From Candidatus Atabeyarchaeum deiterrae (GTDB taxonomy: Archaea; Asgardarchaeota; Atabeyarchaeia; Atabeyarchaeales; Atabeyarchaeaceae): DNA of 64,000 nucleotides. The position numbers and the translations under genes were made by a program. The notes beneath the pieces are model-generated. The model was not told where the DNA came from. It saw nothing but the letters and a program-made list of their open reading frames with translations, and searched no databases. Location: the NCBI GenBank assembly GCA_037310415.1, contig CP147780.1:2240001-2304000 (forward strand), written 5' to 3'. Below are positions 1 to 64,000 of this stretch, piece after piece. Each line of letters starts with the position of its first letter. The first letter of the stretch is position 1.

Positions 1-1310
1 TGGATGGACAACCTCTTCAGATAGTCAACGGCGTCAAAAACGAAACACAACTGAAGCATGTCATAGTGACATCACTAGTTGATTACCTGCCAGGGAAACC
101 GCGGAGACCAGCGGAGAAAGAAGGAACCCACCAGATGGCAAATCTCATTGCGGACAACCAACCGAATCCGCCCAAAGTGAACATTAATCCAAAAGAAGAC
201 ATTGCTACACTACAATACACAGGCGGAACAACGGGTACACCGAAGGGCGCCATGCTAACGCACCACAATCTCGTGGCAAATGCTACGCAAACAATAAACT
301 GGTTCATCTGGGATTTGAGGGAAGGCAAGGAGACATGTATGGTCAACCTTCCACTATTCCACATCTACGGAATGACTTGTTGCATGAACTCCTCAATCAA
401 CATGGGATACTGTATGGCTCTTAATCCTGACGCCAGAGACTTTCCCTCATTGCTCTCATTGATCAAAAGCACCAAACCGAGCTTCTTCCCCGGTGTTCCA
501 ACACTCTATATGCGTCTGCTTCAGACAAAAGGCGTAGAGAAGTACTATGAAGACCTCAAATCGATCAGAATGTGCAACTCCGGTGCAGCCCCAATGCCAC
601 CAGAAGTCATGAAACAGTTTGAACAAGTAACTGGAGGCTCCATTCTCGAAGGCTATGGCTTAACCGAGTGCTGCCCGGTAACTCACGTGAACCCAGACAA
701 GGAGACTAGGAAAATAGGCTCAATCGGTCTACCAATACCCAACACAGATTGCAGGATTGTCGATATTGAAACTGGAACAAAGCTCATGCCCGTCGGCGAG
801 GTAGGCGAACTGGCAATCAAAGGTCCTCAAGTCATGAAGGGCTATTGGAACAAACCTGGAGAAACAAAGAACCAGCTAAAGAGCAAACTCCTGGGCGAGG
901 CAGGACCATGGGTGCTTACCGGAGACATCGCTAAGATGGATGAACAAGGATACTTCTACATAGTCGACAGGAAGAAAGACATGATTGACGTAAGTGGCTT
1001 CAAGGTATACCCTCGCGAAGTTGATGACAAGTTATTTGAACATCCCCAAGTAGCAATGGCTGCAGCCGTCGGAATACCTGACCCCAAGAATCCCGGCAGC
1101 GAAGTAGTGAAGGCATTCGTCGTCTTGAAACCAGGAGTTCCAGAAAACGAGGAGACGAAGAAGGGCATCATGGATTTTGCGAAGAGGTCAATGTCCCCAT
1201 ACAAGGTACCAAAGGAAATCGAGTTCAGAAAGGAATTGCCAACGACACTCATTGGAAAAGTCTTGAAGCGGCCTCTAAGGGAAGAGGAGAAGAAGAAAAT
1301 GAGCAAATAG
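1..1310 (+). CDS. Long-chain fatty-acid--CoA ligase (5'-truncated by window edge)
   Basis: AMP-binding motif LQYTGGTTGTPKG, EGYGLTE, TGDIA..DEQGYFYIVDRKKD, C-terminal LPTTLIGKVLK; frame appears open from the window start. Confidence 0.93.
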   Translation, partial: DGQPLQIVNGVKNETQLKHVIVTSLVDYLPGKPRRPAEKEGTHQMANLIADNQPNPPKVNINPKEDIATLQYTGGTTGTPKGAMLTHHNLVANATQTINWFIWDLREGKETCMVNLPLFHIYGMTCCMNSSINMGYCMALNPDARDFPSLLSLIKSTKPSFFPGVPTLYMRLLQTKGVEKYYEDLKSIRMCNSGAAPMPPEVMKQFEQVTGGSILEGYGLTECCPVTHVNPDKETRKIGSIGLPIPNTDCRIVDIETGTKLMPVGEVGELAIKGPQVMKGYWNKPGETKNQLKSKLLGEAGPWVLTGDIAKMDEQGYFYIVDRKKDMIDVSGFKVYPREVDDKLFEHPQVAMAAAVGIPDPKNPGSEVVKAFVVLKPGVPENEETKKGIMDFAKRSMSPYKVPKEIEFRKELPTTLIGKVLKRPLREEEKKKMSK

Positions 1311-1329
1311 CCGGAATCTGCGTACGATT

Positions 1330-1347
1330 CCCATTTCACTTTTTTTG
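1330..1347 (+). terminator. Pyrimidine/oligo-T archaeal-type terminator
   Basis: CCCATTTCACTTTTTTTG about 20 nt after the ligase stop codon. Confidence 0.5.
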
Positions 1348-1500
1348 CTCAAGGAAATGACTTAGTTCAAATTGTTTCCCTCTTGATCAACATCTTCTCT
1401 CTTTGAAGTCAGCTCTAGCGATATAAACTTGAATATTTCTTGCCTACAAATGCTTTAATTGTCACAACACGCTAACCTATTCAGGGTTCTGACAATCTAG

Positions 1501-2028
1501 GTGGTTCTTCGTTTCGTGTCAAAAAAAGAATCCGAAAACGAAATCGAAGATGACGAAGGAAGATGGTGGGAGGATATACTTCAGCGCATAGATTCAACCA
1601 AGTTCTCCAGCCTGTTTCGCAATCTGGTATTGGCAACGGGATTACTTCGCTTGCGCGAAGGGAGCGAAGGCGCTCTACGCGATCTGGACACCATAATAAA
1701 TGAAACTGAAAGATACTCAAATCGCATGAATTCAGCCAAGAATGCCCATCCAGAAGTCAAGTTACTAGAGGCAATTGAAAAAAACCTGACAGAGTTCTCG
1801 CTCCAAACAAATGATTTCCGGAATGCGTTATTGACAAGCGAATTGAGAATGGAACTTGAGCTAGCTTCGCTCTCATTACTTCTTTCAAAGTCAAAATCAC
1901 CTGAGAGAAGAACCCGAAAAATCAATCTCGCCAGAAAGCTCACGAAGTTAGCGCGGCGCATCAGATTGAAAGAAGGGCGCTCGAAAGACTTGGAGGCAAA
2001 TTCAATATTACGTGAGACTTCAGACTAG
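1501..2028 (+). CDS. Hypothetical helical protein
   Basis: 175-aa ORF, charged/Leu-rich helical composition, no recognisable motif. Confidence 0.5.
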   Translation: MVLRFVSKKESENEIEDDEGRWWEDILQRIDSTKFSSLFRNLVLATGLLRLREGSEGALRDLDTIINETERYSNRMNSAKNAHPEVKLLEAIEKNLTEFSLQTNDFRNALLTSELRMELELASLSLLLSKSKSPERRTRKINLARKLTKLARRIRLKEGRSKDLEANSILRETSD

Positions 2029-2755
2029 CAGATTTCTTTATTGGGTCGTCTACCCTTTAACGGTTAGGGGTCTGTTCTATGAATGGGAAAAATCCAATCA
2101 GCGGAGAGCATGTACAAGGTCCATAGAAGTCACTCAGAAGAATCAAGTCACCCGAAGTCTGTGGGCGATGTCGGGCAATCGACAATCATTTTGCTTGTTG
2201 GCCTATTCCAAGAACCCTAACAGGGTCGACTCCCATGTTCTACCTTCTCGCTTCGACTCTGATGTGGCTTGGACGTATGAGATGCAGAGGTATGGAATCT
2301 AGCAGATAGTGCACGCCAATTCTATTCTAAGGTTGACCGATTCTGTCTCTGTCTGCATCTGCTTTGTCTGTTTTCACAGATTTCTTGTTCCTGTGATCCG
2401 CGCCCTCTTCCAGTTCAGTGTTCCATTCAGGAAAACCATTGTGGAATTGGTTTGCTATCTGGATTTCGACTTCGACACGCGCTTGGCGCGAGGCTGAAGC
2501 TGATCGATCTCTGGGAAAAGATAATTAATGAACCAAGTTGAAGTGCGCTTCAATAAGAAAAGAACCTGGCTTGCGGTGCAGGCAATGTACAATTGCTGTG
2601 GATGCAGAAGTGTGTCGAAGACATTGAGACCTTTGATCTGCCTCGGTATTGAGGGTAACGCTCGAACTATTCGCCCTTAACGGGAAACTTAATATAGAAG
2701 AAGTGGCAGAAAAAATCTTGTTGACAAAGCAACCCAGAACTTCTGGGTAGGAGGG

Positions 2756-3964
2756 GTGGATCAGAATTTGAGCAGTAGAAATGTTCACGTAAAGGCAGCG
2801 ATAGTCGTCGCAGTGATATTCTTTTCCATACAGTTTGTGACACCGCTGACAACTCCAATAACTTCACCAGTCATAGTTACGCTGAGCAGTGACCAGCAAG
2901 CATCATATACAGCGAACAAAGTTAATCAGTTGCTTAACGGAAAGGCTTTCGTAGTCTCATCTAGTGACCCCATTGGTAACTTGTTCATTCTGCAGAGAGC
3001 TGTAGGCGAAGTAATATACGTCGGCCACGGAACACCTAGAGAAGTTAAAGTCGGAGAAAGCCTGATGAGCTGGGAAACCTTTGCAGAGAGGAATTTGATG
3101 ACGCTTCAATCTCAGCAAGTATACATTGCCGCTTGTTACTCATCCAAAGCATCAGACATACTCGCGCAAAAATACGGTCACAGTAATGTCGTCATGAGCT
3201 TCAAAGGTCTTGTGGACACTGATGAGGCAGCATACCTAGTCACATCCGCAATAGCAATTACCGAAGGGGATATTAGCGCTGCGAAAACGATGATAGGTGA
3301 ACTGTGTCAAGTGATGACAGGCAAAGTTCTGACTCCTGAGAAGTATAACCATTGGTTGCTATCGTTTAATGTCGACGATGATGGTGGTGGCACTGGCTAT
3401 TCTAATGGATGGTCTGGCAATGCCTACTATCAATGGGTAAGAAGCTTGTACTTCGTAAAGTACGGTGGTTACCCTTCTAGCTCTAACATCCAAGTTGCAT
3501 ACACTCACCCAGACGTCTATCGGTATTACTCGTGGATAGGAGTCAACACGCCTTGCACTATTTCTGGAGCCAACCTAGTCGCCGTCCATACCACGAAGAC
3601 CCAACTTGATAGTTCTGACCTATTCACCATGATTTGGAGCGCATGCGAAGGCTTTGGAACTGCAGTAGCAGGTGCCATGGCGGTCTTAGCTCCTGTCGTC
3701 GCCGTAATGGCTGCCGCGCTAGTGATCTTTGTAGGATTTGCAGAGTACCTTATCATGACTTATCTGATCAGGGATGAGACGGGAGCTGCTTGGACTCATT
3801 ACCAGAACTACTTCAACTTTGGCAGCATCACAGGGGTAGACATTAAGGTTGGGAAGCTCGGTTGGTGGCGCACGATAACAACTTGGTTGTTAGGAGTTAT
3901 TCCTGTCCCTGCCGTCTACACGCTCTGGTACGGAGGACTAGATCTGGGCATTGACGGAATGTAA
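2756..3964 (+). CDS. Secreted protein: N-terminal caspase/gingipain-fold (His-Cys) peptidase-like domain plus C-terminal hydrophobic-hairpin domain (putative toxin precursor)
   Basis: SD GGAGGGG before GTG; N-terminal hydrophobic signal (AAIVVAVIFFSIQFV); VIYVGHG (H91) and VYIAACYS (C127); DDDGGG linker at aa 207-212; about 45-aa Ala/Val/Gly-rich hydrophobic segment aa 290-338. Confidence 0.6.
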   Translation: MDQNLSSRNVHVKAAIVVAVIFFSIQFVTPLTTPITSPVIVTLSSDQQASYTANKVNQLLNGKAFVVSSSDPIGNLFILQRAVGEVIYVGHGTPREVKVGESLMSWETFAERNLMTLQSQQVYIAACYSSKASDILAQKYGHSNVVMSFKGLVDTDEAAYLVTSAIAITEGDISAAKTMIGELCQVMTGKVLTPEKYNHWLLSFNVDDDGGGTGYSNGWSGNAYYQWVRSLYFVKYGGYPSSSNIQVAYTHPDVYRYYSWIGVNTPCTISGANLVAVHTTKTQLDSSDLFTMIWSACEGFGTAVAGAMAVLAPVVAVMAAALVIFVGFAEYLIMTYLIRDETGAAWTHYQNYFNFGSITGVDIKVGKLGWWRTITTWLLGVIPVPAVYTLWYGGLDLGIDGM

Positions 3965-3996
3965 CGACGCGAAGCTTTTGGAGGCGGTGTCGGTCT

Positions 3997-4662
3997 ATGG
4001 TCGAGGCGAAAGGGGGTTCTTCCCCCTACCTTGTTTTCTTTTTCCTGCTCCCAGCACTCGGGCTTAATCTCGTCGCCGTAGTAAACCCATTGATAATAGA
4101 GGGAATGATAATCAGAGCCCCTCCACCAGTCTGGACGTCACTAGACTCATGGTTTGCTAGGTCTGTCTTTGGTAGTTTCTCAGACTTCCCCTACAACGTG
4201 TTCATCCCTTTTCTTCTGGGACTCTATGTCATCAGTTTCTTGGTAGGTTTCTTGGTTTCGATACTGCTATTGAAACCGATTTTTGGACAGTTATTGAGTA
4301 ACCGTGAGGTAACCTTCTCGGAAGGAAGACTTGCCCTCAGAATTGGCTTGGATTTCTTCGTAGTCGTCTGCTTTATGTGGTTTGCGTTTAATCCAATTCT
4401 GGCTTACCTGACACAGTGTCCATATCAGCTCGGTATTATACCAGGTTCATTCATTTCTCTTTACATATTGACTGGGTTCATTACAGGCGATGGTATCGGC
4501 AAATCCGTCTTCCCGCTCAGGCTCCGCTGGATGTGTCGGAGAGATAAGTTGGAATTCAAATCCTTCAAGGTCGTAAGCTCGAGTGCTAACAAAGGCCACA
4601 GGGAGTCGAGTTTGATTAAGTGGGTGCTAATGTCAGCTGGTAGGTCTTTGCGGTCAATATAG
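3997..4662 (+). CDS. Multi-pass membrane protein (candidate immunity protein)
   Basis: SD GGAGG; about 4 hydrophobic segments; 32 nt downstream of the preceding gene, same strand. Confidence 0.6.
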   Translation: MVEAKGGSSPYLVFFFLLPALGLNLVAVVNPLIIEGMIIRAPPPVWTSLDSWFARSVFGSFSDFPYNVFIPFLLGLYVISFLVGFLVSILLLKPIFGQLLSNREVTFSEGRLALRIGLDFFVVVCFMWFAFNPILAYLTQCPYQLGIIPGSFISLYILTGFITGDGIGKSVFPLRLRWMCRRDKLEFKSFKVVSSSANKGHRESSLIKWVLMSAGRSLRSI

Positions 4663-5405
4663 GCAAGTCTGAGATTGCCTACCTTAAGGTAATGGTAATA
4701 TCAAGCACTTTGGTCACCAGCTTGCGCCCGTTAATTGTGTGTACAATTCCTTTTACGTGTCGGAGTAACAGTACTAAGGGAAGAATCTGCATGACGATCA
4801 AGCAGAAAAGAAAAAGGAGAAGACTGCAGATCCAAAAGCAGTTAGTAAATAGATAGGTATAGACGGTTAGAATTATTCATAGCTATTATTCCTGCAATAG
4901 ATGGTTATGCAGGGATAGCTAGCTAGATGAATATTAATGCTTCAAATATAGCTAAAAGTAATCAACCTTCAATTCAATGCTCTTAGACTAGTTAGAGATA
5001 CGCTATATGCTATAATGCATAAAGCGAAGGTTGACGACTGTAGGAATGCAAGAGAGGTTTAATCATGCAGAGTGCCTTCTCGATTAAGTATCAGTTATCT
5101 GGCGGGCTAATTAGCATACGTTGGATTCTTGCAGAAAGTGTAAAGGATGGTGAGCACCGGATGAAAGAAATCCTGGGTTCTAATGGAGCAATCGTAGAAG
5201 TAAGAAAGTTGAGTAACGTAGGTGTAAGGGGTCGCTGGGATTACTCTGGGCACTAATCGGCTCTATTTTTGAATGCATTCTAACATCTCTGTACAGGTAC
5301 GCACATAGCTAATAATGAGTGATAGGGTTATATCTTCTCAGTCTTCTGATTGGTGGAGTGGGGTTAGCTCCCTTTTTTCAACTGCCCTTGGAGGTGATTA
5401 AGAAA

Positions 5406-5768
5406 ATGAGTGGATTCGTCTCGATCTATAAGGACATGACGCCTGCTGAAAAAGAGGTTGCGAGTTTTCTCACCAAACACCTTGGAATTTACTGGACTTT
5501 TGAACAGCCAGTGTGCGTGGGAGACGAGAAGAGGAGACCCAGGATTTGGAGCCCAGATTTCTATCTGCCTGACCTCGGTTTGTACATAGAGGTCTGTGGG
5601 TCAAAGGAGTATGATTACGTTTACCGTGAAGGCATCTATAAGGATAACAAGATACCTGTGATCTTCGTACACCTTTACAAGGAAGAGGGCAAGTGGCAAA
5701 ACTATCTGATCATGCAGATCAAGGAAATCCATGGCAACCGATCTAAGATCATCGAGCGTTTGGAGTGA
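5406..5768 (+). CDS. PD-(D/E)XK superfamily endonuclease-like protein
   Basis: WSPDFYLPDLGLYIEVCG core; strong SD GGAGGTGA at 5390-5397 supports ATG 5406 rather than the ORF-track start 5319. Confidence 0.72.
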   Translation: MSGFVSIYKDMTPAEKEVASFLTKHLGIYWTFEQPVCVGDEKRRPRIWSPDFYLPDLGLYIEVCGSKEYDYVYREGIYKDNKIPVIFVHLYKEEGKWQNYLIMQIKEIHGNRSKIIERLE

Positions 5769-5968
5769 ACTGTGCGAGGCAAGAGAGAGAAATGGAAGAT
5801 TTAAGAACACCACATGACATAACTTGTGGCGCGCGCTACTCACCACTGAGGGTGAAGTTGCGTTTGAATCTTTACCCGAAAAAAGACAGAGCGTTGCTTG
5901 AATTGCTGAAAAAGGAACCAGCAACTAACGGTTTCAAGATACTGTTGAATGGTAGATACTTGAGTTAG
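5765..5968 (+). CDS. Small hypothetical protein
   Basis: GTGA overlap with the nuclease stop; 67 aa; no motif. Confidence 0.3.
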   Translation: MNCARQEREMEDLRTPHDITCGARYSPLRVKLRLNLYPKKDRALLELLKKEPATNGFKILLNGRYLS

Positions 5969-6022
5969 GTTTGCTCTAGTTGTAGTGTTTTGGTTGGTGG
6001 AGCGAGGGGGTTTTGTATCAAG

Positions 6023-6730
6023 ATGTATGTCAGTTACAAATTATGTACCGAGGCTAAATCCTGTTCTGGAGCTAGAAAGCAATTAGACTTGTACAAGAAG
6101 ATGAGGAAAGAGATTCCAGAGTGGGAAGACGAAGATTTGTTACCTGACTGTGAAACGGAATTGACATACCATACTAGTAGTGGTTATCTGCAAGCGGTTC
6201 TAAACTTCCGAAACATTAGGAGTTCTCCTGGAGAAAGAAAGGAACTTTCAGAAGAAGAGACTAAACAGATACCAAAGAAGATAGAGGATTACATTGAAAG
6301 CCTATGTAATGAAAACCATATTGAGTTGAAAAAGCATGATGCTGGCAAAGAAATGGACTGCGAGAGAAAGGGGAAACAGGACAAAGGGGAGGAATATTGG
6401 TGTGGCATGCGGAATGATGAGATAGTGAGAGTTTGTTCAAATGGAACAAGAATTGCATTTGAAATTCTGGATAGGCTGGAGAAGGATAGCGGTTTTTTCA
6501 AATCCGATCCAAGTTTAAGTGAGCATATAAAACAGGAGATAGTCCGCCGATTGAGATTTACGCCAGATCTGAGTGATTGCAGATTCGAACGTACTTGGCA
6601 TGAGACCTGCAATTCAGTTGGACTGGGCATTTACTATGACGAGGACGGGAAGCTCTGGCGTTCCAGAGGGTATCGTGGTTTGGAATTGATCAAGGAAAGG
6701 TTTTTTGATTCCAGGGTAAATTCTTGGTAG
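6023..6730 (+). CDS. Hypothetical protein (charged, Cys-containing)
   Basis: Long ORF in AT-rich island; SD-like GAGGGGG before ATG 6023. Confidence 0.6.
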   Translation: MYVSYKLCTEAKSCSGARKQLDLYKKMRKEIPEWEDEDLLPDCETELTYHTSSGYLQAVLNFRNIRSSPGERKELSEEETKQIPKKIEDYIESLCNENHIELKKHDAGKEMDCERKGKQDKGEEYWCGMRNDEIVRVCSNGTRIAFEILDRLEKDSGFFKSDPSLSEHIKQEIVRRLRFTPDLSDCRFERTWHETCNSVGLGIYYDEDGKLWRSRGYRGLELIKERFFDSRVNSW

Positions 6731-6810
6731 TAGGAATGCAGAGTATAGGTAGGTTGGTATGATATGGATGAATAAGAATAGGTAAGACTCAGGGGAAGGA
6801 GAAGAGAATA

Positions 6811-6984
6811 GTGAATAGAAAAGAAAGACGTGCAAAGGGAATTAAGGGATTAGGAGGCATTTATCCCTGTGTTATTACTTACAAAGATTCTGATGGAAAG
6901 ACAATATCGAAGAAATTTAGTGACATAGACGATGCAAGAGAATCGGCAAAGAGAAAGAAACTCAAAAAATATCTTCTACTTTAG
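6811..6984 (+). CDS. Small basic hypothetical protein, 57 aa (not in ORF track)
   Basis: GTG 6811 to TAG 6984: MNRKERRAKGIKGLGGIYPCVITYKDSDGKTISKKFSDIDDARESAKRKKLKKYLLL; purine-rich GGAGAAGAG upstream. Confidence 0.5.
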   Translation: MNRKERRAKGIKGLGGIYPCVITYKDSDGKTISKKFSDIDDARESAKRKKLKKYLLL

Positions 6985-7151
6985 TTTGGGTGATTAATAA
7001 GAGAATGACGAGTAAGAAACATTCAGAAGAAGCGAGAATGCGAGATTCGGACATAACTCACAAGTATAATAAGTTCACCCATCGCAAGTGTACTAATAGC
7101 GCTAAACAAGTGGAGGAAAAAGGCTAGGGGTGGATCAAAATCTCTATAGAG

Positions 7152-7655
7152 GTGAAATGGAACAAGAAAAGTCAAACTTGGCACTCGGTTCTTAAGCCGC
7201 CAAAGAAAATTCGGAAAGAGGTGTTTACGTGCCCCAAGTGCGGCAAGGATGTGAGGGGGAAATCTTGGTCTAAGGGTGGGGACATCTCATTAGAGGAGTG
7301 GCAGAATCTCTCCGTCAAGAAACTGCTAGACAAATATACCATGCGCTGCTCATCCTGTTTTGAGGAAACTCCATACTCCAAATTTCCTGACAAAGCAAGA
7401 AAATTCTTCGAACTGGAAATAACAAAATTGCGAGGAGTTCATTCCGACATAGCCAATGCTGTAGTTTTCAATAGAACGGGGCGGAATATTGAGGGTGGGG
7501 GTTTATCATTTAAGTTGGGGATTTCATCGGGATTGAAAGGAATTGAAATTATTTGTGGCAACTGTGGAAAGAAAAATCATTTTAAAGTGCAAAATGAGAA
7601 GGATAAGTTACTGCAATGTCTGAATTGTGGTCACTTCAACAAAGTCATTTTCTGA
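7152..7655 (+). CDS. Double zinc-ribbon protein
   Basis: Four CxxC motifs (CPKC, CSSC, CGNC, CLNC). Confidence 0.7.
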   Translation: MKWNKKSQTWHSVLKPPKKIRKEVFTCPKCGKDVRGKSWSKGGDISLEEWQNLSVKKLLDKYTMRCSSCFEETPYSKFPDKARKFFELEITKLRGVHSDIANAVVFNRTGRNIEGGGLSFKLGISSGLKGIEIICGNCGKKNHFKVQNEKDKLLQCLNCGHFNKVIF

Positions 7656-7953
7656 TTAGACGATTCCTTGGGATGGAAAGGTTGAGTGCGCACTAGATCA
7701 CGAATGTCCGACAGCATTCCTCCAAGGAAGGGAATTATTGGGCAAGCATCTTTATGATAGGCAGGCGTGCAACAGGTGTCTGGCTTGTTTCAGTAACCCC
7801 TAAGGCTTGTCCAGCCGTATGGGCGCCTTGATCTGGTAGAGGGTCTGAAATAGTAATATTGCGAATTTAAAGTAAGGTAAGTATATTAGCATCATAAGTG
7901 AGAACGTTCAGCAATTGTAATTGATTTGGGAGAGAACAAAGGAGGAGCAACAA

Positions 7954-8583
7954 ATGAGCTTTCTTGATAGATTAAAGTGGCCACTGAGCAGCATTTCGGG
8001 CATCTTGGTCATATTGTTCTACTGCATCTTCACACTCATATCAGCCGTAATGTATGTTGGACCGTGGAATCCCTGGCCCTACTTAAGTGATTTTGGAAAC
8101 ACTACGGCGCAGTTCAATCCAAACGGCGCAATCTTCTACAACCTAGCCTGCATCCTAACAGGAATAGTGTTGTTTCCATTCTACATAGGCTTATACAAGT
8201 GGTACTCCAAGGAGACGTGGAGAAAGATTCTGATAATTATCACCCAGATAGTCGGCATGATGTCGGCATTCTCTCTGATTATGATCGGAGTCTTTTATGA
8301 GAATTCGCTCCTGGTTGGCGCTCACGGTACCTGGTCGTATATCTTCTTCATGCTGAATCTCTTGGTCTTGATCTTCGCGAACATCTCGCTCATAACCCAT
8401 CCGAAATTCATCAAACTCATTGCCATCTATGGTATCGTTGTTGCCATTATCAATCTCGCATTCGTCATAATCGGCACTAGTTCGGTAATTGAATGGTTCA
8501 CGGTGTTCACTGCTTTGGGCTACGCTGGGTTGCTAGTAATCAACATGGTGAAAGCGTTCCCTCAGAGAAAGAAAAAGCGGTAA
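7954..8583 (+). CDS. DUF998-like membrane protein (paralog 1)
   Basis: YLSDFG, N..GAIFYN, IGVF.E..H motifs, about 6 TM; SD GGAGG at 7941 supports ATG 7954. Confidence 0.75.
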   Translation: MSFLDRLKWPLSSISGILVILFYCIFTLISAVMYVGPWNPWPYLSDFGNTTAQFNPNGAIFYNLACILTGIVLFPFYIGLYKWYSKETWRKILIIITQIVGMMSAFSLIMIGVFYENSLLVGAHGTWSYIFFMLNLLVLIFANISLITHPKFIKLIAIYGIVVAIINLAFVIIGTSSVIEWFTVFTALGYAGLLVINMVKAFPQRKKKR

Positions 8584-8779
8584 GAAGCAGAAGGTAATTT
8601 CGCTTGGTAACGCCAGCGGAATACTCTTCCATCCTTTTTTTGGAATGGACTTAACGGTAGAACTTGGAACCCTGCTGGTTCTTATCCGAGTAATATCCAA
8701 TCATTTATTGAAGAAATGCCTAATTAGGAATGAAAGCGTGGACCTCTATTAATCTGCGCGTCAAAGGATGGAATGAAAC

Positions 8780-9397
8780 ATGAAATGGAACCCATCGAAG
8801 TGGCCAATTCTATCCATTAGTGGAGTTTCAGTCATAGTTCTATATTGCGTCTTCACTTTCACATCGTACGCACTGTATCCGAGTCCGTTTAGTCCGCTCA
8901 CCAACTATCTTAGCCGACTGGGAGACTATCCCTACAACCCAAGTGGCGCCGTCTTCTACAATTTAGGCTGCATCCTTACCGGACTCGCTCTTTTTCCATT
9001 CTACTTAGGCCTATTCAAATGGTACACCAAGGAGACGTGGAGAAAGGAACTAATCATTGCCGCACAAGTGATTGGCATGTGTTCAGCTTTCGCATTGATG
9101 ATGATCGGAGTATTCTCAGAGGACACTGGGAAACCGCATCTATTCTGGTCGGGCGCCTTCTTCACTCTGAACTTCATTGTGTTGATACTGGTAAACACTG
9201 CCCTCATTACTCGTCCCAAGTTCATGAAGGCTATTGGTTTGTACGGCTACACAGTGACAATATTGAGTCTGGTTCTCAGTCTTTTGTCCGATTCGATTGT
9301 TAGTGGTTCAATTGTAGAATGGTTCACAGTTTTCAGTGCTCTTGGCTTCGTCGGCTTGCTCGTATATAACACCTTCAAGCTTGGCCACATTAAGTGA
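8780..9397 (+). CDS. DUF998-like membrane protein (paralog 2)
   Basis: YLSRLG, NPSGAVFYN, IGVFSED..PH, VEWFTVF; tandem paralog of the preceding gene. Confidence 0.75.
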   Translation: MKWNPSKWPILSISGVSVIVLYCVFTFTSYALYPSPFSPLTNYLSRLGDYPYNPSGAVFYNLGCILTGLALFPFYLGLFKWYTKETWRKELIIAAQVIGMCSAFALMMIGVFSEDTGKPHLFWSGAFFTLNFIVLILVNTALITRPKFMKAIGLYGYTVTILSLVLSLLSDSIVSGSIVEWFTVFSALGFVGLLVYNTFKLGHIK

Positions 9398-9476
9398 AAT
9401 ACGAGTCGACATCGATGATCTTGCGGTCGAAATCCTAAATAACCTTCGTGCATAGCTGCTTCTTGGAGGGGTTGCA

Positions 9477-10181
9477 TTGTTCCCGCCTAATGTAGAGTGT
9501 GATCCAAAGTTCACGGATAGAGCCGAAATCTTCAAAGATCGCATGCATGCAGGTAGAATGCTGGCAGAAAGACTGGCCGACTTCAGTAAGAAGCAGCAAT
9601 CCATTGTTGTTGCGATACCTTCAGGTGGGGTTCCAGTTGGTTATGCTATTGCAATGCAACTTCAGATTCCACTGGATGTGATGTTGGTCAGAAAGATACC
9701 TGTCCCCTGGGAAACTGAAGCGGGTTTTGGATCCGTAACCTTTGACGGTTCGACATTTCTCAACGACTCGCTTGTCAAAAACTTGGGGCTATCCAATGTC
9801 CAAATAAGCGAAAGCATTGACAAAGCCAAGAAGGGACTCCAAGAAAGGACACAGAAATTCGCTGCGATAAAGAAAGAGGGATTGTTGACAAGCATCCGAG
9901 GTCGCGCTGTTATACTCGTTGATGACGGGTTAGCTTCTGGATACACAATGATCGCTTCTGTTGACTCAATTAAGAAGCGAGAGGCAAGGAAGGTCGTGGT
10001 TGCTGTTCCTACGGGTTCCATAGATGCAATCAATTTGGTCTCGCCTAAGGTCGACAAGCTGCTCTGTCTAAACGTAAGAAGCGGTTATCGTTATGCGGTA
10101 GCTGATGCGTACAAAGAATGGTACGACGTGCCAGAAGAGGAAGCTCTCAAACTTCTCAGGGCACTTCAGGCAAAAGAATAG
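9477..10181 (+). CDS. Phosphoribosyltransferase family protein
   Basis: FKDRMHAG, AIPSGGVPV, PRPP-binding VILVDDGLASG. Confidence 0.9.
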   Translation: MFPPNVECDPKFTDRAEIFKDRMHAGRMLAERLADFSKKQQSIVVAIPSGGVPVGYAIAMQLQIPLDVMLVRKIPVPWETEAGFGSVTFDGSTFLNDSLVKNLGLSNVQISESIDKAKKGLQERTQKFAAIKKEGLLTSIRGRAVILVDDGLASGYTMIASVDSIKKREARKVVVAVPTGSIDAINLVSPKVDKLLCLNVRSGYRYAVADAYKEWYDVPEEEALKLLRALQAKE

Positions 10182-10324
10182 ATAATTCCTGATAATCGAA
10201 GACATGTTGGCATCCAAGTCCAGCAGGATCAAACGAATTAAGTTTAATTACGAAAATAGTACATACTGAAGGTACCAGACGTTCACATCAGTGTCGCTTA
10301 ACATGCGTCTAGAGGGGCTCGTGT

Positions 10325-12037
10325 ATGAGGAATCCCGAAGTTGCAAAAATCTTCTATGAGATTGCTCTTCTTCTGGAAATGGATAACGTTCAATTCAAGC
10401 CGAGAGCTTACGAGAAGGCGGCAAGGGCAATAGAGGCGCTGGAGGAAAGCGTGGAAGAGCTCTACGCTAAAGGCGGACAGAAGTCCCTCATGGATATTCC
10501 TGGTGTTGGGAAAAGCATTGCTGAGAAAATTGAGGAGCTCATTAAGACCGGTAAAATGCAATACTACGAAGACTTGTTGAAGAAGGTTCCCGTCGACCTA
10601 GAAAGTTTGTCAGGTGTAGAGGGTCTGGGCCCTAAGACGATCAAGACTCTTTACCAGCAACTTGGCATTAAGAACATTGACGACCTTGAGAGAGCCGCCC
10701 ACGAACACAAGATATCCAAGCTTCCTGGCTTCAAGGAGAAAACAGAGCAAAACATCCTGAAAGGAATAGAGTTCGCAAAGAAAAGCAAGGGCAGATATAT
10801 ACTCGGCTTTGTCCTGCCACAAGTTCGCGACATAGAGAACCGACTGAAATCTGTGCAAGGAGTCACCAAGGTTGTTGCCTCTGGCTCTGTCAGAAGATGG
10901 AAAGAAACGATAGGCGACGCTGATTTTCTGGTCATATCGAAGGATCACCCGAAAGTAATGGATTTCTTTGTTTCGATGCCTGAGGTAGTGGATGTCGTCA
11001 GCAAAGGAGACACGAAATCCACGGTTAGACTGAGGAATGGAATGCAAGCTGACATCAGAGTGTTGTCCGAAGAGAATTTCGGCGCAGCACTTCAGTACTT
11101 CACGGGTGGAAAAGATCACAACGTTGCTCTGAGGAGAATCGCCCAGGAGAAAGGAATGAAGCTAAGCGAGTACGGGTTGTTCAAGGGAGAACAGCAAATC
11201 GGCGGAAGGACTGAAGAGGATGTCTATGAGATACTCGGATTAAAGTGGATGCCACCCGAACTCAGAGAAAACACCGGTGAAATAGAAGCGGCCCTGAACA
11301 ACAAGCTGCCAAAACTGGTAGGCTACGAGGAAGTCATAGGCGATTTGCAGACACACACAACTTGGACTGACGGCGCCAACACAATCCAAGAGATGGCTGT
11401 GGAAGCGGATAGACTCGGCTTGGAATACATAGTGATATCGGACCATTCGAAAGGATTAGCCATGACTGGCGGACTCGACGAGAAGAAGTTGGTGCAGCAA
11501 GGTCAAGAAATAGACAAGGTTAACGACAAAGTCAAGGGGATCAGAGTTCTGAAAGGTGTCGAGCTGAACATCCAGAAAGATGGAACCTTGGACATCTCTG
11601 ACGAAGTCCTTGAAGGTTTGGATGTTGTCGGTGCAGCAGTGCATTCTAATCTCAACATGGAAAAGGATGAGATGACTAAGAGAGTTCTGAAGGCGATGGA
11701 AAACCCAAATGTTGATATTATATGCCACCCTACTGAGCGGCAGATTCAGAAGAGGGAGGCTGTCCAGCTCGATATCGAGCGCGTTATTGAGGTGGCGAAA
11801 GACACAGGAACTATTCTCGATATAGACTCTTACCCGGACAGACTTGATCTGAAAGATGAGTACATTAGGAAGGCAGTGAAAGTGGGAACAAAGCTTGGCA
11901 TAAGTTCAGACTCACATAGCAAGATCCACTTGCACTATCTTGAGCTGGGTATTGCTCAAGCTAGGAGAGGGTGGGCAACAGCAAAAGACATCGTCAACTC
12001 CAGAGAAGTAGACGGATTCTTGAGGTTGTTAAAGTAA
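10325..12037 (+). CDS. polX: DNA polymerase X / PHP 3'-5' exonuclease
   Basis: HhH motifs (IPGVGKSIA, VEGLGPK), GSVRR..ETIGDAD, LQYFTG.KDHN, PPELRE; PHP domain QTHT..TDG, SDHS, SDSH. Confidence 0.95.
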   Translation: MRNPEVAKIFYEIALLLEMDNVQFKPRAYEKAARAIEALEESVEELYAKGGQKSLMDIPGVGKSIAEKIEELIKTGKMQYYEDLLKKVPVDLESLSGVEGLGPKTIKTLYQQLGIKNIDDLERAAHEHKISKLPGFKEKTEQNILKGIEFAKKSKGRYILGFVLPQVRDIENRLKSVQGVTKVVASGSVRRWKETIGDADFLVISKDHPKVMDFFVSMPEVVDVVSKGDTKSTVRLRNGMQADIRVLSEENFGAALQYFTGGKDHNVALRRIAQEKGMKLSEYGLFKGEQQIGGRTEEDVYEILGLKWMPPELRENTGEIEAALNNKLPKLVGYEEVIGDLQTHTTWTDGANTIQEMAVEADRLGLEYIVISDHSKGLAMTGGLDEKKLVQQGQEIDKVNDKVKGIRVLKGVELNIQKDGTLDISDEVLEGLDVVGAAVHSNLNMEKDEMTKRVLKAMENPNVDIICHPTERQIQKREAVQLDIERVIEVAKDTGTILDIDSYPDRLDLKDEYIRKAVKVGTKLGISSDSHSKIHLHYLELGIAQARRGWATAKDIVNSREVDGFLRLLK

Positions 12038-12133
12038 TCTCTAATTTGGGTTCTTCCTGATTGTAACTGAGAAATATAGATTATTGCGAACCATTCAACT
12101 TGACACTGACGATAGACGACTGCAACATCGCTG

Positions 12134-12330
12134 TCAGTCTATTTTCGGCGGTTCTCCCTTCGATTTGTCTTTCTCCTTTTTTGCCAATTTGACTTCCAGG
12201 AGGCCATTTTTGTAGGACGACATTGCCTTCTGTGGGTCGACCTTCGCAGGTGACTCAAGCTCTTTGTACTTGCGTTGAGCTGCGTCGACGGAGATGGTCA
12301 GCGAATCTTCTGTGGCTGTGAGCTTCAGAA
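12134..12330 (-). pseudogene. Hsp20/alpha-crystallin domain C-terminal remnant
   Basis: LKLTATEDSLTISVD..QRKYKELE.PAKVDP..A.SSYKNGLLEVKL.K...GEPPKID; N-terminal half and credible start missing. Confidence 0.7.
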
Positions 12331-12460
12331 ATCCTGCATAGGACCGGTTTGTTAACACTTCTTAACGCCAACGACATCAAGAGACTAGTGGAGGGAAGGA
12401 GTGAGTCTGCCAAGTGCGAAGTGTTTATAATGTAAGTTCCTCAATTCAGAAGTTGAGGGG

Positions 12461-13906
12461 ATGGATCAAATGAAGGAATATGATTTAATAGTTATAGGTT
12501 CAGGTTCAGCAATGGCGATCGCCGATGCTGCAGCGCAGCAAGATCCAACCACGAAGATCGCGGTCATAGACAAGGACGACCCTGGCGGCATTTGTTTAAC
12601 AAGGGGCTGCATACCATCAAAGCTCTTACTGTACCCTGCTGAGCTAGTGAGAATAATAGAAAGAGCTGGTGAACTCGGCGTCCAAGCTGAGATAAGGAAA
12701 GTAGATTTTCAGAAAGTCATGGAGCGAATGAGAACTCATATTGGGAGTGAAATCGAAGGCATACGTGGCGCTTTAGCAGATTCAAGGAACGCTGACTACT
12801 ATCCAGTTGCAGGCGAATTCACATCGCCATACACATTGAAGGTTGGCAACGAAACCATAACAGCAAAGATGATAATACTCTGCACTGGATCGAAGCCCGT
12901 AATACCCCCCATCAAAGGGCTCGACAAAGTGGGCTATCAAAACAGCGACACTCTACTTAAGATGAGTAAGTTACCTGAGAGTATTGCAGTCATCGGCGGA
13001 GGGTTTATTGCAGCCGAGTACGGTCACTTTTTCTCAGCGATGGGCTCAAAAGTCACAGTAATTGGAAGAAGCCCGAAATTCCTTCCTGAAGAGGAACCTG
13101 AAGTAGGTGCATTGGCGAAAAGAGAATTCCAGAAGCATATGAAGATCTTCACCAACCATGAAGTGAGCGAAGTGGACAAGGGAGCTGGGGGAAAGAAGAA
13201 ACTGATTGCTATCGACCGAGATACTGGGAAGAAGATTGAGATACTGGCTGAGGAGATACTCGTTGCGGCAGGGAGAGGTTCAAACTCAGATATTCTTCAC
13301 CCCGAGAAAGCAGGAATAAAGACAGACAAGAATGGGTGGATAGAAGTCAACGAGTATCTTGAAACTTCCCAGCCAAACATATGGGCGCTGGGCGATGCAG
13401 ATGGCAGATATCCATTCAAGCATAAGGCGAACTACGAGGCCTCGATTGTATTTTACAACGCCGTGCTAAAGAACAAAGTTAAAGTTGACTATCATGCGAT
13501 TCCCCACGCCGTTTTTACTTACCCTGAGATTGCCAGCGTCGGACTGAGAGAGGAAGAAGCCATTGAGAAATACGGCAAAGATAAGGTCCTGATTGGACTA
13601 CACAGGTACGAGGACACCGCCAAGGGTGAAGCCATGGGAGTCAAAGACTACTTTGTGAAGGTCATCGTTGAAGCAGAAACAATGAAGATCTTGGGCGCGC
13701 ACATCATCGGACCCAGCGCCTCGATTCTCATCCAAGAATTAATAACCTTGATGTACACCCCGCAGCAAGACTCGAGTCCCATAGTTCAGGGAATGCACAT
13801 CCATCCTGCTCTAACTGAGGTTGTAGAAAGGGCATTCAGACCTCTTATGTCACCAGATGAATATCATCATATGATGGAAGAGCACTACAAACTCCCTACC
13901 AAGTAG
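12461..13906 (+). CDS. Dihydrolipoamide dehydrogenase / mycothione-reductase-like flavoprotein disulfide reductase
   Basis: VIGSGS FAD motif, GGICLTRGCIPSK redox disulfide, IGGGFIAAE, HIHPALTE. Confidence 0.9.
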   Translation: MDQMKEYDLIVIGSGSAMAIADAAAQQDPTTKIAVIDKDDPGGICLTRGCIPSKLLLYPAELVRIIERAGELGVQAEIRKVDFQKVMERMRTHIGSEIEGIRGALADSRNADYYPVAGEFTSPYTLKVGNETITAKMIILCTGSKPVIPPIKGLDKVGYQNSDTLLKMSKLPESIAVIGGGFIAAEYGHFFSAMGSKVTVIGRSPKFLPEEEPEVGALAKREFQKHMKIFTNHEVSEVDKGAGGKKKLIAIDRDTGKKIEILAEEILVAAGRGSNSDILHPEKAGIKTDKNGWIEVNEYLETSQPNIWALGDADGRYPFKHKANYEASIVFYNAVLKNKVKVDYHAIPHAVFTYPEIASVGLREEEAIEKYGKDKVLIGLHRYEDTAKGEAMGVKDYFVKVIVEAETMKILGAHIIGPSASILIQELITLMYTPQQDSSPIVQGMHIHPALTEVVERAFRPLMSPDEYHHMMEEHYKLPTK

Positions 13907-14074
13907 AATTAAAGAACTACCAGCAAAGTCAAGTATCACGGCTGGCGTGGGATCGCCAGAACCCAACCCTTCTTCAACATCAAGAGACCCGTCGCTGCGG
14001 GATTCATTGTTGACTAATCTCGAGTCATATTTATATGGAAAAATCGCAAGAAGTTGGAAACGGAGGAATACTAG

Positions 14075-14335
14075 TTGGTACAGTCAGCAGACAAAACTAA
14101 GACGGACAAGATGAGATCCATGTGCATCTGTGGCGGATGCCCAAGCTACAAAGGAACCGGCGAGACTGCCCTGCTTTTCTGCTTGGTCGACAAGAGCACG
14201 AAAATAAAGAAAGAAAAAGGTTGCATTTGCGGTGGATGCCCAGTAACTAAGGAGATGAATCTCACTCACACCTATTACTGCACTAGAGGAACAGAAAAGG
14301 AACAGATGAGCAAACCGGTAGGCAAGAAGATGTAA
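14075..14335 (+). CDS. DUF2769-like Cys-rich small metal-binding protein
   Basis: CICGGCPSY...LFC...GCICGGCPV...YYC. Confidence 0.8.
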   Translation: MVQSADKTKTDKMRSMCICGGCPSYKGTGETALLFCLVDKSTKIKKEKGCICGGCPVTKEMNLTHTYYCTRGTEKEQMSKPVGKKM

Positions 14336-14433
14336 CGGCTTGGTAGGACACGTACTGCCAACCTGCCAAAATTGAACTCAGCAGATGTTCCACCCACACA
14401 CCCTTTTTTATTAGGTACATGTTTGAGAGGACC

Positions 14434-14682
14434 TCATTCTTTTTGCCATGGATAGTTTGAGAACTCAATTGCTACCATTGTCTTTCGCCCCGCGAAGTCT
14501 TCCAGTTTACAATCCCGCGAGAACACGACGAAACCGTCGAATGAGAAAAAGAACGTGTCGCCAACTCTGTATATTATCTTTGGTTGCGCTATTCTCACAA
14601 GCTCTAAGAAGTCTGTCCGTTCAAACTTGACGCGATAGGCGCTTCCTGCATTGACCTCCGTTTCTGCCATCCTCATCGTCAC
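14434..14682 (-). CDS. Small conserved-looking archaeal hypothetical protein
   Basis: 82-aa ORF with SD-like GAGGTG, protein-like composition. Confidence 0.55.
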   Translation of the reverse strand: MTMRMAETEVNAGSAYRVKFERTDFLELVRIAQPKIIYRVGDTFFFSFDGFVVFSRDCKLEDFAGRKTMVAIEFSNYPWQKE

Positions 14683-15030
14683 CTCTTGTCTTCTCTAAAT
14701 CGATAAATCTATTAGAACCATTCTTAAGCTTTGGCATTCTCGGCTTCACTTTCAAATGTCGCCTAATGTCACGAAGGTCACGTAAGGCGAGGCAGCAGAA
14801 CGCGGTAAGATGGTGCTGAGCAGACCTAACTGATCCTTTCCAGCATCATAAACTGAGTCGGCACAGATTGTTGATGATAACTTATCTTCACCTTAAGGAA
14901 ATAGGAACTGAGAAGCACCAATAGTCTGCACGCAACTCCAGACAAGACAACATACGAGGGTACCATTCTAGTCTTAACAACAAAAAAGGAGGAAATTATA
15001 GACCAGCGCAATAACGCTGGATCTATTCCT

Positions 15031-16626
15031 CTATATAGTTGCAACCGGTTTCCTGCGCTTCACCAATAATACTGCTACCGCTGCAACTCCTACTCCAACT
15101 CCTGCGCCAAGCACTATCAACAGCAACGTGGGTGATCCTTCAGACGGTGAGAAGGACGTCACTGCGAAGTATGGGTCGTGTACTATGCTGTAGCCTGACC
15201 ACTTGGAGAAACATGCTTCATAGAAGTACATGAGTCTGCCAAATGTAAACCCAGTGACCGAGTAGTTGCCCACTGTTGCGAACTGTTCAAGGAAGAAGAA
15301 CCATGGGATCACGTTGGAGTTTGCGGTGTAGTTGTTGTTATCCCAGCCCCATGTGTAGTTGTTTCCGCCGATCTGGATTTTACCAGTCGTCGTTCCATCC
15401 GCTGCAATTCCAAGATCCTTTGTCGACGTTGAATTTGACTCTGTGTTCATGCCTGATCCATTGTCTGCTGTCATGTTCATAGTATAGTGGCGGTGCATTC
15501 CCACATAGTCAACGAACGAGAAGTAAGCTATTGCCAATGACAGACCGTTCACAGCAGGTGTGCCTGCTGCCCCGAACTGGCCGATGTGTTCGTCAACCTT
15601 CACTCCCGCTTCGTTTCCTATTCGCGTGAAGTGGAATGCAAATGTGACATCAGTGATGTTTGTATTGACGTTGGGTATTGTGGACCTGACGCCTACCAGT
15701 GTACCGTTCATGGTTGTCCCCATGTCCCAGTTTACAGAGTTAGTGACCGGATCGTACGTGGGTAGAGTTCGATGTTCATTACTGAACGAAGAAGCCTTAA
15801 AGACGTATTTGGCCTCGGAAGACAAGACAGCCGGGCTTCCCATTGCGGTCCCGAGCTTGATGTCCATCACTCCATTTGTTGGGTTGGTGTCATTGTATGC
15901 AACGAATCCTAGTAACCTGTGCCTCAATTGCATCACAGCAGCGTCAAAGCCTGCGTCAATTCTCGCGAGCTTTGGAAGGAAGTCTTCGTCAATCATGTAT
16001 GTGAAGTAGGCGTATTTCGTAAGCGGTGCGGAATTTGTGGCATTCGTCATCAAAGACAGTCCCCATTCAAGATAGCGCCTAAGATCGCCTATTGGCAAAA
16101 GCGATATGGCTGAGGAAATCGCAGCATTCAAGCCTGTGAGTTCAGTTCCGTCAAGCCAGTGCCCACTTGGTCCGAGTCTGAGCCAGAAATGGTTCAGGGC
16201 TTGTTGCCATTTGAAGGTACCGTTGATCAGTAGCCCCGTGGTCACAACCCTGACCTCGTCCCCACTTATTCTACCAGACGCCAAGGATTCATCAGGGTCC
16301 GAAAGTAATGTGACGCGATAGTATGAGACCTTGGAGGTCGTGTTCGCATCGTAGGTCGAGGTTGACAGGATTCCGTAGGTCAAACCACCGAAAGCGAAGA
16401 GTTCATATGACGATGATGCGCCGCTCGTTCGGTTTAGAAGTGATACTCCCGGAGGAATGTAGTCGACTCTGTACCAAAGACCAGTGGCAAGCTTTGTCAT
16501 GCCACCTAATGAGGGCGCGTTTTGGTCGACTAATGTTGTAGCTGATGCTGGTGGCAACATCGACACGCCTACCAAGACTACGCTGATGAGTGCCAGCGCG
16601 AGCAGTGTGTTTCTTTTTCTAGCCAA
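15031..16626 (-). CDS. Cell-surface glycoprotein with C-terminal membrane anchor
   Basis: Basic N-terminus plus signal peptide, many N-x-S/T sequons, C-terminal TM followed by KRRK. Confidence 0.8.
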   Translation of the reverse strand: MARKRNTLLALALISVVLVGVSMLPPASATTLVDQNAPSLGGMTKLATGLWYRVDYIPPGVSLLNRTSGASSSYELFAFGGLTYGILSTSTYDANTTSKVSYYRVTLLSDPDESLASGRISGDEVRVVTTGLLINGTFKWQQALNHFWLRLGPSGHWLDGTELTGLNAAISSAISLLPIGDLRRYLEWGLSLMTNATNSAPLTKYAYFTYMIDEDFLPKLARIDAGFDAAVMQLRHRLLGFVAYNDTNPTNGVMDIKLGTAMGSPAVLSSEAKYVFKASSFSNEHRTLPTYDPVTNSVNWDMGTTMNGTLVGVRSTIPNVNTNITDVTFAFHFTRIGNEAGVKVDEHIGQFGAAGTPAVNGLSLAIAYFSFVDYVGMHRHYTMNMTADNGSGMNTESNSTSTKDLGIAADGTTTGKIQIGGNNYTWGWDNNNYTANSNVIPWFFFLEQFATVGNYSVTGFTFGRLMYFYEACFSKWSGYSIVHDPYFAVTSFSPSEGSPTLLLIVLGAGVGVGVAAVAVLLVKRRKPVATI

Positions 16627-16992
16627 AGTGTTTTTTCTCCTAATTTGCTGTATTCTTGTTGCATTATCAATAGTAAGGTGGAAATAGATGTATGTTAAGG
16701 TGGAAACGGTTATGATGGATGCCTCCCGTTGCGAATCTTTTTTCGAGGCGGTTAAGAGACTGCTCGTCCGCTCGGCATCGCATTCGATATTCTGGGGATA
16801 GTTGGTGATGTTTCACCAAGACTCACATCGCCGAATTCAGATACATTGAGTTTAACCGGACACTGCTTGAGGATTGTAGATTCCTGGGGTGCATGCCGCG
16901 ACGAATTTTTGAACCGTTCATGACAAGATTTAAGGCGACATCAAATACCATGATCATTATCATGTCAGGACAAAAGGATAGTGTAACTCCCA

Positions 16993-18195
16993 ATGAGCTT
17001 GAAACCATCGAAAGTGTATTTTGGGTCCGTACAGTTTGGGAAGCCAGCGGATTTTGCATCATTCGGTGCGAAAGTCGACAAGATCATCGAACTTCTGGAT
17101 TTCTCGACGATCAAGAAGAATGATAAGGTGGCAATCAAGATGCACCTTGGCTTCAACCAAGGTTATCAGACAGTGCCAGTTTACTTTGTTCGCCAAATCG
17201 TGAAAGCAGTCAAGAAGACTGGTGGATGGCCATTCATCACTGACAATCCTACGGCAGTGTATAATGCTATGGAGCGCGGATACACCCAGGAGACCTGCGG
17301 GTGTCCTTTGATTCCAGTTTCAGGTGTGAAAGATGGCTACGTCTACAAGGCCGACGTGAAGTTCAGGAATGTTGAGAGTCTCGATATGGCTGGCGTTCTA
17401 CACGACGCCGATGCTCTGATCGACCTTACCCACGCAAAGGGTCATGGAGAATGCGGTTATGGCGGTGCATTCAAGAACCTTGCAATCGGTGGTTACTCTG
17501 CGATGTCGAGATGGCATAAGCTTCATGGTGTGACCGAGTCCAAGCCCTACTGGAACGAGAAAACCTGCACGCCAGACCATGCAAAGGAACTAGCCGAATC
17601 ATGCAGCTATGGAGCGCTGAAATATGATGAGAAGCAGCACAAACTATCATTGACTGTTCATGATTGTGTTCAGTGCATGGAGTGTATAGAAGCCGACAAG
17701 CAAGTTGGTTGCCTAGAGATAAAAGAAGAGAACGTCAAGGCCTTCCAAGAGCTAATGGCAATTGCAGCAAAACAGGTAATAGACAGATACGATAGGAACA
17801 AGATATTCTTCCTTAACTTCATACTTCAGGTGACGCCTTATTGCGACTGCATGGGCATGCCTCAGCCTTGTGTTGTTCCTGACATAGGCCTCGTGGGAAG
17901 TAGAGACATCGTTGCTGCTGATACAGCGACCCTGGATCTCATTGCCAAAGCTGGTCTAATCGAGAAAAACATACCTCCGTTCTTCAGGCATGCCAATTTG
18001 GATCCGAGTGTTAAGCTGCATCCTTTCCAGAGAATCCACGGGCCAATGAAGAATCCATATCTCATCACTGAATATGCCGAGAAACTTGGAATGGGCTCCA
18101 GGAAATATGAGCTTGTCGAAGTTCTTCCGCCAGAAGAGACGATTAGGATGAAACCGCCAGAGAGAGAGTACGAGCGCCAGCCGTCTTTCTTCTAG
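16993..18195 (+). CDS. DUF362 family Fe-S protein with ferredoxin-like insert
   Basis: VAIKMHLG, THAKGH...YGGAFKNLAIG, CVQCMEC, TPYCDC, PDIG..GSRDIVA.D. Confidence 0.85.
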   Translation: MSLKPSKVYFGSVQFGKPADFASFGAKVDKIIELLDFSTIKKNDKVAIKMHLGFNQGYQTVPVYFVRQIVKAVKKTGGWPFITDNPTAVYNAMERGYTQETCGCPLIPVSGVKDGYVYKADVKFRNVESLDMAGVLHDADALIDLTHAKGHGECGYGGAFKNLAIGGYSAMSRWHKLHGVTESKPYWNEKTCTPDHAKELAESCSYGALKYDEKQHKLSLTVHDCVQCMECIEADKQVGCLEIKEENVKAFQELMAIAAKQVIDRYDRNKIFFLNFILQVTPYCDCMGMPQPCVVPDIGLVGSRDIVAADTATLDLIAKAGLIEKNIPPFFRHANLDPSVKLHPFQRIHGPMKNPYLITEYAEKLGMGSRKYELVEVLPPEETIRMKPPEREYERQPSFF

Positions 18196-18326
18196 CTTGA
18201 TCGAACCCGCGCGCGTCTCGAGGCAACAGATTTTGCCGATCGAGACCAACTTGCACACACCCGAAGCAAAGCTTAAGAACTAATTACGTACTTCTTAATC
18301 GTTAGCTTCTTTGGGGAGAAAGAACC

Positions 18327-19319
18327 ATGCGGACAATGCACGTGAAGATCTTAGTTGTAATCATAGGAATAGCTCTAGCTTCATTCGCAACACTGCAGGT
18401 ATCGAACGCTCCAGCAGGAGCTGCCGCTAGTCCTGGGCAGGCAATAGTCGCTGATCACACAATCGTGAACATGGTTCGGCTCGACCAGGTTCCTGAATCT
18501 GCGATAATTAATGCCAAGAATGCACTTCATGTTGCTTATGGGCACACCTCTCATGGATCTCAGATAATAACTGGGATGGATGATTTACCCTCGTTCAAAG
18601 AAAGCAGAGGCGGAACACCTGGACTCTACAGTTGGAATACTGGAGGTACAGGGGGTGCCCTTGACATTGATGACTACTTCGCACCCGGTGATCTGGGGAA
18701 TCCGGACAGAACGACATGGGCCCAAGAGACGAGAGACTACCTAAATGATCCAGCCCACTCCAGCTGCAACGTGGTAATGTGGTCGTGGTGTGGGGAAGTG
18801 TCGGACGCTACCCAAGATGACATAAACACCTATCTTGCTCTCATGAGTTCACTTGAACACGACTACCCGACTGTGATATTCATCTATATGACTGGACACA
18901 CTGATGGCACCGGTCTGGCAGGCAATCTACATATCCGCAACAACCAGATACGCGACTACTGCGCTGCAAATGGCAAAATCCTCTTTGATTTCGAAGACAT
19001 AGAGTCGTATAACCCAGATGGAACCTACTTTGGAGGCCAAAATGTAGCCGACAGCTGCGACTACACCGGAGGAAACTGGGCTATCGAATGGCAGAACGCT
19101 CACCCTGGCGAATGGTACAATTGCGACTCAGCTCATAGCCAGCCCCTGAACGCTAATCTGAAAGCTTATGCAGCATGGTGGATGTGGGCCAGACTCGCGG
19201 GATGGCAGGCTAACAATGGTGACTATTTGACGGTCCTCGCCGTCATAGCTGGCGCGACAGTGACAGCAATCGCTGTGGCAGCCGCGGCAATCCATGTGAG
19301 AAGAAAAAGGCAGCCATGA
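18327..19319 (+). CDS. Secreted, membrane-anchored hypothetical hydrolase-like protein
   Basis: Signal peptide; AYGHTSHGSQI, MWSWCG, YMTGH, FDFEDIES, AHSQPLN; C-terminal TM plus RRKR. Confidence 0.7.
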   Translation: MRTMHVKILVVIIGIALASFATLQVSNAPAGAAASPGQAIVADHTIVNMVRLDQVPESAIINAKNALHVAYGHTSHGSQIITGMDDLPSFKESRGGTPGLYSWNTGGTGGALDIDDYFAPGDLGNPDRTTWAQETRDYLNDPAHSSCNVVMWSWCGEVSDATQDDINTYLALMSSLEHDYPTVIFIYMTGHTDGTGLAGNLHIRNNQIRDYCAANGKILFDFEDIESYNPDGTYFGGQNVADSCDYTGGNWAIEWQNAHPGEWYNCDSAHSQPLNANLKAYAAWWMWARLAGWQANNGDYLTVLAVIAGATVTAIAVAAAAIHVRRKRQP

Positions 19320-19504
19320 TGTCGCATCCTAATCGGTCGCCTACTTTTTTGGATATCACTCGGCGGCATTCCCTGTGGCGTATCTTTGACTCTGTTCACC
19401 TTGTTGTCACAATCGGCATTGAGGCGCGCAGACATTAGATAAATAAATAGTTGAGAGAGAACGAAGAGACGAAGTCAACTCTTCTTCATTCCTCTCTTAA
19501 TGGT

Positions 19505-20776
19505 TCATCTGCCCTTGACTCCTCTAGCTTCAAGCGTGGACCTTCTGACTCCTGCTACGACAATAACCAGTCCAAAGAACACGATTATCATGGCGCCAAG
19601 CATAGTCAACGGAAGCCCTCCAACAGCCCACAAGTAGCCCGACATAAAGTTAGCTATGACATAGTTGAAGTTCAAGATGCCCTGGAACACTGACAATTCC
19701 GTCCCCGTCTCACCCGTCGGCGACAAGTCCGTGATCAGAGTCAAATATGTTGGTGTCGACAACCCCATGCCCAAACCGAACAATCCAATGAAAACAATGA
19801 GTGCAACTAGGCTTTGCATGAAGACCAGGTAGGGAGTTAGGAAGAGGAAGAACAGCGGAACAATGGTGACAATGAGACTTGCGACTAACAATCCCCTCTT
19901 GATTTTCAGTCGATCCATCACTTGCGAGGATATCACGTATCCAATCATCACAAAGACCAACATGATTCCCAATGGAATAGCGGAATCTACGGTTCCAAGC
20001 CCATATGAGGAACTCAGCAATGCCAGAATGATGAACTGTATCATTATGCCAGGGGTAGTAGCCAGCATTCCTGAGACCGAAAGAACCAACAGTGGTCTGT
20101 CGCGAATTACCTCTCTCCAAGTCCTCAGTTTTCCGACTTTGGCTGGTTTTGAATCCTTGGCTTTAGTATCTGGGCGAGCACGTCCGGCAATGAACAGAAG
20201 TGGGACAACTGCAATCAGCTGAATGGCAGCGACCAGTGTGAAAGTGTTAAATAGGCCGACAGAATCGAACATTGCCCCGATCACAACCACGGCAAAGACG
20301 TTGGCCACTGTCAGAGCCGCTGTAAGACCTGACATGATTGTGCCCCGGTTCTTCTCAGAGCTCTGATCCGCAACCCAAGCCAGAAGCGCAACCCAGGATG
20401 TGGCCGCGAACACCATCCTAACTGTTCCGACGAGAATCAATATCCAGAAAGTGTCGTAGAACGCTATTAGTTCGTATGCAAAGTAAGAGACAGCCAGACC
20501 AAGAAAGGACACTATCACTATTGGTTTTCTACCTATCCTGTCGGCGATTCTGCCTGACGGTAGCATGGCAATGGCATTAACGAGTGCGGCCCATCCGAGT
20601 ATTAGACCGATCTGAATGTAGTCGGTGTTGAGCACAGTTATCTGACTTAATGGGAGGGTCGAACCTTTGGGAACTTTGAAGAGCCAGTCAAGTCCGTAGG
20701 TAAGGACGCCCCATATGATGCCAAGAGTGATGAGTACTGCGAGTTTACCTTTGCCCATTCTTCTGTGAACCTCCAT
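19505..20776 (-). CDS. MFS transporter
   Basis: Motif A GRIADRIGRK, about 12 TM. Confidence 0.9.
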   Translation of the reverse strand: MEVHRRMGKGKLAVLITLGIIWGVLTYGLDWLFKVPKGSTLPLSQITVLNTDYIQIGLILGWAALVNAIAMLPSGRIADRIGRKPIVIVSFLGLAVSYFAYELIAFYDTFWILILVGTVRMVFAATSWVALLAWVADQSSEKNRGTIMSGLTAALTVANVFAVVVIGAMFDSVGLFNTFTLVAAIQLIAVVPLLFIAGRARPDTKAKDSKPAKVGKLRTWREVIRDRPLLVLSVSGMLATTPGIMIQFIILALLSSSYGLGTVDSAIPLGIMLVFVMIGYVISSQVMDRLKIKRGLLVASLIVTIVPLFFLFLTPYLVFMQSLVALIVFIGLFGLGMGLSTPTYLTLITDLSPTGETGTELSVFQGILNFNYVIANFMSGYLWAVGGLPLTMLGAMIIVFFGLVIVVAGVRRSTLEARGVKGR

Positions 20777-20875
20777 TTAGAACAGTTTATCGATCTTTTG
20801 CTCCACTAAACTCATTCGGGGGTTATTTTAGAGTTGTCGGGCTACCTTCCCTATTAACGTTTGCCACAAGAGAAT

Positions 20876-22009
20876 TCAAGGGCGGCTGGCTTTGCCTACT
20901 TTCAAAGCGACAATTTCCTGTCCCAAGAACTCGGCAGCAGACATGACGCGCTTGTCGTTTATTTTGGCGGCTTTGTAGACCTCGCCTGCCCTTTTCTGGA
21001 ATAGGGGGTCTCTCATTAAGTGATGGTCGTAGATCACTAGCTCGGTTCTATCAGCTTCTCGAATTATGCGGCAAACGTTGTCTATTGCTCTGGTCAGGTT
21101 CACTTTGTTCACGACAAAACCTAACAGGTATGTTGGGGGTCCATCGACGAACACAACATTCGGGTTTTCCCTGATGATCCAGTCGGCGTAGTCTTCAATG
21201 ACTGGCCCCTCAACGTCGGATGTATGAATAAGCTTCACACCTTTGTGCTCGATGAGAGTGGAGGAGACCCAGCCTAGCCTGTCATATTCTACTCCATGGA
21301 AGAACGGAGGAGAGAATCTGAGAACAGTGTTTCCGAACTCAACTTTTCTGCCATCCATGAATTTGAACTCCGTGTCACCGAACTTCATCTCCGAGATCCA
21401 TGGGTTTTTGGACCACATTCTGCACAGACTCGCAAACCATATTCTTCCTTTCTCTATGAACTCGTTTCTTCGCTCTTGGTAATCCTTGAAATCTTTTCCC
21501 ATTGCTAGTGGAATTGAATCCTCGGCGTCAAATGAGCAAGTTGGGTCTGCTTTGAACATAACTTTCTTGGCCTTATCTTCTCCGTTGAACTTTTTGAGTA
21601 TTTGACTGAAGAAGGCTCTTGCCCTAGCCCACTGGGAGAAATTAACGAACTTGTTTGGATCCTTGACGAAAATCTTCTTTCCTCTGTAGATTGCGGCAGA
21701 GTCAACGCTCTTTAGATCGAGACGACAAAAGTGATCATAATGGTAGTGCGAGATCACAATAACTTTTGCTTTGTGGGCTGCTCCGCTTATCTTCCTCAAT
21801 GCCCTGAGTCTGTAGAATGCTTTCTTGACTCTTGACATTGGAAAGCCGTGCTGCATCCCCGACGCACCTGGGTCAATGAGAACAGAGACATCAGGCGTTT
21901 CGACCAGGATCGAGCTAGATTTCGCTCCGAGGGAGTCATACCACAAGACTTCGAACTTCAGTTCCTCCTCGTTAGGAGTACTTGTTCTTCCAGTTTGCCG
22001 CCGAGGCAT
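20876..22009 (-). CDS. MBL-fold metallohydrolase (UPF0282-like)
   Basis: DSLGAKS, LIDPG, ISHYHYDH, HTSDVEGP, DGPPTY, YDHHL.RD. Confidence 0.88.
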   Translation of the reverse strand: MPRRQTGRTSTPNEEELKFEVLWYDSLGAKSSSILVETPDVSVLIDPGASGMQHGFPMSRVKKAFYRLRALRKISGAAHKAKVIVISHYHYDHFCRLDLKSVDSAAIYRGKKIFVKDPNKFVNFSQWARARAFFSQILKKFNGEDKAKKVMFKADPTCSFDAEDSIPLAMGKDFKDYQERRNEFIEKGRIWFASLCRMWSKNPWISEMKFGDTEFKFMDGRKVEFGNTVLRFSPPFFHGVEYDRLGWVSSTLIEHKGVKLIHTSDVEGPVIEDYADWIIRENPNVVFVDGPPTYLLGFVVNKVNLTRAIDNVCRIIREADRTELVIYDHHLMRDPLFQKRAGEVYKAAKINDKRVMSAAEFLGQEIVALKVGKASRP

Positions 22010-22159
22010 TGAAAACTCTCCTTGACAAGCTAGTCTTATTGAAGGAGCAGATAAATCAATTGCTCAAGCAATCCAAAATCCAAGACATGAAGAACGACAA
22101 TTTGATATGCTAGCTATGCTATTGAAAGACCTATCAAGAATTCTGGAAGGCGTTCCACA

Positions 22160-22372
22160 GTGGACGAACTTAGAACAATCAACATAACCGAGTACCTTGA
22201 TGACATCTACTATAGATGGAAGGTAGAAGTAAAAGATTCAAATGGATATAGAGCATCTTGGTTTGATGATTGGCAGGATGTCCTAGAACAAGTCCAAACC
22301 GAACTCAAACCAGTGAAGACTGGTAGAACCAACCATCAGGAGAATGCCAAGCAAGGTAAATACAGCATATAG
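22160..22372 (+). CDS. Small hypothetical protein
   Basis: 70-aa acidic/aromatic ORF. Confidence 0.4.
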   Translation: MDELRTINITEYLDDIYYRWKVEVKDSNGYRASWFDDWQDVLEQVQTELKPVKTGRTNHQENAKQGKYSI

Positions 22373-22901
22373 AATTCAGGACAAAGCTACCCGCGCATCT
22401 GTCCCATTTTGGGCGGTAACCATGTTCATAACTGCTGTAACAGTCTTTTGGTTTATTCTGGCAGTTTCCGCCATACATGTGATAGAGGAGTATTCAGCAG
22501 GGTGGGTGAAATGGGTAAACAGGTCTGTAACACCCATTTCCGGAATCACAATGGGACAATTCTACGTCGTGAATGGCATCTTCATTTTCTTATGCACGTT
22601 GGCAGTAATCATAAATACGGTGTTCCCAATCTATAGTTTGTCTATCGCAGCGCTCCTGTTTATTAATGCCATAATTCACATTGGTGGAACTATCAAGTTC
22701 AAAGGGTATACCCCAGGTGTGGCATCTGCGATCATTCTGTATGTCCCCTTCTCACTTTGCACCTACTACTTGTATGTACAAGCTGAACTACTTACTTTGA
22801 TGACTTTTGTTTTGTCTCTTGCTCTTGGTGGTCTATGGATGACACTAGCAGTAGCATTTGCCCTTGTTCACAATCGACACCCAAGAAAACCAAAGAAGTG
22901 A
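22344..22901 (+). CDS. HXXEE-domain membrane protein
   Basis: AIHVIEEY, NAIIH, YTPGVASA; true start probably internal. Confidence 0.82.
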   Translation: MPSKVNTAYRIQDKATRASVPFWAVTMFITAVTVFWFILAVSAIHVIEEYSAGWVKWVNRSVTPISGITMGQFYVVNGIFIFLCTLAVIINTVFPIYSLSIAALLFINAIIHIGGTIKFKGYTPGVASAIILYVPFSLCTYYLYVQAELLTLMTFVLSLALGGLWMTLAVAFALVHNRHPRKPKK

Positions 22902-22959
22902 GAACGGCACATCCTATTCTGGTTAACTGAGAATCTGATGAAGAAATGAAGATCTGATC

Positions 22960-24030
22960 TTAGACATTGACGGCTTTCCCAGTTGCGGCGGATTCATAGC
23001 ATGCCAGTATTATCTCAACGATTCTTCTGCCCTCTTCCCCTGAAACTGAGGGCGTCTTGTCTTGTAGGACGCAGTCAATGAAATGCTTGACCATGTAGTA
23101 GAACGTGTTCAGGAAGTTGGTGTCAAGTTCACCAGTTGTGAACCTCACCTGTTCACAGCCCATTCTCAGATCCTCTATGGTCTCATCGAGAATCCTCTCG
23201 TTGCAGTAGTTTTTCCACATGCCATCCTTGTAGAACATGAGCGGCGAACCAGGCAGGATCATGTCTTGGACCCCGTTGATCACGATCATTCCTTTGTCGC
23301 CAACTATCTCAGTTCTGTCATCCCACACTGCCGGTGGAGCTCCGACATTCGCGGTGATGGTGCCACAGCTCCCGTTTTGAAATTCGAGTGAGATGCACCC
23401 GACATCTTCAGACTTAAGGTGAGGGGATGTCTTGCCCAGAACACACGTCACACGTTTGACTTCACCCATCAAGTACCTTGAGACGTAGAACCTGTGGATG
23501 AATGCCTCCATCATCACGCCGCCAGCGATTTTCGGGTCTCCTCTCCATCCATGGGCAGGCCAACCGCCATGAAGTATTGACATTGAGACAACTGGTTTTC
23601 CGATTTCTTTCTCTATGAGTTGCTTGGCAACTTGGTGCGGAGGCCAGAAAAGCTGGTTATGTCCAACCATCAGTTTCACGTTATTCCTTTTTGCTGCGGC
23701 GATCATGTCGTCGCAATCTTCTATAGTCAGGGCCATGGGCTTCTCGGTGAGAAGATGTTTTCCAGCTTCGAGAGCGGCTACCCCGACTTCGTGGTGAAGA
23801 TTGGGAGTCAGGCACATGTTGACAACGTCTATTTCGCTATTCTTCAGAAGCATCCTGTAGTCGGTATAGACTTTCTTAGCCCCCCATCTCTCTGCCTTCA
23901 TCCTGGCATGTTTCTCGAAGATATCACATACCGCATCGATCCTGGCGCGTCCGTCCTTGAGGAAGCCTCGCACATGAGAGCTTGATATTGTTCCAGCACC
24001 TATCACTCCCACGTTTAGAAGTCTCACCAC
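22960..24030 (-). CDS. Gfo/Idh/MocA family oxidoreductase
   Basis: VIGAGTIS Rossmann motif, AGKHLLTEKPMA, GGVMMEAFIH. Confidence 0.92.
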   Translation of the reverse strand: MVRLLNVGVIGAGTISSSHVRGFLKDGRARIDAVCDIFEKHARMKAERWGAKKVYTDYRMLLKNSEIDVVNMCLTPNLHHEVGVAALEAGKHLLTEKPMALTIEDCDDMIAAAKRNNVKLMVGHNQLFWPPHQVAKQLIEKEIGKPVVSMSILHGGWPAHGWRGDPKIAGGVMMEAFIHRFYVSRYLMGEVKRVTCVLGKTSPHLKSEDVGCISLEFQNGSCGTITANVGAPPAVWDDRTEIVGDKGMIVINGVQDMILPGSPLMFYKDGMWKNYCNERILDETIEDLRMGCEQVRFTTGELDTNFLNTFYYMVKHFIDCVLQDKTPSVSGEEGRRIVEIILACYESAATGKAVNV

Positions 24031-24215
24031 GGTTGATCGCTCCAGGCATGACTGTGAATTGTGTTCTTCCTTCTCATAGCCTACCTCTTATTAAGATTAT
24101 GTTTGACAAAAAAGGACTAGAAGGAAGGAAGTATGCCTTTCAAGTTTGAAAGGTAGCGCTGCCCGAAATATCCTTGAAGAAATTCAAAACTAGAAAAGCA
24201 ATCTATAAATAGAAT

Positions 24216-25139
24216 GTGAACTCAACTAAGCTCATTATGCCTATTGATCCGTTCTGGTATTCCGTCGGTATAGTGTTGGCGCTTCTTGACGGTTTTCTAA
24301 ATAATATCGGGATTCTTTTCCAGAAAATGGCTATCAACAAGTTACCAGAAGGCAAGAAAGTAACAAAAGGCTTAGTGAAGAACAAGACGTGGCTTTTTGG
24401 GTTTTTTGTAAATGGCTATGCGCCTATGATATTTTCTATACCTGCCGGTCTTCTTATCGGTCAGGCGTTGCTTCCGGGATTGGAAGCGACAGGACTCATT
24501 TGGTTGGCACTAGCGTCTGTAAGGTTTCTCAAGGAGCGGCTAAGGGCTTCAGAGGTGATTGGGATATTTCTGATGGTTGCCGCGGCTTTCGCTCTCGCTT
24601 ACAGTGGATTGGGGTTCGAACCAAGCGATTATCAGTACTCAATAGGATCACCACTATTCATGAGAATCGTGGTCTTTACGGTGGTTGTTGCCTTGGGTTC
24701 GCTGGCCTGCTTCCTGCTACGAAGGGCCGGCGGGCGCAGGAAAGCCGTCCTCTATGCACTGGATTCAGGTTTGTTAACGGTGTTAAACAATTTCTACTTC
24801 TTTGTGATTTTGTCAATCGTTGCACACATTCTCACGGGGACCTTCGTGCTAACCGAGCTAGCCATGTTTGTCGTTTCAATAGCGATCACGCCGCCGTGCG
24901 AGATTCTGGGAATACATAGATTGCAAAAGGCATTTGAGTTTGGACAAGCTAGCAACATGAGACCTGTGCAGCAGGCGCCGATCCAAATAGGGGCGATTTT
25001 CTACTTCTTCTGGATCTATTTGCTTCTGCCGGTTTCAGGCTTGATCTCTGTTATCTTAGCTGCCACTGCTATTATTCTCATAATGACCAGCATGGTTCTC
25101 TTATCCAAGAGACAGGCGAGTCTAAGAGTTAAAGAGTAG
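24216..25139 (+). CDS. DMT/EamA-like (NIPA-like) membrane transporter
   Basis: GILFQK, LKERL...E.IG, about 9 TM. Confidence 0.75.
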   Translation: MNSTKLIMPIDPFWYSVGIVLALLDGFLNNIGILFQKMAINKLPEGKKVTKGLVKNKTWLFGFFVNGYAPMIFSIPAGLLIGQALLPGLEATGLIWLALASVRFLKERLRASEVIGIFLMVAAAFALAYSGLGFEPSDYQYSIGSPLFMRIVVFTVVVALGSLACFLLRRAGGRRKAVLYALDSGLLTVLNNFYFFVILSIVAHILTGTFVLTELAMFVVSIAITPPCEILGIHRLQKAFEFGQASNMRPVQQAPIQIGAIFYFFWIYLLLPVSGLISVILAATAIILIMTSMVLLSKRQASLRVKE

Positions 25140-25161
25140 CGAATCACGGAATCGATGCCAT

Positions 25162-26691
25162 ATGGCAGATAGGTTCAAGCTCGCATACATTGGCGCAGGT
25201 TCTTTTCGGTTCAGTCTCGGCTTTTTCAGGAATATTATTAATGCAACTGAATTACTTCCGATGGAAGTCGCGCTATGTGACATTGATGCGCACTCCCTCT
25301 CATTGATGACTAAGATCCTAAAACGAATGGTACCAACTGGTGCACGAAGGAGACACTACAAGGAATCAGATATTCTTGTCACGTCATCTACAGATCGGAC
25401 GGTAGTGCTGAAGAACGCTGATTTCGTTTACAAGAGTATTTCAGTTGGACTGCAGGCGGCCGAATGGTTTGATCTCTATTTGCCACTGAAGTTTGGGATT
25501 CCTCAGAACACGGGAGATACGGTTGGTCCAGGTGGGCTTTTCCGCGGATTGCGAAGCGCTCCAGTATGCGCTGCAATCGCGAAGGACATGAAGAAATTCT
25601 GCCCAAAGGCGCCACTATTGAACTACACAAACCCTGTTTCAAGTTGCACCTTAGCTGCTCGAACCGCTGCGCCTGATGTTCAATTCATAGGCCTTTGCCA
25701 TGAACTATTCGAGGGTATGAAGGTTCTGAGACGGTTCTACAACAAAAGAGTCCGGAAGCATATCAGGCACTGGAGAGATATGCACTTCGAATATGCTGGA
25801 GTGAATCATTTCGGATGGCTCACAAGAATCGAATACGATGGTGAGGATCTCTATCCAGTTCTGAGAAAGAACGCGCACCAACTCGTTCTCGACCGGTTCC
25901 ACGGCAGGGATGCTGCCAATGGCTTCAACTTCTACTTGTTAGAAAAGACTGGCTGTTTTCCATATCCTGGCGCACGTCATGTCGCTGAGTTTCTACCAGA
26001 CTATTACAATGCGTTCAACCACGAGAAAAGTGACCAATGCCCCTATTGGAGTTTTCCGCCAATAAGAAGCGTTTGGACGGTACACGCAGAGCGCCGTCTT
26101 GTCTATTCTGTGTTCCGCTTGTGGGCAAACAGGATGATTCCTGTCCTAGGTCCAAGGAAAGAAGGCGAATGGGCAATGGAGATGACTATGGACTGCCGCA
26201 GAAACCAACCTTCCGAATACGTGGTCAATATCCCAAACAACGGGACCGTGCCTGAACTACCATACGACAGTATCGTCGAGGTTCCCGGTTACTTCAGAGA
26301 TGGTGAGATGCGCCCTCTGAAAAAGATCCATGTTCCAAAGAAGGTTGCAGAATACCTTGCCCCACATTGCAAACAACAGCCTCTTACCGTGAGAGCTGCC
26401 TTGGGCAACGATCCTGATCTCGTCATCAAAGCCATGCTTCACGATCCCATGAACAATTGGATTGAAGATGATGAAAAGATCGAGTATCTCACAAGACTAA
26501 TGCTCTTTTACGAGCAGGAGTGGTTGCCAAAAGAGTGGAAAGAATGGATCCCAAAGAAAGAGGAACTCAAGAAGTCAGAATGCTGGGTTTCTCTAAGCGC
26601 GCTGTCGACAAACGGCAACGCATTCTTAGTGAAGAAGTTTCCTCCAAGGAAGGATCTACGATCAAAAGCGTTCTTTTGGCGTAACGAATGA
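25162..26691 (+). CDS. Family 4 glycoside hydrolase (NAD+-dependent, alpha-galactosidase/MelA-like)
   Basis: YIGAGS, GDTVGPGG..RGLR, LNYTNP, GLCH, GVNHF, RHVAEF. Confidence 0.9.
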   Translation: MADRFKLAYIGAGSFRFSLGFFRNIINATELLPMEVALCDIDAHSLSLMTKILKRMVPTGARRRHYKESDILVTSSTDRTVVLKNADFVYKSISVGLQAAEWFDLYLPLKFGIPQNTGDTVGPGGLFRGLRSAPVCAAIAKDMKKFCPKAPLLNYTNPVSSCTLAARTAAPDVQFIGLCHELFEGMKVLRRFYNKRVRKHIRHWRDMHFEYAGVNHFGWLTRIEYDGEDLYPVLRKNAHQLVLDRFHGRDAANGFNFYLLEKTGCFPYPGARHVAEFLPDYYNAFNHEKSDQCPYWSFPPIRSVWTVHAERRLVYSVFRLWANRMIPVLGPRKEGEWAMEMTMDCRRNQPSEYVVNIPNNGTVPELPYDSIVEVPGYFRDGEMRPLKKIHVPKKVAEYLAPHCKQQPLTVRAALGNDPDLVIKAMLHDPMNNWIEDDEKIEYLTRLMLFYEQEWLPKEWKEWIPKKEELKKSECWVSLSALSTNGNAFLVKKFPPRKDLRSKAFFWRNE

Positions 26692-26719
26692 TGTTCTTGG
26701 GGACAGGGTGCACGGAGCA

Positions 26720-27004
26720 TTATAGTGCCTTAACAACTTCACTGAATTGTCTGACTGGTCTGACATCAACAGACACGCGACCGAAAAACTTCATCGCAGT
26801 TGTCGCGCTGTCTGCTTCTACAATGAAGATGCCCTTGTGGTCTTCCCCGGTAGACTTGGGACAACTGATGTAAGCGCTCATTACATTGACTCCGAGTCTT
26901 TTTGTCTTTATGTCTGAGTTGAGTCTCTTGAACATCTCCCTTCCCTCATGCGTTGTCTGAGGGCATTCAGATGCTAGATGCGTATGGGTTGCTACAAATA
27001 ACAC
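26720..27004 (-). CDS. Small hypothetical protein (His/Cys-containing, ferredoxin-like fold possible)
   Basis: SD GGAGG; HTH..ECP, H.GIFIVEADS, VDVRPV. Confidence 0.6.
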   Translation of the reverse strand: MLFVATHTHLASECPQTTHEGREMFKRLNSDIKTKRLGVNVMSAYISCPKSTGEDHKGIFIVEADSATTAMKFFGRVSVDVRPVRQFSEVVKAL

Positions 27005-27091
27005 GAATACCTCCCCTCCTAGACATTTAAGAGATAATTCTGAATCATGAATCAGATAGAGGAGTTGGTTACGACTCTTCTGGTTCCCCTT

Positions 27092-29554
27092 TCACTTCTC
27101 CTCTCTTCCTTCTTTTCCTGGGGCTTCTGGGAATTCTTTCAACCTATCAGCTAGGGCGCTCAAGCGTTTGTCGACCTTGTAGTTGACAGTTCCCGATTCG
27201 AATGTGCCGTCTTTTTGTCTTGCTCCAGCTTTGACTCCTGTCAGAAGTTCTATGCCTTGGTCGATTGTCTGCACGGGATATATGTGGAATTTCCCTTCTT
27301 TGACGGCTTTGACTACTTCTTCTTTTAGCATGAGGTTTTGTGCATTACTCTCTGGTATGAGTACTCCTTGTTTTCCATTGAGTCCTTTCGCCTTGCAGAC
27401 TTCGAAGTATCCTTCTATCTTTTCGTTTACTCCTCCGATTGCCTGGACTTCACCCTTCTGGTTAACTGACCCTGTGACTGCGAAGTGCTGTTTGATTGGG
27501 ACTCCTGATAGTGCAGAAAGCATGGCGTAGAGCTCTGTGCTAGATGCGCTGTCCCCTTCAACCATTCCGTAACTCTGTTCAAATACCAAGCGGCTTGATA
27601 GGCCAAGTGGCTTGTCTTGGGTGAATTTGTCAGTGAGGTATCCACTTAGAATCAACACTCCCTTGGTGTGAATGGGCCCACCCATTTTCGCTTCCCGCTG
27701 GATATCGATGATGCCCTCTTTTCCCAACCCCACACTGGCAGTGACCCGTGAGGGGGCACCAAACTCGAAGTCTCCTATACTCATTACTGATAGCCCGTTG
27801 GCTTGTCCAACTGCCTCTCCATCGGTGTTGATTAAGATGAAATTTCTCTCTATCATCTCGCGGATCTTCTCTTGAATGAGACTGGATCGGTAGAACCTTT
27901 CGTCGATCGCCTTCTTCACATGTTTGGCGTTGATGAATCCAGCCTTCTCCTGTGTGGCATAGTAACTAGCTTCCCTTATGATGTCAGCGATGTCGCCAAA
28001 CCTAGTCGAGAGTTTTCTCTGATCCTCGGCTAGTCGAGAACTGTAAGCAAGAAGTCCCTTCAAGCCAGAGGCATCAAGGTGCTTGAGCTTCTCCCTTTCG
28101 CAGACTCCACAGATGGATGCGGCGTACTTCTCCATGTTCTTGCTTGTGCGCTCCATTGTAGTATCGAATTCAGCTTTCACCTTGAACAGCTCCCTGAATT
28201 CCACGTCTAGCAAGTAGAGTTGCTGGTAGATCTCCGAGCCACCGATAAGTATAACTTTAACATCTAGAGGGATTGGATCTGGTCTCAAGCCCTTTGTCGT
28301 AACGTAGCCCAACTTCTCAGCTATTTCCTCTATGGCTAGGCGTTCATTCATGAGAGCTTTCTTCAGAGCATCGTACGATAGTGCATTGACGAGCAGATCC
28401 TCGGCCGGTAGCACCAGGTATCCACCATTCGCCTTGTGCATTGAACCTCCACGGATCAGGGTGAAGTCGGTCATGAGAATACCGAACTGTGCTTCCTTCT
28501 CAACTAAGCCAAAGAGGTTTTGATATGTCGGGTTCAATTCCAATACAACTGGGGCTCCCTTAAGGGTAGAGTTGTCCACTACAACGTTCACTTCATACTT
28601 CCTGAAAGGAAGCTCCTTCATCCATGGGATTGGAATTGGGGTCTGCGGAGTCTCTGGCTCCTTCAAGAATTGTATCGTGTTCTCAAGAATATCGTTTCGC
28701 ACTTCTTCTAAGTAAGCCTTTATGTCTGCAGCCGTTCCATATTTCTCAACAAGAGCATCAATTAGATGACCGATTGCGAAAATGGTCACTTCCTTATTGA
28801 GTTGCGCCACCTTCTCGGTTGCCTCTTTCTCCAGCGTCCTGACTTGTCTAAATGCAAGCCTCAGCTGGGAATCCAAGTCATCACCTCTCTTACGAATCTC
28901 GTCTTTAACTTGAGGGGGCAAAGCCATGAATTCCTCATCACTCAAGGGTTTGCCTTTGACGACTGGTATAGTGGCGATTCCAATCTGCGTCGTGCGAAGA
29001 GCAAAGCCTGCTTCCTGAGCTTTCGAGTTGAGCTCCTCAAGTAGCCTTCCCCTTTTTTCTTCAACGCTTTTGATAACGGCATCACGCCTTGTAGCATAAT
29101 CCTCGCTCTCGAAGGCTTTTGGTAATACGTTTCGAACACTTTCAATGAAGGATTTCATATCCTTTTTGAACTCTTTTCCCCGTCCCGGTGGTAGCTTTAT
29201 GACTCTTGACAGAAAAGGGTTATTGAAGTTATTCACGTAGCAATAATCAGAAGGGACAGGCTTGCTTTTGGCCATCTCTTCAAGAAAACTCTTCACAGCG
29301 GTTTTCCTACCTGACCCTGGCACACCTGCCACATAAATGTTAAAGCCACGTTCCTTGATGTTTAACCCGAATTTAAGAGCTTTCACAGCCCTCTCCTGGC
29401 CGACGATCTCCTCACTTGGGATCAATTCCTGAGTGGACTGACAACTCAGGGTCTCGGTGCCAAGTTCATTTCGTAGTTTCTCAGGCGGAAGTTCATTCAA
29501 AATCGTAGTTCCTCCTAAGGCGGAAGTTATCAACATATAGTTGCGAGCGATCAT
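27092..29554 (-). CDS. LonC-type Lon-like protease
   Basis: GQERA, degenerate Walker A GVPGSGRKT, YVNNF, HKANGGYL, catalytic EGDSAS and GGVNEKIEG; true start probably near 29500. Confidence 0.92.
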   Translation of the reverse strand: MIARNYMLITSALGGTTILNELPPEKLRNELGTETLSCQSTQELIPSEEIVGQERAVKALKFGLNIKERGFNIYVAGVPGSGRKTAVKSFLEEMAKSKPVPSDYCYVNNFNNPFLSRVIKLPPGRGKEFKKDMKSFIESVRNVLPKAFESEDYATRRDAVIKSVEEKRGRLLEELNSKAQEAGFALRTTQIGIATIPVVKGKPLSDEEFMALPPQVKDEIRKRGDDLDSQLRLAFRQVRTLEKEATEKVAQLNKEVTIFAIGHLIDALVEKYGTAADIKAYLEEVRNDILENTIQFLKEPETPQTPIPIPWMKELPFRKYEVNVVVDNSTLKGAPVVLELNPTYQNLFGLVEKEAQFGILMTDFTLIRGGSMHKANGGYLVLPAEDLLVNALSYDALKKALMNERLAIEEIAEKLGYVTTKGLRPDPIPLDVKVILIGGSEIYQQLYLLDVEFRELFKVKAEFDTTMERTSKNMEKYAASICGVCEREKLKHLDASGLKGLLAYSSRLAEDQRKLSTRFGDIADIIREASYYATQEKAGFINAKHVKKAIDERFYRSSLIQEKIREMIERNFILINTDGEAVGQANGLSVMSIGDFEFGAPSRVTASVGLGKEGIIDIQREAKMGGPIHTKGVLILSGYLTDKFTQDKPLGLSSRLVFEQSYGMVEGDSASSTELYAMLSALSGVPIKQHFAVTGSVNQKGEVQAIGGVNEKIEGYFEVCKAKGLNGKQGVLIPESNAQNLMLKEEVVKAVKEGKFHIYPVQTIDQGIELLTGVKAGARQKDGTFESGTVNYKVDKRLSALADRLKEFPEAPGKEGREEK

Positions 29555-29576
29555 ATTTTAGGATTGCCCTTTTGGC

Positions 29577-30860
29577 ATGGATTTCACCGCCAATGAAGTT
29601 GTGGAAACGCTGAACTTGCCCACAGATTCTGTGAGTGTCTCTCACCTCGCCTCGACTTTCTATAATCTCATTGACTCTGCTATTTCTGAGAGAGCCAAAA
29701 CTTTATTTCGAACCTCATGCGCTAGGAAATTGGTTGTGATTCATGTGAATGAGATCCTGAAAGTAGACGATGTTCTTGTCAAGAGAATCTACGAAGGTCA
29801 CTTTGAGAGCAGCATGGCTCCACAAGTGTACAAGGAGATCTATGACTTTCTATCCAGCCCTGGAATCCAGAAACAGATGAAGCCTGTCCTGGAATCCCAT
29901 GAAATATGGATTAAGCCCAACTTGACGAATCCAAGACCCCCAGAAACAGGATGCATAACTCACCCCGCTGCAGCAAAAGCGGTGGTGGACTATCTGCGCG
30001 ACTTTGTTAAGGTGAAGAAGCCCATTAGATTTGTAGAGACCATTACATACCACAAGGGTGCAGGCATGTCTGAGATCCTTGAGAAGCTTCCCAGGCAGGA
30101 GAGAGAAGTGATTGAAGATAAAATAAAGAACAAGGATCCTGGTCAGGACATGCATGACTTCGGTTTCGATTTGTTGCTGGAACTTAGCGGAATTAGGAAG
30201 CTTGTGAAAAACTACAGAGATAGTGGTTTAGATGTGGATATCGTCAATTTGAGCAAAGAACCAGTCATGACAACAGAAGAGAGAGGGGATATTGCCCGTA
30301 GGGTTGAGCGACTTCTTGGCGAGGAGTTTCTCCCAAGCGAAAAGATCAAGACCAAAATACTGGAAAACATTCCCAGAGTCATGAGGATGAGAAACATTGG
30401 ACTCATCTCGTTGACGCTGCCCAAGACACATGACGAGCCCCAAGCTTGGATGACAGGCTCGGTGAAGAATATTGCTCTCGGTCTTTATCCAAAATACAAG
30501 GCATTCATGCACAAGGAACTCGCAAAGGCAATGGTCTATTATTACGCGTTCTGGAAAATCGGGCTCGAAGATCGCATCTTCGGTATAGTCACTGGGCCAC
30601 TTGGACAGGATTGTGAGGGACCGATATTTGGAAGAGCTGTTGATTTCCCTTTCATTGTAGCTGGATCTGACTTGTTACGTGTGGACAGCGTAACGACCAC
30701 TTTGGTGGCAGGTGACTTGGATCTCATCAATTTACTCAACGTTTTTAAGTACGGACAAATGAAGATCGGTAGAGTAGCTTTGAGACGGGAGCTTGCGAAG
30801 ATCCTTCCCTATGCTTTGAAGTTCCAGCCATATCCTTATCCGACGACTAAGCTTGGGTAG
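29577..30860 (+). CDS. Divergent DUF362 family protein
   Basis: IKPNL, THP, LPKTH, TGSVKN, EGP..G, AGSD...VD; true start probably near 29745. Confidence 0.7.
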   Translation: MDFTANEVVETLNLPTDSVSVSHLASTFYNLIDSAISERAKTLFRTSCARKLVVIHVNEILKVDDVLVKRIYEGHFESSMAPQVYKEIYDFLSSPGIQKQMKPVLESHEIWIKPNLTNPRPPETGCITHPAAAKAVVDYLRDFVKVKKPIRFVETITYHKGAGMSEILEKLPRQEREVIEDKIKNKDPGQDMHDFGFDLLLELSGIRKLVKNYRDSGLDVDIVNLSKEPVMTTEERGDIARRVERLLGEEFLPSEKIKTKILENIPRVMRMRNIGLISLTLPKTHDEPQAWMTGSVKNIALGLYPKYKAFMHKELAKAMVYYYAFWKIGLEDRIFGIVTGPLGQDCEGPIFGRAVDFPFIVAGSDLLRVDSVTTTLVAGDLDLINLLNVFKYGQMKIGRVALRRELAKILPYALKFQPYPYPTTKLG

Positions 30861-30958
30861 GACGAATTGCCTTTGACGCGCCAACTCACACAGATCTACT
30901 CTTGTATTCCATGATTATGGAGACTGCAAAGTCTAAATATACCCTCGACCGTACTTGA

Positions 30959-31573
30959 ATGAATATGAGCAAGCAAAATCCCGAAGGTCTGGCAAAAAAG
31001 GCAGCTCAGGATAAGGAACTACTTTCTCAACTAATAGAAGGGATCTTGACCAAGAAGGCATCAACGCGCTTCACCAGTTTCAATGCGCTCACAATTCTGA
31101 GTGAAGAGCATCCCGAAGTTCTATATCCTGAATTTGACCACTTCGTAGACTTGCTCGGCAGCAAGGATAATAGTTCAAGGTACATCGCACTTCACATCAT
31201 AGCGAATCTCACAACGGTCGACACTGAAAAGAAGTTTGAGCAAGTATTTGACAAATACTTCAATCTGTTCGATGACAGAAATCTGCCCACAGCCGCACAC
31301 GCCGTGGGCAATTCTGGCAAGATCGCAAAAGCGAAACCAGAACTGGAAACCAAGATATCTAAAAAGTTGCTGAACATAGATGAGACAAGTCATACCCCCG
31401 AACACAAAGACCTGATGAAGTCATACGCCGTCGATGCCTTCGGCGAGTATTTCGATGTGGCAAGTGACAAGCTCAAGATACTTGAATTCGTCAAGAAGCA
31501 GCTCTATAGCAAGAGCCCGCGAGCCAGGAAAGCAGTCAAGGAATTCCTAGAGAAATGGGGAAAAACAGAGTAG
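30959..31573 (+). CDS. HEAT/ARM-repeat-like hypothetical protein
   Basis: Helical repeats; SEEHPEVLYP.FD, HIIANL, GKIAKAKPEL pattern. Confidence 0.7.
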   Translation: MNMSKQNPEGLAKKAAQDKELLSQLIEGILTKKASTRFTSFNALTILSEEHPEVLYPEFDHFVDLLGSKDNSSRYIALHIIANLTTVDTEKKFEQVFDKYFNLFDDRNLPTAAHAVGNSGKIAKAKPELETKISKKLLNIDETSHTPEHKDLMKSYAVDAFGEYFDVASDKLKILEFVKKQLYSKSPRARKAVKEFLEKWGKTE

Positions 31574-31699
31574 ACCGTTACTCCAGCAAGAGCCAACCAG
31601 CTCGACGGATTAGAACGCGAATAGAAAAAGGTGGTTGAAGCTGTGGTAGCAACCAGCCAATTCTTACCGCAGAGAAAGCTGAGACGTGCTAAACAAGGT

Positions 31700-32839
31700 T
31701 CACCATCTCATTGACCCAAAGTTCTTCTGTACGACCTTGTCCATACCCTTCATTATGCTCAACGAATCATGCTTCTTCAAGTATTGTTTCAGCTCGTCCA
31801 TGGTGGCTGTTTCTCCCTTCTTCGCAGCATAGTAGGCAAGGTAGACATCTGCAACAGCTTCCTTGGCCTGCTGAGGAGTGAATTCTGGTTCTTTATTCTT
31901 GATTATGCAGTCCGCGAAATAGGTATCCTCGACTCTCGCAGCTATTGTGTAATATCCTGGAAACGGGCTATGTTCGACTTGAGGGCTATAATACTCACAC
32001 ATCTTCTCAGCTTCTGAATGACTGCTGTAAATTTTCACTGGCAGTTCCCATGAGTGATCTTCGAAGATTGACCCTTTTGTCCCATGAAGCTCGGTGATGT
32101 TCGTTAACGGATGCACAGTGGTTGATGAAACCACAACGTCCATCATGGCTCCATTTTTGTAACGAAGGAATACCATTGCGCTGTCTTCACCCTTAGTCGC
32201 CGGACTTGGAAGCGCCTTTCCCAGCCAGCACTGAGCAGATACCACCTCACTATTCAGAAGCCAATTCAGCATCGCCATTTTGTGCGGTCCCTGATCGAAT
32301 AACGCACCGCCGCCACCCTTCTCGTAGGTGAAATGCCAGATGTCCGGATCGAGGAACTCACTTGCATCGCAGAAGGCACCCTCGTATGTACGACCCAAAA
32401 ACACATTCCCGATGAAATCGCGTTCCACGGCTTCCTTGATAACTCGGTGTGCAGGTAGGAAACGATGATTCTCGGCGATCATGAATTTGACTCCAGCTCT
32501 CTTCGTGTCCGCAATCATCTCATCGCATTGCTCGAGGGTCATAGCCATGGGCTTCTCGATCAGTACGTGTTTTCCGGCTTTGGCAACTCCTTTGGTTATT
32601 GTTGCATGGAGATGGTGCGGAACGAGTATGAGTGCTGCATCGATGTCACTTTCAAGCAACTCTTCCATGCTGTTGAAGGCAGGAATGCGCTTGCTCTTCG
32701 AGAATGTTTCTAGAACCTCCCTGTTCACATCATAACAGCCAACGAACTTAAGGTTAGGATTCTCAGCCATCTCAATACCCGAAGCGTGAAACTCCGCAGC
32801 AGCCCCACATCCAATTATGCCGAATTTGGCGAATTCCAT
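31700..32839 (-). CDS. Gfo/Idh/MocA family oxidoreductase
   Basis: IIGCG, AGKHVLIEKPMA, GGGALFDQGPH. Confidence 0.92.
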   Translation of the reverse strand: MEFAKFGIIGCGAAAEFHASGIEMAENPNLKFVGCYDVNREVLETFSKSKRIPAFNSMEELLESDIDAALILVPHHLHATITKGVAKAGKHVLIEKPMAMTLEQCDEMIADTKRAGVKFMIAENHRFLPAHRVIKEAVERDFIGNVFLGRTYEGAFCDASEFLDPDIWHFTYEKGGGGALFDQGPHKMAMLNWLLNSEVVSAQCWLGKALPSPATKGEDSAMVFLRYKNGAMMDVVVSSTTVHPLTNITELHGTKGSIFEDHSWELPVKIYSSHSEAEKMCEYYSPQVEHSPFPGYYTIAARVEDTYFADCIIKNKEPEFTPQQAKEAVADVYLAYYAAKKGETATMDELKQYLKKHDSLSIMKGMDKVVQKNFGSMRW

Positions 32840-33074
32840 GAAATCACCTTCAATTCGCTATTCCAAGTCTACGACATCAAAGCAATGTCTTCACGTACGT
32901 TTCAGACCCATATAATTCTTTACTCTTCTGCGGCTTTTTCTTTCAGATGCCTTTGTTCACTCTCTCAATGTCAAGTCTTGAAGCTAGAAAAGTAAAAAAA
33001 GTTGGGGTTGGTCCACCGTCGTGCCAATTCTGGCTCAATGGTGACTGGATGTTTTGACCCGATACGAAAGTCAA

Positions 33075-33908
33075 TCAAGTTCTGCGGGCTTTGCGCGCTT
33101 GCCTGATTCCCCAAGGCGCCCATGTAGCGCCTAACACAGTGGCGACGATCAAAGCGGAGATTAGAAGTATTGCTATTGTCTGGTATGCTGTGTATCCTAC
33201 ACCAAGAAATGCAAACCACAGGATAAAGAATGCAACCCAACTTATTGCCACAACGATGCTCAATGCAACTCTCCAGCCGAGTCCTGCCTCCAACGATCCA
33301 ATCTTTCGCCAGGGCGCATGCATCGCCGCCTGCAAGCCTCCCAAGATGATTCCGGACAACGCGAAAATCCCAAAGTTCTCGAAGAGGCTGTATCCAGCAG
33401 CATAGTAGTAGAACCATACAAACAGAAACGCCGCCCATATTAAGCCCACGACCAGACCCAGTGCCCATACTGATGTTCGTTCTTCACTCTTCCTCCACCA
33501 TCGTCGTGCAATGCTCTGGGCGAGTCCCCAGAGTGCGAAAGGAATGATGATAATCGCTATGTTCGTATACAGACTCATGCTATCTGCGAAGAAGTAAAGC
33601 CAAACGAAAGCAAACACAAGCGCTATGAGCCCCAAAACGGTTTCCAGCGCAACCGCACGCCCAAATCCTGGTGTTTTACGATCCCACCACATGGGTGCCC
33701 ACGTGAACCCTTCTGCAACACCAAGAATTGCCACGGATACAGCAACAACCGCTATGTTCTGGTAGAAACCGTAGGTCTGAGCGTAGAAGAAGAACCAGAT
33801 GACGAGGAATATCAGCCAGCCCATGGCCTCGACAACGCTGAGCGAAACCCTCCAACTAAGTCCAGGTACGTCTAAGACTTCTCTTCCTCTGTGTGCCATT
33901 TTGACCAC
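33075..33908 (-). CDS. Membrane protein built of four internal two-TM repeats
   Basis: Repeated W..F...W..F.A..Y..YQNIA units. Confidence 0.75.
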   Translation of the reverse strand: MVKMAHRGREVLDVPGLSWRVSLSVVEAMGWLIFLVIWFFFYAQTYGFYQNIAVVAVSVAILGVAEGFTWAPMWWDRKTPGFGRAVALETVLGLIALVFAFVWLYFFADSMSLYTNIAIIIIPFALWGLAQSIARRWWRKSEERTSVWALGLVVGLIWAAFLFVWFYYYAAGYSLFENFGIFALSGIILGGLQAAMHAPWRKIGSLEAGLGWRVALSIVVAISWVAFFILWFAFLGVGYTAYQTIAILLISALIVATVLGATWAPWGIRQARKARRT

Positions 33909-34053
33909 TCACTCTCAATCGTTTTTGAACATTAATACTCGCAGTCTATATAAGCTAGCGTTCTTCCAGCGTTAGTCAAGTATGATTCCTTGAAATCGTT
34001 GTTTTTCTCGTGTCTCGGACATGGTTTTCGATTCGGAGGAGTGACAGATAGCA

Positions 34054-34566
34054 ATGGTCGCCTTCAAGGTGGCATCGAACGAGGATATCCGCGCACTAGG
34101 TAGAAAACTTCTCCATCTTTTGGAGGATCATGAGAGCCAAGTCTACCAAGAGAACATTGTCAAATTCGGTATCCCCGACGATTACGTCAAGAAGGTTTTC
34201 GCTGAGGACACCCTTATCGAGGCGGCAAAATCGGGAAAAGCGGTCTTCTACCTAGTGCTTAGGAAACGAGAAATCGTGGGATTCGCCCAGACTCTGCAGC
34301 ATGACCCAACCACAGCGGAATTGGATCGAATAATCATATTCCCCGAGCAGACTCGAAAGGGCATAGGAACGCTGCTCCTACGACACGCGGCAGAAGATCA
34401 GAAGCGAAGAGGAATAGAGACCATGGTAGTGAATGCAGGAAAAGAAGAGTCTCACGCCAGAAGATTCTACGAGAAAAACGGCTTTCAGAAAGAAAAGGAA
34501 ACCACAATACAGACACCGTGGGGCGGCAAAATAGACTTGGTAACTTACAAACTTGATATCAGATAA
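34054..34566 (+). CDS. GNAT family N-acetyltransferase
   Basis: IVGFA, PEQTRKGIGTLLL, ARRFYEKNGF. Confidence 0.9.
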   Translation: MVAFKVASNEDIRALGRKLLHLLEDHESQVYQENIVKFGIPDDYVKKVFAEDTLIEAAKSGKAVFYLVLRKREIVGFAQTLQHDPTTAELDRIIIFPEQTRKGIGTLLLRHAAEDQKRRGIETMVVNAGKEESHARRFYEKNGFQKEKETTIQTPWGGKIDLVTYKLDIR

Positions 34567-34590
34567 GGAAACCTCAAACTGGAAATCTTA

Positions 34591-34598
34591 TATATGAA
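34591..34598 (+). repeat. Target-site duplication, left copy (right copy 35891-35898)
   Basis: TATATGAA immediately outside both TIRs. Confidence 0.9.
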
Positions 34599-34620
34599 GG
34601 TTCTGTTACCTCTGCGGTTG
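34599..34620 (+). repeat. Left terminal inverted repeat (22 bp)
   Basis: GGTTCTGTTACCTCTGCGGTTG. Confidence 0.95.
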
Positions 34621-34625
34621 GTGAG

Positions 34626-34633
34626 TTTAAATA
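34626..34633 (+). promoter_or_regulatory. Putative TATA box of tnpB
   Basis: TTTAAATA 24-31 nt upstream of ATG 34657 (leaderless-type spacing). Confidence 0.5.
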
Positions 34634-34656
34634 AGAGTTTTAGTTTGTTTAGTTTT

Positions 34657-35883
34657 ATGCAGGCAGTTAAAACGGTGCAGATACCATACGAGCCTACAAA
34701 CGGTGTTCTCAGTCTCCTTGAAACTTTCAGGACCATGGTCAACTACTGCATCCGCGTCGGTCTCGAGAAGAATGTGACTTCCAGGCTCAGGCTGCAAAGC
34801 GAGACATATCACCAGCTAAGTGGCTTCGGTCTCCACACCTGGTACAGTCTCTCAGCCATCGAGGTTGCCACCGCCATCTTGAAGAACTACCGAAAAACGA
34901 AAAGAAAGCGAAAGATTGTTCGATTGCCGAGAGCCACGAAACTCACAGCTAAACTCGGAAACCAAGGCTACAAGATTGTTGATGGCAAACTGAGGATACC
35001 AATTAAGCCAAGAGAGTATTTCCACGTTCCCCTGCATAAGAGGGCGGCACGGTTCCTATCGGATGCCACGCTCAAGCTAGGCTCGGTGACCTTGACTGCT
35101 TGCACGGTTTCAGTGGTTTTCTCGAAGACCGCTGAGGTTACCGAACCCAAGAGCTACGTGGCGTACGACACGAATGAACGCTCAATAGATGGAGGATACG
35201 TGAAAGAAGGCGGAGAACTGATCGTTGAAAGCCACGATTTGTCAAATGTTTCAGAGATTAGGCACGGGTATTTTGAGCGGGTACGAAGAATTCAGAGAAA
35301 ATACGCGAAGGATAGGCGGGTGGCGAAAAAGATTCAGAGAAAATGGTTCACCAATCAGAACAACAAGGTCGACACAGTCCTGCATCAGGTGAGTTCAGCG
35401 ATAGTTGGACAAGCAAAAACCAGGGAACAAGGTATCATCCTCGAAGATCTTAAACATATTCGCAAGGCAGTTAACAGGAAAGCCTTAGGCGTCAACAACT
35501 TCAACGGGAAGATACAGAGAATCAGCACGCACACTAAGAAACTGAAGCGAAGGCTGAACTCATGGAGCTTCCACAAGCTGCAAGGCTTCATCGAGTATAA
35601 GGCTCTCTGGGAAGGAGTCAAAGTCATCAAAGCAAATCCGAGAAACACTTCTAGGGTCTGTGCGGTATGTGGGTGCGTGATGCGAGACCCGAAAGCGAGA
35701 ACCCTAGAATGCTGCGGGATAGATCGCCACGTAAACGCATGTTTGAACATGCTTAAAACCCAGGATGAAAGGGTGCGGTTCGCCCTGGATCGCTCCGCAC
35801 ATGTAGCCGTGATTAGTCCCTTCAACAAGGCTATGAGCCGAAGCGGAGAAGCTAACCCAAACGGTTATCAACCGCAGAGGTAA
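34657..35883 (+). CDS. tnpB: TnpB (IS200/IS605-type RNA-guided nuclease family, Cas12f-like)
   Basis: Ruv[20 protein letters not shown], Ruv[42 protein letters not shown] Zn ribbon, Ruv[13 protein letters not shown]; ORF-track start 34594 lies outside the element so ATG 34657 is preferred. Confidence 0.93.
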
Positions 35884-35910
35884 CAGAACCTATATGAATA
35901 CCTGCTAGAA
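35740..35910 (+). ncRNA. Putative omega/reRNA guide scaffold overlapping the tnpB 3' end
   Basis: Stems GTGCGG/CCGCAC (35773-35800) and TAGCC/GGCTA (35804-35833) lie in the non-conserved C-terminal tail between RuvC-III and the right end, where TnpB guide RNAs are normally encoded; boundaries approximate. Confidence 0.5.
35869..35890 (-). repeat. Right terminal inverted repeat (22 bp), contains the tnpB stop codon
   Basis: CAACCGCAGAGGTAACAGAACC; TAA at 35881-35883. Confidence 0.95.
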
Positions 35911-35928
35911 ACCGAGCTGTGATTGATT

Positions 35929-36765
35929 ATGAAATTGAGTTGTTGCACGTTAGCGTATATTGTTAGTACGCCACTGGATGAAGCGATTAGAAGAATCGCT
36001 GAAGCTGGCTACAAAGGGGTAGACTTGTATACTGGTCCTCCACACCTTTACCCTGGGCATTATTCGTCTGACGAACGAGAAGTTGTGAGGAAGGTAGTTG
36101 ATGAAAACGGTCTTGAACTGACGGGCTTCGCAGTCGCCGGTGGAATTCTCAATCTGGGACTCAACTTTTCCCACCCTAACAAGAAAGTGAGAGACGAAAC
36201 GCTGCAATACTACAAAGACAACGTCAACCTTGCGGAAGAAATCGGTTGCCCCCTAATCAACGTCCTAACAGGTCATTGCCTGTATGGAACCTCAAGGGAA
36301 CAAGGCAGAAAATGGACCATGGACGCATTCCATGAGCTTACGGCGCTGGCGGAGGAAAAAGACGTGATTCTCGGTCTACATCCGCAGTACATCGGGGACA
36401 GCCCGCTCATGCTTACCGTTGATGATGCGCTCGACATGATCAAAGAGTTAAACTCGAAAGTCGTTAAAGTGATCTTCGATACTGCGCAGCAGAACATTAC
36501 CTACCCAAACTTTGCCGACGACATTAGGAAGGCAGGACAGAACCTCTGCTATGTTCACGCAGCCGATAACGATGGAATAAGCTGGACCCATCTCACCCTT
36601 GGAAAGGGGACGGTGAACTGGGAAGGACTAGTTAAGACACTCAATGCAATAGACTTCGATGGTTACATCTGTGTGCAGACTTGGTCGGGTTCACCTATCG
36701 ATGCTGACTCCGTGATACGCGAATCCAAGGAGTATATGGAAGGCATCTTCAAGAAAGTACGATAG
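35929..36765 (+). CDS. Sugar phosphate isomerase/epimerase (xylose-isomerase-like TIM barrel)
   Basis: AGYKGVD, VIFDTAQ, YVHAADN, H..LGKG.VNW, FDGYI; some metal-ligand Glu positions replaced (HP, QT). Confidence 0.85.
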   Translation: MKLSCCTLAYIVSTPLDEAIRRIAEAGYKGVDLYTGPPHLYPGHYSSDEREVVRKVVDENGLELTGFAVAGGILNLGLNFSHPNKKVRDETLQYYKDNVNLAEEIGCPLINVLTGHCLYGTSREQGRKWTMDAFHELTALAEEKDVILGLHPQYIGDSPLMLTVDDALDMIKELNSKVVKVIFDTAQQNITYPNFADDIRKAGQNLCYVHAADNDGISWTHLTLGKGTVNWEGLVKTLNAIDFDGYICVQTWSGSPIDADSVIRESKEYMEGIFKKVR

Positions 36766-36974
36766 TCGACGATGATCCGACACTCTAACAGCTTCCCAAC
36801 TACTTTTCTCTGATGTGAAGGACACTGTGACGTTGACTTTCATAGTGTTTTCCAGCGCTTTTCTCTCGGCCATGCGGCAGATCTGTTCGTCATGGGGTAT
36901 ATATTGTATATATTACGCCATTAAATAGCACCTTCAATATACATCGCGGCAAAAAATCGGAGGATGAGAATGAA

Positions 36975-39962
36975 GTGAACAGAGCTACGAAAGTGACAGC
37001 CATAGCAATACTCACTATCATGCTCTTCTCAGCGATCCAAACAATACCACAATCACTAATGTTCCAACAAACAAGAAACCTAGGAAACAATCAACCAAAA
37101 GCGAATCGGGCACCCTCAACTCCACAATCAGAGTGGGTCTACCAGATAGGTAGCTGGATCAGATCATCACCCAAGGTTGCTGACGTCGACAATGATGGAA
37201 AAACCGAAATCGTCATGGGCTCGGCCGATCACTACATTTACTGCATTAACGGCACAGGGTACGTCGACTGGAGCTACTATTCGGCTATGGATTCCTACTC
37301 AAGTGCTGCATTCGCTGACGTTGACGCAGACGGTAAGCTGGAGACAATCATCGGTTCAGGCACCCGTATCTACTGTTTCAATGGCACAGGGAACATAGAT
37401 TGGTACTACGATGCTGGAGGCTACGTTAGCTACCCCGCCATCGCTGACATCAACGGGGATGGCAAGCAAGAAATCCTAATAGGGTCCGGTGATAAGTATC
37501 TCTACTGCCTAAATGGTACAGGTCAACTGAAGTGGAAGTACCTCACGGGGGGCGGCATCTATTGGTGCAGACCAGCCATCGACGACATTAATAATGATGG
37601 CAAGCAAGAAATCGTGTTTGGGTCGTCTGACGGCACAGTGTACTGCCTCAATGCGACTGGCCAGCAGAAATGGAACTTCAATACAGGGAGCTCTATTTAC
37701 GCTTCTCCAGCTATCGCCGACATAGTAGGAGACACGAATCTAGAAACAGTCATAGGCTCGTCAAACGGGCGACTTTACTGTCTGAATGCCTCGGGTCATC
37801 AGAAGTGGCAATCATCATATCTTGGCACCATCCAAGATGGCGCCGCCATTGCAGACATCGATGCGGATGGCAAGCCGGAGATAGTGATAGGCACAAACAA
37901 CAACAGGCTCTATTGTCTAAACGGGACAGGTAGTGAAGAGTGGGAGTACAATACGGTTGACATAGTGACAGCTGATCCTACAATTGGAGACGTTGATGGC
38001 GATGGCAAGCCAGAGGTAGTCATGGGATCATGGGCAGGCAAAATCTGTTGCCTGAACGGAACCGGCGCATATAAGTGGGGCTACCAGACAAACGGCAGAA
38101 TCGATACGTCCTCAGCCGCAATTGCCGAAGTTGACACAGATAGCAAGCCAGAGGTACTTGTCGGTTCGGGTGACGGCAAATTCTACTGTATTAGCTCTAC
38201 GGGCAACCTCAAGTGGACCTTCACTACTCGCGGAAGCATCGGCACCTCTTCACCATCAATTGCTGACATAAACGTGGATGGCAAACCGGAGATAGTTCTG
38301 AGTTCAAGGGATAACCTTAACGAATACTGCTTGAATGCGACAGGTCAAATGCAGTGGGCCTACTCGGCGGATTACTATTCCTACGCCACGTCCACTATCG
38401 CAGACATTGACAAGGACGGAGAACTAGAAGTGATAGTAGTTGCGGGCTCGAACATATATTGCCTTAACGGATCGGGAAGTGAGGAATGGATCAAGTATGC
38501 ATCGTCCGGCGGATTCGACCAGTGCTGCCCAGCGATGGCAGATATCAATGGAGACACACAATTGGAGATAATAGTTGGCTCATGGAGTGGGGCGATAGAA
38601 TGCTACAATGCAACAGGAGATCTAAAGTGGACCTACATGGCAGGGGGCGGCATCTACGGGTCTTCTCCCGCCATTGCCGATGTCGATCTAGACGGGAAAC
38701 TAGAGGTAATCGTGGGGTCAAACGACAACAAAGTCTACTGTCTTAACAGCACTGGATACGGGAAATGGAATTACACGACTGCGAGTTACATAAGCTCATC
38801 TCCAACAATTGCTGACGTAGACGAAGATATGAAGCCAGAGATCATAATAGGCTCAAATGACGGCAATATCTATTGTCTGAATGGTACTGGGTACAATGAG
38901 TGGGCCTGTCCAACTGCAGGTGGTGTCACATCATCTCCTATTGTCGCAGACTTCGACGGAGATGGAAAGCTGGAGATCATAGCGTGCTCAGTTGGCTACA
39001 TCTACTGTCTCAATGGAACTGGCAACGAGGAATGGCAGTATTACACCGGCATTTGGACTGATTCATCGCCAGCAATCGCAGACCTTGATGGTGACCATAA
39101 TCTCGAGTTGGTGGTTGGAGAAGGCTATGCCCTCACTTGCCTGAACGGAACAGGGGGATTGGAGTGGAACTTCGCGACTGGTCGTGAAGTTAGATCCTGC
39201 CCAGTTGTTGTAGACATAGACGGAGACACGCAATTGGAGGTAATATTCGGCGCAGATGATGGCAACGTCTATTGCCTCAGCATTGTTGGAGCTCCTCAGA
39301 ACCTTGATGCCTATCCTTGGCCGTCCATTGGCAAGAACGGCGACATGAGGCACAGTGGTTACTATGCTGACTCCGATGGTGACCGACTCAGCGACAACTA
39401 TGAACTCATTGTGGGAACTAGTCCGAATGATCCTGACACCGATCACGACACATCGACAGACTACGCTGAATTCGCTCAGTCCACAAATCCGCTCCTTGAC
39501 ACGGTTCCACCAGCAATAGTCCTTGACCTCGCTACGGGCAGCCCGACGACCGATCAGATCACCTTGGCTTGGACCGCTGCAGGCAACAATGGAATGAGCG
39601 GCAATGCCACGGGCTACGTATTGAAATACTCGACGATCGGCCCAATAAACGAGACGAACTGGGCTCTCGCAACAACTTACTCTCAACTTTGGACGCCGCT
39701 TCCACATGGCAACACTGAAACTCATGTAGTGTCAGGGCTGATGTCTGACACGACGTATTGGTTCGCAATCAAAGCACGCGATTCAATTCCAAACTTTGGC
39801 GGATGCTCCAACAGTCCAAGCGGAACGACTGCCACCATTACCGCGCCACCAGGTGGTGAGCCGAGCGGAGGACTCCCCATCGAACTGATAGCATTAGTAG
39901 GCATCGTTGCTGTGGCTGTGGTCATAGCAACCGTCGCTGTCGTAAAGATCAAAAAGAAGTAG
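36975..39962 (+). CDS. FG-GAP/VCBS-repeat beta-propeller surface protein with TSP3-like repeats, FN3 domain and C-terminal TM anchor
   Basis: Signal peptide; 16 repeats W...SP.IAD.D.DGK.EI..GS....YCLNGTG; DSDGDRLSD..E...GTSP..PDTD.D; LAWTA.G..G...Y..LSSDTTYWFAI.A.D-type FN3; TM plus KIKKK. Confidence 0.9.
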   Translation: MNRATKVTAIAILTIMLFSAIQTIPQSLMFQQTRNLGNNQPKANRAPSTPQSEWVYQIGSWIRSSPKVADVDNDGKTEIVMGSADHYIYCINGTGYVDWSYYSAMDSYSSAAFADVDADGKLETIIGSGTRIYCFNGTGNIDWYYDAGGYVSYPAIADINGDGKQEILIGSGDKYLYCLNGTGQLKWKYLTGGGIYWCRPAIDDINNDGKQEIVFGSSDGTVYCLNATGQQKWNFNTGSSIYASPAIADIVGDTNLETVIGSSNGRLYCLNASGHQKWQSSYLGTIQDGAAIADIDADGKPEIVIGTNNNRLYCLNGTGSEEWEYNTVDIVTADPTIGDVDGDGKPEVVMGSWAGKICCLNGTGAYKWGYQTNGRIDTSSAAIAEVDTDSKPEVLVGSGDGKFYCISSTGNLKWTFTTRGSIGTSSPSIADINVDGKPEIVLSSRDNLNEYCLNATGQMQWAYSADYYSYATSTIADIDKDGELEVIVVAGSNIYCLNGSGSEEWIKYASSGGFDQCCPAMADINGDTQLEIIVGSWSGAIECYNATGDLKWTYMAGGGIYGSSPAIADVDLDGKLEVIVGSNDNKVYCLNSTGYGKWNYTTASYISSSPTIADVDEDMKPEIIIGSNDGNIYCLNGTGYNEWACPTAGGVTSSPIVADFDGDGKLEIIACSVGYIYCLNGTGNEEWQYYTGIWTDSSPAIADLDGDHNLELVVGEGYALTCLNGTGGLEWNFATGREVRSCPVVVDIDGDTQLEVIFGADDGNVYCLSIVGAPQNLDAYPWPSIGKNGDMRHSGYYADSDGDRLSDNYELIVGTSPNDPDTDHDTSTDYAEFAQSTNPLLDTVPPAIVLDLATGSPTTDQITLAWTAAGNNGMSGNATGYVLKYSTIGPINETNWALATTYSQLWTPLPHGNTETHVVSGLMSDTTYWFAIKARDSIPNFGGCSNSPSGTTATITAPPGGEPSGGLPIELIALVGIVAVAVVIATVAVVKIKKK

Positions 39963-39990
39963 AGCTTTCAGTACGACAAAGCACTGTTAG

Positions 39991-40011
39991 CCTATCCCTC
40001 CCTCTTTTTTT
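39991..40011 (+). terminator. Pyrimidine/oligo-T terminator
   Basis: CCTATCCCTCCCTCTTTTTTT after the stop codon. Confidence 0.5.
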
Positions 40012-40156
40012 GAAAACTCTCCGAGACATATGAACAGGTCAGGACGACTAGTTTTGAGAGCTGCAGATTGTGCCAAGAAAATAAGGAAAGAAGGCAAGAT
40101 TCCCTTGTGAGTGTCATTTACACGTTACTGCCTTCCAGCAGTTGGTTCCTTGGTTT

Positions 40157-40429
40157 CTACTGAAACTCGACGTTCTTGCCTTGGTATTTCTTGATGGTTT
40201 CGAAGTCTACTCCCTTGACCATTACCTGAACTATTTCCTGCTCCTTGACCTCTTTTAGCCACTCGACACGCATTGATTGCGGGTTTCTTCTTCCCATGCG
40301 CTCTATTGGCACCGTCTTGCCTTCCACGTCCAGCTTCATTGTGTCTTTGAGCACACCTTTCTTTACCATCCCGGTCAAGATGACGCCTTCTCCAGTTTTT
40401 TGCGCAATCTTGACGAAGTATGTTGCCAT
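40157..40429 (-). CDS. Small stand-alone EF-Tu domain-II-like beta-barrel protein
   Basis: GVILTG.VKKG.LK..M...V.G....I..M pattern; SD GAGGTGA. Confidence 0.5.
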   Translation of the reverse strand: MATYFVKIAQKTGEGVILTGMVKKGVLKDTMKLDVEGKTVPIERMGRRNPQSMRVEWLKEVKEQEIVQVMVKGVDFETIKKYQGKNVEFQ

Positions 40430-40563
40430 TTGGACTCACCTCAGCAATCAGCTTTTTCAGATCGCTAATATAGTTTATGTATTTGAGAATAGTTGGGAGA
40501 GGCGTATTCTCTGCAAAAGCCGCCTCCAGCAGGAACCGCCTTCAACCCGAAAGACTAGGAAAG

Positions 40564-41445
40564 TCACCATCTTATTCGTTTCAGGATGTTATCCAAGACT
40601 TTCTTGTTCTTGCTTGCCATCCCGAATGGATCGGTCGCTTCCCAGACATCGACTTGTAACCACTCTAGGTGTGGACAGGTTTCCTTGAGTGTTTTCATTA
40701 CCGCTTCAATGTTTATGTTGCCTTTCCCGAATTCCATGTGATTGCTCGAGAAGAAGTAGGGCGTTATCCAGCCATCGTTATCAGCCAGATGCGTCCAGCC
40801 CACTCTCCCCTTCAACGCTTTCAGGAAACCAACTGGATCCCCTTTTCCCAAGGTGTTGGCGTGGGTCACATCATAAAGGACTTTGACATAGTCAGACTTA
40901 ATTTCATCGAGAACCTTCAATGTGTCTTCTATTGGTTTTCGAATGAAGCCCCCATTTAGTATCATTTGAGGCTCCGGTTCAAAAGCTAGAACCACCTTGT
41001 TCTCCTCGGCAGTGTCAACCACCTGGTTCAACGCCTCGATGAACATGTTAACTAAATCGTCTTGCGAGTAGCCATTCATAACAACATCGGCGGAGAACTG
41101 AGGAGGCGAAACCGTGGCTGTACCAGCACCCAGAACGTGGGCAAACTCGATCCACTCTTTCATGGTATCAACAAACTTCTTCCTCGTTTCTTCACTAGGG
41201 CTCAAAGGTGAGTACATACCTGTGACGAATCCAGTCTGAATACACGGAATCACGAGACCGTAACTTCTGTACTCTTCTAAGATACTATCCTCCGAACCCT
41301 TCGAGAATGACTCATAGTATGGGTGCAGTTCAATCCCATTGAAACCTTCTCTTTTCGCGAATTCGAGGATCTGCTGCTTGTCAATCATGTCGTGCCAAGG
41401 TTTTCCGAAAATGAAGCCATTTTGACCCAAACAGAATTTTGGCAT
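40564..41445 (-). CDS. Sugar phosphate isomerase/epimerase (TIM barrel)
   Basis: GFNGIEL, LAFEPEP, VLYDVTH, THLADN, HMEFGKGNI; ATG 41445 (MPKF) preferred over 41517. Confidence 0.87.
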   Translation of the reverse strand: MPKFCLGQNGFIFGKPWHDMIDKQQILEFAKREGFNGIELHPYYESFSKGSEDSILEEYRSYGLVIPCIQTGFVTGMYSPLSPSEETRKKFVDTMKEWIEFAHVLGAGTATVSPPQFSADVVMNGYSQDDLVNMFIEALNQVVDTAEENKVVLAFEPEPQMILNGGFIRKPIEDTLKVLDEIKSDYVKVLYDVTHANTLGKGDPVGFLKALKGRVGWTHLADNDGWITPYFFSSNHMEFGKGNINIEAVMKTLKETCPHLEWLQVDVWEATDPFGMASKNKKVLDNILKRIRW

Positions 41446-41584
41446 AGCGTCTTTCACCAACTGAACATTTCTATTGGTTATCACGGCAATATCTATATTA
41501 GACTTACCATACTGCACCTAGTGAAAAGTCCAACATGGATAACGGCAATTAGCATTCTATCTCTATTTGCCTTGGAACGAATCT

Positions 41585-41941
41585 TCAGTTGGGGCTCTTC
41601 TCAATTTCGTCCAGCGCTTCTTCAATTAGTAACTTTACGTTTGGCAGGCGAGTTATCAGAGTTTTCCAGACTACATCGAGTGCCACCGCGAAGTACTTGT
41701 GTATGAGTCTGTCTCTCATGCCTGCCATATCTTTCCAAGGTATACTCGGGAACCTGCTTCTCATTTTCTCTGGGATCATCTTGGTCGCTTCCCCTATGAT
41801 CTCGAGATTCCTCAACACGGCATCCACGGTTTTGCCATCTTGTGAGAAATGCTCAAATGTGACACCCTCAATATAACGTTCTATCTTCTCTATCGCGCCC
41901 AGAATGTCTTCAAGGTAGAACCCGTAGTCTTTCGGTCTCAT
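41585..41941 (-). CDS. HEPN (DUF86) RNase toxin
   Basis: [27 protein letters not shown] (R-X4-H). Confidence 0.92.
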
Positions 41942-42228
41942 ACATAAACGACCTCTCCAAGTATACGGTCCTTGATGCGAGGCTTCAAGTCGTTTCGCAG
42001 CACCAAGTCAACCTTAACTCCTAACTCATCGCTCAAGAAATCCTCGAGTTCGACAAGCTGGAATAGGTCGATTGTCTCGTAGAAGTCCACTAGGATATCC
42101 AAGTCGCTACCTCTTCTCTGCTCACCTCTGACATAGGAGCCAAATATGCCGATTCGTTTGATACTAAATCTTTCTCTGAGAATGGGGAGAAGTTCCCTTA
42201 ACTTCTTCTTGGCAGATTCAACTTTCAT
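41938..42228 (-). CDS. Minimal nucleotidyltransferase (MNT) antitoxin
   Basis: FGSYVRGE....SDLDILV, KVDLV; ATGA overlap with HEPN gene. Confidence 0.92.
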
Positions 42229-42500
42229 TGTGAAGGCACCAGCCTAGTTCCTTGTATCAAATTAACTGACGATCTCTAATAATAAGTGTTGTCTTCGAGA
42301 CCAGTTTCTCAAGACTCATTCTAACAGGAAGGGATCGGAAAAAGGAAGGAAACAAACGCTGCATGAGTTGCCAGTGGAGAAAAATGCCAGACATCAACTG
42401 CTTTCCATCAAACTGAAGATTCGCAAGACATCCCTCCAATCTCCCCACCCCCTCTCACAGGTGAATGTAAGAAACAATGGGGGAACGGGGAGGTGCGATT

Positions 42501-43571
42501 CTATACGTTCACAACCTTCCCAGTCTCAGCAGACTTGTAGGCTGCAAGCATTATTTCGACGAGTCTTCTTCCTTCTTCGCCAGACACAAATGGTTTCTTG
42601 TCTTCGACGACGCAATCAATGAAGTGCTTGACAACGTAGTAGAAGGTGTTGACAAATTTGTTGTCAATTTCGTATGTGGTGAACTTGATTTCCTCAGGTA
42701 CGCCCTCCATGCCTTCCGCAGTTTCTCCGAACACTCTTGGAGTCATGTAGGATTTCCAAGCTCCATCCTTGTAATGCATCAGCGGGAGTCCACCCAGTAT
42801 GCAATCTTCGACGCCGTTTATGATTACCATTCCGTCGTCCCCGACAATTTCTGTTCTGTCATCCCAAAGAGCCGGAGGAGCGCCTCGATTTGCGCTGATG
42901 GTGCCATATCTGTTTTTCTCGAATTGCATGTTGACCAGCACTATGTCTTCAGTTTGAAGATTAGGAGAACTCTTTGCGGTCATGCATGAGACACGTTTCA
43001 CCTCTCCCATGAGGTACCTTGAAACATAGAATCTGTGGATGCACGCCTCGAGCAGGAAGCCACCACCTATCACTGGGTCCTCTCTCCAGCCACTTGCTGC
43101 GAATCCTCCGTGAAGCAGGGATGTGGACATTATGGGGTTCCCAATCTCATTGTCGACCAGCCGCTTGGCCTCTTGATGTGGGGGATAGAAGAGCTGGTTA
43201 TGTACGACCATAAGTTTTACATTGTGTCTTTTCGCAGCTGCAATCACTTCATCACAGTCCTTCAGTGTTGTAGCGAGGGGTTTCTCAGTGAGGATGTGTT
43301 TTCCGGCTTCTGCCGCCTGTATTGCGACCTTGGCGTGAAGGCTTGGGGGTAGCAAGATATCGACCGCATCTACCTCGGGGTCTTTGAGGAGTTCATTATA
43401 GTCGACACACGTTCTCTCTGCGCCCCATTTCTTGGCTTTCGCATTAGCTTCTTCTTCAAGGAGGTCGCATACGTTCACGATTGTGGCTCGTCCGTCCTTG
43501 AGGAAGCCTCGTGCATGGCATTGCGCAATGCTTCCAACGCCTATGATTCCGATTCTAAAGGGTTTCTCCAT
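42501..43571 (-). CDS. Gfo/Idh/MocA family oxidoreductase (close paralog of 22960-24030)
   Basis: IIGVGSIA, AGKHILTEKPLA, GGFLLEACIH. Confidence 0.92.
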   Translation of the reverse strand: MEKPFRIGIIGVGSIAQCHARGFLKDGRATIVNVCDLLEEEANAKAKKWGAERTCVDYNELLKDPEVDAVDILLPPSLHAKVAIQAAEAGKHILTEKPLATTLKDCDEVIAAAKRHNVKLMVVHNQLFYPPHQEAKRLVDNEIGNPIMSTSLLHGGFAASGWREDPVIGGGFLLEACIHRFYVSRYLMGEVKRVSCMTAKSSPNLQTEDIVLVNMQFEKNRYGTISANRGAPPALWDDRTEIVGDDGMVIINGVEDCILGGLPLMHYKDGAWKSYMTPRVFGETAEGMEGVPEEIKFTTYEIDNKFVNTFYYVVKHFIDCVVEDKKPFVSGEEGRRLVEIMLAAYKSAETGKVVNV

Positions 43572-44335
43572 TTCTGCCTACCTCGTTAAATTACTCTTTC
43601 TGAATCTGCAACAGTCATGTAACTGATTACTGTTCGATTGCTAGGTTTCTAGCCGTGCGTCTTAATATATAAGCAATAAGATACGCCAGGCATGGTAGAC
43701 CTTCCAGCAAGGGAGATCGGTCCAAACACCAAGGTGCTCATACCTGATGCACATGGAAGCCGCCTAGTCACGAGGGCTCAATTCATCGCGACTCTGAAAG
43801 CATTTCTCACCACAGCGAAGCAACCTTTAGACAGCGCATGTGCAGTATGCTAGAAACGCTGACTTTGTGGAATAGTCATCGTGGGATAGGACTTTTTCGA
43901 ACTTCGCGTCCAATCGTTGATTGATCCTTCCAGAAAAGCATGTGCGCGTGGACAATAGGGTCGTTAAATTGGAAATCTCGGCATCGGATTTCGGGATGCG
44001 AGGGCTTTTACATGGTCCGACGATTCCAACGAAAAGTTGAGTCACAAGCGACTATGTCCGATGTCCTGATCCCGGTCCAAAAACAAGCAATAAATGCGCG
44101 GAAATGATCTTAGCATGTCCGATCGGAAGGTTGCAGAGTTCGCAAACAGACTATCTCAATCTTGTCCGCCTAGAGTAAGGTTCATTATCTCGTGAGTGTC
44201 ATTTTCGTCTGTCGAATATGGGGTTAGAGGAGGTAAGTACTGACTCATAGCCCGATGAATGTTTGACTCTCGATCTGAATTGTGTAGGTACTTACTTTCT
44301 ATTCACTCTAAGCATGCCTCTGAAGGGGGGAAAGC

Positions 44336-45034
44336 ATGAGTAGAGAAGTCACATCTTCAGGGATTCCATCCTTGGACAAAATAATCGGTGGGGGATTCAA
44401 CAGAGGAGATGCCATCCTAGTTGCTGGTCAGCCCGGAGCCGGGAAGAGCACTCTCGGAGCTCAGTTCATATACAACGGCGCGAAGCATTACAGTGAACCA
44501 GGTGTCTACGTTACTTTTGTTGAACCCTCAACTAAACTGAAACGCGACATGCTCCAGTTCCACTGGGACTTCAACATGCTAGAACAAGAAGGAAAAGCAA
44601 CCGTCATCGATCTGGTTCAAATGATCGGTGAGAAGGCTGTTTACGTTAACCTCGATGCTATGATGACTGCCATCCATTCATTGGGCGCAAAGCGGCTAGT
44701 CATCGACAGTCTGTCTGCTCTCATGGCTTTCATCCACACAAAGTCTGAGGCCCGCAGCCTCATCGGCACATTGACCAAGTTTCTCGAGAATAGCAAATGT
44801 ACAACTCTTCTAATTCAAGAGGTACCGTGGGGAGTGAAGCAGATAGGAATGGGATTTGAGGAATTCATGACAGATGGGCTAATCGTTCTGGAATCAAGTC
44901 TGGAACAGCTCCAAATCAGGCGGCGACTCTATATTCCAAAGATGCGTGGCACAAACCATGCTTTGAACTGCTACGACTTCTACATTACTCCCGAAGGCAT
45001 TTCCATATCGAATGCACCGGCTCGCGAACCATAA
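44336..45034 (+). CDS. KaiC/RAD55-like single-domain ATPase
   Basis: SSGIPSLD..IGGG, Walker A GQPGAGKS, Walker B LVIDS, KMRGT. Confidence 0.92.
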   Translation: MSREVTSSGIPSLDKIIGGGFNRGDAILVAGQPGAGKSTLGAQFIYNGAKHYSEPGVYVTFVEPSTKLKRDMLQFHWDFNMLEQEGKATVIDLVQMIGEKAVYVNLDAMMTAIHSLGAKRLVIDSLSALMAFIHTKSEARSLIGTLTKFLENSKCTTLLIQEVPWGVKQIGMGFEEFMTDGLIVLESSLEQLQIRRRLYIPKMRGTNHALNCYDFYITPEGISISNAPAREP

Positions 45035-45091
45035 TCATCTCATCCAGCAAGGCGCCGAAAGCAAAGTCGAGATTCAAGGAGAGTAACCAAA

Positions 45092-45409
45092 CTGGCAGAC
45101 GAAGAAAATGATTTCGAAGCCATACTGCTTAGTGCCATAGACGACGCGCTATTGAATCTCGGCGAAAACTGCAGAGCACTCCTATACTCCTACCTAGCCG
45201 GAGTCCTGTCCCTAAAGAGAGACATAATTCCTCACAGACTCCAAGATTTTGCCGCAACGATTCAGGACATCTTCAAGCTGGGCAGTAAGGTCATTGACGG
45301 GTTGATTACGAAGACATTATGCGATAGGCTCAATGTGGATTATGCTGTTGTCAAGGACATGGGGTTTCAAGTTGCCATTGAGGAGATTAAGAGGAAATCA
45401 ATGATTTAG
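45092..45409 (+). CDS. DUF3227/NitrOD5-like small helical protein
   Basis: ILLSAIDDAL..LGE......Y.YL......DI.P..L.DF......IF..G..VI; homology-like region starts upstream of track start 45152; CTG 45092 after GGAGAG. Confidence 0.6.
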   Translation: MADEENDFEAILLSAIDDALLNLGENCRALLYSYLAGVLSLKRDIIPHRLQDFAATIQDIFKLGSKVIDGLITKTLCDRLNVDYAVVKDMGFQVAIEEIKRKSMI

Positions 45410-45428
45410 TGCGAGGTAGTTTTCGCGA

Positions 45429-45992
45429 ATGGTAAGACTTGAGGATAGGCTTAAACGCGTTCCACCTAAATCAGTCGTGATACTTGAGACCCCATCTGAA
45501 GAAGATCCGATGAAGCTGGTATCAGATTTTCTGAGGTTCAGGCAGAACGATAAGGGGATATTTGTCTCCTCAAACAGGTCGACAATAGGTCTTGCCGAGA
45601 GGCTACTAGTCTACAAGTTCGACATGAGGAAGCTTCTCGAGGCTGGCAGGATAAGTGTAGTGGACTTAGCGTCCAAGAGCGTGGGCTCAGCTGAAATGAG
45701 AAACAGCATCTGCGTTTCCTCACCCTCAGAGCTGTCCGCCACACAGATGGCAATCGAGAAGGCTGCCGAAGCATTAGGCAGCATCCCTGGCAACCCATGG
45801 CTACTACTGGATTCACTCTCTACTCTTCTAGTCTACAATAGCCCTGGCGCGCTACTTCACTTCCTTCACTTCTTGATTGGTCGTCTCAGGGTTCTCGGGT
45901 TTGACGGAATGATCTTCACGATCCAAGGTTCCGTAGAGGGGAATGTACTTTCAACGATAAGGCAATTCTGCGACGAGGTGATCAGACTATGA
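45429..45992 (+). CDS. Inactivated KaiC/RecA-like domain protein
   Basis: Walker B-like LLLDSLSTLL and C-terminal FCDEVI retained; no Walker A. Confidence 0.7.
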   Translation: MVRLEDRLKRVPPKSVVILETPSEEDPMKLVSDFLRFRQNDKGIFVSSNRSTIGLAERLLVYKFDMRKLLEAGRISVVDLASKSVGSAEMRNSICVSSPSELSATQMAIEKAAEALGSIPGNPWLLLDSLSTLLVYNSPGALLHFLHFLIGRLRVLGFDGMIFTIQGSVEGNVLSTIRQFCDEVIRL

Positions 45993-46144
45993 AGGAGAAC
46001 CAGACTTGGCCTGCGTACGGATGGAACAAGAGTGGCGAAGTTGCCTTCATTACTCGGGTTCTGAAGGATTTCATTCCACGCCGAGAGGAATGTACAAGCT
46101 TCTAGAGTTATTATGACACAAATGATTATGGAGGTTAGGGTAGT

Positions 46145-46981
46145 ATGTCGAAGAAGAATAGTCAGGAACTTGCAAGGACTTTAACTAGTCTGCTAGAGCA
46201 GAATGCAGACGAGATCAGGTCGCGGTGGATCAATGAAATGCAACAATCTGGTTTACTCGCATCTCTCTCCCCAAAGGAGATAGAGGATGAGTCGAAAGCG
46301 ATCTACCACGAATGCCTATTGTGCCTCAAGACTGGATCATACGAGTCAGCCCAAAGATATGCAGCGAATGTCGCGAAGAAAGGAGTTTTGGCATCCATGA
46401 CGGTTGAGCAGATAATCGCAGGCTTCCTAATTCTGAGAGACCTATACGGCCGGTTCGTCTTTGAAAATTACCACAAGGAACCAGAAATGTGCAGTGCGAT
46501 TATTGGCGTCTACGAGCCAGTGGCACGCAAAATCCTGAACGTTGTAGCCTCAGCATTTGTCACCGAAAGGGAATCCGTCATCAAGCAACAGGAAGTGGGC
46601 CTGAGACTACTTGTGCCTATTGTCAGCGCTTGGGAAGGCATTGCGATGGTACCTTTGATTGGGATTCTCGATTCTTCTCGTGCAAAGCAGCTCACTGAAT
46701 CGGTTCTGGAGAACATAATGCGGTCAAAGACAGAAGTCATCGTCATGGACATCAGTGGTATCACCGCAATCGATACAAAGGTGGCCAGTCATATCCTTCG
46801 GACAATACAAGCTGTGAGACTCATGGGTTCAGAGGTCGTGATTACTGGTATTAGGCCAGATGTCGCAGTAACTCTCGTAACGCTTGGCATCGACTTGTCG
46901 AACATCGTTTCACGTAGCACGCTGAGAGAGGGGCTTGAGTATGCATACGCGAAGCTGGGATTGAAACTGACTAAAACGTAG
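46145..46981 (+). CDS. rsbR: Stressosome scaffold RsbR (RsbRD-like N-terminal sensor plus STAS)
   Basis: PLIGILDSSRA, MDISGI..IDTKVA (phospho-Thr position), ITGIRP.VA.TLV.LGID. Confidence 0.9.
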   Translation: MSKKNSQELARTLTSLLEQNADEIRSRWINEMQQSGLLASLSPKEIEDESKAIYHECLLCLKTGSYESAQRYAANVAKKGVLASMTVEQIIAGFLILRDLYGRFVFENYHKEPEMCSAIIGVYEPVARKILNVVASAFVTERESVIKQQEVGLRLLVPIVSAWEGIAMVPLIGILDSSRAKQLTESVLENIMRSKTEVIVMDISGITAIDTKVASHILRTIQAVRLMGSEVVITGIRPDVAVTLVTLGIDLSNIVSRSTLREGLEYAYAKLGLKLTKT

Positions 46982-46987
46982 TGCGAG

Positions 46988-47368
46988 ATGACAGATTTGG
47001 AGAAAGTTACGATTCCAATCTTGAAGTCAGGAGAATTTCTAATCACCTCTCCGCAGGTGGCCCTCCACGACAGACTTGCCGTGAAGTACAAAGATGAAAT
47101 ACTCGAGAGAATCGTCGAAACGAAGGCGAAAGGGCTCGTCCTCGATGTGAGCGCGATAGATATTGTGGACAGCTTCCTTGTGCGACAAATAGGTGAGATC
47201 GCGACAGCGGCAAATATAATGGGTGCTCAGGTCGTAATTACTGGTCTAAGGCCCGACGTTGCGATGACGCTGGTGGAAATGGGGTTCTCGCTAGAAAAGG
47301 TTCACACAGCGAGAGATCTTGAGAAAGGTATAGAGATCCTTCGTAAAGCTTGGAGACCGAAGCTATGA
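46988..47368 (+). CDS. rsbS: Stressosome STAS protein RsbS
   Basis: IPILK, LHD, LDVSAIDIVDSF (conserved phospho-Ser), GLRP.VAMTLVEMG. Confidence 0.9.
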   Translation: MTDLEKVTIPILKSGEFLITSPQVALHDRLAVKYKDEILERIVETKAKGLVLDVSAIDIVDSFLVRQIGEIATAANIMGAQVVITGLRPDVAMTLVEMGFSLEKVHTARDLEKGIEILRKAWRPKL

Positions 47369-47766
47369 TGCAGGTACCGATTGTGGCCGAAGTCATGAGT
47401 GAGGCTGATATAGTGATAGCCAGAGTCAAGGCGAGGGCAGTAGCGGAAGCTATGGGGTTCAACTACATGGACCAAACGAGGATAGCGACCGCAGTATCCG
47501 AGCTTGCCAGAAACGCCTTCCAGTTCGCTGGCAAAGGTAAGGTGACGATCACACCAGTTGACATACAAGGAAGACGTGGAATACAGATTGTTATCGAGGA
47601 TCACGGACCTGGTATAAAAGATCTCGAATCGGCCATGAAAGGGGGGCACAGCACAGGCGGAGGGCTGGGGATGGGCCTCTCAGGCAGCAAGAAACTCATG
47701 AATGAGTTCGACATCAAGACCAAGGTCGGAGAAGGTACCATTGTAACAATCAGAAAGTGGTTGTGA
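47365..47766 (+). CDS. rsbT: Switch Ser/Thr kinase RsbT (GHKL)
   Basis: DIVIAR, TAVSELARN, DHGPGI, STGGGLGMGLSG..KLMNEFDI...GT.V...KW; ATGA overlap with rsbS. Confidence 0.92.
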   Translation: MMQVPIVAEVMSEADIVIARVKARAVAEAMGFNYMDQTRIATAVSELARNAFQFAGKGKVTITPVDIQGRRGIQIVIEDHGPGIKDLESAMKGGHSTGGGLGMGLSGSKKLMNEFDIKTKVGEGTIVTIRKWL

Positions 47767-47773
47767 AGAGCGA

Positions 47774-48757
47774 TTGCGATTCGGCATTGCTTCTAGGCCC
47801 GCACAGGGCATGATGGTGAATGGTGATGCCTACCTTGTGAAAGAATGGAATGAGCAGACGTTGCTGGCGGTGATAGACGGGCTCGGTCACGGCGAAGATG
47901 CAGCGGTCGCATCTACTAAGGCAAGACAATATGTGTTAGAGAATCATACAAGAGACGTCGAACAGATCGTTTCAGGTCTTCATACCCACTTACATGGGAC
48001 GAGAGGCGTGGTCGCAGGGATAGTAAGGATTGACAGAATTGCACACCGACTTATTTTCTGCGGCATTGGGAATATCGATGTGTCAATAGTTGCCGAGCCG
48101 CCAATGCATCCTACCTCGCTGAATGGTATACTCGGAGCAAATGCTAGGAAGATTATGAAATTCGGATACACATATGACACACTTAGAATGGTTATTCTGC
48201 ATTCAGATGGAGTTTCCGCGCGGTTTAGTTTATCCGATTATCCCCTACTCTACGAACAACCGCAATTTGTTGCCGAAAGAATCCTAGGTGAATGGGGGAA
48301 TAGAAACGATGATGCTACCATAGTTATCGCGGTTGAGGACAAGGAGGAATTCGGAACCAATGTTGAAGAGGTGGATGCCTCAAGTGATGCCCGTGCAATA
48401 ACCGCGGCTGACCAAGCGAAGGACCTAGCGAAAAAACTGGGTTTCTCGGAAGCCGACCAGAGCAGGATTGCAATTTCGACTTCCGAACTCGCAAGAAACA
48501 TCGTAGTTCATGCTCATGGAACCGGTAGGATAGTTATTAAACCCATTGAGGAGGGTGACAGAGTGGGCATCGTGATAATCGCAGACGATAGCGGACCCGG
48601 GATCGCAGATGTTGAGAAGGCTCTTGAAGATGGTTTTAGCACCAAGAAGGGTCTGGGAATAGGGCTTAGTGGTGCGAAGCGCCTCATGGATGAGTTCAGC
48701 ATCGAAACTGAGGTCGGCAGAGGAACTAAGGTAACCATAAAGAAATGGAAGGCATAG
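47774..48757 (+). CDS. RsbX-like PP2C/SpoIIE phosphatase fused to a second RsbT-like kinase domain
   Basis: NGDA, VIDGLGHG, GIGNI, LHSDGV, NDDAT; then SELARNI, DDSGPGI, GLGIGLSG..RLMDEF...GT.V...KW. Confidence 0.88.
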   Translation: MRFGIASRPAQGMMVNGDAYLVKEWNEQTLLAVIDGLGHGEDAAVASTKARQYVLENHTRDVEQIVSGLHTHLHGTRGVVAGIVRIDRIAHRLIFCGIGNIDVSIVAEPPMHPTSLNGILGANARKIMKFGYTYDTLRMVILHSDGVSARFSLSDYPLLYEQPQFVAERILGEWGNRNDDATIVIAVEDKEEFGTNVEEVDASSDARAITAADQAKDLAKKLGFSEADQSRIAISTSELARNIVVHAHGTGRIVIKPIEEGDRVGIVIIADDSGPGIADVEKALEDGFSTKKGLGIGLSGAKRLMDEFSIETEVGRGTKVTIKKWKA

Positions 48758-48904
48758 GACATAGACGCCCAAAAAAATCAAAAATGGAGGAGTTACAGGA
48801 TCGCTTAAGGTGCTCTGGGTCCGAGTCGATAGCTGAGGTAGGATGAATGAAAAGGGTTTCTTCGACTTCCAGTTAAGATGCTCAGGGTCCCAACCCTCCA
48901 TTCC

Positions 48905-49660
48905 TCATCCGTCCCATACCCAGGGAAAGCCTCTTCTGAGACACTTGAATGATTCCGCATAGGGTTTCCTTATTGCCTTTCCGTCATTTGCATTCTTCTC
49001 CTTGATAATCTTGGCGATCTCGTCTCCCATTTGGGTTTCGTGCTGTCGAATGGCCTCTAACTTTAGGTCAATGGTATCGCTGATGTCTATCCAAGTGTCA
49101 GGTAGAAAGGGTTGAAACAGATACATCTCAAGAACCATGTAGGGTTCCACATCTTTCTCGGGGTACTCAAACATGTCGTAGGCGAAGCCCGCTGCTTCGA
49201 GAGCCATCATTCCGGTATGCCTGTGGTCTCTGTTTCCTTCGTATGGTCTCCATGGGTCGAAAGTGAACACTACGTCTGGTCTGTTTTCACGTACGTAACC
49301 GATCAGTCTTCTTCTCAACTCAAGCGATGAATCCATGTGTTGGTCTTTGTAGTCGAGGAAGATGATATCCTCTACACCTAGGATTTTTGCCGCCTTTTTC
49401 TGCTCCGCATTCCTCATTTTTATGGCTTCGGCAGCTGGTATTTCTGGGTCAGCAACTCCATGGCGACCATCTGTTAGCAAGAGGTAAGTGACTTTCTTGC
49501 CCATTTTCGTTAGCTTGGCGATAGTTCCTCCTGCAGCGATGTCAGTGTCATCCTGGTGAGCTTGGATTGTAAGTACGCGCTCCACTGTGTCCTCAAAAAG
49601 TGTGGTGGATCTCATTTTCCCATATTTCGACATTCCTTCTTCAGGATCATTTTTCACCAT
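48905..49660 (-). CDS. PIG-L/LmbE family deacetylase
   Basis: AHQDD, LTDG, R..EQ..AA..LG, NRDH, HETQ. Confidence 0.88.
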   Translation of the reverse strand: MVKNDPEEGMSKYGKMRSTTLFEDTVERVLTIQAHQDDTDIAAGGTIAKLTKMGKKVTYLLLTDGRHGVADPEIPAAEAIKMRNAEQKKAAKILGVEDIIFLDYKDQHMDSSLELRRRLIGYVRENRPDVVFTFDPWRPYEGNRDHRHTGMMALEAAGFAYDMFEYPEKDVEPYMVLEMYLFQPFLPDTWIDISDTIDLKLEAIRQHETQMGDEIAKIIKEKNANDGKAIRKPYAESFKCLRRGFPWVWDG

Positions 49661-49852
49661 GCAACCAATCGTCTCCTAAATTTGGCTAGAATTCATGTTC
49701 GTAGTTTTCTAGCAGTTCTTCCCTAAAAGGCATAGCATCTCCAGTCGCTAGATCTGCAACCGGCAATACACTTTATTAAAGAGTTGAAAACATATTACCA
49801 CCTCATTTACTTAGGCCATGAGAAGTGAGAGCAGCTCTGAGATGAGAATCAT

Positions 49853-51295
49853 TTGGCGAAGAAGAAGCCAGACAAGGCTCAAGTGGCGACAGAGGCGTCT
49901 GGAAGAGTTCGAACCCTGACGACGATAAGTTACGCAAACATGGTCAACGCCGGCGACACCCAGTTGGTTTCGAACCTTTGGCCCCAAATCATGGGCAGCA
50001 CGATCAACCCAGGCCCTGCAGCGCTTGGCGGAATGTTCACAGCAAGTAGGATACTTCAGTCAGTGACCGCACCAGCGTGGGGGTGGTGGAGTGACAGGTA
50101 CTCAAGGAGACGCATACTCTCCATTGGGTGCTTCATATGGGCTGTGTTTACAATAATGACAGGTCTGGCTTCACAGAGTATCGACTTGCTCGTATGGCAA
50201 CTACTTATGGGGGTAGGTCTAGCCGTGATCGTTCCAACTACTCAATCGTTAGTTGCAGACTACTACCCTCCACAAAAGAGAGGAAAAGCCTTTGGAATAT
50301 TGGGGTTAGCCGGATTATTGGGAGCTATCTTTGGAACGATTTTCGCGACTGGCGTGGCTGGGTTAGGCGAGATTACGCTCTTGGGCTTAACGATAGAGAG
50401 TTGGAGATTCGTCCTATTCACCTGGGGTCTTCTAAGCTTGTTCACTGGCGTGGTTGTGTTGCTGTTTGCCAAGGATCCTCTTCGGGGAGGGCTTGAGCCT
50501 GAACTGACGAAGGTCCTGACACAACAGAAAGCCGAGAGGTACAAGGTCAAGAGATCAGACTACAAGAAAATCCTAACAAATAGAACATTCGTTCTGATAC
50601 TTGTCCAAGGAGTTGCTGGCTCAATACCGTGGACAGGACTTCTCTTCTTGATCACTTGGCTACAATACGTGGGATTCGAATCGCTAACATCAGGCATAAT
50701 ACTTGCCTTCATGATTCTGGGAACGGCAATGGGAAACCTCTTTGGAGGACTGATTGGTGATAGGGCAGCAAGGTGGCGCCCACGAAGTGGCAGGATCTTG
50801 ATTGCCCAAATCTCAGTGTTTTCAGGGATACCCATGACGTACGTAATGTTTCTGCTGATCCCAATGAGGATGGACTCGATAATACTATACACCCTCGCGG
50901 GAGCTTTCACTGGTTTCCTGATATCGTGGTGTTCGAATGCCTGCAACAGTCCTATCTTCAGCGAGATCTTTGAACCAGAGATAAGAAGCACAGTATACTC
51001 AGTAGATACCATGATTGAAGGGTCGGCAGGCGCAATAGGAACATTGCTAGTGGGCGCATTAGCAGAGATCTTCTTCGGTTACAAGCCAGTCCCGCCGAAT
51101 GTGGTGATATCCACTTTGCCGGAGGCAATAAGAATCCCGAACGCTTTGGCACTCTCCAACGCGATGTTCTTGACTGCTTTTATTCCATGGACGCTTTGTC
51201 TGATCTTCTACACGTTTGTGTACAAAACCTATCCTAGAGACATTGAAAAAATGCGCAAAAAGCTAGAGCGAAGAGGAAAGGAATTGGAAAGATAG
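49853..51295 (+). CDS. MFS transporter (spinster-like)
   Basis: WGWWSDRYSRR, ADYYPPQKRGKAFG, WR, about 12 TM. Confidence 0.9.
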   Translation: MAKKKPDKAQVATEASGRVRTLTTISYANMVNAGDTQLVSNLWPQIMGSTINPGPAALGGMFTASRILQSVTAPAWGWWSDRYSRRRILSIGCFIWAVFTIMTGLASQSIDLLVWQLLMGVGLAVIVPTTQSLVADYYPPQKRGKAFGILGLAGLLGAIFGTIFATGVAGLGEITLLGLTIESWRFVLFTWGLLSLFTGVVVLLFAKDPLRGGLEPELTKVLTQQKAERYKVKRSDYKKILTNRTFVLILVQGVAGSIPWTGLLFLITWLQYVGFESLTSGIILAFMILGTAMGNLFGGLIGDRAARWRPRSGRILIAQISVFSGIPMTYVMFLLIPMRMDSIILYTLAGAFTGFLISWCSNACNSPIFSEIFEPEIRSTVYSVDTMIEGSAGAIGTLLVGALAEIFFGYKPVPPNVVISTLPEAIRIPNALALSNAMFLTAFIPWTLCLIFYTFVYKTYPRDIEKMRKKLERRGKELER

Positions 51296-51303
51296 TATCT
51301 CGA

Positions 51304-52392
51304 CTACTTGATCCCAATTTTTCTTGCAGCACGAGAGTAGAGGTCGTTGCGGTCTACTGATTTCCCTGTTTTCGCTGACAGGACTCCCATTAGAGCCATC
51401 TCGACCGCTACCTTGCCCTCCTCACCTCGGTACTGTGGTTCCCTATTGTTGAGGACGGAATCCACGAACTCTTTTACTTCCTCTCTGAAGGACAGAGTGT
51501 AGAACATTGGCATTGGCATATGTTCCACTTCAGGTTTTTCCCATTCCTCCGTAAGATTCTCCCCTTTGCTGGAGAAGAACTTTATCGGCTTCTCCCATGC
51601 CGTGTCCATTAGGATAGTTCCTTCAGTTCCATAGAACTCGAACCTGATGAAGGCGGGGCTGCCGATGGTCTCACTTAGAAAAGCTTCCCCAACGGCTCCT
51701 TTTTTAAATTTCAGCAGTACTATGGCGTTGTCGTCTTCCTTCTCCTTGGTTGCAACATGTTCAAGCAGACCTGCTCGAACCGTGTCCACGTCTCCAAGCA
51801 CGTATCTAAACGCAGAGCAAACATGGACTCCAGCATCGAACCACACTCCACCCCCAGCTTTGTCGGGTGTGCAGTGCCATGACTCAGGATCGACTATTTT
51901 CGCAACTTCGTTGAGGCACTCAGAGCCTCGCGCAAAGAATACTTCACCAATCCTACCGCTGTCTATGATCTCCTTGATCTTGACCATCGTGGGCATGAAC
52001 CTGTAAGTCTCAGCTATCATCAGCTTAACCTTTGTCTCTTTTGCTGCCTCGATCATTCGGTCGCAGTCTTCCAGCGATGTCGCCATCGGCTTCTCGCACA
52101 GAACATGTTTGCCATTCTTTGCAGCCTCAATCGCGACCTCGGCATGCATGTTGTGAGGCAAGCATATTGACACAGCGTCAATATCCTTTCTATTCACGAG
52201 GTCATGCCAGTTGGTGTAGTGGGCATCCATTTCATATTCCTTTGCCATCTTACTTGCAGCTTCTTCGTCAATATCGCAAGAAGCCATCATCTTCACGTTG
52301 CCCTCATCTATGTGTGGGCGAAATGCTACACCGTGCATACAGCCAGCAAAACCGCATCCTATTATTCCGACTCGTATTGGTGGCACCTTCAA
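51304..52392 (-). CDS. Gfo/Idh/MocA family oxidoreductase
   Basis: IIGCG, NGKHVLCEKPMA, GGGVWFDAGVH; start TTG 52392 or GTG 52386 after GGAGG. Confidence 0.92.
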   Translation of the reverse strand: MKVPPIRVGIIGCGFAGCMHGVAFRPHIDEGNVKMMASCDIDEEAASKMAKEYEMDAHYTNWHDLVNRKDIDAVSICLPHNMHAEVAIEAAKNGKHVLCEKPMATSLEDCDRMIEAAKETKVKLMIAETYRFMPTMVKIKEIIDSGRIGEVFFARGSECLNEVAKIVDPESWHCTPDKAGGGVWFDAGVHVCSAFRYVLGDVDTVRAGLLEHVATKEKEDDNAIVLLKFKKGAVGEAFLSETIGSPAFIRFEFYGTEGTILMDTAWEKPIKFFSSKGENLTEEWEKPEVEHMPMPMFYTLSFREEVKEFVDSVLNNREPQYRGEEGKVAVEMALMGVLSAKTGKSVDRNDLYSRAARKIGIK

Positions 52393-52668
52393 ACCTCCTT
52401 CTTCGCGATAGTTCGCCGGCATTAGATCTGGCTAGGTCTAACTTAAGGTTTTTCTTCTCGAGAAAATCGCTTGATGCTACGATCACGATTGTTACTGGGG
52501 AATGGACTAGCACGACTTTGGTCCAGTAATCTTGATACTATCTCTTTAGAAGGGCTCAAGTCTATTACAACTGTGCTGAAAAGTTCGCACCGTGAGACGC
52601 GAAGTTCTATAAAACGCTCTGAAACATACGCAATCGAGTTCAGATTCGCTCAAAAAGGTCCAACTGGG

Positions 52669-53418
52669 CTAGCCAACTAATCTCATGATACGAGGTCTAC
52701 CATCAATGATCTCGTATCCAACGTCATCCATGCAGTACCCACTAATCGGAGACTGCTTCACACGGACAAATCTTTGAAACTTGTTCTCCTCAACCTTTCT
52801 CGCTGACAAAACGATTATTCCGTCATGCAAATGCTCAAATGAAACAATCACGGTCTCATCAAACATCTTTGGACTTAAAACAGTCAAAACTACAGAATTA
52901 GCCTGTCTGATAATGTCGATGCCTGCCTTCATTACCCTGTAGGTTGGCTCAAACTTGTAGCGCATGAGTTGCGAAGACAAAGAGTATATGACAGATCGGG
53001 AACCATTGAATTTTCCACTACCGACTCTCATTTCGTGAATCTTCGCCAAGTCATAAAAGATCCGAAGCACGGCATTGGGATCACTTATATTGCCAGCCAG
53101 CAGAATTGGGCCCTTTCCTTCAGGGTCGTAGTTTCCTTCGCCCCACAGATCAGCGACGACCATGGACCCCGAGTCCATTGCCTCCCTCATTTTTACCTGA
53201 TAGTTCGCAAGCCTGCTGATGATTTGATTATGTTCCATATCGTAGTCTAGGACGCCACAGATGTCTCCCTCGCTCAGTCCTTGATTGAGGAAGGCAGCTA
53301 TGAACGCTAGCTCCTCGGTTCCTGATTCGGCCTCCACCAAGCAAGCGCTGCCAGGGAGAAAACCTCCCCCTACCAACTTGTCGAGTTCGCCTATACCAGA
53401 ACTCAAAGAATTCACCAT
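52669..53418 (-). CDS. KaiC/RAD55-like protein with degenerate Walker A
   Basis: SSGIGELD.LVGGG, AESGTEE instead of GxxGxGKT, HDGIIVL, RF.RVKQ. Confidence 0.8.
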   Translation of the reverse strand: MVNSLSSGIGELDKLVGGGFLPGSACLVEAESGTEELAFIAAFLNQGLSEGDICGVLDYDMEHNQIISRLANYQVKMREAMDSGSMVVADLWGEGNYDPEGKGPILLAGNISDPNAVLRIFYDLAKIHEMRVGSGKFNGSRSVIYSLSSQLMRYKFEPTYRVMKAGIDIIRQANSVVLTVLSPKMFDETVIVSFEHLHDGIIVLSARKVEENKFQRFVRVKQSPISGYCMDDVGYEIIDGRPRIMRLVG

Positions 53419-53510
53419 TTCTAATCATCAGCCTCGTGCAACCACGGATTCCTTTGATTTATCGATTTGCACACAACTTGCCCACAATCTCGTCTGGGCC
53501 GCTCCTCCAT

Positions 53511-54947
53511 TCAGACTATTGGCGTAAGTTTGGGTAGCGGATATCCTTTGGACGTGTCCAACTCAACCACATGCAGACCTGTTCTTGGCTTTATTCCGCG
53601 CAGAATCAGTGCCCCGTTTCTCCTCATCAGCCTCAGGTGCACATCCGCTACTGCGCTCAACGTTTTAGACAGATCTTCAGAGGCGGGTCTTAGCACTAGT
53701 ATCCCAAGATTCCCCCTTTCTCTAAGTCTGATGGCGTCCAAGTTCCATATCCTAGCAGATGTATCCGCGCCGTAGAACGCTATTAGGGAGTCTCCTCCCG
53801 TAATGCGGAGTACAGGCTTTCCAGTATTTCTCATTAACTCTTCTTCAATGCGATGATATTCCCCGTATTCGTCTACAACACTCGTTTCACCGAACGGAGT
53901 AGCCACACGGTCATCTGAGTATCCCTTCGGTGTGATATTCCAGATCTTGAATAGATGGCCTATTTCCTCTTGTGAGAACCCATCATTCAGCGCCTGTTTC
54001 TTTATCGTGTTCTGGTCAACGCCTGCCGAAGCAATAACTAGTTCAGCTCGTCCATTTGCCCAGAAGTTGAATACGGTCGGGTTTAGGATCATGTAGGATT
54101 GTTTGGCTGATATTCTTTCATCAATCTCCAGTAGGACGCTTGAACCTTTGGGATAGCCTCCACCTAGCAGAGTATCAAGATCTGCAGATCCAGTGGAGAA
54201 CCTACCATCCTGATCAGCTATCGGAGTGAATCTTCGTGGTTCTTCAACATCCTTTGTCTTGAAGGGCGCAAAAGCCTTGAAGCCTCCTTCAAGTGTGAAA
54301 ACCAGCTTTCTTTCCGGTATTCTTGTTCCCCGTACCTTCCTGAGTTCCAGCTCTCTGAACGGGTGGCCTTCAAACTGATCCACGCTCAGCTTTACGACGG
54401 TATCGGCTACGAACTCTTCTACGCCCACACCAATTTGGTCTTGGCCAGTTGGAATTTCAACGACGAGGATTGTCGTGCACCGTAAATGCCTAACAATCTT
54501 CCTAAGAATTGTATGTACGATGACACGTGCATCTATCTTGTCCCTAAATGCCTGAGTCATGGCAGTGAAGCTGTCTATGACCAACCTGCTAGCTTTCGTC
54601 TCTTCTGCCATCACCTGGATTGACTGCAGCAGAGTCGGCGTGCCACCCTCTTTCGAGGTAACAAGGTCAAGGAACTGACATTTTTCCTTGCGACTGCATA
54701 TTTCGCAGTCACGATTCAGGTGCTTGGACATGTTGTTGGTGAAGGTCTCTTTATTCTCGGCGAATGACGCGTATACCCCTGTTTCACCCAAATTGGCACC
54801 TTTGCACAAGAAGCTCGTTGCGAAAACGGTCTTGCCTGTGCCGGGATTGCCAGCCAGAATGATAAGGCTTCCCTTTTGGAAGCCTCCTTCAATCATCTCG
54901 TCAAGCCCATCTATGCCAGTTGGAGCTCTTTCAGAACTCACAAACAA
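53511..54947 (-). CDS. Double-domain KaiC/GvpD-like ATPase
   Basis: PTGIDGLD, GNPGTGKT, LVIDS, KVRGT; second domain FSTG..DLD.LLGG with degenerate P-loop, G.KPRT, GYP...LTPIV ending. Confidence 0.85.
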   Translation of the reverse strand: MFVSSERAPTGIDGLDEMIEGGFQKGSLIILAGNPGTGKTVFATSFLCKGANLGETGVYASFAENKETFTNNMSKHLNRDCEICSRKEKCQFLDLVTSKEGGTPTLLQSIQVMAEETKASRLVIDSFTAMTQAFRDKIDARVIVHTILRKIVRHLRCTTILVVEIPTGQDQIGVGVEEFVADTVVKLSVDQFEGHPFRELELRKVRGTRIPERKLVFTLEGGFKAFAPFKTKDVEEPRRFTPIADQDGRFSTGSADLDTLLGGGYPKGSSVLLEIDERISAKQSYMILNPTVFNFWANGRAELVIASAGVDQNTIKKQALNDGFSQEEIGHLFKIWNITPKGYSDDRVATPFGETSVVDEYGEYHRIEEELMRNTGKPVLRITGGDSLIAFYGADTSARIWNLDAIRLRERGNLGILVLRPASEDLSKTLSAVADVHLRLMRRNGALILRGIKPRTGLHVVELDTSKGYPLPKLTPIV

Positions 54948-55216
54948 CCCCCCAAATTAACTACGACATTTTATGAGGTTTAGGTTTGTTCTTGGTCGAC
55001 TCGTTTCTCACACTAACGTTGAGAACAGGATGAGGCTTCCCTGAGGGAAGCCTCTTTCGACCATTGTGTCAGTCCCCTCCGCAGCTCTTGCAACCGTCTT
55101 AGAAGTCTAACATTTAAGATTTAACCGGAAACTTGTCGGTATTTGTCCGATCAAATCAGGTGTTAGCTCCCCCATTTCCAGTACTAATACCGCCGACTCG
55201 AAACATATATCTCTGA

Positions 55217-55273
55217 GGTTTACAATAGTTCTCAATGGTTTACAATAATTCTCTTTGTACTACTTTGTAGTAC
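55217..55273. promoter_or_regulatory. Putative operator: 17-bp direct repeat pair plus 7-3-7 palindrome
   Basis: GGTTTACAATA(G/A)TTCTC at 55217-55233 and 55237-55253; GTACTAC-TTT-GTAGTAC at 55257-55273. Confidence 0.6.
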
Positions 55274-55292
55274 TACGAGGGGGAGAATCCGA

Positions 55293-55841
55293 ATGAGTGC
55301 CGAAAGAAAGAAGACGATTTTGAGGACGATTCGCATTACGCAAGAGCTAGACGATCTTCTGAAGGTTGATGCGCAGGAGAGCAACTTGAGCGTAAATGCC
55401 CTCATTGACAAAATAATGATGAAATACACAGAATGGGACAGACATGCTAAGAAATTTGGCTTCGTCTCCCTCTCCAGTGAAACCTTCCGATCCATACTGA
55501 ATGAGGTTGACGACAGTGGGGCAGAGCGCCTTGGCTTGAACCTAGGCGGTAGCGTAGGTAAGGCTCTCACAATGTTCTGGTTCAGGAAAGTGAACTTGGA
55601 GAACTTTCTGGAGTTGATCTCGCTCTATGGCAAGTATACTGGCGATTTCACGTGCCAGATCACGCAAAATGGAAAAGGCTACATGATCACCCTTCACCAC
55701 AGTCTCGGGAGAAAATGGTCGGTCTATTTAAAGAATTTCATTAGCGAATTTATCAGAACTGTCACAGGAGTTCTTCCTCAAACTGATATCTCTGATGCTT
55801 CAATCGTCATTAGTTCCCACGCGCGCCCGTCGGGAGGCTGA
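55293..55841 (+). CDS. Ribbon-helix-helix regulator with C-terminal V4R-like ligand-binding domain
   Basis: TILRTIRI..ELD..L...A....LSVNALI..I...Y.EWD; H.LG.KWS.Y. Confidence 0.7.
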   Translation: MSAERKKTILRTIRITQELDDLLKVDAQESNLSVNALIDKIMMKYTEWDRHAKKFGFVSLSSETFRSILNEVDDSGAERLGLNLGGSVGKALTMFWFRKVNLENFLELISLYGKYTGDFTCQITQNGKGYMITLHHSLGRKWSVYLKNFISEFIRTVTGVLPQTDISDASIVISSHARPSGG

Positions 55842-56195
55842 GATCGAGAGACTCTATTGGTATCCCAGGTTTCCCTCTAGTGCGTGTCACCTAACCTCAT
55901 GACCTTCCCGTGCCAGTTTTTGCAGTGCCTGCCTGCATCACAATCTCTCCTCAATAAGAGAAGGTAGTTGACTGAGGAATCGCTTGAACGCATTCGATTG
56001 GTTTCAAGTGAAGTCTTTTCTGGAGCGGCAAGTCTGCGGTTAGATATCGTGAAGATGTCTATGTGGCGTCGTACGCGACTGATTGTTTGAATGCTGTGTG
56101 CTCATTCAAGTGACGTTGCAAGGCTTTTCCCTCGAGCTGTGGGATGGTTTATAAACTGCGCAACGTATTCCTTCCTTTGGACGGAGGGCTCCCTT

Positions 56196-56678
56196 TTGGC
56201 TCTGAGAGTGGAAATTGATGAGATAGATGCGAAGATTATCAGAGCCTTGCAGAGAGATGCTCGCACGAGTTTCGCGAATATCGCTGCGGCCTGTGGCGTT
56301 TCAACCGACACAATCAGCAAGCGGTTCAAGAGAATGAAGAGGAATGGTGTCATCATTAGAACGACGCTGCTTTTGAACCCCAAGAGTGTTGGATACGAAC
56401 ATATGGCCAGCATTGGGATCCGCGCGGAGTTCTCTCATGTGCAAGAGGTCATTAACCATATTAGGAGGATGCCTGAGCTTAGTTTCTGCCGCCCGTCTTT
56501 GGGCATATACAATGTATATGCCATGGTTTTTGCGAAGAACCTTGAGAGCTTTGCGCAACTGAAAGACCACATAAAGGAACAATCTTGGGTGAGCGCGGTA
56601 ACGATGAGCATCTGGATCGATTCTCCTAATCCGAATTCCTTTAAGAACATTGAACTCGAATTTGAAGGGAGGAAGTGA
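56196..56678 (+). CDS. Lrp/AsnC family transcriptional regulator
   Basis: IDEIDAKII..LQ.DAR.SF..IA...GVS..TI..R...M...GVI; SD GGAGGG supports TTG 56196. Confidence 0.9.
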   Translation: MALRVEIDEIDAKIIRALQRDARTSFANIAAACGVSTDTISKRFKRMKRNGVIIRTTLLLNPKSVGYEHMASIGIRAEFSHVQEVINHIRRMPELSFCRPSLGIYNVYAMVFAKNLESFAQLKDHIKEQSWVSAVTMSIWIDSPNPNSFKNIELEFEGRK

Positions 56679-56682
56679 GAGA

Positions 56683-57192
56683 ATGGACAAGACGGACTTC
56701 GCTATTGTCAGCAGGCTAGTGCAGGATGCTCGTATGCCCTTCAGGAGGATTGCAAAGGAACTCGGTGTCTCAACAGATACCGTGACAAGAAGATATTCTG
56801 CGCTGAAAAAGCAGGGCGTTATCTTTGGAGCGACTGTCACAATTGATCCCAAAGTGATTGGATTTCAAGGATTGGCCGTATTCCTAATTGACATTTCACC
56901 TTTTTGCTCCCTAAAAAAAGATTCCGTTCGCTACGATTCTTTGTCGGTCTTGAAAGAATTAGCGAAGATGCCGAATGTGTTTCAGCCCACAAGGACTGTT
57001 GGAGATCATGATTTGTTATGCTTTGCGGCAATCAAAGATCTTGACCACTTGATTAGGATCAGAAACGATATTGCGGCAATACCCAGTGTTAGAGACATTC
57101 AGGGGACATGCTGGACTGAATTTCTAGAGTTTCCTAACCTTCAGGGTCATCACCGACTCTTCTTGCGTTCCGATCCTACTGTGGACATTTGA
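56683..57192 (+). CDS. Lrp/AsnC family transcriptional regulator
   Basis: MDKTD..IV..L..DARMPF..IAKELGVS..TV..R...L...GVI. Confidence 0.9.
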   Translation: MDKTDFAIVSRLVQDARMPFRRIAKELGVSTDTVTRRYSALKKQGVIFGATVTIDPKVIGFQGLAVFLIDISPFCSLKKDSVRYDSLSVLKELAKMPNVFQPTRTVGDHDLLCFAAIKDLDHLIRIRNDIAAIPSVRDIQGTCWTEFLEFPNLQGHHRLFLRSDPTVDI

Positions 57193-57284
57193 CGCATTCT
57201 GCTGACTTGTCGGTGAACCCGGAAACCGAAGTTGAATCGTTGGTCGCAACCAGTTCGTGGAGAGCGGGGGCAATCCTTTTTCGC

Positions 57285-57791
57285 TTACTTCTCTTGGATA
57301 CCTGTTGGTTTGAAGTACTTTATGTCACTCATAGTTCCTTTTCTTTCCTCGCTCCAGACAGCCTTGACTCTTGATCCCACTGGCATCTTCTTGTAGTCTT
57401 CTTTCTGGTTCCCCAAGGGCACTCCTCCGATGAACCAGAGCAGACCAGTGTCAGCCCCGTCAAGCTTAATGCCGCCAATGGCATATGGCGGCTTGGGCAA
57501 CCCCGTGAATTGAACGTAGCATATTGTGAAAGTCTGAATGACTCCTGTGTCTTTGACTTCAACCCAATCTGTTGTTGGAACAAAACATCGCTCACAGAAA
57601 TTCCTCGGAGGGATCAGAACCCTGTTGCACCGGGGGCACTTGGTTCCCATTATCTTCTTGTTCTTTAGTTCGGTGAAGAACTTCGTCGCCGCTTTTCCGC
57701 CAGAATGAACATAGGGGATATTCCATCGACCTGGAAACTCTAGGAATACGTCTTTCTTCTCCTTCTCAGCGCCTTTACTCCCAGTACTCAT
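57285..57791 (-). CDS. DUF35 Zn-ribbon/OB-fold protein
   Basis: G.KCPRC.RV..PPR.FCERC, G.I.TFT, PY....I.LDGAD, G.RVKAVW. Confidence 0.9.
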   Translation of the reverse strand: MSTGSKGAEKEKKDVFLEFPGRWNIPYVHSGGKAATKFFTELKNKKIMGTKCPRCNRVLIPPRNFCERCFVPTTDWVEVKDTGVIQTFTICYVQFTGLPKPPYAIGGIKLDGADTGLLWFIGGVPLGNQKEDYKKMPVGSRVKAVWSEERKGTMSDIKYFKPTGIQEK

Positions 57792-57881
57792 GACTTTACA
57801 TTCACCTCTTCTTCTCACGGTTCTTGATTAGTTGATTCCGACTTGATTATGCGACTTATCTCTTGGATTCTTTACGTGCTT

Positions 57882-59048
57882 CTACGGTGTTTTTCCCAAG
57901 ATCATTAGTGTGTGAAGTGATATTGCGCCTCCCCATGCGTGTGCTATGGCTGTCTCAACATTGGGCACTTGCATTTGGCCTGATTTTCCCATGACTTGGC
58001 GTGCAGCTTCAGCCACCCTGATTAATCCTGTAGCGCCTATTGGATTGGTGGCTTGGACTCCACCTGACGGGTCGACGGGCAAATCTCCTTTCATGCCTGT
58101 GGCGCCACTTTCAACCAGCTTTCCACCTTCACCTTTGGCGCAGAAATGCAGGGCTTCGTATTCGAGTATCTCTTGACAAGCAAAGGCCTCGTAGAGCTCT
58201 GCCACTTGGAAGTCTTTTAGCGGGTTTGCTATCTTTGCCTTGCGATAGACCCGTCTTCCAAGCATTTCTAGCGTGTCCCAGTCGGCCATGTCAGGCCGTT
58301 CTCCCGGAGAATAAGCATCTGATATTGAGCCAGCGCCCTTGATCCAAGCAGGCTCCTTGCACAGCTGCTTCGCTTTGCATTCCGAGGCGAATATGACAGC
58401 AGCTGCGCCATCTGATCTTGGACAACACATGTAGAGAGTCAATGGCCATGAAATGACGCCTGAATTCATGACGTCTTTGACAGTCATGTGCAGGTGTAGG
58501 TGTGCGTTGGGATTGTTGAAGGCGTTCTCATGGTTTTTGGCTGCCACCATTGCAAAGTGCTCCATCTTCGTTCCATATTTAGCGATGTGAGCTGCGCCTT
58601 GTAAGGCTCCCGCACTAATGGCTCCAGCTCCGGTCCCTCTTTCATACACGGGATCAACTGCTGTGTTGAGCACCAGTTGGGCGTCCTCGCACTCGCCGAC
58701 TCTTTGACAGCAAACAACAAGCACTACGTCGAAAAGACCCGAGGCAACGTGGTAGTAGCCTGCCTGAGCAGCTGAACCACCAGTAGTTCCACCAGTTGAT
58801 ATTTTCATGTAAGGCTTACCGAGGGGAGCGCCAGTCGCGTCAACATCCCACCTGTCAGGGGCCTCAACTCCATCAAACGGATCCATGCAACCATAGACGA
58901 CAGCATCTACGTCTTTCAGCGTTATGCCCGCATCGTTCAAAGCTGCAGTGACAGCTTCATAGGTGATGTCTGGGTGGGTGACATCCCTTCTTTTTGTGGC
59001 TGTTTTAGTCAAACCGGTGCCAATTATAGCTGCCTTGTTGACAACCAT
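57882..59048 (-). CDS. SCP-x-type thiolase-fold protein (Ltp3-like)
   Basis: STGGTTGGSA (no nucleophilic Cys), KNH.NA..NP.AH, CP.SDGAAA, ELYEAF, PSGG...TNPIGATG, HAWGG. Confidence 0.85.
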   Translation of the reverse strand: MVVNKAAIIGTGLTKTATKRRDVTHPDITYEAVTAALNDAGITLKDVDAVVYGCMDPFDGVEAPDRWDVDATGAPLGKPYMKISTGGTTGGSAAQAGYYHVASGLFDVVLVVCCQRVGECEDAQLVLNTAVDPVYERGTGAGAISAGALQGAAHIAKYGTKMEHFAMVAAKNHENAFNNPNAHLHLHMTVKDVMNSGVISWPLTLYMCCPRSDGAAAVIFASECKAKQLCKEPAWIKGAGSISDAYSPGERPDMADWDTLEMLGRRVYRKAKIANPLKDFQVAELYEAFACQEILEYEALHFCAKGEGGKLVESGATGMKGDLPVDPSGGVQATNPIGATGLIRVAEAARQVMGKSGQMQVPNVETAIAHAWGGAISLHTLMILGKTP

Positions 59049-59064
59049 TCTTTTTCTGCCTCCA

Positions 59065-60219
59065 TCAATCCTTGCTCAAGATGACTACGCCGTGTCCCAT
59101 TGACGCGGCTCCCGCGATGTGAGTTATTCCGTGGGCCAGAGCTTTCTTCACGCCTTTGACTTGGTGTTTGCCGGCTTCTCCTCTCAACTGCAGAGCCGCT
59201 TCAGCAACTCTAAACAGACCTGCGGCATGATGGGGATGCGATGAAAGAGCCCCGCCAGATGGATTGACTGCAAGCTCGCCGATCCGTCCATCTGAATCCA
59301 TTTTGTCTATGGTTGCACCCCCGCAACCCTTGTCACAGAGCTTGAGTGCCTCGTACTCCATTAGTTCGTGGTAAGATGTTATGTCGTGGAGTTCTGCGAC
59401 CTGTAAATCTCTCAAGGGGTTCTCTATCCCTGCCATCTTGTATGCTCTCTCAGAAGCCCAGCGCAGTGGAAGTAGCTCTCCCGGTTCGGCGTCCTGGAAA
59501 TAGTAGGAACCAACGTTCCATGCTAACCCGTCTATCCAGACGGGTTTATCCGTAATTCTCTTGACATATTCGGAAGATGCTAGAACGACTGCGCATGCGC
59601 CTGATGATGACGGTGGGAGGTCAAGCTTCTTCAATGGGTATGAAACCATTGGAGATCGCAGGGCTTCGTTAAGTGTTACTGCTTTTCTCAGGTGGGCGTA
59701 TGGGTTCTTCGCGCCGTTCCTTCTATTCTTCACGACGACTTTGGCAGCCTGTTTCTCTGTTACTCCAGCTGCTTTCATGTAGCCGTTTGCATGCATCGCG
59801 AAGGAGGTCACCCAGCTTAGTCCGAACCCTCTTGTGAACAGATGGTCAAATGCGTAATTAGTTACTAGTTCAAAAGGTGACTCAGTTGTTCCGATGCCTG
59901 TCACCATTGCTGTATCATGTAGACCTGAAGCCAGTCTCATGTAAGCGTATGCAAGGGAGAATGTTCCGTCTTCCGCGCATCTACTCTCGTCCTTCAGGAA
60001 TCCGCCTGCTGAAGTGCAGGTGTGCATGTTTGAGATTGTTCGCCCGTCTGCGACATCATCTCCAGCTTCTATGACCGTGTCAAGTTCGCTTCGTTCCATT
60101 CCTGCGTCTTGAAGAGCTTTCGACGCGGCTTCGTAGACAATATCGTAGAAGACATCTTTCTTCTTGCTCTCGCACTTGGTTTGTCCAACTCCTACTATTG
60201 CAACTCTGGGCTTAACCAA
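59065..60219 (-). CDS. SCP-x-type thiolase-fold protein (Ltp4-like)
   Basis: ESRCAEDG..SL.YAY, KN..NG.KNPYAH, AELHD, VNPSGGAL..HP..AAGL.RV.EAA, ALAHG. Confidence 0.85.
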   Translation of the reverse strand: MVKPRVAIVGVGQTKCESKKKDVFYDIVYEAASKALQDAGMERSELDTVIEAGDDVADGRTISNMHTCTSAGGFLKDESRCAEDGTFSLAYAYMRLASGLHDTAMVTGIGTTESPFELVTNYAFDHLFTRGFGLSWVTSFAMHANGYMKAAGVTEKQAAKVVVKNRRNGAKNPYAHLRKAVTLNEALRSPMVSYPLKKLDLPPSSSGACAVVLASSEYVKRITDKPVWIDGLAWNVGSYYFQDAEPGELLPLRWASERAYKMAGIENPLRDLQVAELHDITSYHELMEYEALKLCDKGCGGATIDKMDSDGRIGELAVNPSGGALSSHPHHAAGLFRVAEAALQLRGEAGKHQVKGVKKALAHGITHIAGAASMGHGVVILSKD

Positions 60220-60501
60220 AAAGCGAATCGCCCTCCATCTTGACTTTTTTCCCTTTCAGAAAAGGCATACGACCGATTTCTAGATCCAGGCGGTCACCAG
60301 GGTCTGTAGTTATTGTTCTAAAACTGACCATGTCCCACTATATATAGATTGATCTGACAAGAGTTCCTGATGAAGAAAAAGTGGCCAACAGAAGCCGACC
60401 GATATTTGAGCCATATCCATTAACGCGTCAGGCTTCCACTCGCATCACGTAAACCATATAACCTTAACCCTCCAAGTTCTCAGAAAGGAGAATGGAGCAA
60501 A

Positions 60502-61941
60502 TTGTCTCTAGATCAAATTGCTGCGCGTTATGAGAAGTTGAGTAGTCAGCTATCCGAGCAGTATTACAATCAGGACGCTGGCTTAACCTATGATAGAGAA
60601 TTAATGAGAAAACTCTCTGGCGAACTGACCGATGTCAGCCGCGAATTTCTAGACAAGTTCACCAAACCCCGAAGTATGTATCTTGAGTCTATAGCTACGA
60701 TTGCCCAAGCAGAAAGACTTGAAGTTGAGCTTGACTTCAAGGACCAGCGCATGGAGAAAATTTCAACTGACAAATATACCTTGAATGGTAAGCGCGTCAA
60801 CTGGGGCAACTGGCGGCAATTCAATTCACAGACTGACGACCCAAAGAAACGTAAGGAAGTTTTCGACGAATTCATCTCCAAAGCCCCTTCAATTGGACAT
60901 CTTGTGGAAAAACGCATGGCAATATCCCGAGAAGTCCACAAACGCTACGGCTTAACGCCCTTAGATGCGTATTTGGAACTTGAACAGACGACCTACAAAG
61001 GAATAATCAGCCTGCTCGAAGAACTTGGAGACGGAGCACGAAATCATTTCCTCAAAGCAGCGGAACACTATGCACCTGAAGCTCTGCACAAGCCGAAGAC
61101 TGAATACTTCGACGACTTTTACACTTGGCGCGGACGCATCTACAAGCCCCTAGATAGAATCCTCAAGGACAAGAACCCAATTGCAGCAATTCGAAAGGTC
61201 TTGACCACTCTGGGATTCAACTATTCAAAGATTAAAGTAGATGCCGAAGACCGCCCAAACAAAAGTCCATCTGCTTCATGCTGGGGGATAAATGTCCCAA
61301 ACGATGTGCGAATTCTGTACAGGAGTGTTTCACCCTTCGAGGATCTCGGCAGCGTATTTCACGAATTCGGGCATGGCGTCCACGAAACGAACGCAGATCC
61401 AAATGACACCGTCTGGAAACGCTACATAGTCCCGAGGAGCGTATCTGAAACATTCAGCATCCTCATTGAAGAGATCACGCGTGATCCGCTATTCTTATCA
61501 CAGGAATTGAAACTCGAAAAGACAGCAATACAGGAAATAGTCAGTCGAGTAAAATTCATGAATCTAGCATTCTTAACATTCTACGCTGCAAACAGCATAA
61601 TGAAGACCGAATTTTGGAAAAACAATTACACCGTAGAGCAAGCAGCAGATCGCTGGCAGCAACTCACCAAACGCTTCTTCATAGAAACCCCGGGTTACTA
61701 CTGGATACTGCATCACGTGATGCCCGATTATGATTTGTACTCTCCGAGCTATGTAATCGCTTCAGTCAGAGTAACAGCTATAAAAGAACGATTGTCAAGC
61801 GAGTACGGCGAAACATGGTGGAAGAACCCCAAAGCGGGAGAATACATTCGAGAACTGGCCAAGACGAGAGGGGAATTCAACATCAGGCAATGGAAGCTCG
61901 TTCCAAACACATACCTGAAAGAACAAATCGTAACATTCTAA
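60502..61941 (+). CDS. M3/M32-like zinc metallopeptidase
   Basis: KS..A.C, FHEFGHGVH (HExxH), SETFS third ligand, YSPSY. Confidence 0.8.
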   Translation: MSLDQIAARYEKLSSQLSEQYYNQDAGLTYDRELMRKLSGELTDVSREFLDKFTKPRSMYLESIATIAQAERLEVELDFKDQRMEKISTDKYTLNGKRVNWGNWRQFNSQTDDPKKRKEVFDEFISKAPSIGHLVEKRMAISREVHKRYGLTPLDAYLELEQTTYKGIISLLEELGDGARNHFLKAAEHYAPEALHKPKTEYFDDFYTWRGRIYKPLDRILKDKNPIAAIRKVLTTLGFNYSKIKVDAEDRPNKSPSASCWGINVPNDVRILYRSVSPFEDLGSVFHEFGHGVHETNADPNDTVWKRYIVPRSVSETFSILIEEITRDPLFLSQELKLEKTAIQEIVSRVKFMNLAFLTFYAANSIMKTEFWKNNYTVEQAADRWQQLTKRFFIETPGYYWILHHVMPDYDLYSPSYVIASVRVTAIKERLSSEYGETWWKNPKAGEYIRELAKTRGEFNIRQWKLVPNTYLKEQIVTF

Positions 61942-62044
61942 CCCAACACACCTTCTCTACCTTACACTCTATAGGCTCCTGACAAGAGAGAACCTCATCG
62001 CGACAGCAATGGTCATATGAGGAAGTGCCGTTCACTTATTGTCC

Positions 62045-63115
62045 TCATATCCATTTCTTTCTCCTGAAGTAGAGTAACATTACGATTCCTACTGAGAGCA
62101 TCAAGAACAGGATCAAAGGATAACCGATGGTTAACTCAAGTTCAGGCATGAATCTGAAATTCATGCCGTAGAGACCTGCAATGAAGCTGAGCGGCATGAA
62201 GATGGTCGCAATTATGGTAAGCACCTTCATTACTTCGTTCAGTCTGTTGCTGACACTTGACACGTAAACATCCATCATGTTTGTAAACAAATCGCGGAAC
62301 GTTTCTAGATTATCAATAGCCTGAACCACGTGATCATAGACATCACTGAGGAATATCTGGGTAGGCTCCTTGACTAGTTCTGATTCGCTTCTTTGCATTG
62401 AACTAATGACTTCCCTCATAGGCCAGGCAACTTTCCGCAGAAACAGCAGTTGCCCTCGTAGTCGATGAATGTCGCGAAGAAGCTCTGTAGATGGGTTTTC
62501 TAGTACCGCATCCTCAAAATAGTCAATCTTCTCTCCTATGCTCTCCAAGACCACGAAGTAGTTATCAACAATCGCGTCGAGCAAACCGAAGGCAAGGTAG
62601 TCTGCTCCCATTTTCCGGAGGCGTCCTTTTCCAGCTCTGACGCGCTCCCTGACTTTGTCAAAGACATCGCCGATTCCTTCCTGAAAAGTGATGACGTAGT
62701 TTGGACCGAGGACGAGGCTTATATGCTCAGCTATTACCTGGTTTCTGTTTTTCCCATGGTAGACCATCTTTGAAACGATGAAGATGTAGTCCTCAAGATC
62801 CTCTATTTTTGGGCGCTCTCCGGTATTCAGAATATCTTCAAGTATGAGTGGGTGTAACCCTAGATGTATTCCGATTTTCTCAATGATGTCGACTTTGAAA
62901 AGACCATCTATGTTTACCCATGTTACTCCTGGCTGGTCTTTAATGGGAAAACAGTCTTCAATCCTTTTCACTTCTTTTTCTTTGAGATTTGTTTGGTCAT
63001 AGTGCATTATAGTGATCCTTACCTTCCCGCTCTTCTTCGCACCTGTGTACACAAGTGAGCCAGGCGGAAGTCCGACTCCCTTCAGGGCCTTTTCATAGAG
63101 TTCAGTCACATTCAT
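62045..63115 (-). CDS. corA: Magnesium/cobalt transporter CorA
   Basis: GLPPGSL, LHPL.LEDI, RPKIE, NEVMKVLT, YGMNF, MPEL. Confidence 0.96.
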   Translation of the reverse strand: MNVTELYEKALKGVGLPPGSLVYTGAKKSGKVRITIMHYDQTNLKEKEVKRIEDCFPIKDQPGVTWVNIDGLFKVDIIEKIGIHLGLHPLILEDILNTGERPKIEDLEDYIFIVSKMVYHGKNRNQVIAEHISLVLGPNYVITFQEGIGDVFDKVRERVRAGKGRLRKMGADYLAFGLLDAIVDNYFVVLESIGEKIDYFEDAVLENPSTELLRDIHRLRGQLLFLRKVAWPMREVISSMQRSESELVKEPTQIFLSDVYDHVVQAIDNLETFRDLFTNMMDVYVSSVSNRLNEVMKVLTIIATIFMPLSFIAGLYGMNFRFMPELELTIGYPLILFLMLSVGIVMLLYFRRKKWI

Positions 63116-63195
63116 CCCCTCATATCAATAGTTTAGCAGTACAGATATTACACGATATCTTCTGCAATTGCCAGTATGCTCCTTGTCTTTGACGT

Positions 63196-64000
63196 TCATC
63201 CTTCATATTTGTTGATGATCGGCATTTTCCATCCGATGCCGAATGCCTTTGGTGTGACCTTAATGCAGGGTGGAGCTTGCCAGCGTTTGTATTCGGCTCT
63301 TCTGATTCTTTTGTAGGTGTCTTCAACAACCTCTTTGGGATAGCCCATCTCGATCAATTCTCGTTTACCTCTCCTGTCTTCTATTATCTCGTCGACTAGT
63401 GGGCTAATCATGTTGAAGTCGAAGGGGTCAAACTGTCCTTCCTTGAGTTCTGGTGAGGGTTTCTTGCTGAGGACACTTTGCGGTATTATATCTCTTCGTG
63501 CCTTTTCATTAACGTAGTTGGCAAGCTTGTAGACTTCAAGTTTGCTGATGTCGCCAAGAGCCCCAATGCCACCTGTCATGTCACCATACAGAGTGCAGTA
63601 TCCTAGGGCAAGTTCAGTCTTGTTTCCAGTGTTCACGACTAGTGCTTTCAAATCTTTTAATCGATTGGATATATCCATGAGGCAATTGCCTCTTGTCCTA
63701 GGCTGAATGTTCTCGTCAGCTATTGGATCGTCACTTTTTTGGGTAAGGTTGAAGTGTTTCCGTATCTCCTGCAGAGGTTCCTCTAGTTCCGTCGTGTAGC
63801 TGTCGACAATGTCTTGGATCGGGAACTGAATGAGGCATATAGCCAGGTTATCGGCTAGTATCTGGGCATCTTTCTTGCTGTGTCCAGTTGAGAACTTGGT
63901 GGGCATGGATACTCCTATAACGTTTTCTTTGCCTAGGGCTTCGGCAACTATGCATGTGGTTAGTGATGAGTCGATCCCGCCGCTCATTCCCACGATGGCT
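63196..64000 (-). CDS. nadE: NAD+ synthetase (5'-truncated by window edge)
   Basis: GMSGGIDS, ENIQPR.R, NTGNKTE..LGY.TLYGD, PSPEL, AEYKR.QAPP. Confidence 0.93.
   Translation of the reverse strand, partial: AIVGMSGGIDSSLTTCIVAEALGKENVIGVSMPTKFSTGHSKKDAQILADNLAICLIQFPIQDIVDSYTTELEEPLQEIRKHFNLTQKSDDPIADENIQPRTRGNCLMDISNRLKDLKALVVNTGNKTELALGYCTLYGDMTGGIGALGDISKLEVYKLANYVNEKARRDIIPQSVLSKKPSPELKEGQFDPFDFNMISPLVDEIIEDRRGKRELIEMGYPKEVVEDTYKRIRRAEYKRWQAPPCIKVTPKAFGIGWKMPIINKYEG

Follow-up and report, generated by a model that had tools for sequence, protein, structure and literature searches.

Cas12 descends from TnpB, a protein whose accepted role is to assist the homing of transposons that excise scarlessly, such as those of the IS605 and IS607 types. 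Altae-Tran et al. (2023; PMC10691335) delineated six DDE-associated TnpB branches, DDE-1 to DDE-6, which have inverted terminal repeats, and described solo TnpBs that are mobilized in trans. The partners of such branches have been given as ISL2, IS630, and IS1031 in a 2026 OMEGA review, which poses the question of what TnpB does for DDE transposons (PMC13565253). An earlier note on the DNA described here, made from the sequence alone, started from the premise that prokaryotic TnpBs normally ride elements without terminal inverted repeats (TIRs) or target-site duplications; this holds for the IS200/IS605 family (PMC13565253), but as a general statement it was outdated by the DDE-associated branches as described in 2023 (PMC10691335).

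The IS6/IS26 family, for its part, is defined by inverted repeats that measure 15–20 bp, have GG at their tips, and contain the motif cTGTt (PMC7986276; PMC6807381). For the family as a whole, review records only two MITEs and one passenger gene, and no TnpB (Varani et al., 2021; PMC7986276), and Harmer and Hall report that the long or archaeal IS6 groups are without experimental data (Harmer and Hall, 2019; PMC6807381). In our literature search, no description of an IS6-type partner of TnpB was found, the full-text matches for TnpB together with IS6 being resistance-plasmid papers only. Here, we analyze a 64,000-nucleotide stretch of the genome of Candidatus Atabeyarchaeum deiterrae (henceforth the window; its genome is G000), in which tnpB lies between ends of the IS6 kind.

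A tnpB-only insertion and its relatives

The mobile unit comprises 1292 bp (34599–35890), with tnpB as its sole long ORF. It begins with the 22-bp TIR GGTTCTGTTACCTCTGCGGTTG on the forward strand (34599–34620) and closes with the exact reverse complement of that repeat (35869–35890, reverse strand), and it is flanked by two copies of the octamer TATATGAA, for which no strand is assigned (34591–34598 and 35891–35898). The TIR 22-mer is present in the window at these two sites only, against an expectation of 0.00 from 100 shuffles, and the two ends match at 23 of 24 positions when lengthened by two bases. The equivalent site of a sister genome (G002), which belongs to a different genus, is empty and reads ...GAAATCTTA-TATATGGA-TACTTGCTAG..., with one octamer and homology on both sides; the unit is a true insertion. 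Nor is it an assembly artefact, because both junctions are spanned by contigs from an independent study (X2); where contigs derive from other copies, they part from the window sequence at 34598–34604 and 35891–35892, that is, at the edges of the TIRs. In the public sequencing runs, no contig joins across the element, and hence the empty allele was not seen in those samples.

Within the window's own genome, we found neither a second copy of the window type nor a sign of recent activity of this element. Counted genome-wide, GGTTCTGTTA gave 5+2 occurrences against about 2.6 expected per strand, with no more copies bearing these exact ends. The unit with its perfect repeats and exact octamer, the single octamer at an empty site, and the Asgard host, all of which had been claimed or anticipated in the earlier note, are borne out. 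Its view of the insertion as recent is valid only in a relative sense, in that the empty site is that of a different genus and the closest copy shares 86% identity, while the MITEs with the same ends that it had envisaged are absent from the genome-wide count.

The element is a member of a large family. A second tnpB copy in the window's genome, which lies at G000:C1:2229283–2230440 and is 38% identical, has the same kind of ends and the duplication TGAGAAAC, and another sister genome (G001) has at least four tnpB copies with such ends. With a TIR match of at least 16/24 and a duplication of at least 7/8 as criteria, there are 26 independent tnpB-only insertions across Asgard, Bathyarchaeia, Thermoproteota, and Nitrososphaeria, and further copies with different 8-bp duplications, as the earlier note had expected, are therefore available in number. 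The family ranges over Asgard, Bathyarchaeia, and Nitrososphaeria, and probably extends to Thermoplasmata. The suggestion that an RNA-guided nuclease had been ‘captured’ understates the matter, the association of the two being an old and diversified partnership.

A TnpB with histidine at the RuvC-III position

The tnpB gene (34657–35883, forward strand) encodes a protein of 408 aa (P0001). The start of the ORF as listed, ATG 34594, falls within the duplicated octamer; translation probably begins at ATG 34657, 24 nt past the TATA-box-like TTTAAATA (34626–34633, forward strand), a putative internal promoter of the gene. The stop codon, TAA (35881–35883), lies inside the right TIR. The product has a Cas12f1-like TNB/Zn-ribbon domain and scores 54.9 bits against Pfam PF07282 (cut-off 26.3), 61.5 against TIGR01766 (cut-off 32), and 86.8 against NF040570 (guided_TnpB), which is under the cut-off of 100 of that model; a TnpB profile (A1) matches solved TnpB/Cas12f chains with values down to 4e-18. 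Its relatives bear the NCBI-style name ‘IS200/IS605 family accessory protein TnpB-related’. Among nine tnpB copies, codon positions 1 and 2 are better conserved than position 3, pointing to purifying selection on the gene.

The RuvC-I aspartate (D171) and the RuvC-II glutamate (E263) are invariant, and the zinc-finger cysteines (335/338/352/353) are present. The complete Asp-Glu-Asp triad of the RuvC fold is nevertheless absent from the window's TnpB: the third residue is His358 (CAC, 35728–35730, forward strand), where the catalytic RuvC-III aspartate would stand (DRH as against DRD or NAD), and profile alignment to solved Cas12f/TnpB chains sets d-r-h opposite N-A-D. Across the window's clade, this position is H in 49 proteins and Q in 9, and never D. 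The second tnpB copy in the same genome has the canonical DRD, as does a sister clade that rides the same kind of element. Judged from these alignments, the substitution may abolish or alter cleavage. As homing requires a cut, His358 counts against homing by the window's TnpB.

IS6-like transposases with the same ends

The window's genome contains a presumptive partner element, 6159 bp long, whose GGTTCTGT... TIRs agree at 19/22 positions and which is flanked by the perfect duplication TGGATTTC. It encodes a DDE transposase of 394 aa, from the sole intact gene copy in that genome (G000:C1:1518285–1519469). Inside the element lies CAACCGCAGAGGTAA, left over from an end of the window type. When this locus is taken with 1.5-kb flanks, no TIRs are found, as the ends lie farther out. 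Two such elements are present in the sister genome G001, one of 4.4 kb whose first 22 nt at both ends equal the window TIR, and one of 6.5 kb with the duplication TGGAGAAC; the DDE proteins are 80% identical. In a Nitrososphaerales MAG (G105), a DDE element has a perfect TIR (23/23), GGTTCTGGTAAGTTCGC..., and the duplication ACTCAAAC, and this TIR agrees with that of the local tnpB element (GGTTCTGGTAACTTCGC...) rather than with the Asgard form. The same ends, together with 8-bp duplications, recur in 40 DDE elements from metagenomes; one of these, L151, has a left end identical to the right TIR of the window at 24/24 positions. The sequence GGTTCTGTT... is found at both ends of the window element and in DDE elements. 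The DDE elements measure 2.2–13.5 kb and carry variable cargo ORFs, whereas the window element is without a transposase.

The DDE triad of these proteins is invariant. The partner transposases score 61.9–63.7 bits against PF13610 (cut-off 27) and 116–118.3 against the NCBIfam IS6 equivalog NF033587, in a match that spans the whole profile but remains under the cut-off of 125. The gene and its presumptive client are consistently apart: no tnpB was detected in 80 DDE loci searched with 8-kb flanks (E ≤ 0.01), and no DDE gene in 85 tnpB loci. This separation argues for mobilization in trans, and we infer that the window element is moved by this DDE transposase. Cross-recognition within the window's genome is not certain, since 5 of 22 positions differ between its TIR and the outer TIRs of the resident DDE element. 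The transposase is present in only 5 of the 400 Asgard genomes searched, and a PF13610 search of two genomes that hold distant tnpB relatives (G018 and G047) returned none.

The earlier note had correctly recognized the TIR tips and the 8-bp duplication as hallmarks of IS6/IS26, which agree with the published definitions (PMC7986276; PMC6807381), and an IS6-like transposase with the same ends and duplications of 8 bp, which it had looked for, exists once in the window's genome, twice in G001, once in the Nitrososphaerales MAG, and in the 40 metagenomic elements. Of the outcomes that it had named as refuting its view, none was encountered. Its picture of a non-autonomous IS6-type element mobilized in trans is supported by the shared ends and by the separation of the two genes in all 80 and 85 loci; it has to be amended in that the transposase is of a long form with SWIM and Zn-ribbon domains, and not the classical 800-bp IS6.

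A predicted guide-RNA scaffold that reaches into the right inverted repeat

A guide-RNA (omega-RNA)-like scaffold is predicted at 35735–35890 on the forward strand, overlapping the 3' end of tnpB and stopping at the last base of the element. The covariance model by which it was delineated (R1) was built without any sequence from the window's clade, and matches the window over its full length with 58.5 bits and an E-value of about 2e-13, a score to which conserved coding sequence and the TIR in part contribute, as they do to the hits of this model. It has no match in the DDE-only elements. The helices are predicted to pair 35777–81 with 35886–90, 35794–98 with 35843–47, 35807/09/10 with 35840/38/37, and 35851–56 with 35879–84. 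The consensus fold has 22 pairs, with compensatory changes in 12; pairing holds in 94% of cells and covariation amounts to 0.46, where shuffles give 77% and 0.16, and none of 500 shuffles reaches either value. In the 29 hits outside the seed, pairing is 91%, where shuffles give 75.5%; both sides have changed in 14 pairs, again 0 of 500 shuffles reach this, and slid registers give 27–45%. The alignment A4 is fitted to the model. These controls show a covarying structure at the 3' end of tnpB.

Other indications point the same way with less force. A simple test for 8-bp terminal hairpins, since replaced by the consensus fold, was modestly in favor, with 6.24 pairs where the left end gives 5.60 and shuffles give 5.38. 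Over the final 92 nt, conservation at third codon positions is slightly raised, from about 0.68 to 0.80, which is a weak hint. An Rfam scan of 34400–36100 at E ≤ 1 yielded no family match. The scaffold RNA is presumably expressed; the one public RNA run, a sparse one, gave two short contigs, of which one comes from another copy and the other from the downstream gene.

Because the covarying scaffold ends at the last base of the element, the right TIR belongs to it as its 3' part. Since that repeat closes the scaffold, the guide would begin at 35891, the first base outside the element. From this scaffold end at 35890, and with a length set by analogy with other TnpBs, the predicted guide is TATATGAATACCTGCTAGAA (35891–35910, forward strand), which consists of the duplicated octamer and the flank.

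Target sites and the orientation of insertion

The insertion sites display a motif, TTATAA-N3-TTG, which adjoins the duplication on one side only. Of the independent tnpB insertions, 24/26 have T at -3 and 20/26 have it at -2, as against 7/26 and 12/26 on the mirror side. In the window, the corresponding YTTN position, directly 5' of the duplicated octamer, is CTTA (34587–34590, forward strand). Host genes that read away from the element start 28–120 nt off in 23/37 cases, with a cluster at 34–41 nt. From their sequence context, both kinds of element are seen to insert directly upstream of predicted host BRE/TATA promoters.

The two kinds differ in orientation. Where TT is present on one side only, it is to the left in 15 tnpB elements and to the right in none, as against 9 left and 13 right in DDE-only elements (Fisher p = 2e-4). 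As the tnpB elements alone are locked in this manner, YTTN stands 5' of the predicted target and is a candidate TAM. The motif itself is not specific to TnpB, because the DDE-only elements share it, and it is hence the orientation lock that carries the TAM reading. Among other explanations of the arrangement, capture of a host TATA box to drive tnpB was rejected because the motif belongs to a promoter reading away and tnpB has its own TATA box. An orientation imposed by the transposase was likewise rejected, the near-identical DDE elements L197 and L209 sitting in opposite orientations.

A model for the element and its alternatives

We propose that the window unit is made of two archaeal IS6-like DDE transposon ends, between which tnpB, its own TATA box, and the scaffold would replace the transposase. 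The mover in trans would be the transposase of roughly 390 aa, which combines a SWIM domain and a Zn ribbon with an HTH and a DDE core of the IS6/IS240 kind; it is envisaged to bind the GGTTCTGT... inverted repeats and to make staggered cuts 8 bp apart that generate the duplication TATATGAA, and the transposition system would favor sites that lie directly ahead of BRE/TATA promoters of the host. A double use is proposed for the right inverted repeat, as a transposase site in DNA and as the closure of the guide-RNA scaffold in RNA. The guide would accordingly read the duplicated octamer and the right flank, and in an unoccupied allele the sequence matching it would be preceded by YTTN (here CTTA), the proposed TAM. 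TnpB with its RNA would then recognize the empty site and favor copying of the element into it, that is, homing. A role for TnpB in restoring the element after excision would not apply here, as IS6/IS26 elements are thought to move by cointegrates and not by excision (PMC7986276). We consider this account as a whole, comprising a trans-mobilized non-autonomous IS6-like element with a dual-role right TIR, a YTTN TAM, and homing, to be probable. A more specific version, which we offer tentatively, is that tnpB-only elements live as parasites on an IS6-like transposon that targets promoters. They would have fused their scaffold with its right end and tuned the TAM to YTTN, the BRE-side bases in the target of the transposase itself; after the DDE enzyme has placed a copy, TnpB and its RNA would recognize TAM, octamer, and flank in the unoccupied allele, and homing would spread the element in polyploid archaea without excision.

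The least probable of the alternatives, to the point of being ruled out, is that of an ordinary IS200/IS605 (IS1341-group) tnpB element moved by a Y1 TnpA, with the inverted and octamer repeats being incidental. The names of the relatives and the single Y1 transposase encoded in the window's genome could be cited for it, but that gene is 0.9 Mb away, and the family in question has neither TIRs nor duplications (PMC13565253), whereas the 26 independent insertions have both, the empty site has one octamer, and the ends are common to DDE elements. A somewhat unlikely alternative disconnects both YTTN and the fixed orientation from any TAM: BRE/TATA promoters would be what the transposase targets, and tnpB elements inserted the wrong way would be lost through disturbed transcription of host or element. 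This would account for the presence of the motif in DDE-only elements, and is in keeping with the opposite strand reading as BRE and TATA and with host genes starting at the spacing of leaderless transcripts. It does not readily explain why gene-carrying DDE-only elements occur both ways (9:13), the near-identical L197 and L209 among them. Moreover, the most conserved bases are the TT abutting the predicted target (24/26 and 20/26) and not the TATA part (13–17/26), and a T-rich motif directly 5' of the target is the rule for TnpB and Cas12 (PMC13565253).

A further alternative, which leaves the DNA anatomy and the trans-mobilization unchanged and which we deem unlikely, concerns the protein: the His/Gln TnpBs of the window's clade would be RNA-guided DNA binders and not nucleases, which might possibly block re-insertion, repress the neighboring promoter, or mark the empty site for the transposase. 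His358 opposite the catalytic aspartate of solved Cas12f/TnpB structures speaks for it, as do the H or Q found throughout the clade to the exclusion of D, the proximity of the elements to promoters, and the precedent of nuclease-dead TnpB-derived regulators, as presented in PMC10691335 and PMC13565253. Against this, the RuvC-I aspartate and RuvC-II glutamate are invariant, and Altae-Tran et al. read branches with a conserved Asp-to-His change as probably still active (PMC10691335). In addition, the sister clade on the same kind of element keeps DRD together with the same orientation lock, and the gene is still mobile and multi-copy, unlike the known domesticated regulators.

Significance of the family

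The pairing of DDE transposases and TnpB as such has been known since 2023, and elements like the window unit are widespread in archaea. What is new is the covarying scaffold that reaches into the right TIR, the promoter-proximal insertion with an orientation lock confined to tnpB-only elements, and the RuvC-III histidine. The family is abundant and old, and tnpB and the transposase are always separate, which makes it a clean natural test case; its assets are an end sequence that would serve both transposase and RNA, a known target motif, and an orientation lock seen on TnpB-bearing elements only, and canonical (DRD) and His/Gln TnpB variants ride the same kind of element. It also shows that complete Asgard genomes contain mobile elements that look active, and the list of candidate genome-editing tools gains a compact archaeal TnpB whose scaffold boundary is defined. 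If the parasite and homing reading is true, this would be a third independent case of co-evolution of a TAM with a transposase target, after IS605 and IS607, and the first to involve a DDE enzyme acting solely in trans, with a His-containing RuvC site in the window's clade.

Comparison with known systems

As they are described by Altae-Tran et al., the DDE-1 to DDE-6 branches resemble the present family in having TnpB within DDE inverted repeats, with the 3' end of tnpB near the transposon end, and in having solo copies, presumed to move in trans, whose ends are those of transposase-bearing elements. By the same descriptions, the present family is set apart by several features: an IS6-like partner (PF13610, GGTTCTGT ends, 8-bp duplication), which the text of neither paper names; tnpB and DDE genes that never occur in one element (0/80 and 0/85 loci); a stop codon and scaffold that run into the TIR; and promoter-proximal targeting with an orientation lock. 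It may be identical with one of DDE-1 to DDE-5.

With IS6/IS26, the family shares the GG tips and cTGTt of the TIRs, the 8-bp duplications, and the IS240-type DDE core, and the N-terminal zinc-finger extension of the transposase recalls clades h and i (ISCpe7 type) (Varani et al., 2021; PMC7986276; Harmer and Hall, 2019; PMC6807381). It departs from them in size, with 2.2–13.5 kb and variable cargo as against about 0.8 kb and one gene, and in the added SWIM domain of the partner transposase, which scores 118.3 against the NCBI IS6 cut-off of 125. The IS200/IS605 and IS607 OMEGA systems (ISDra2, IS608) provide parallels of another sort: TnpB is of typical size, with the RuvC-II glutamate in its usual place and a zinc finger; the structured RNA extends over the 3' end of tnpB as far as the transposon boundary, with the guide coming from the flank; and the candidate TAM is the target motif of the transposase. 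In contrast to their hairpin ends and scarless insertion, the present elements have TIRs and an 8-bp duplication, so that the guide would begin with duplicated target bases, and they depend on a DDE transposase that is never in cis, with the RuvC-III aspartate replaced by histidine in the window's clade. Finally, like the eukaryotic Fanzors, this TnpB is a passenger of duplication-making DDE/TIR transposons, and the 5' duplication or flank, read within the TAM in Fanzors (PMC13565253), would be so here as well. The elements described here differ from them in being prokaryotic and in keeping the RuvC-II glutamate at its canonical position, from which it is displaced in Fanzor.

Anatomy of the window element and its insertion site

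Between 34591 and 35898 the window reads as the octamer TATATGAA, an element opening with GGTTCTGTTACCTCTGCGGTTG and closing with CAACCGCAGAGGTAACAGAACC, and the octamer TATATGAA again, which is the layout of terminal repeats and target-site duplication described in the earlier note. The 22-mer terminal repeat of this 1292-bp element occurs at just two sites in the window, both of them element ends, where none is expected (100 shuffles). The single long ORF encodes TnpB (PF07282 and TIGR01766 matches), probably starting at the ATG at 34657, 24 nt past a TTTAAATA box, and its stop codon falls within the right repeat. Both junctions are bridged by contigs of an independent study, and contigs of other copies from the same metagenomes part from the window sequence at 34598-34604 and 35891-35892; the boundaries are therefore biological and not products of assembly.

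The window spans G000:C1:2240001-2304000 of a 2.76-Mb single-contig host genome (G000), whose relatives carry the name Atabeyarchaeia (Asgard). The homologous intergenic stretch of the sister genome G002, GAAATCTTA-TATATGGA-TACTTGCTAG, has a single octamer, where the refuting outcome named in the earlier note would have two; it is the empty site of the window element, which is thus a true insertion. The element is likewise absent from the corresponding site in the other sister genome, G001. A GNAT acetyltransferase gene directly to its left (34054-34566) is missing from the syntenic site of both G001 and G002, indicating a lineage-specific gain or loss beside the insertion site; left of the octamer, homology to G002 restarts only ~18 nt before it. 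Downstream, a xylose-isomerase-like TIM-barrel gene (35923-36765) starts ~30 nt past the right octamer. Together with the CTTA before it, the duplicated TATATGAA was probably the TATA box of this gene, in which case the insertion would have cut it off from its upstream promoter context.

A widespread family of tnpB-only elements

Further tnpB copies with related ends and different duplications are readily found. The second copy in G000 encodes a protein just 38% identical to that of the window, with related repeats (20/22) and the duplication TGAGAAAC, and G001 carries about nine window-type copies, complete or nearly so, at 80-86% DNA identity. An anchored survey of 85 loci yielded 26 independent tnpB insertions in Asgard, Bathyarchaeia, Thermoproteota and Nitrososphaeria, the criteria being a repeat identity of 16/24 or better and a duplication identity of 7/8 or better. 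This count is conservative, as it leaves out several loci with GGTTCTG at both ends and a duplication shifted by one base, among them Thermoplasmata and a Methanobacteriota MAG. At four loci from Bathyarchaeia, Thermoplasmata and Nitrososphaera (L082, L095, L097 and L121), the flanking repeats agree over 9 bp or sit one base off the GGTTCTG anchor, meaning either that certain lineages have a 9-bp duplication or that the element really ends one base further out. G000 also has one Y1 (IS200-type) transposase (G000:C1:1377345-1377641) and, near 408.5, 1459 and 1486 kb, three tnpB-like sequences that are only distantly related (24-32% identity); these presumably belong to classical IS200/IS605-type elements unrelated to the family with terminal inverted repeats.

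IS6-like partner elements share the ends

The earlier note had proposed a non-autonomous IS6-type element carrying tnpB and moved in trans. An IS6-like transposase between ends of this kind is indeed present in G000, G001, a Nitrososphaerales MAG and metagenomic elements. The one PF13610 (IS240/IS6-type DDE) gene of G000 encodes an intact 394-aa protein with an N-terminal SWIM domain and a Zn ribbon, within a 6159-bp element outside the window (G000:C1:1515170-1521328; L048 671-6829) that has GGTTCTGT... repeats (19/22), a perfect 8-bp duplication (TGGATTTC), and as cargo a 446-aa ParB_N-like protein, a NOV_C-domain protein and several unknown ORFs. The stump of a window-type end within it (CAACCGCAGAGGTAA, 1520831-1520845) suggests that one element has inserted into another or fused with it. 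In G001, a 4.4-kb element (L040 1150-5568; G001:C1:614149-618567) has 65-nt inverted repeats (83%) whose first 22 bases are identical to the window's repeat; it encodes an N-terminally truncated 251-aa DDE (80% identity to that of G000), a winged-helix regulator, a DUF5678 protein and an aspartyl-protease-like ORF, and is probably a non-autonomous cargo carrier. A second, 6.5-kb G001 element has a full-length DDE and the duplication TGGAGAAC. The 4.26-kb element of the Nitrososphaerales MAG, with perfect 23-bp repeats and the duplication ACTCAAAC, has the repeat form of the local tnpB element (GGTTCTGGTAA.TTCGC) and not the Asgard form; thus, the ends of both kinds of element co-vary by lineage.

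The DDE is a rare gene in Asgard, being present in 5 of the 400 genomes searched. A metagenome scan with a DDE alignment gave 80 loci, among which 40 independent elements of 2.2-13.5 kb share these ends and have 8-bp duplications. In L151, the left end matches the window's right repeat at 24/24 positions. None of the 80 DDE loci, with 8-kb flanks, contains tnpB-like sequence, and none of the 85 tnpB loci a DDE. By sequence, then, tnpB and DDE have common ends and never share an element, as mobilization in trans would predict. At seven metagenomic DDE loci (L146, L172, L177, L182, L186, L202 and L203), another element end (GGTTCTG or CAGAACC) directly follows the 8-bp duplication; hence, two elements used an identical target in tandem with one octamer between them, which fits strongly site-directed insertion.

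The right repeat is part of a predicted guide-RNA scaffold

Rfam returned no match here. When the final 150 nt of 14 canonical-clade elements (the clade of the second G000 copy) were folded together, the consensus had 22 pairs, 12 with compensatory changes. In this alignment 94% of cells are paired against 77% when shuffled, with a covariation score of 0.46 against 0.16, neither value being reached in 500 shuffles; slid registers pair 27-47% of cells. A covariance model trained on those 14 sequences alone matches the window at full length (35735-35890, 58.5 bits), terminating at the element's last base; tnpB elements from all lineages match it as well, and DDE-only elements do not. On 29 non-seed matches, in an alignment fitted to the model, 91% of cells are paired against 75.5% shuffled (0/500 shuffles), with 14 pairs changed on both sides. 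On the window, GGTTC (35777-35781) pairs with the terminal GAACC (35886-35890), and 35794-35798 with 35843-35847. Since the terminal GAACC is so paired, the right repeat belongs to the predicted RNA scaffold, and the guide must start with the duplicated octamer, whose first base is 35891.

Target motif, orientation and the catalytic site

In tnpB orientation, T stands 5' of the left octamer at -3 in 24 and at -2 in 20 of the 26 insertions, against 7 and 12 at the mirror positions of the right flank. DDE-only elements have the same motif, TTATAA-N3-TTG, beside the duplication, on either side and never on both. On the opposite strand it reads as BRE plus TATA, and host genes pointing away from the element start 28-120 nt off in 23 of 37 cases and concentrate at 34-41 nt, a spacing that fits leaderless transcripts; this places the insertions of the transposition system immediately upstream of host promoters. 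Orientation is locked in tnpB elements only (15 left and 0 right, versus 9 and 13 for DDE-only elements; Fisher p = 2e-4). The transposase is not its source, because the near-identical DDE elements L197 and L209 sit in opposite orientations. Through the lock, YTTN comes to lie immediately 5' of the stretch that a guide would read in an empty site, and we rank this candidate TAM as the best explanation of the lock.

Profile alignment places the d-r-h of the family's RuvC-III opposite the N-A-D of solved Cas12f/TnpB chains, so His358 stands in for the catalytic Asp. The third residue is H in 49 and Q in 9 proteins of the window's clade and D in none; in the clade to which the second G000 copy belongs, the motif is the canonical DRD. 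Conserved Asp-to-His branches have been described and suggested to be still active (Altae-Tran et al., 2023; PMC10691335). His358 weakens the case for homing by way of cutting, particularly for the window copy.

Comparison with known systems

The earlier observation is confirmed and its interpretation supported, and the family opens the role of TnpB in DDE transposons to direct testing. In the literature compared, including the main text of the 2023 paper, we found no description of an IS6-type partner, a repeat-in-scaffold arrangement or an orientation lock. The partners of DDE-associated TnpBs are given as ISL2, IS630 and IS1031 (2026 review; PMC13565253). For IS6 itself, 8-bp duplications, GG...cTGTt ends, Zn-finger clades h and i, two MITEs and one passenger gene are on record, and no TnpB (IS6 review, 2021; PMC7986276). 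Harmer and Hall (PMC6807381) doubt whether the long and archaeal groups are IS6 family members at all. A close parallel lies in six branches of DDE-associated TnpBs flanked by inverted terminal repeats, together with solo TnpBs that have the same ends and were taken to be moved in trans (Altae-Tran et al., 2023; PMC10691335).
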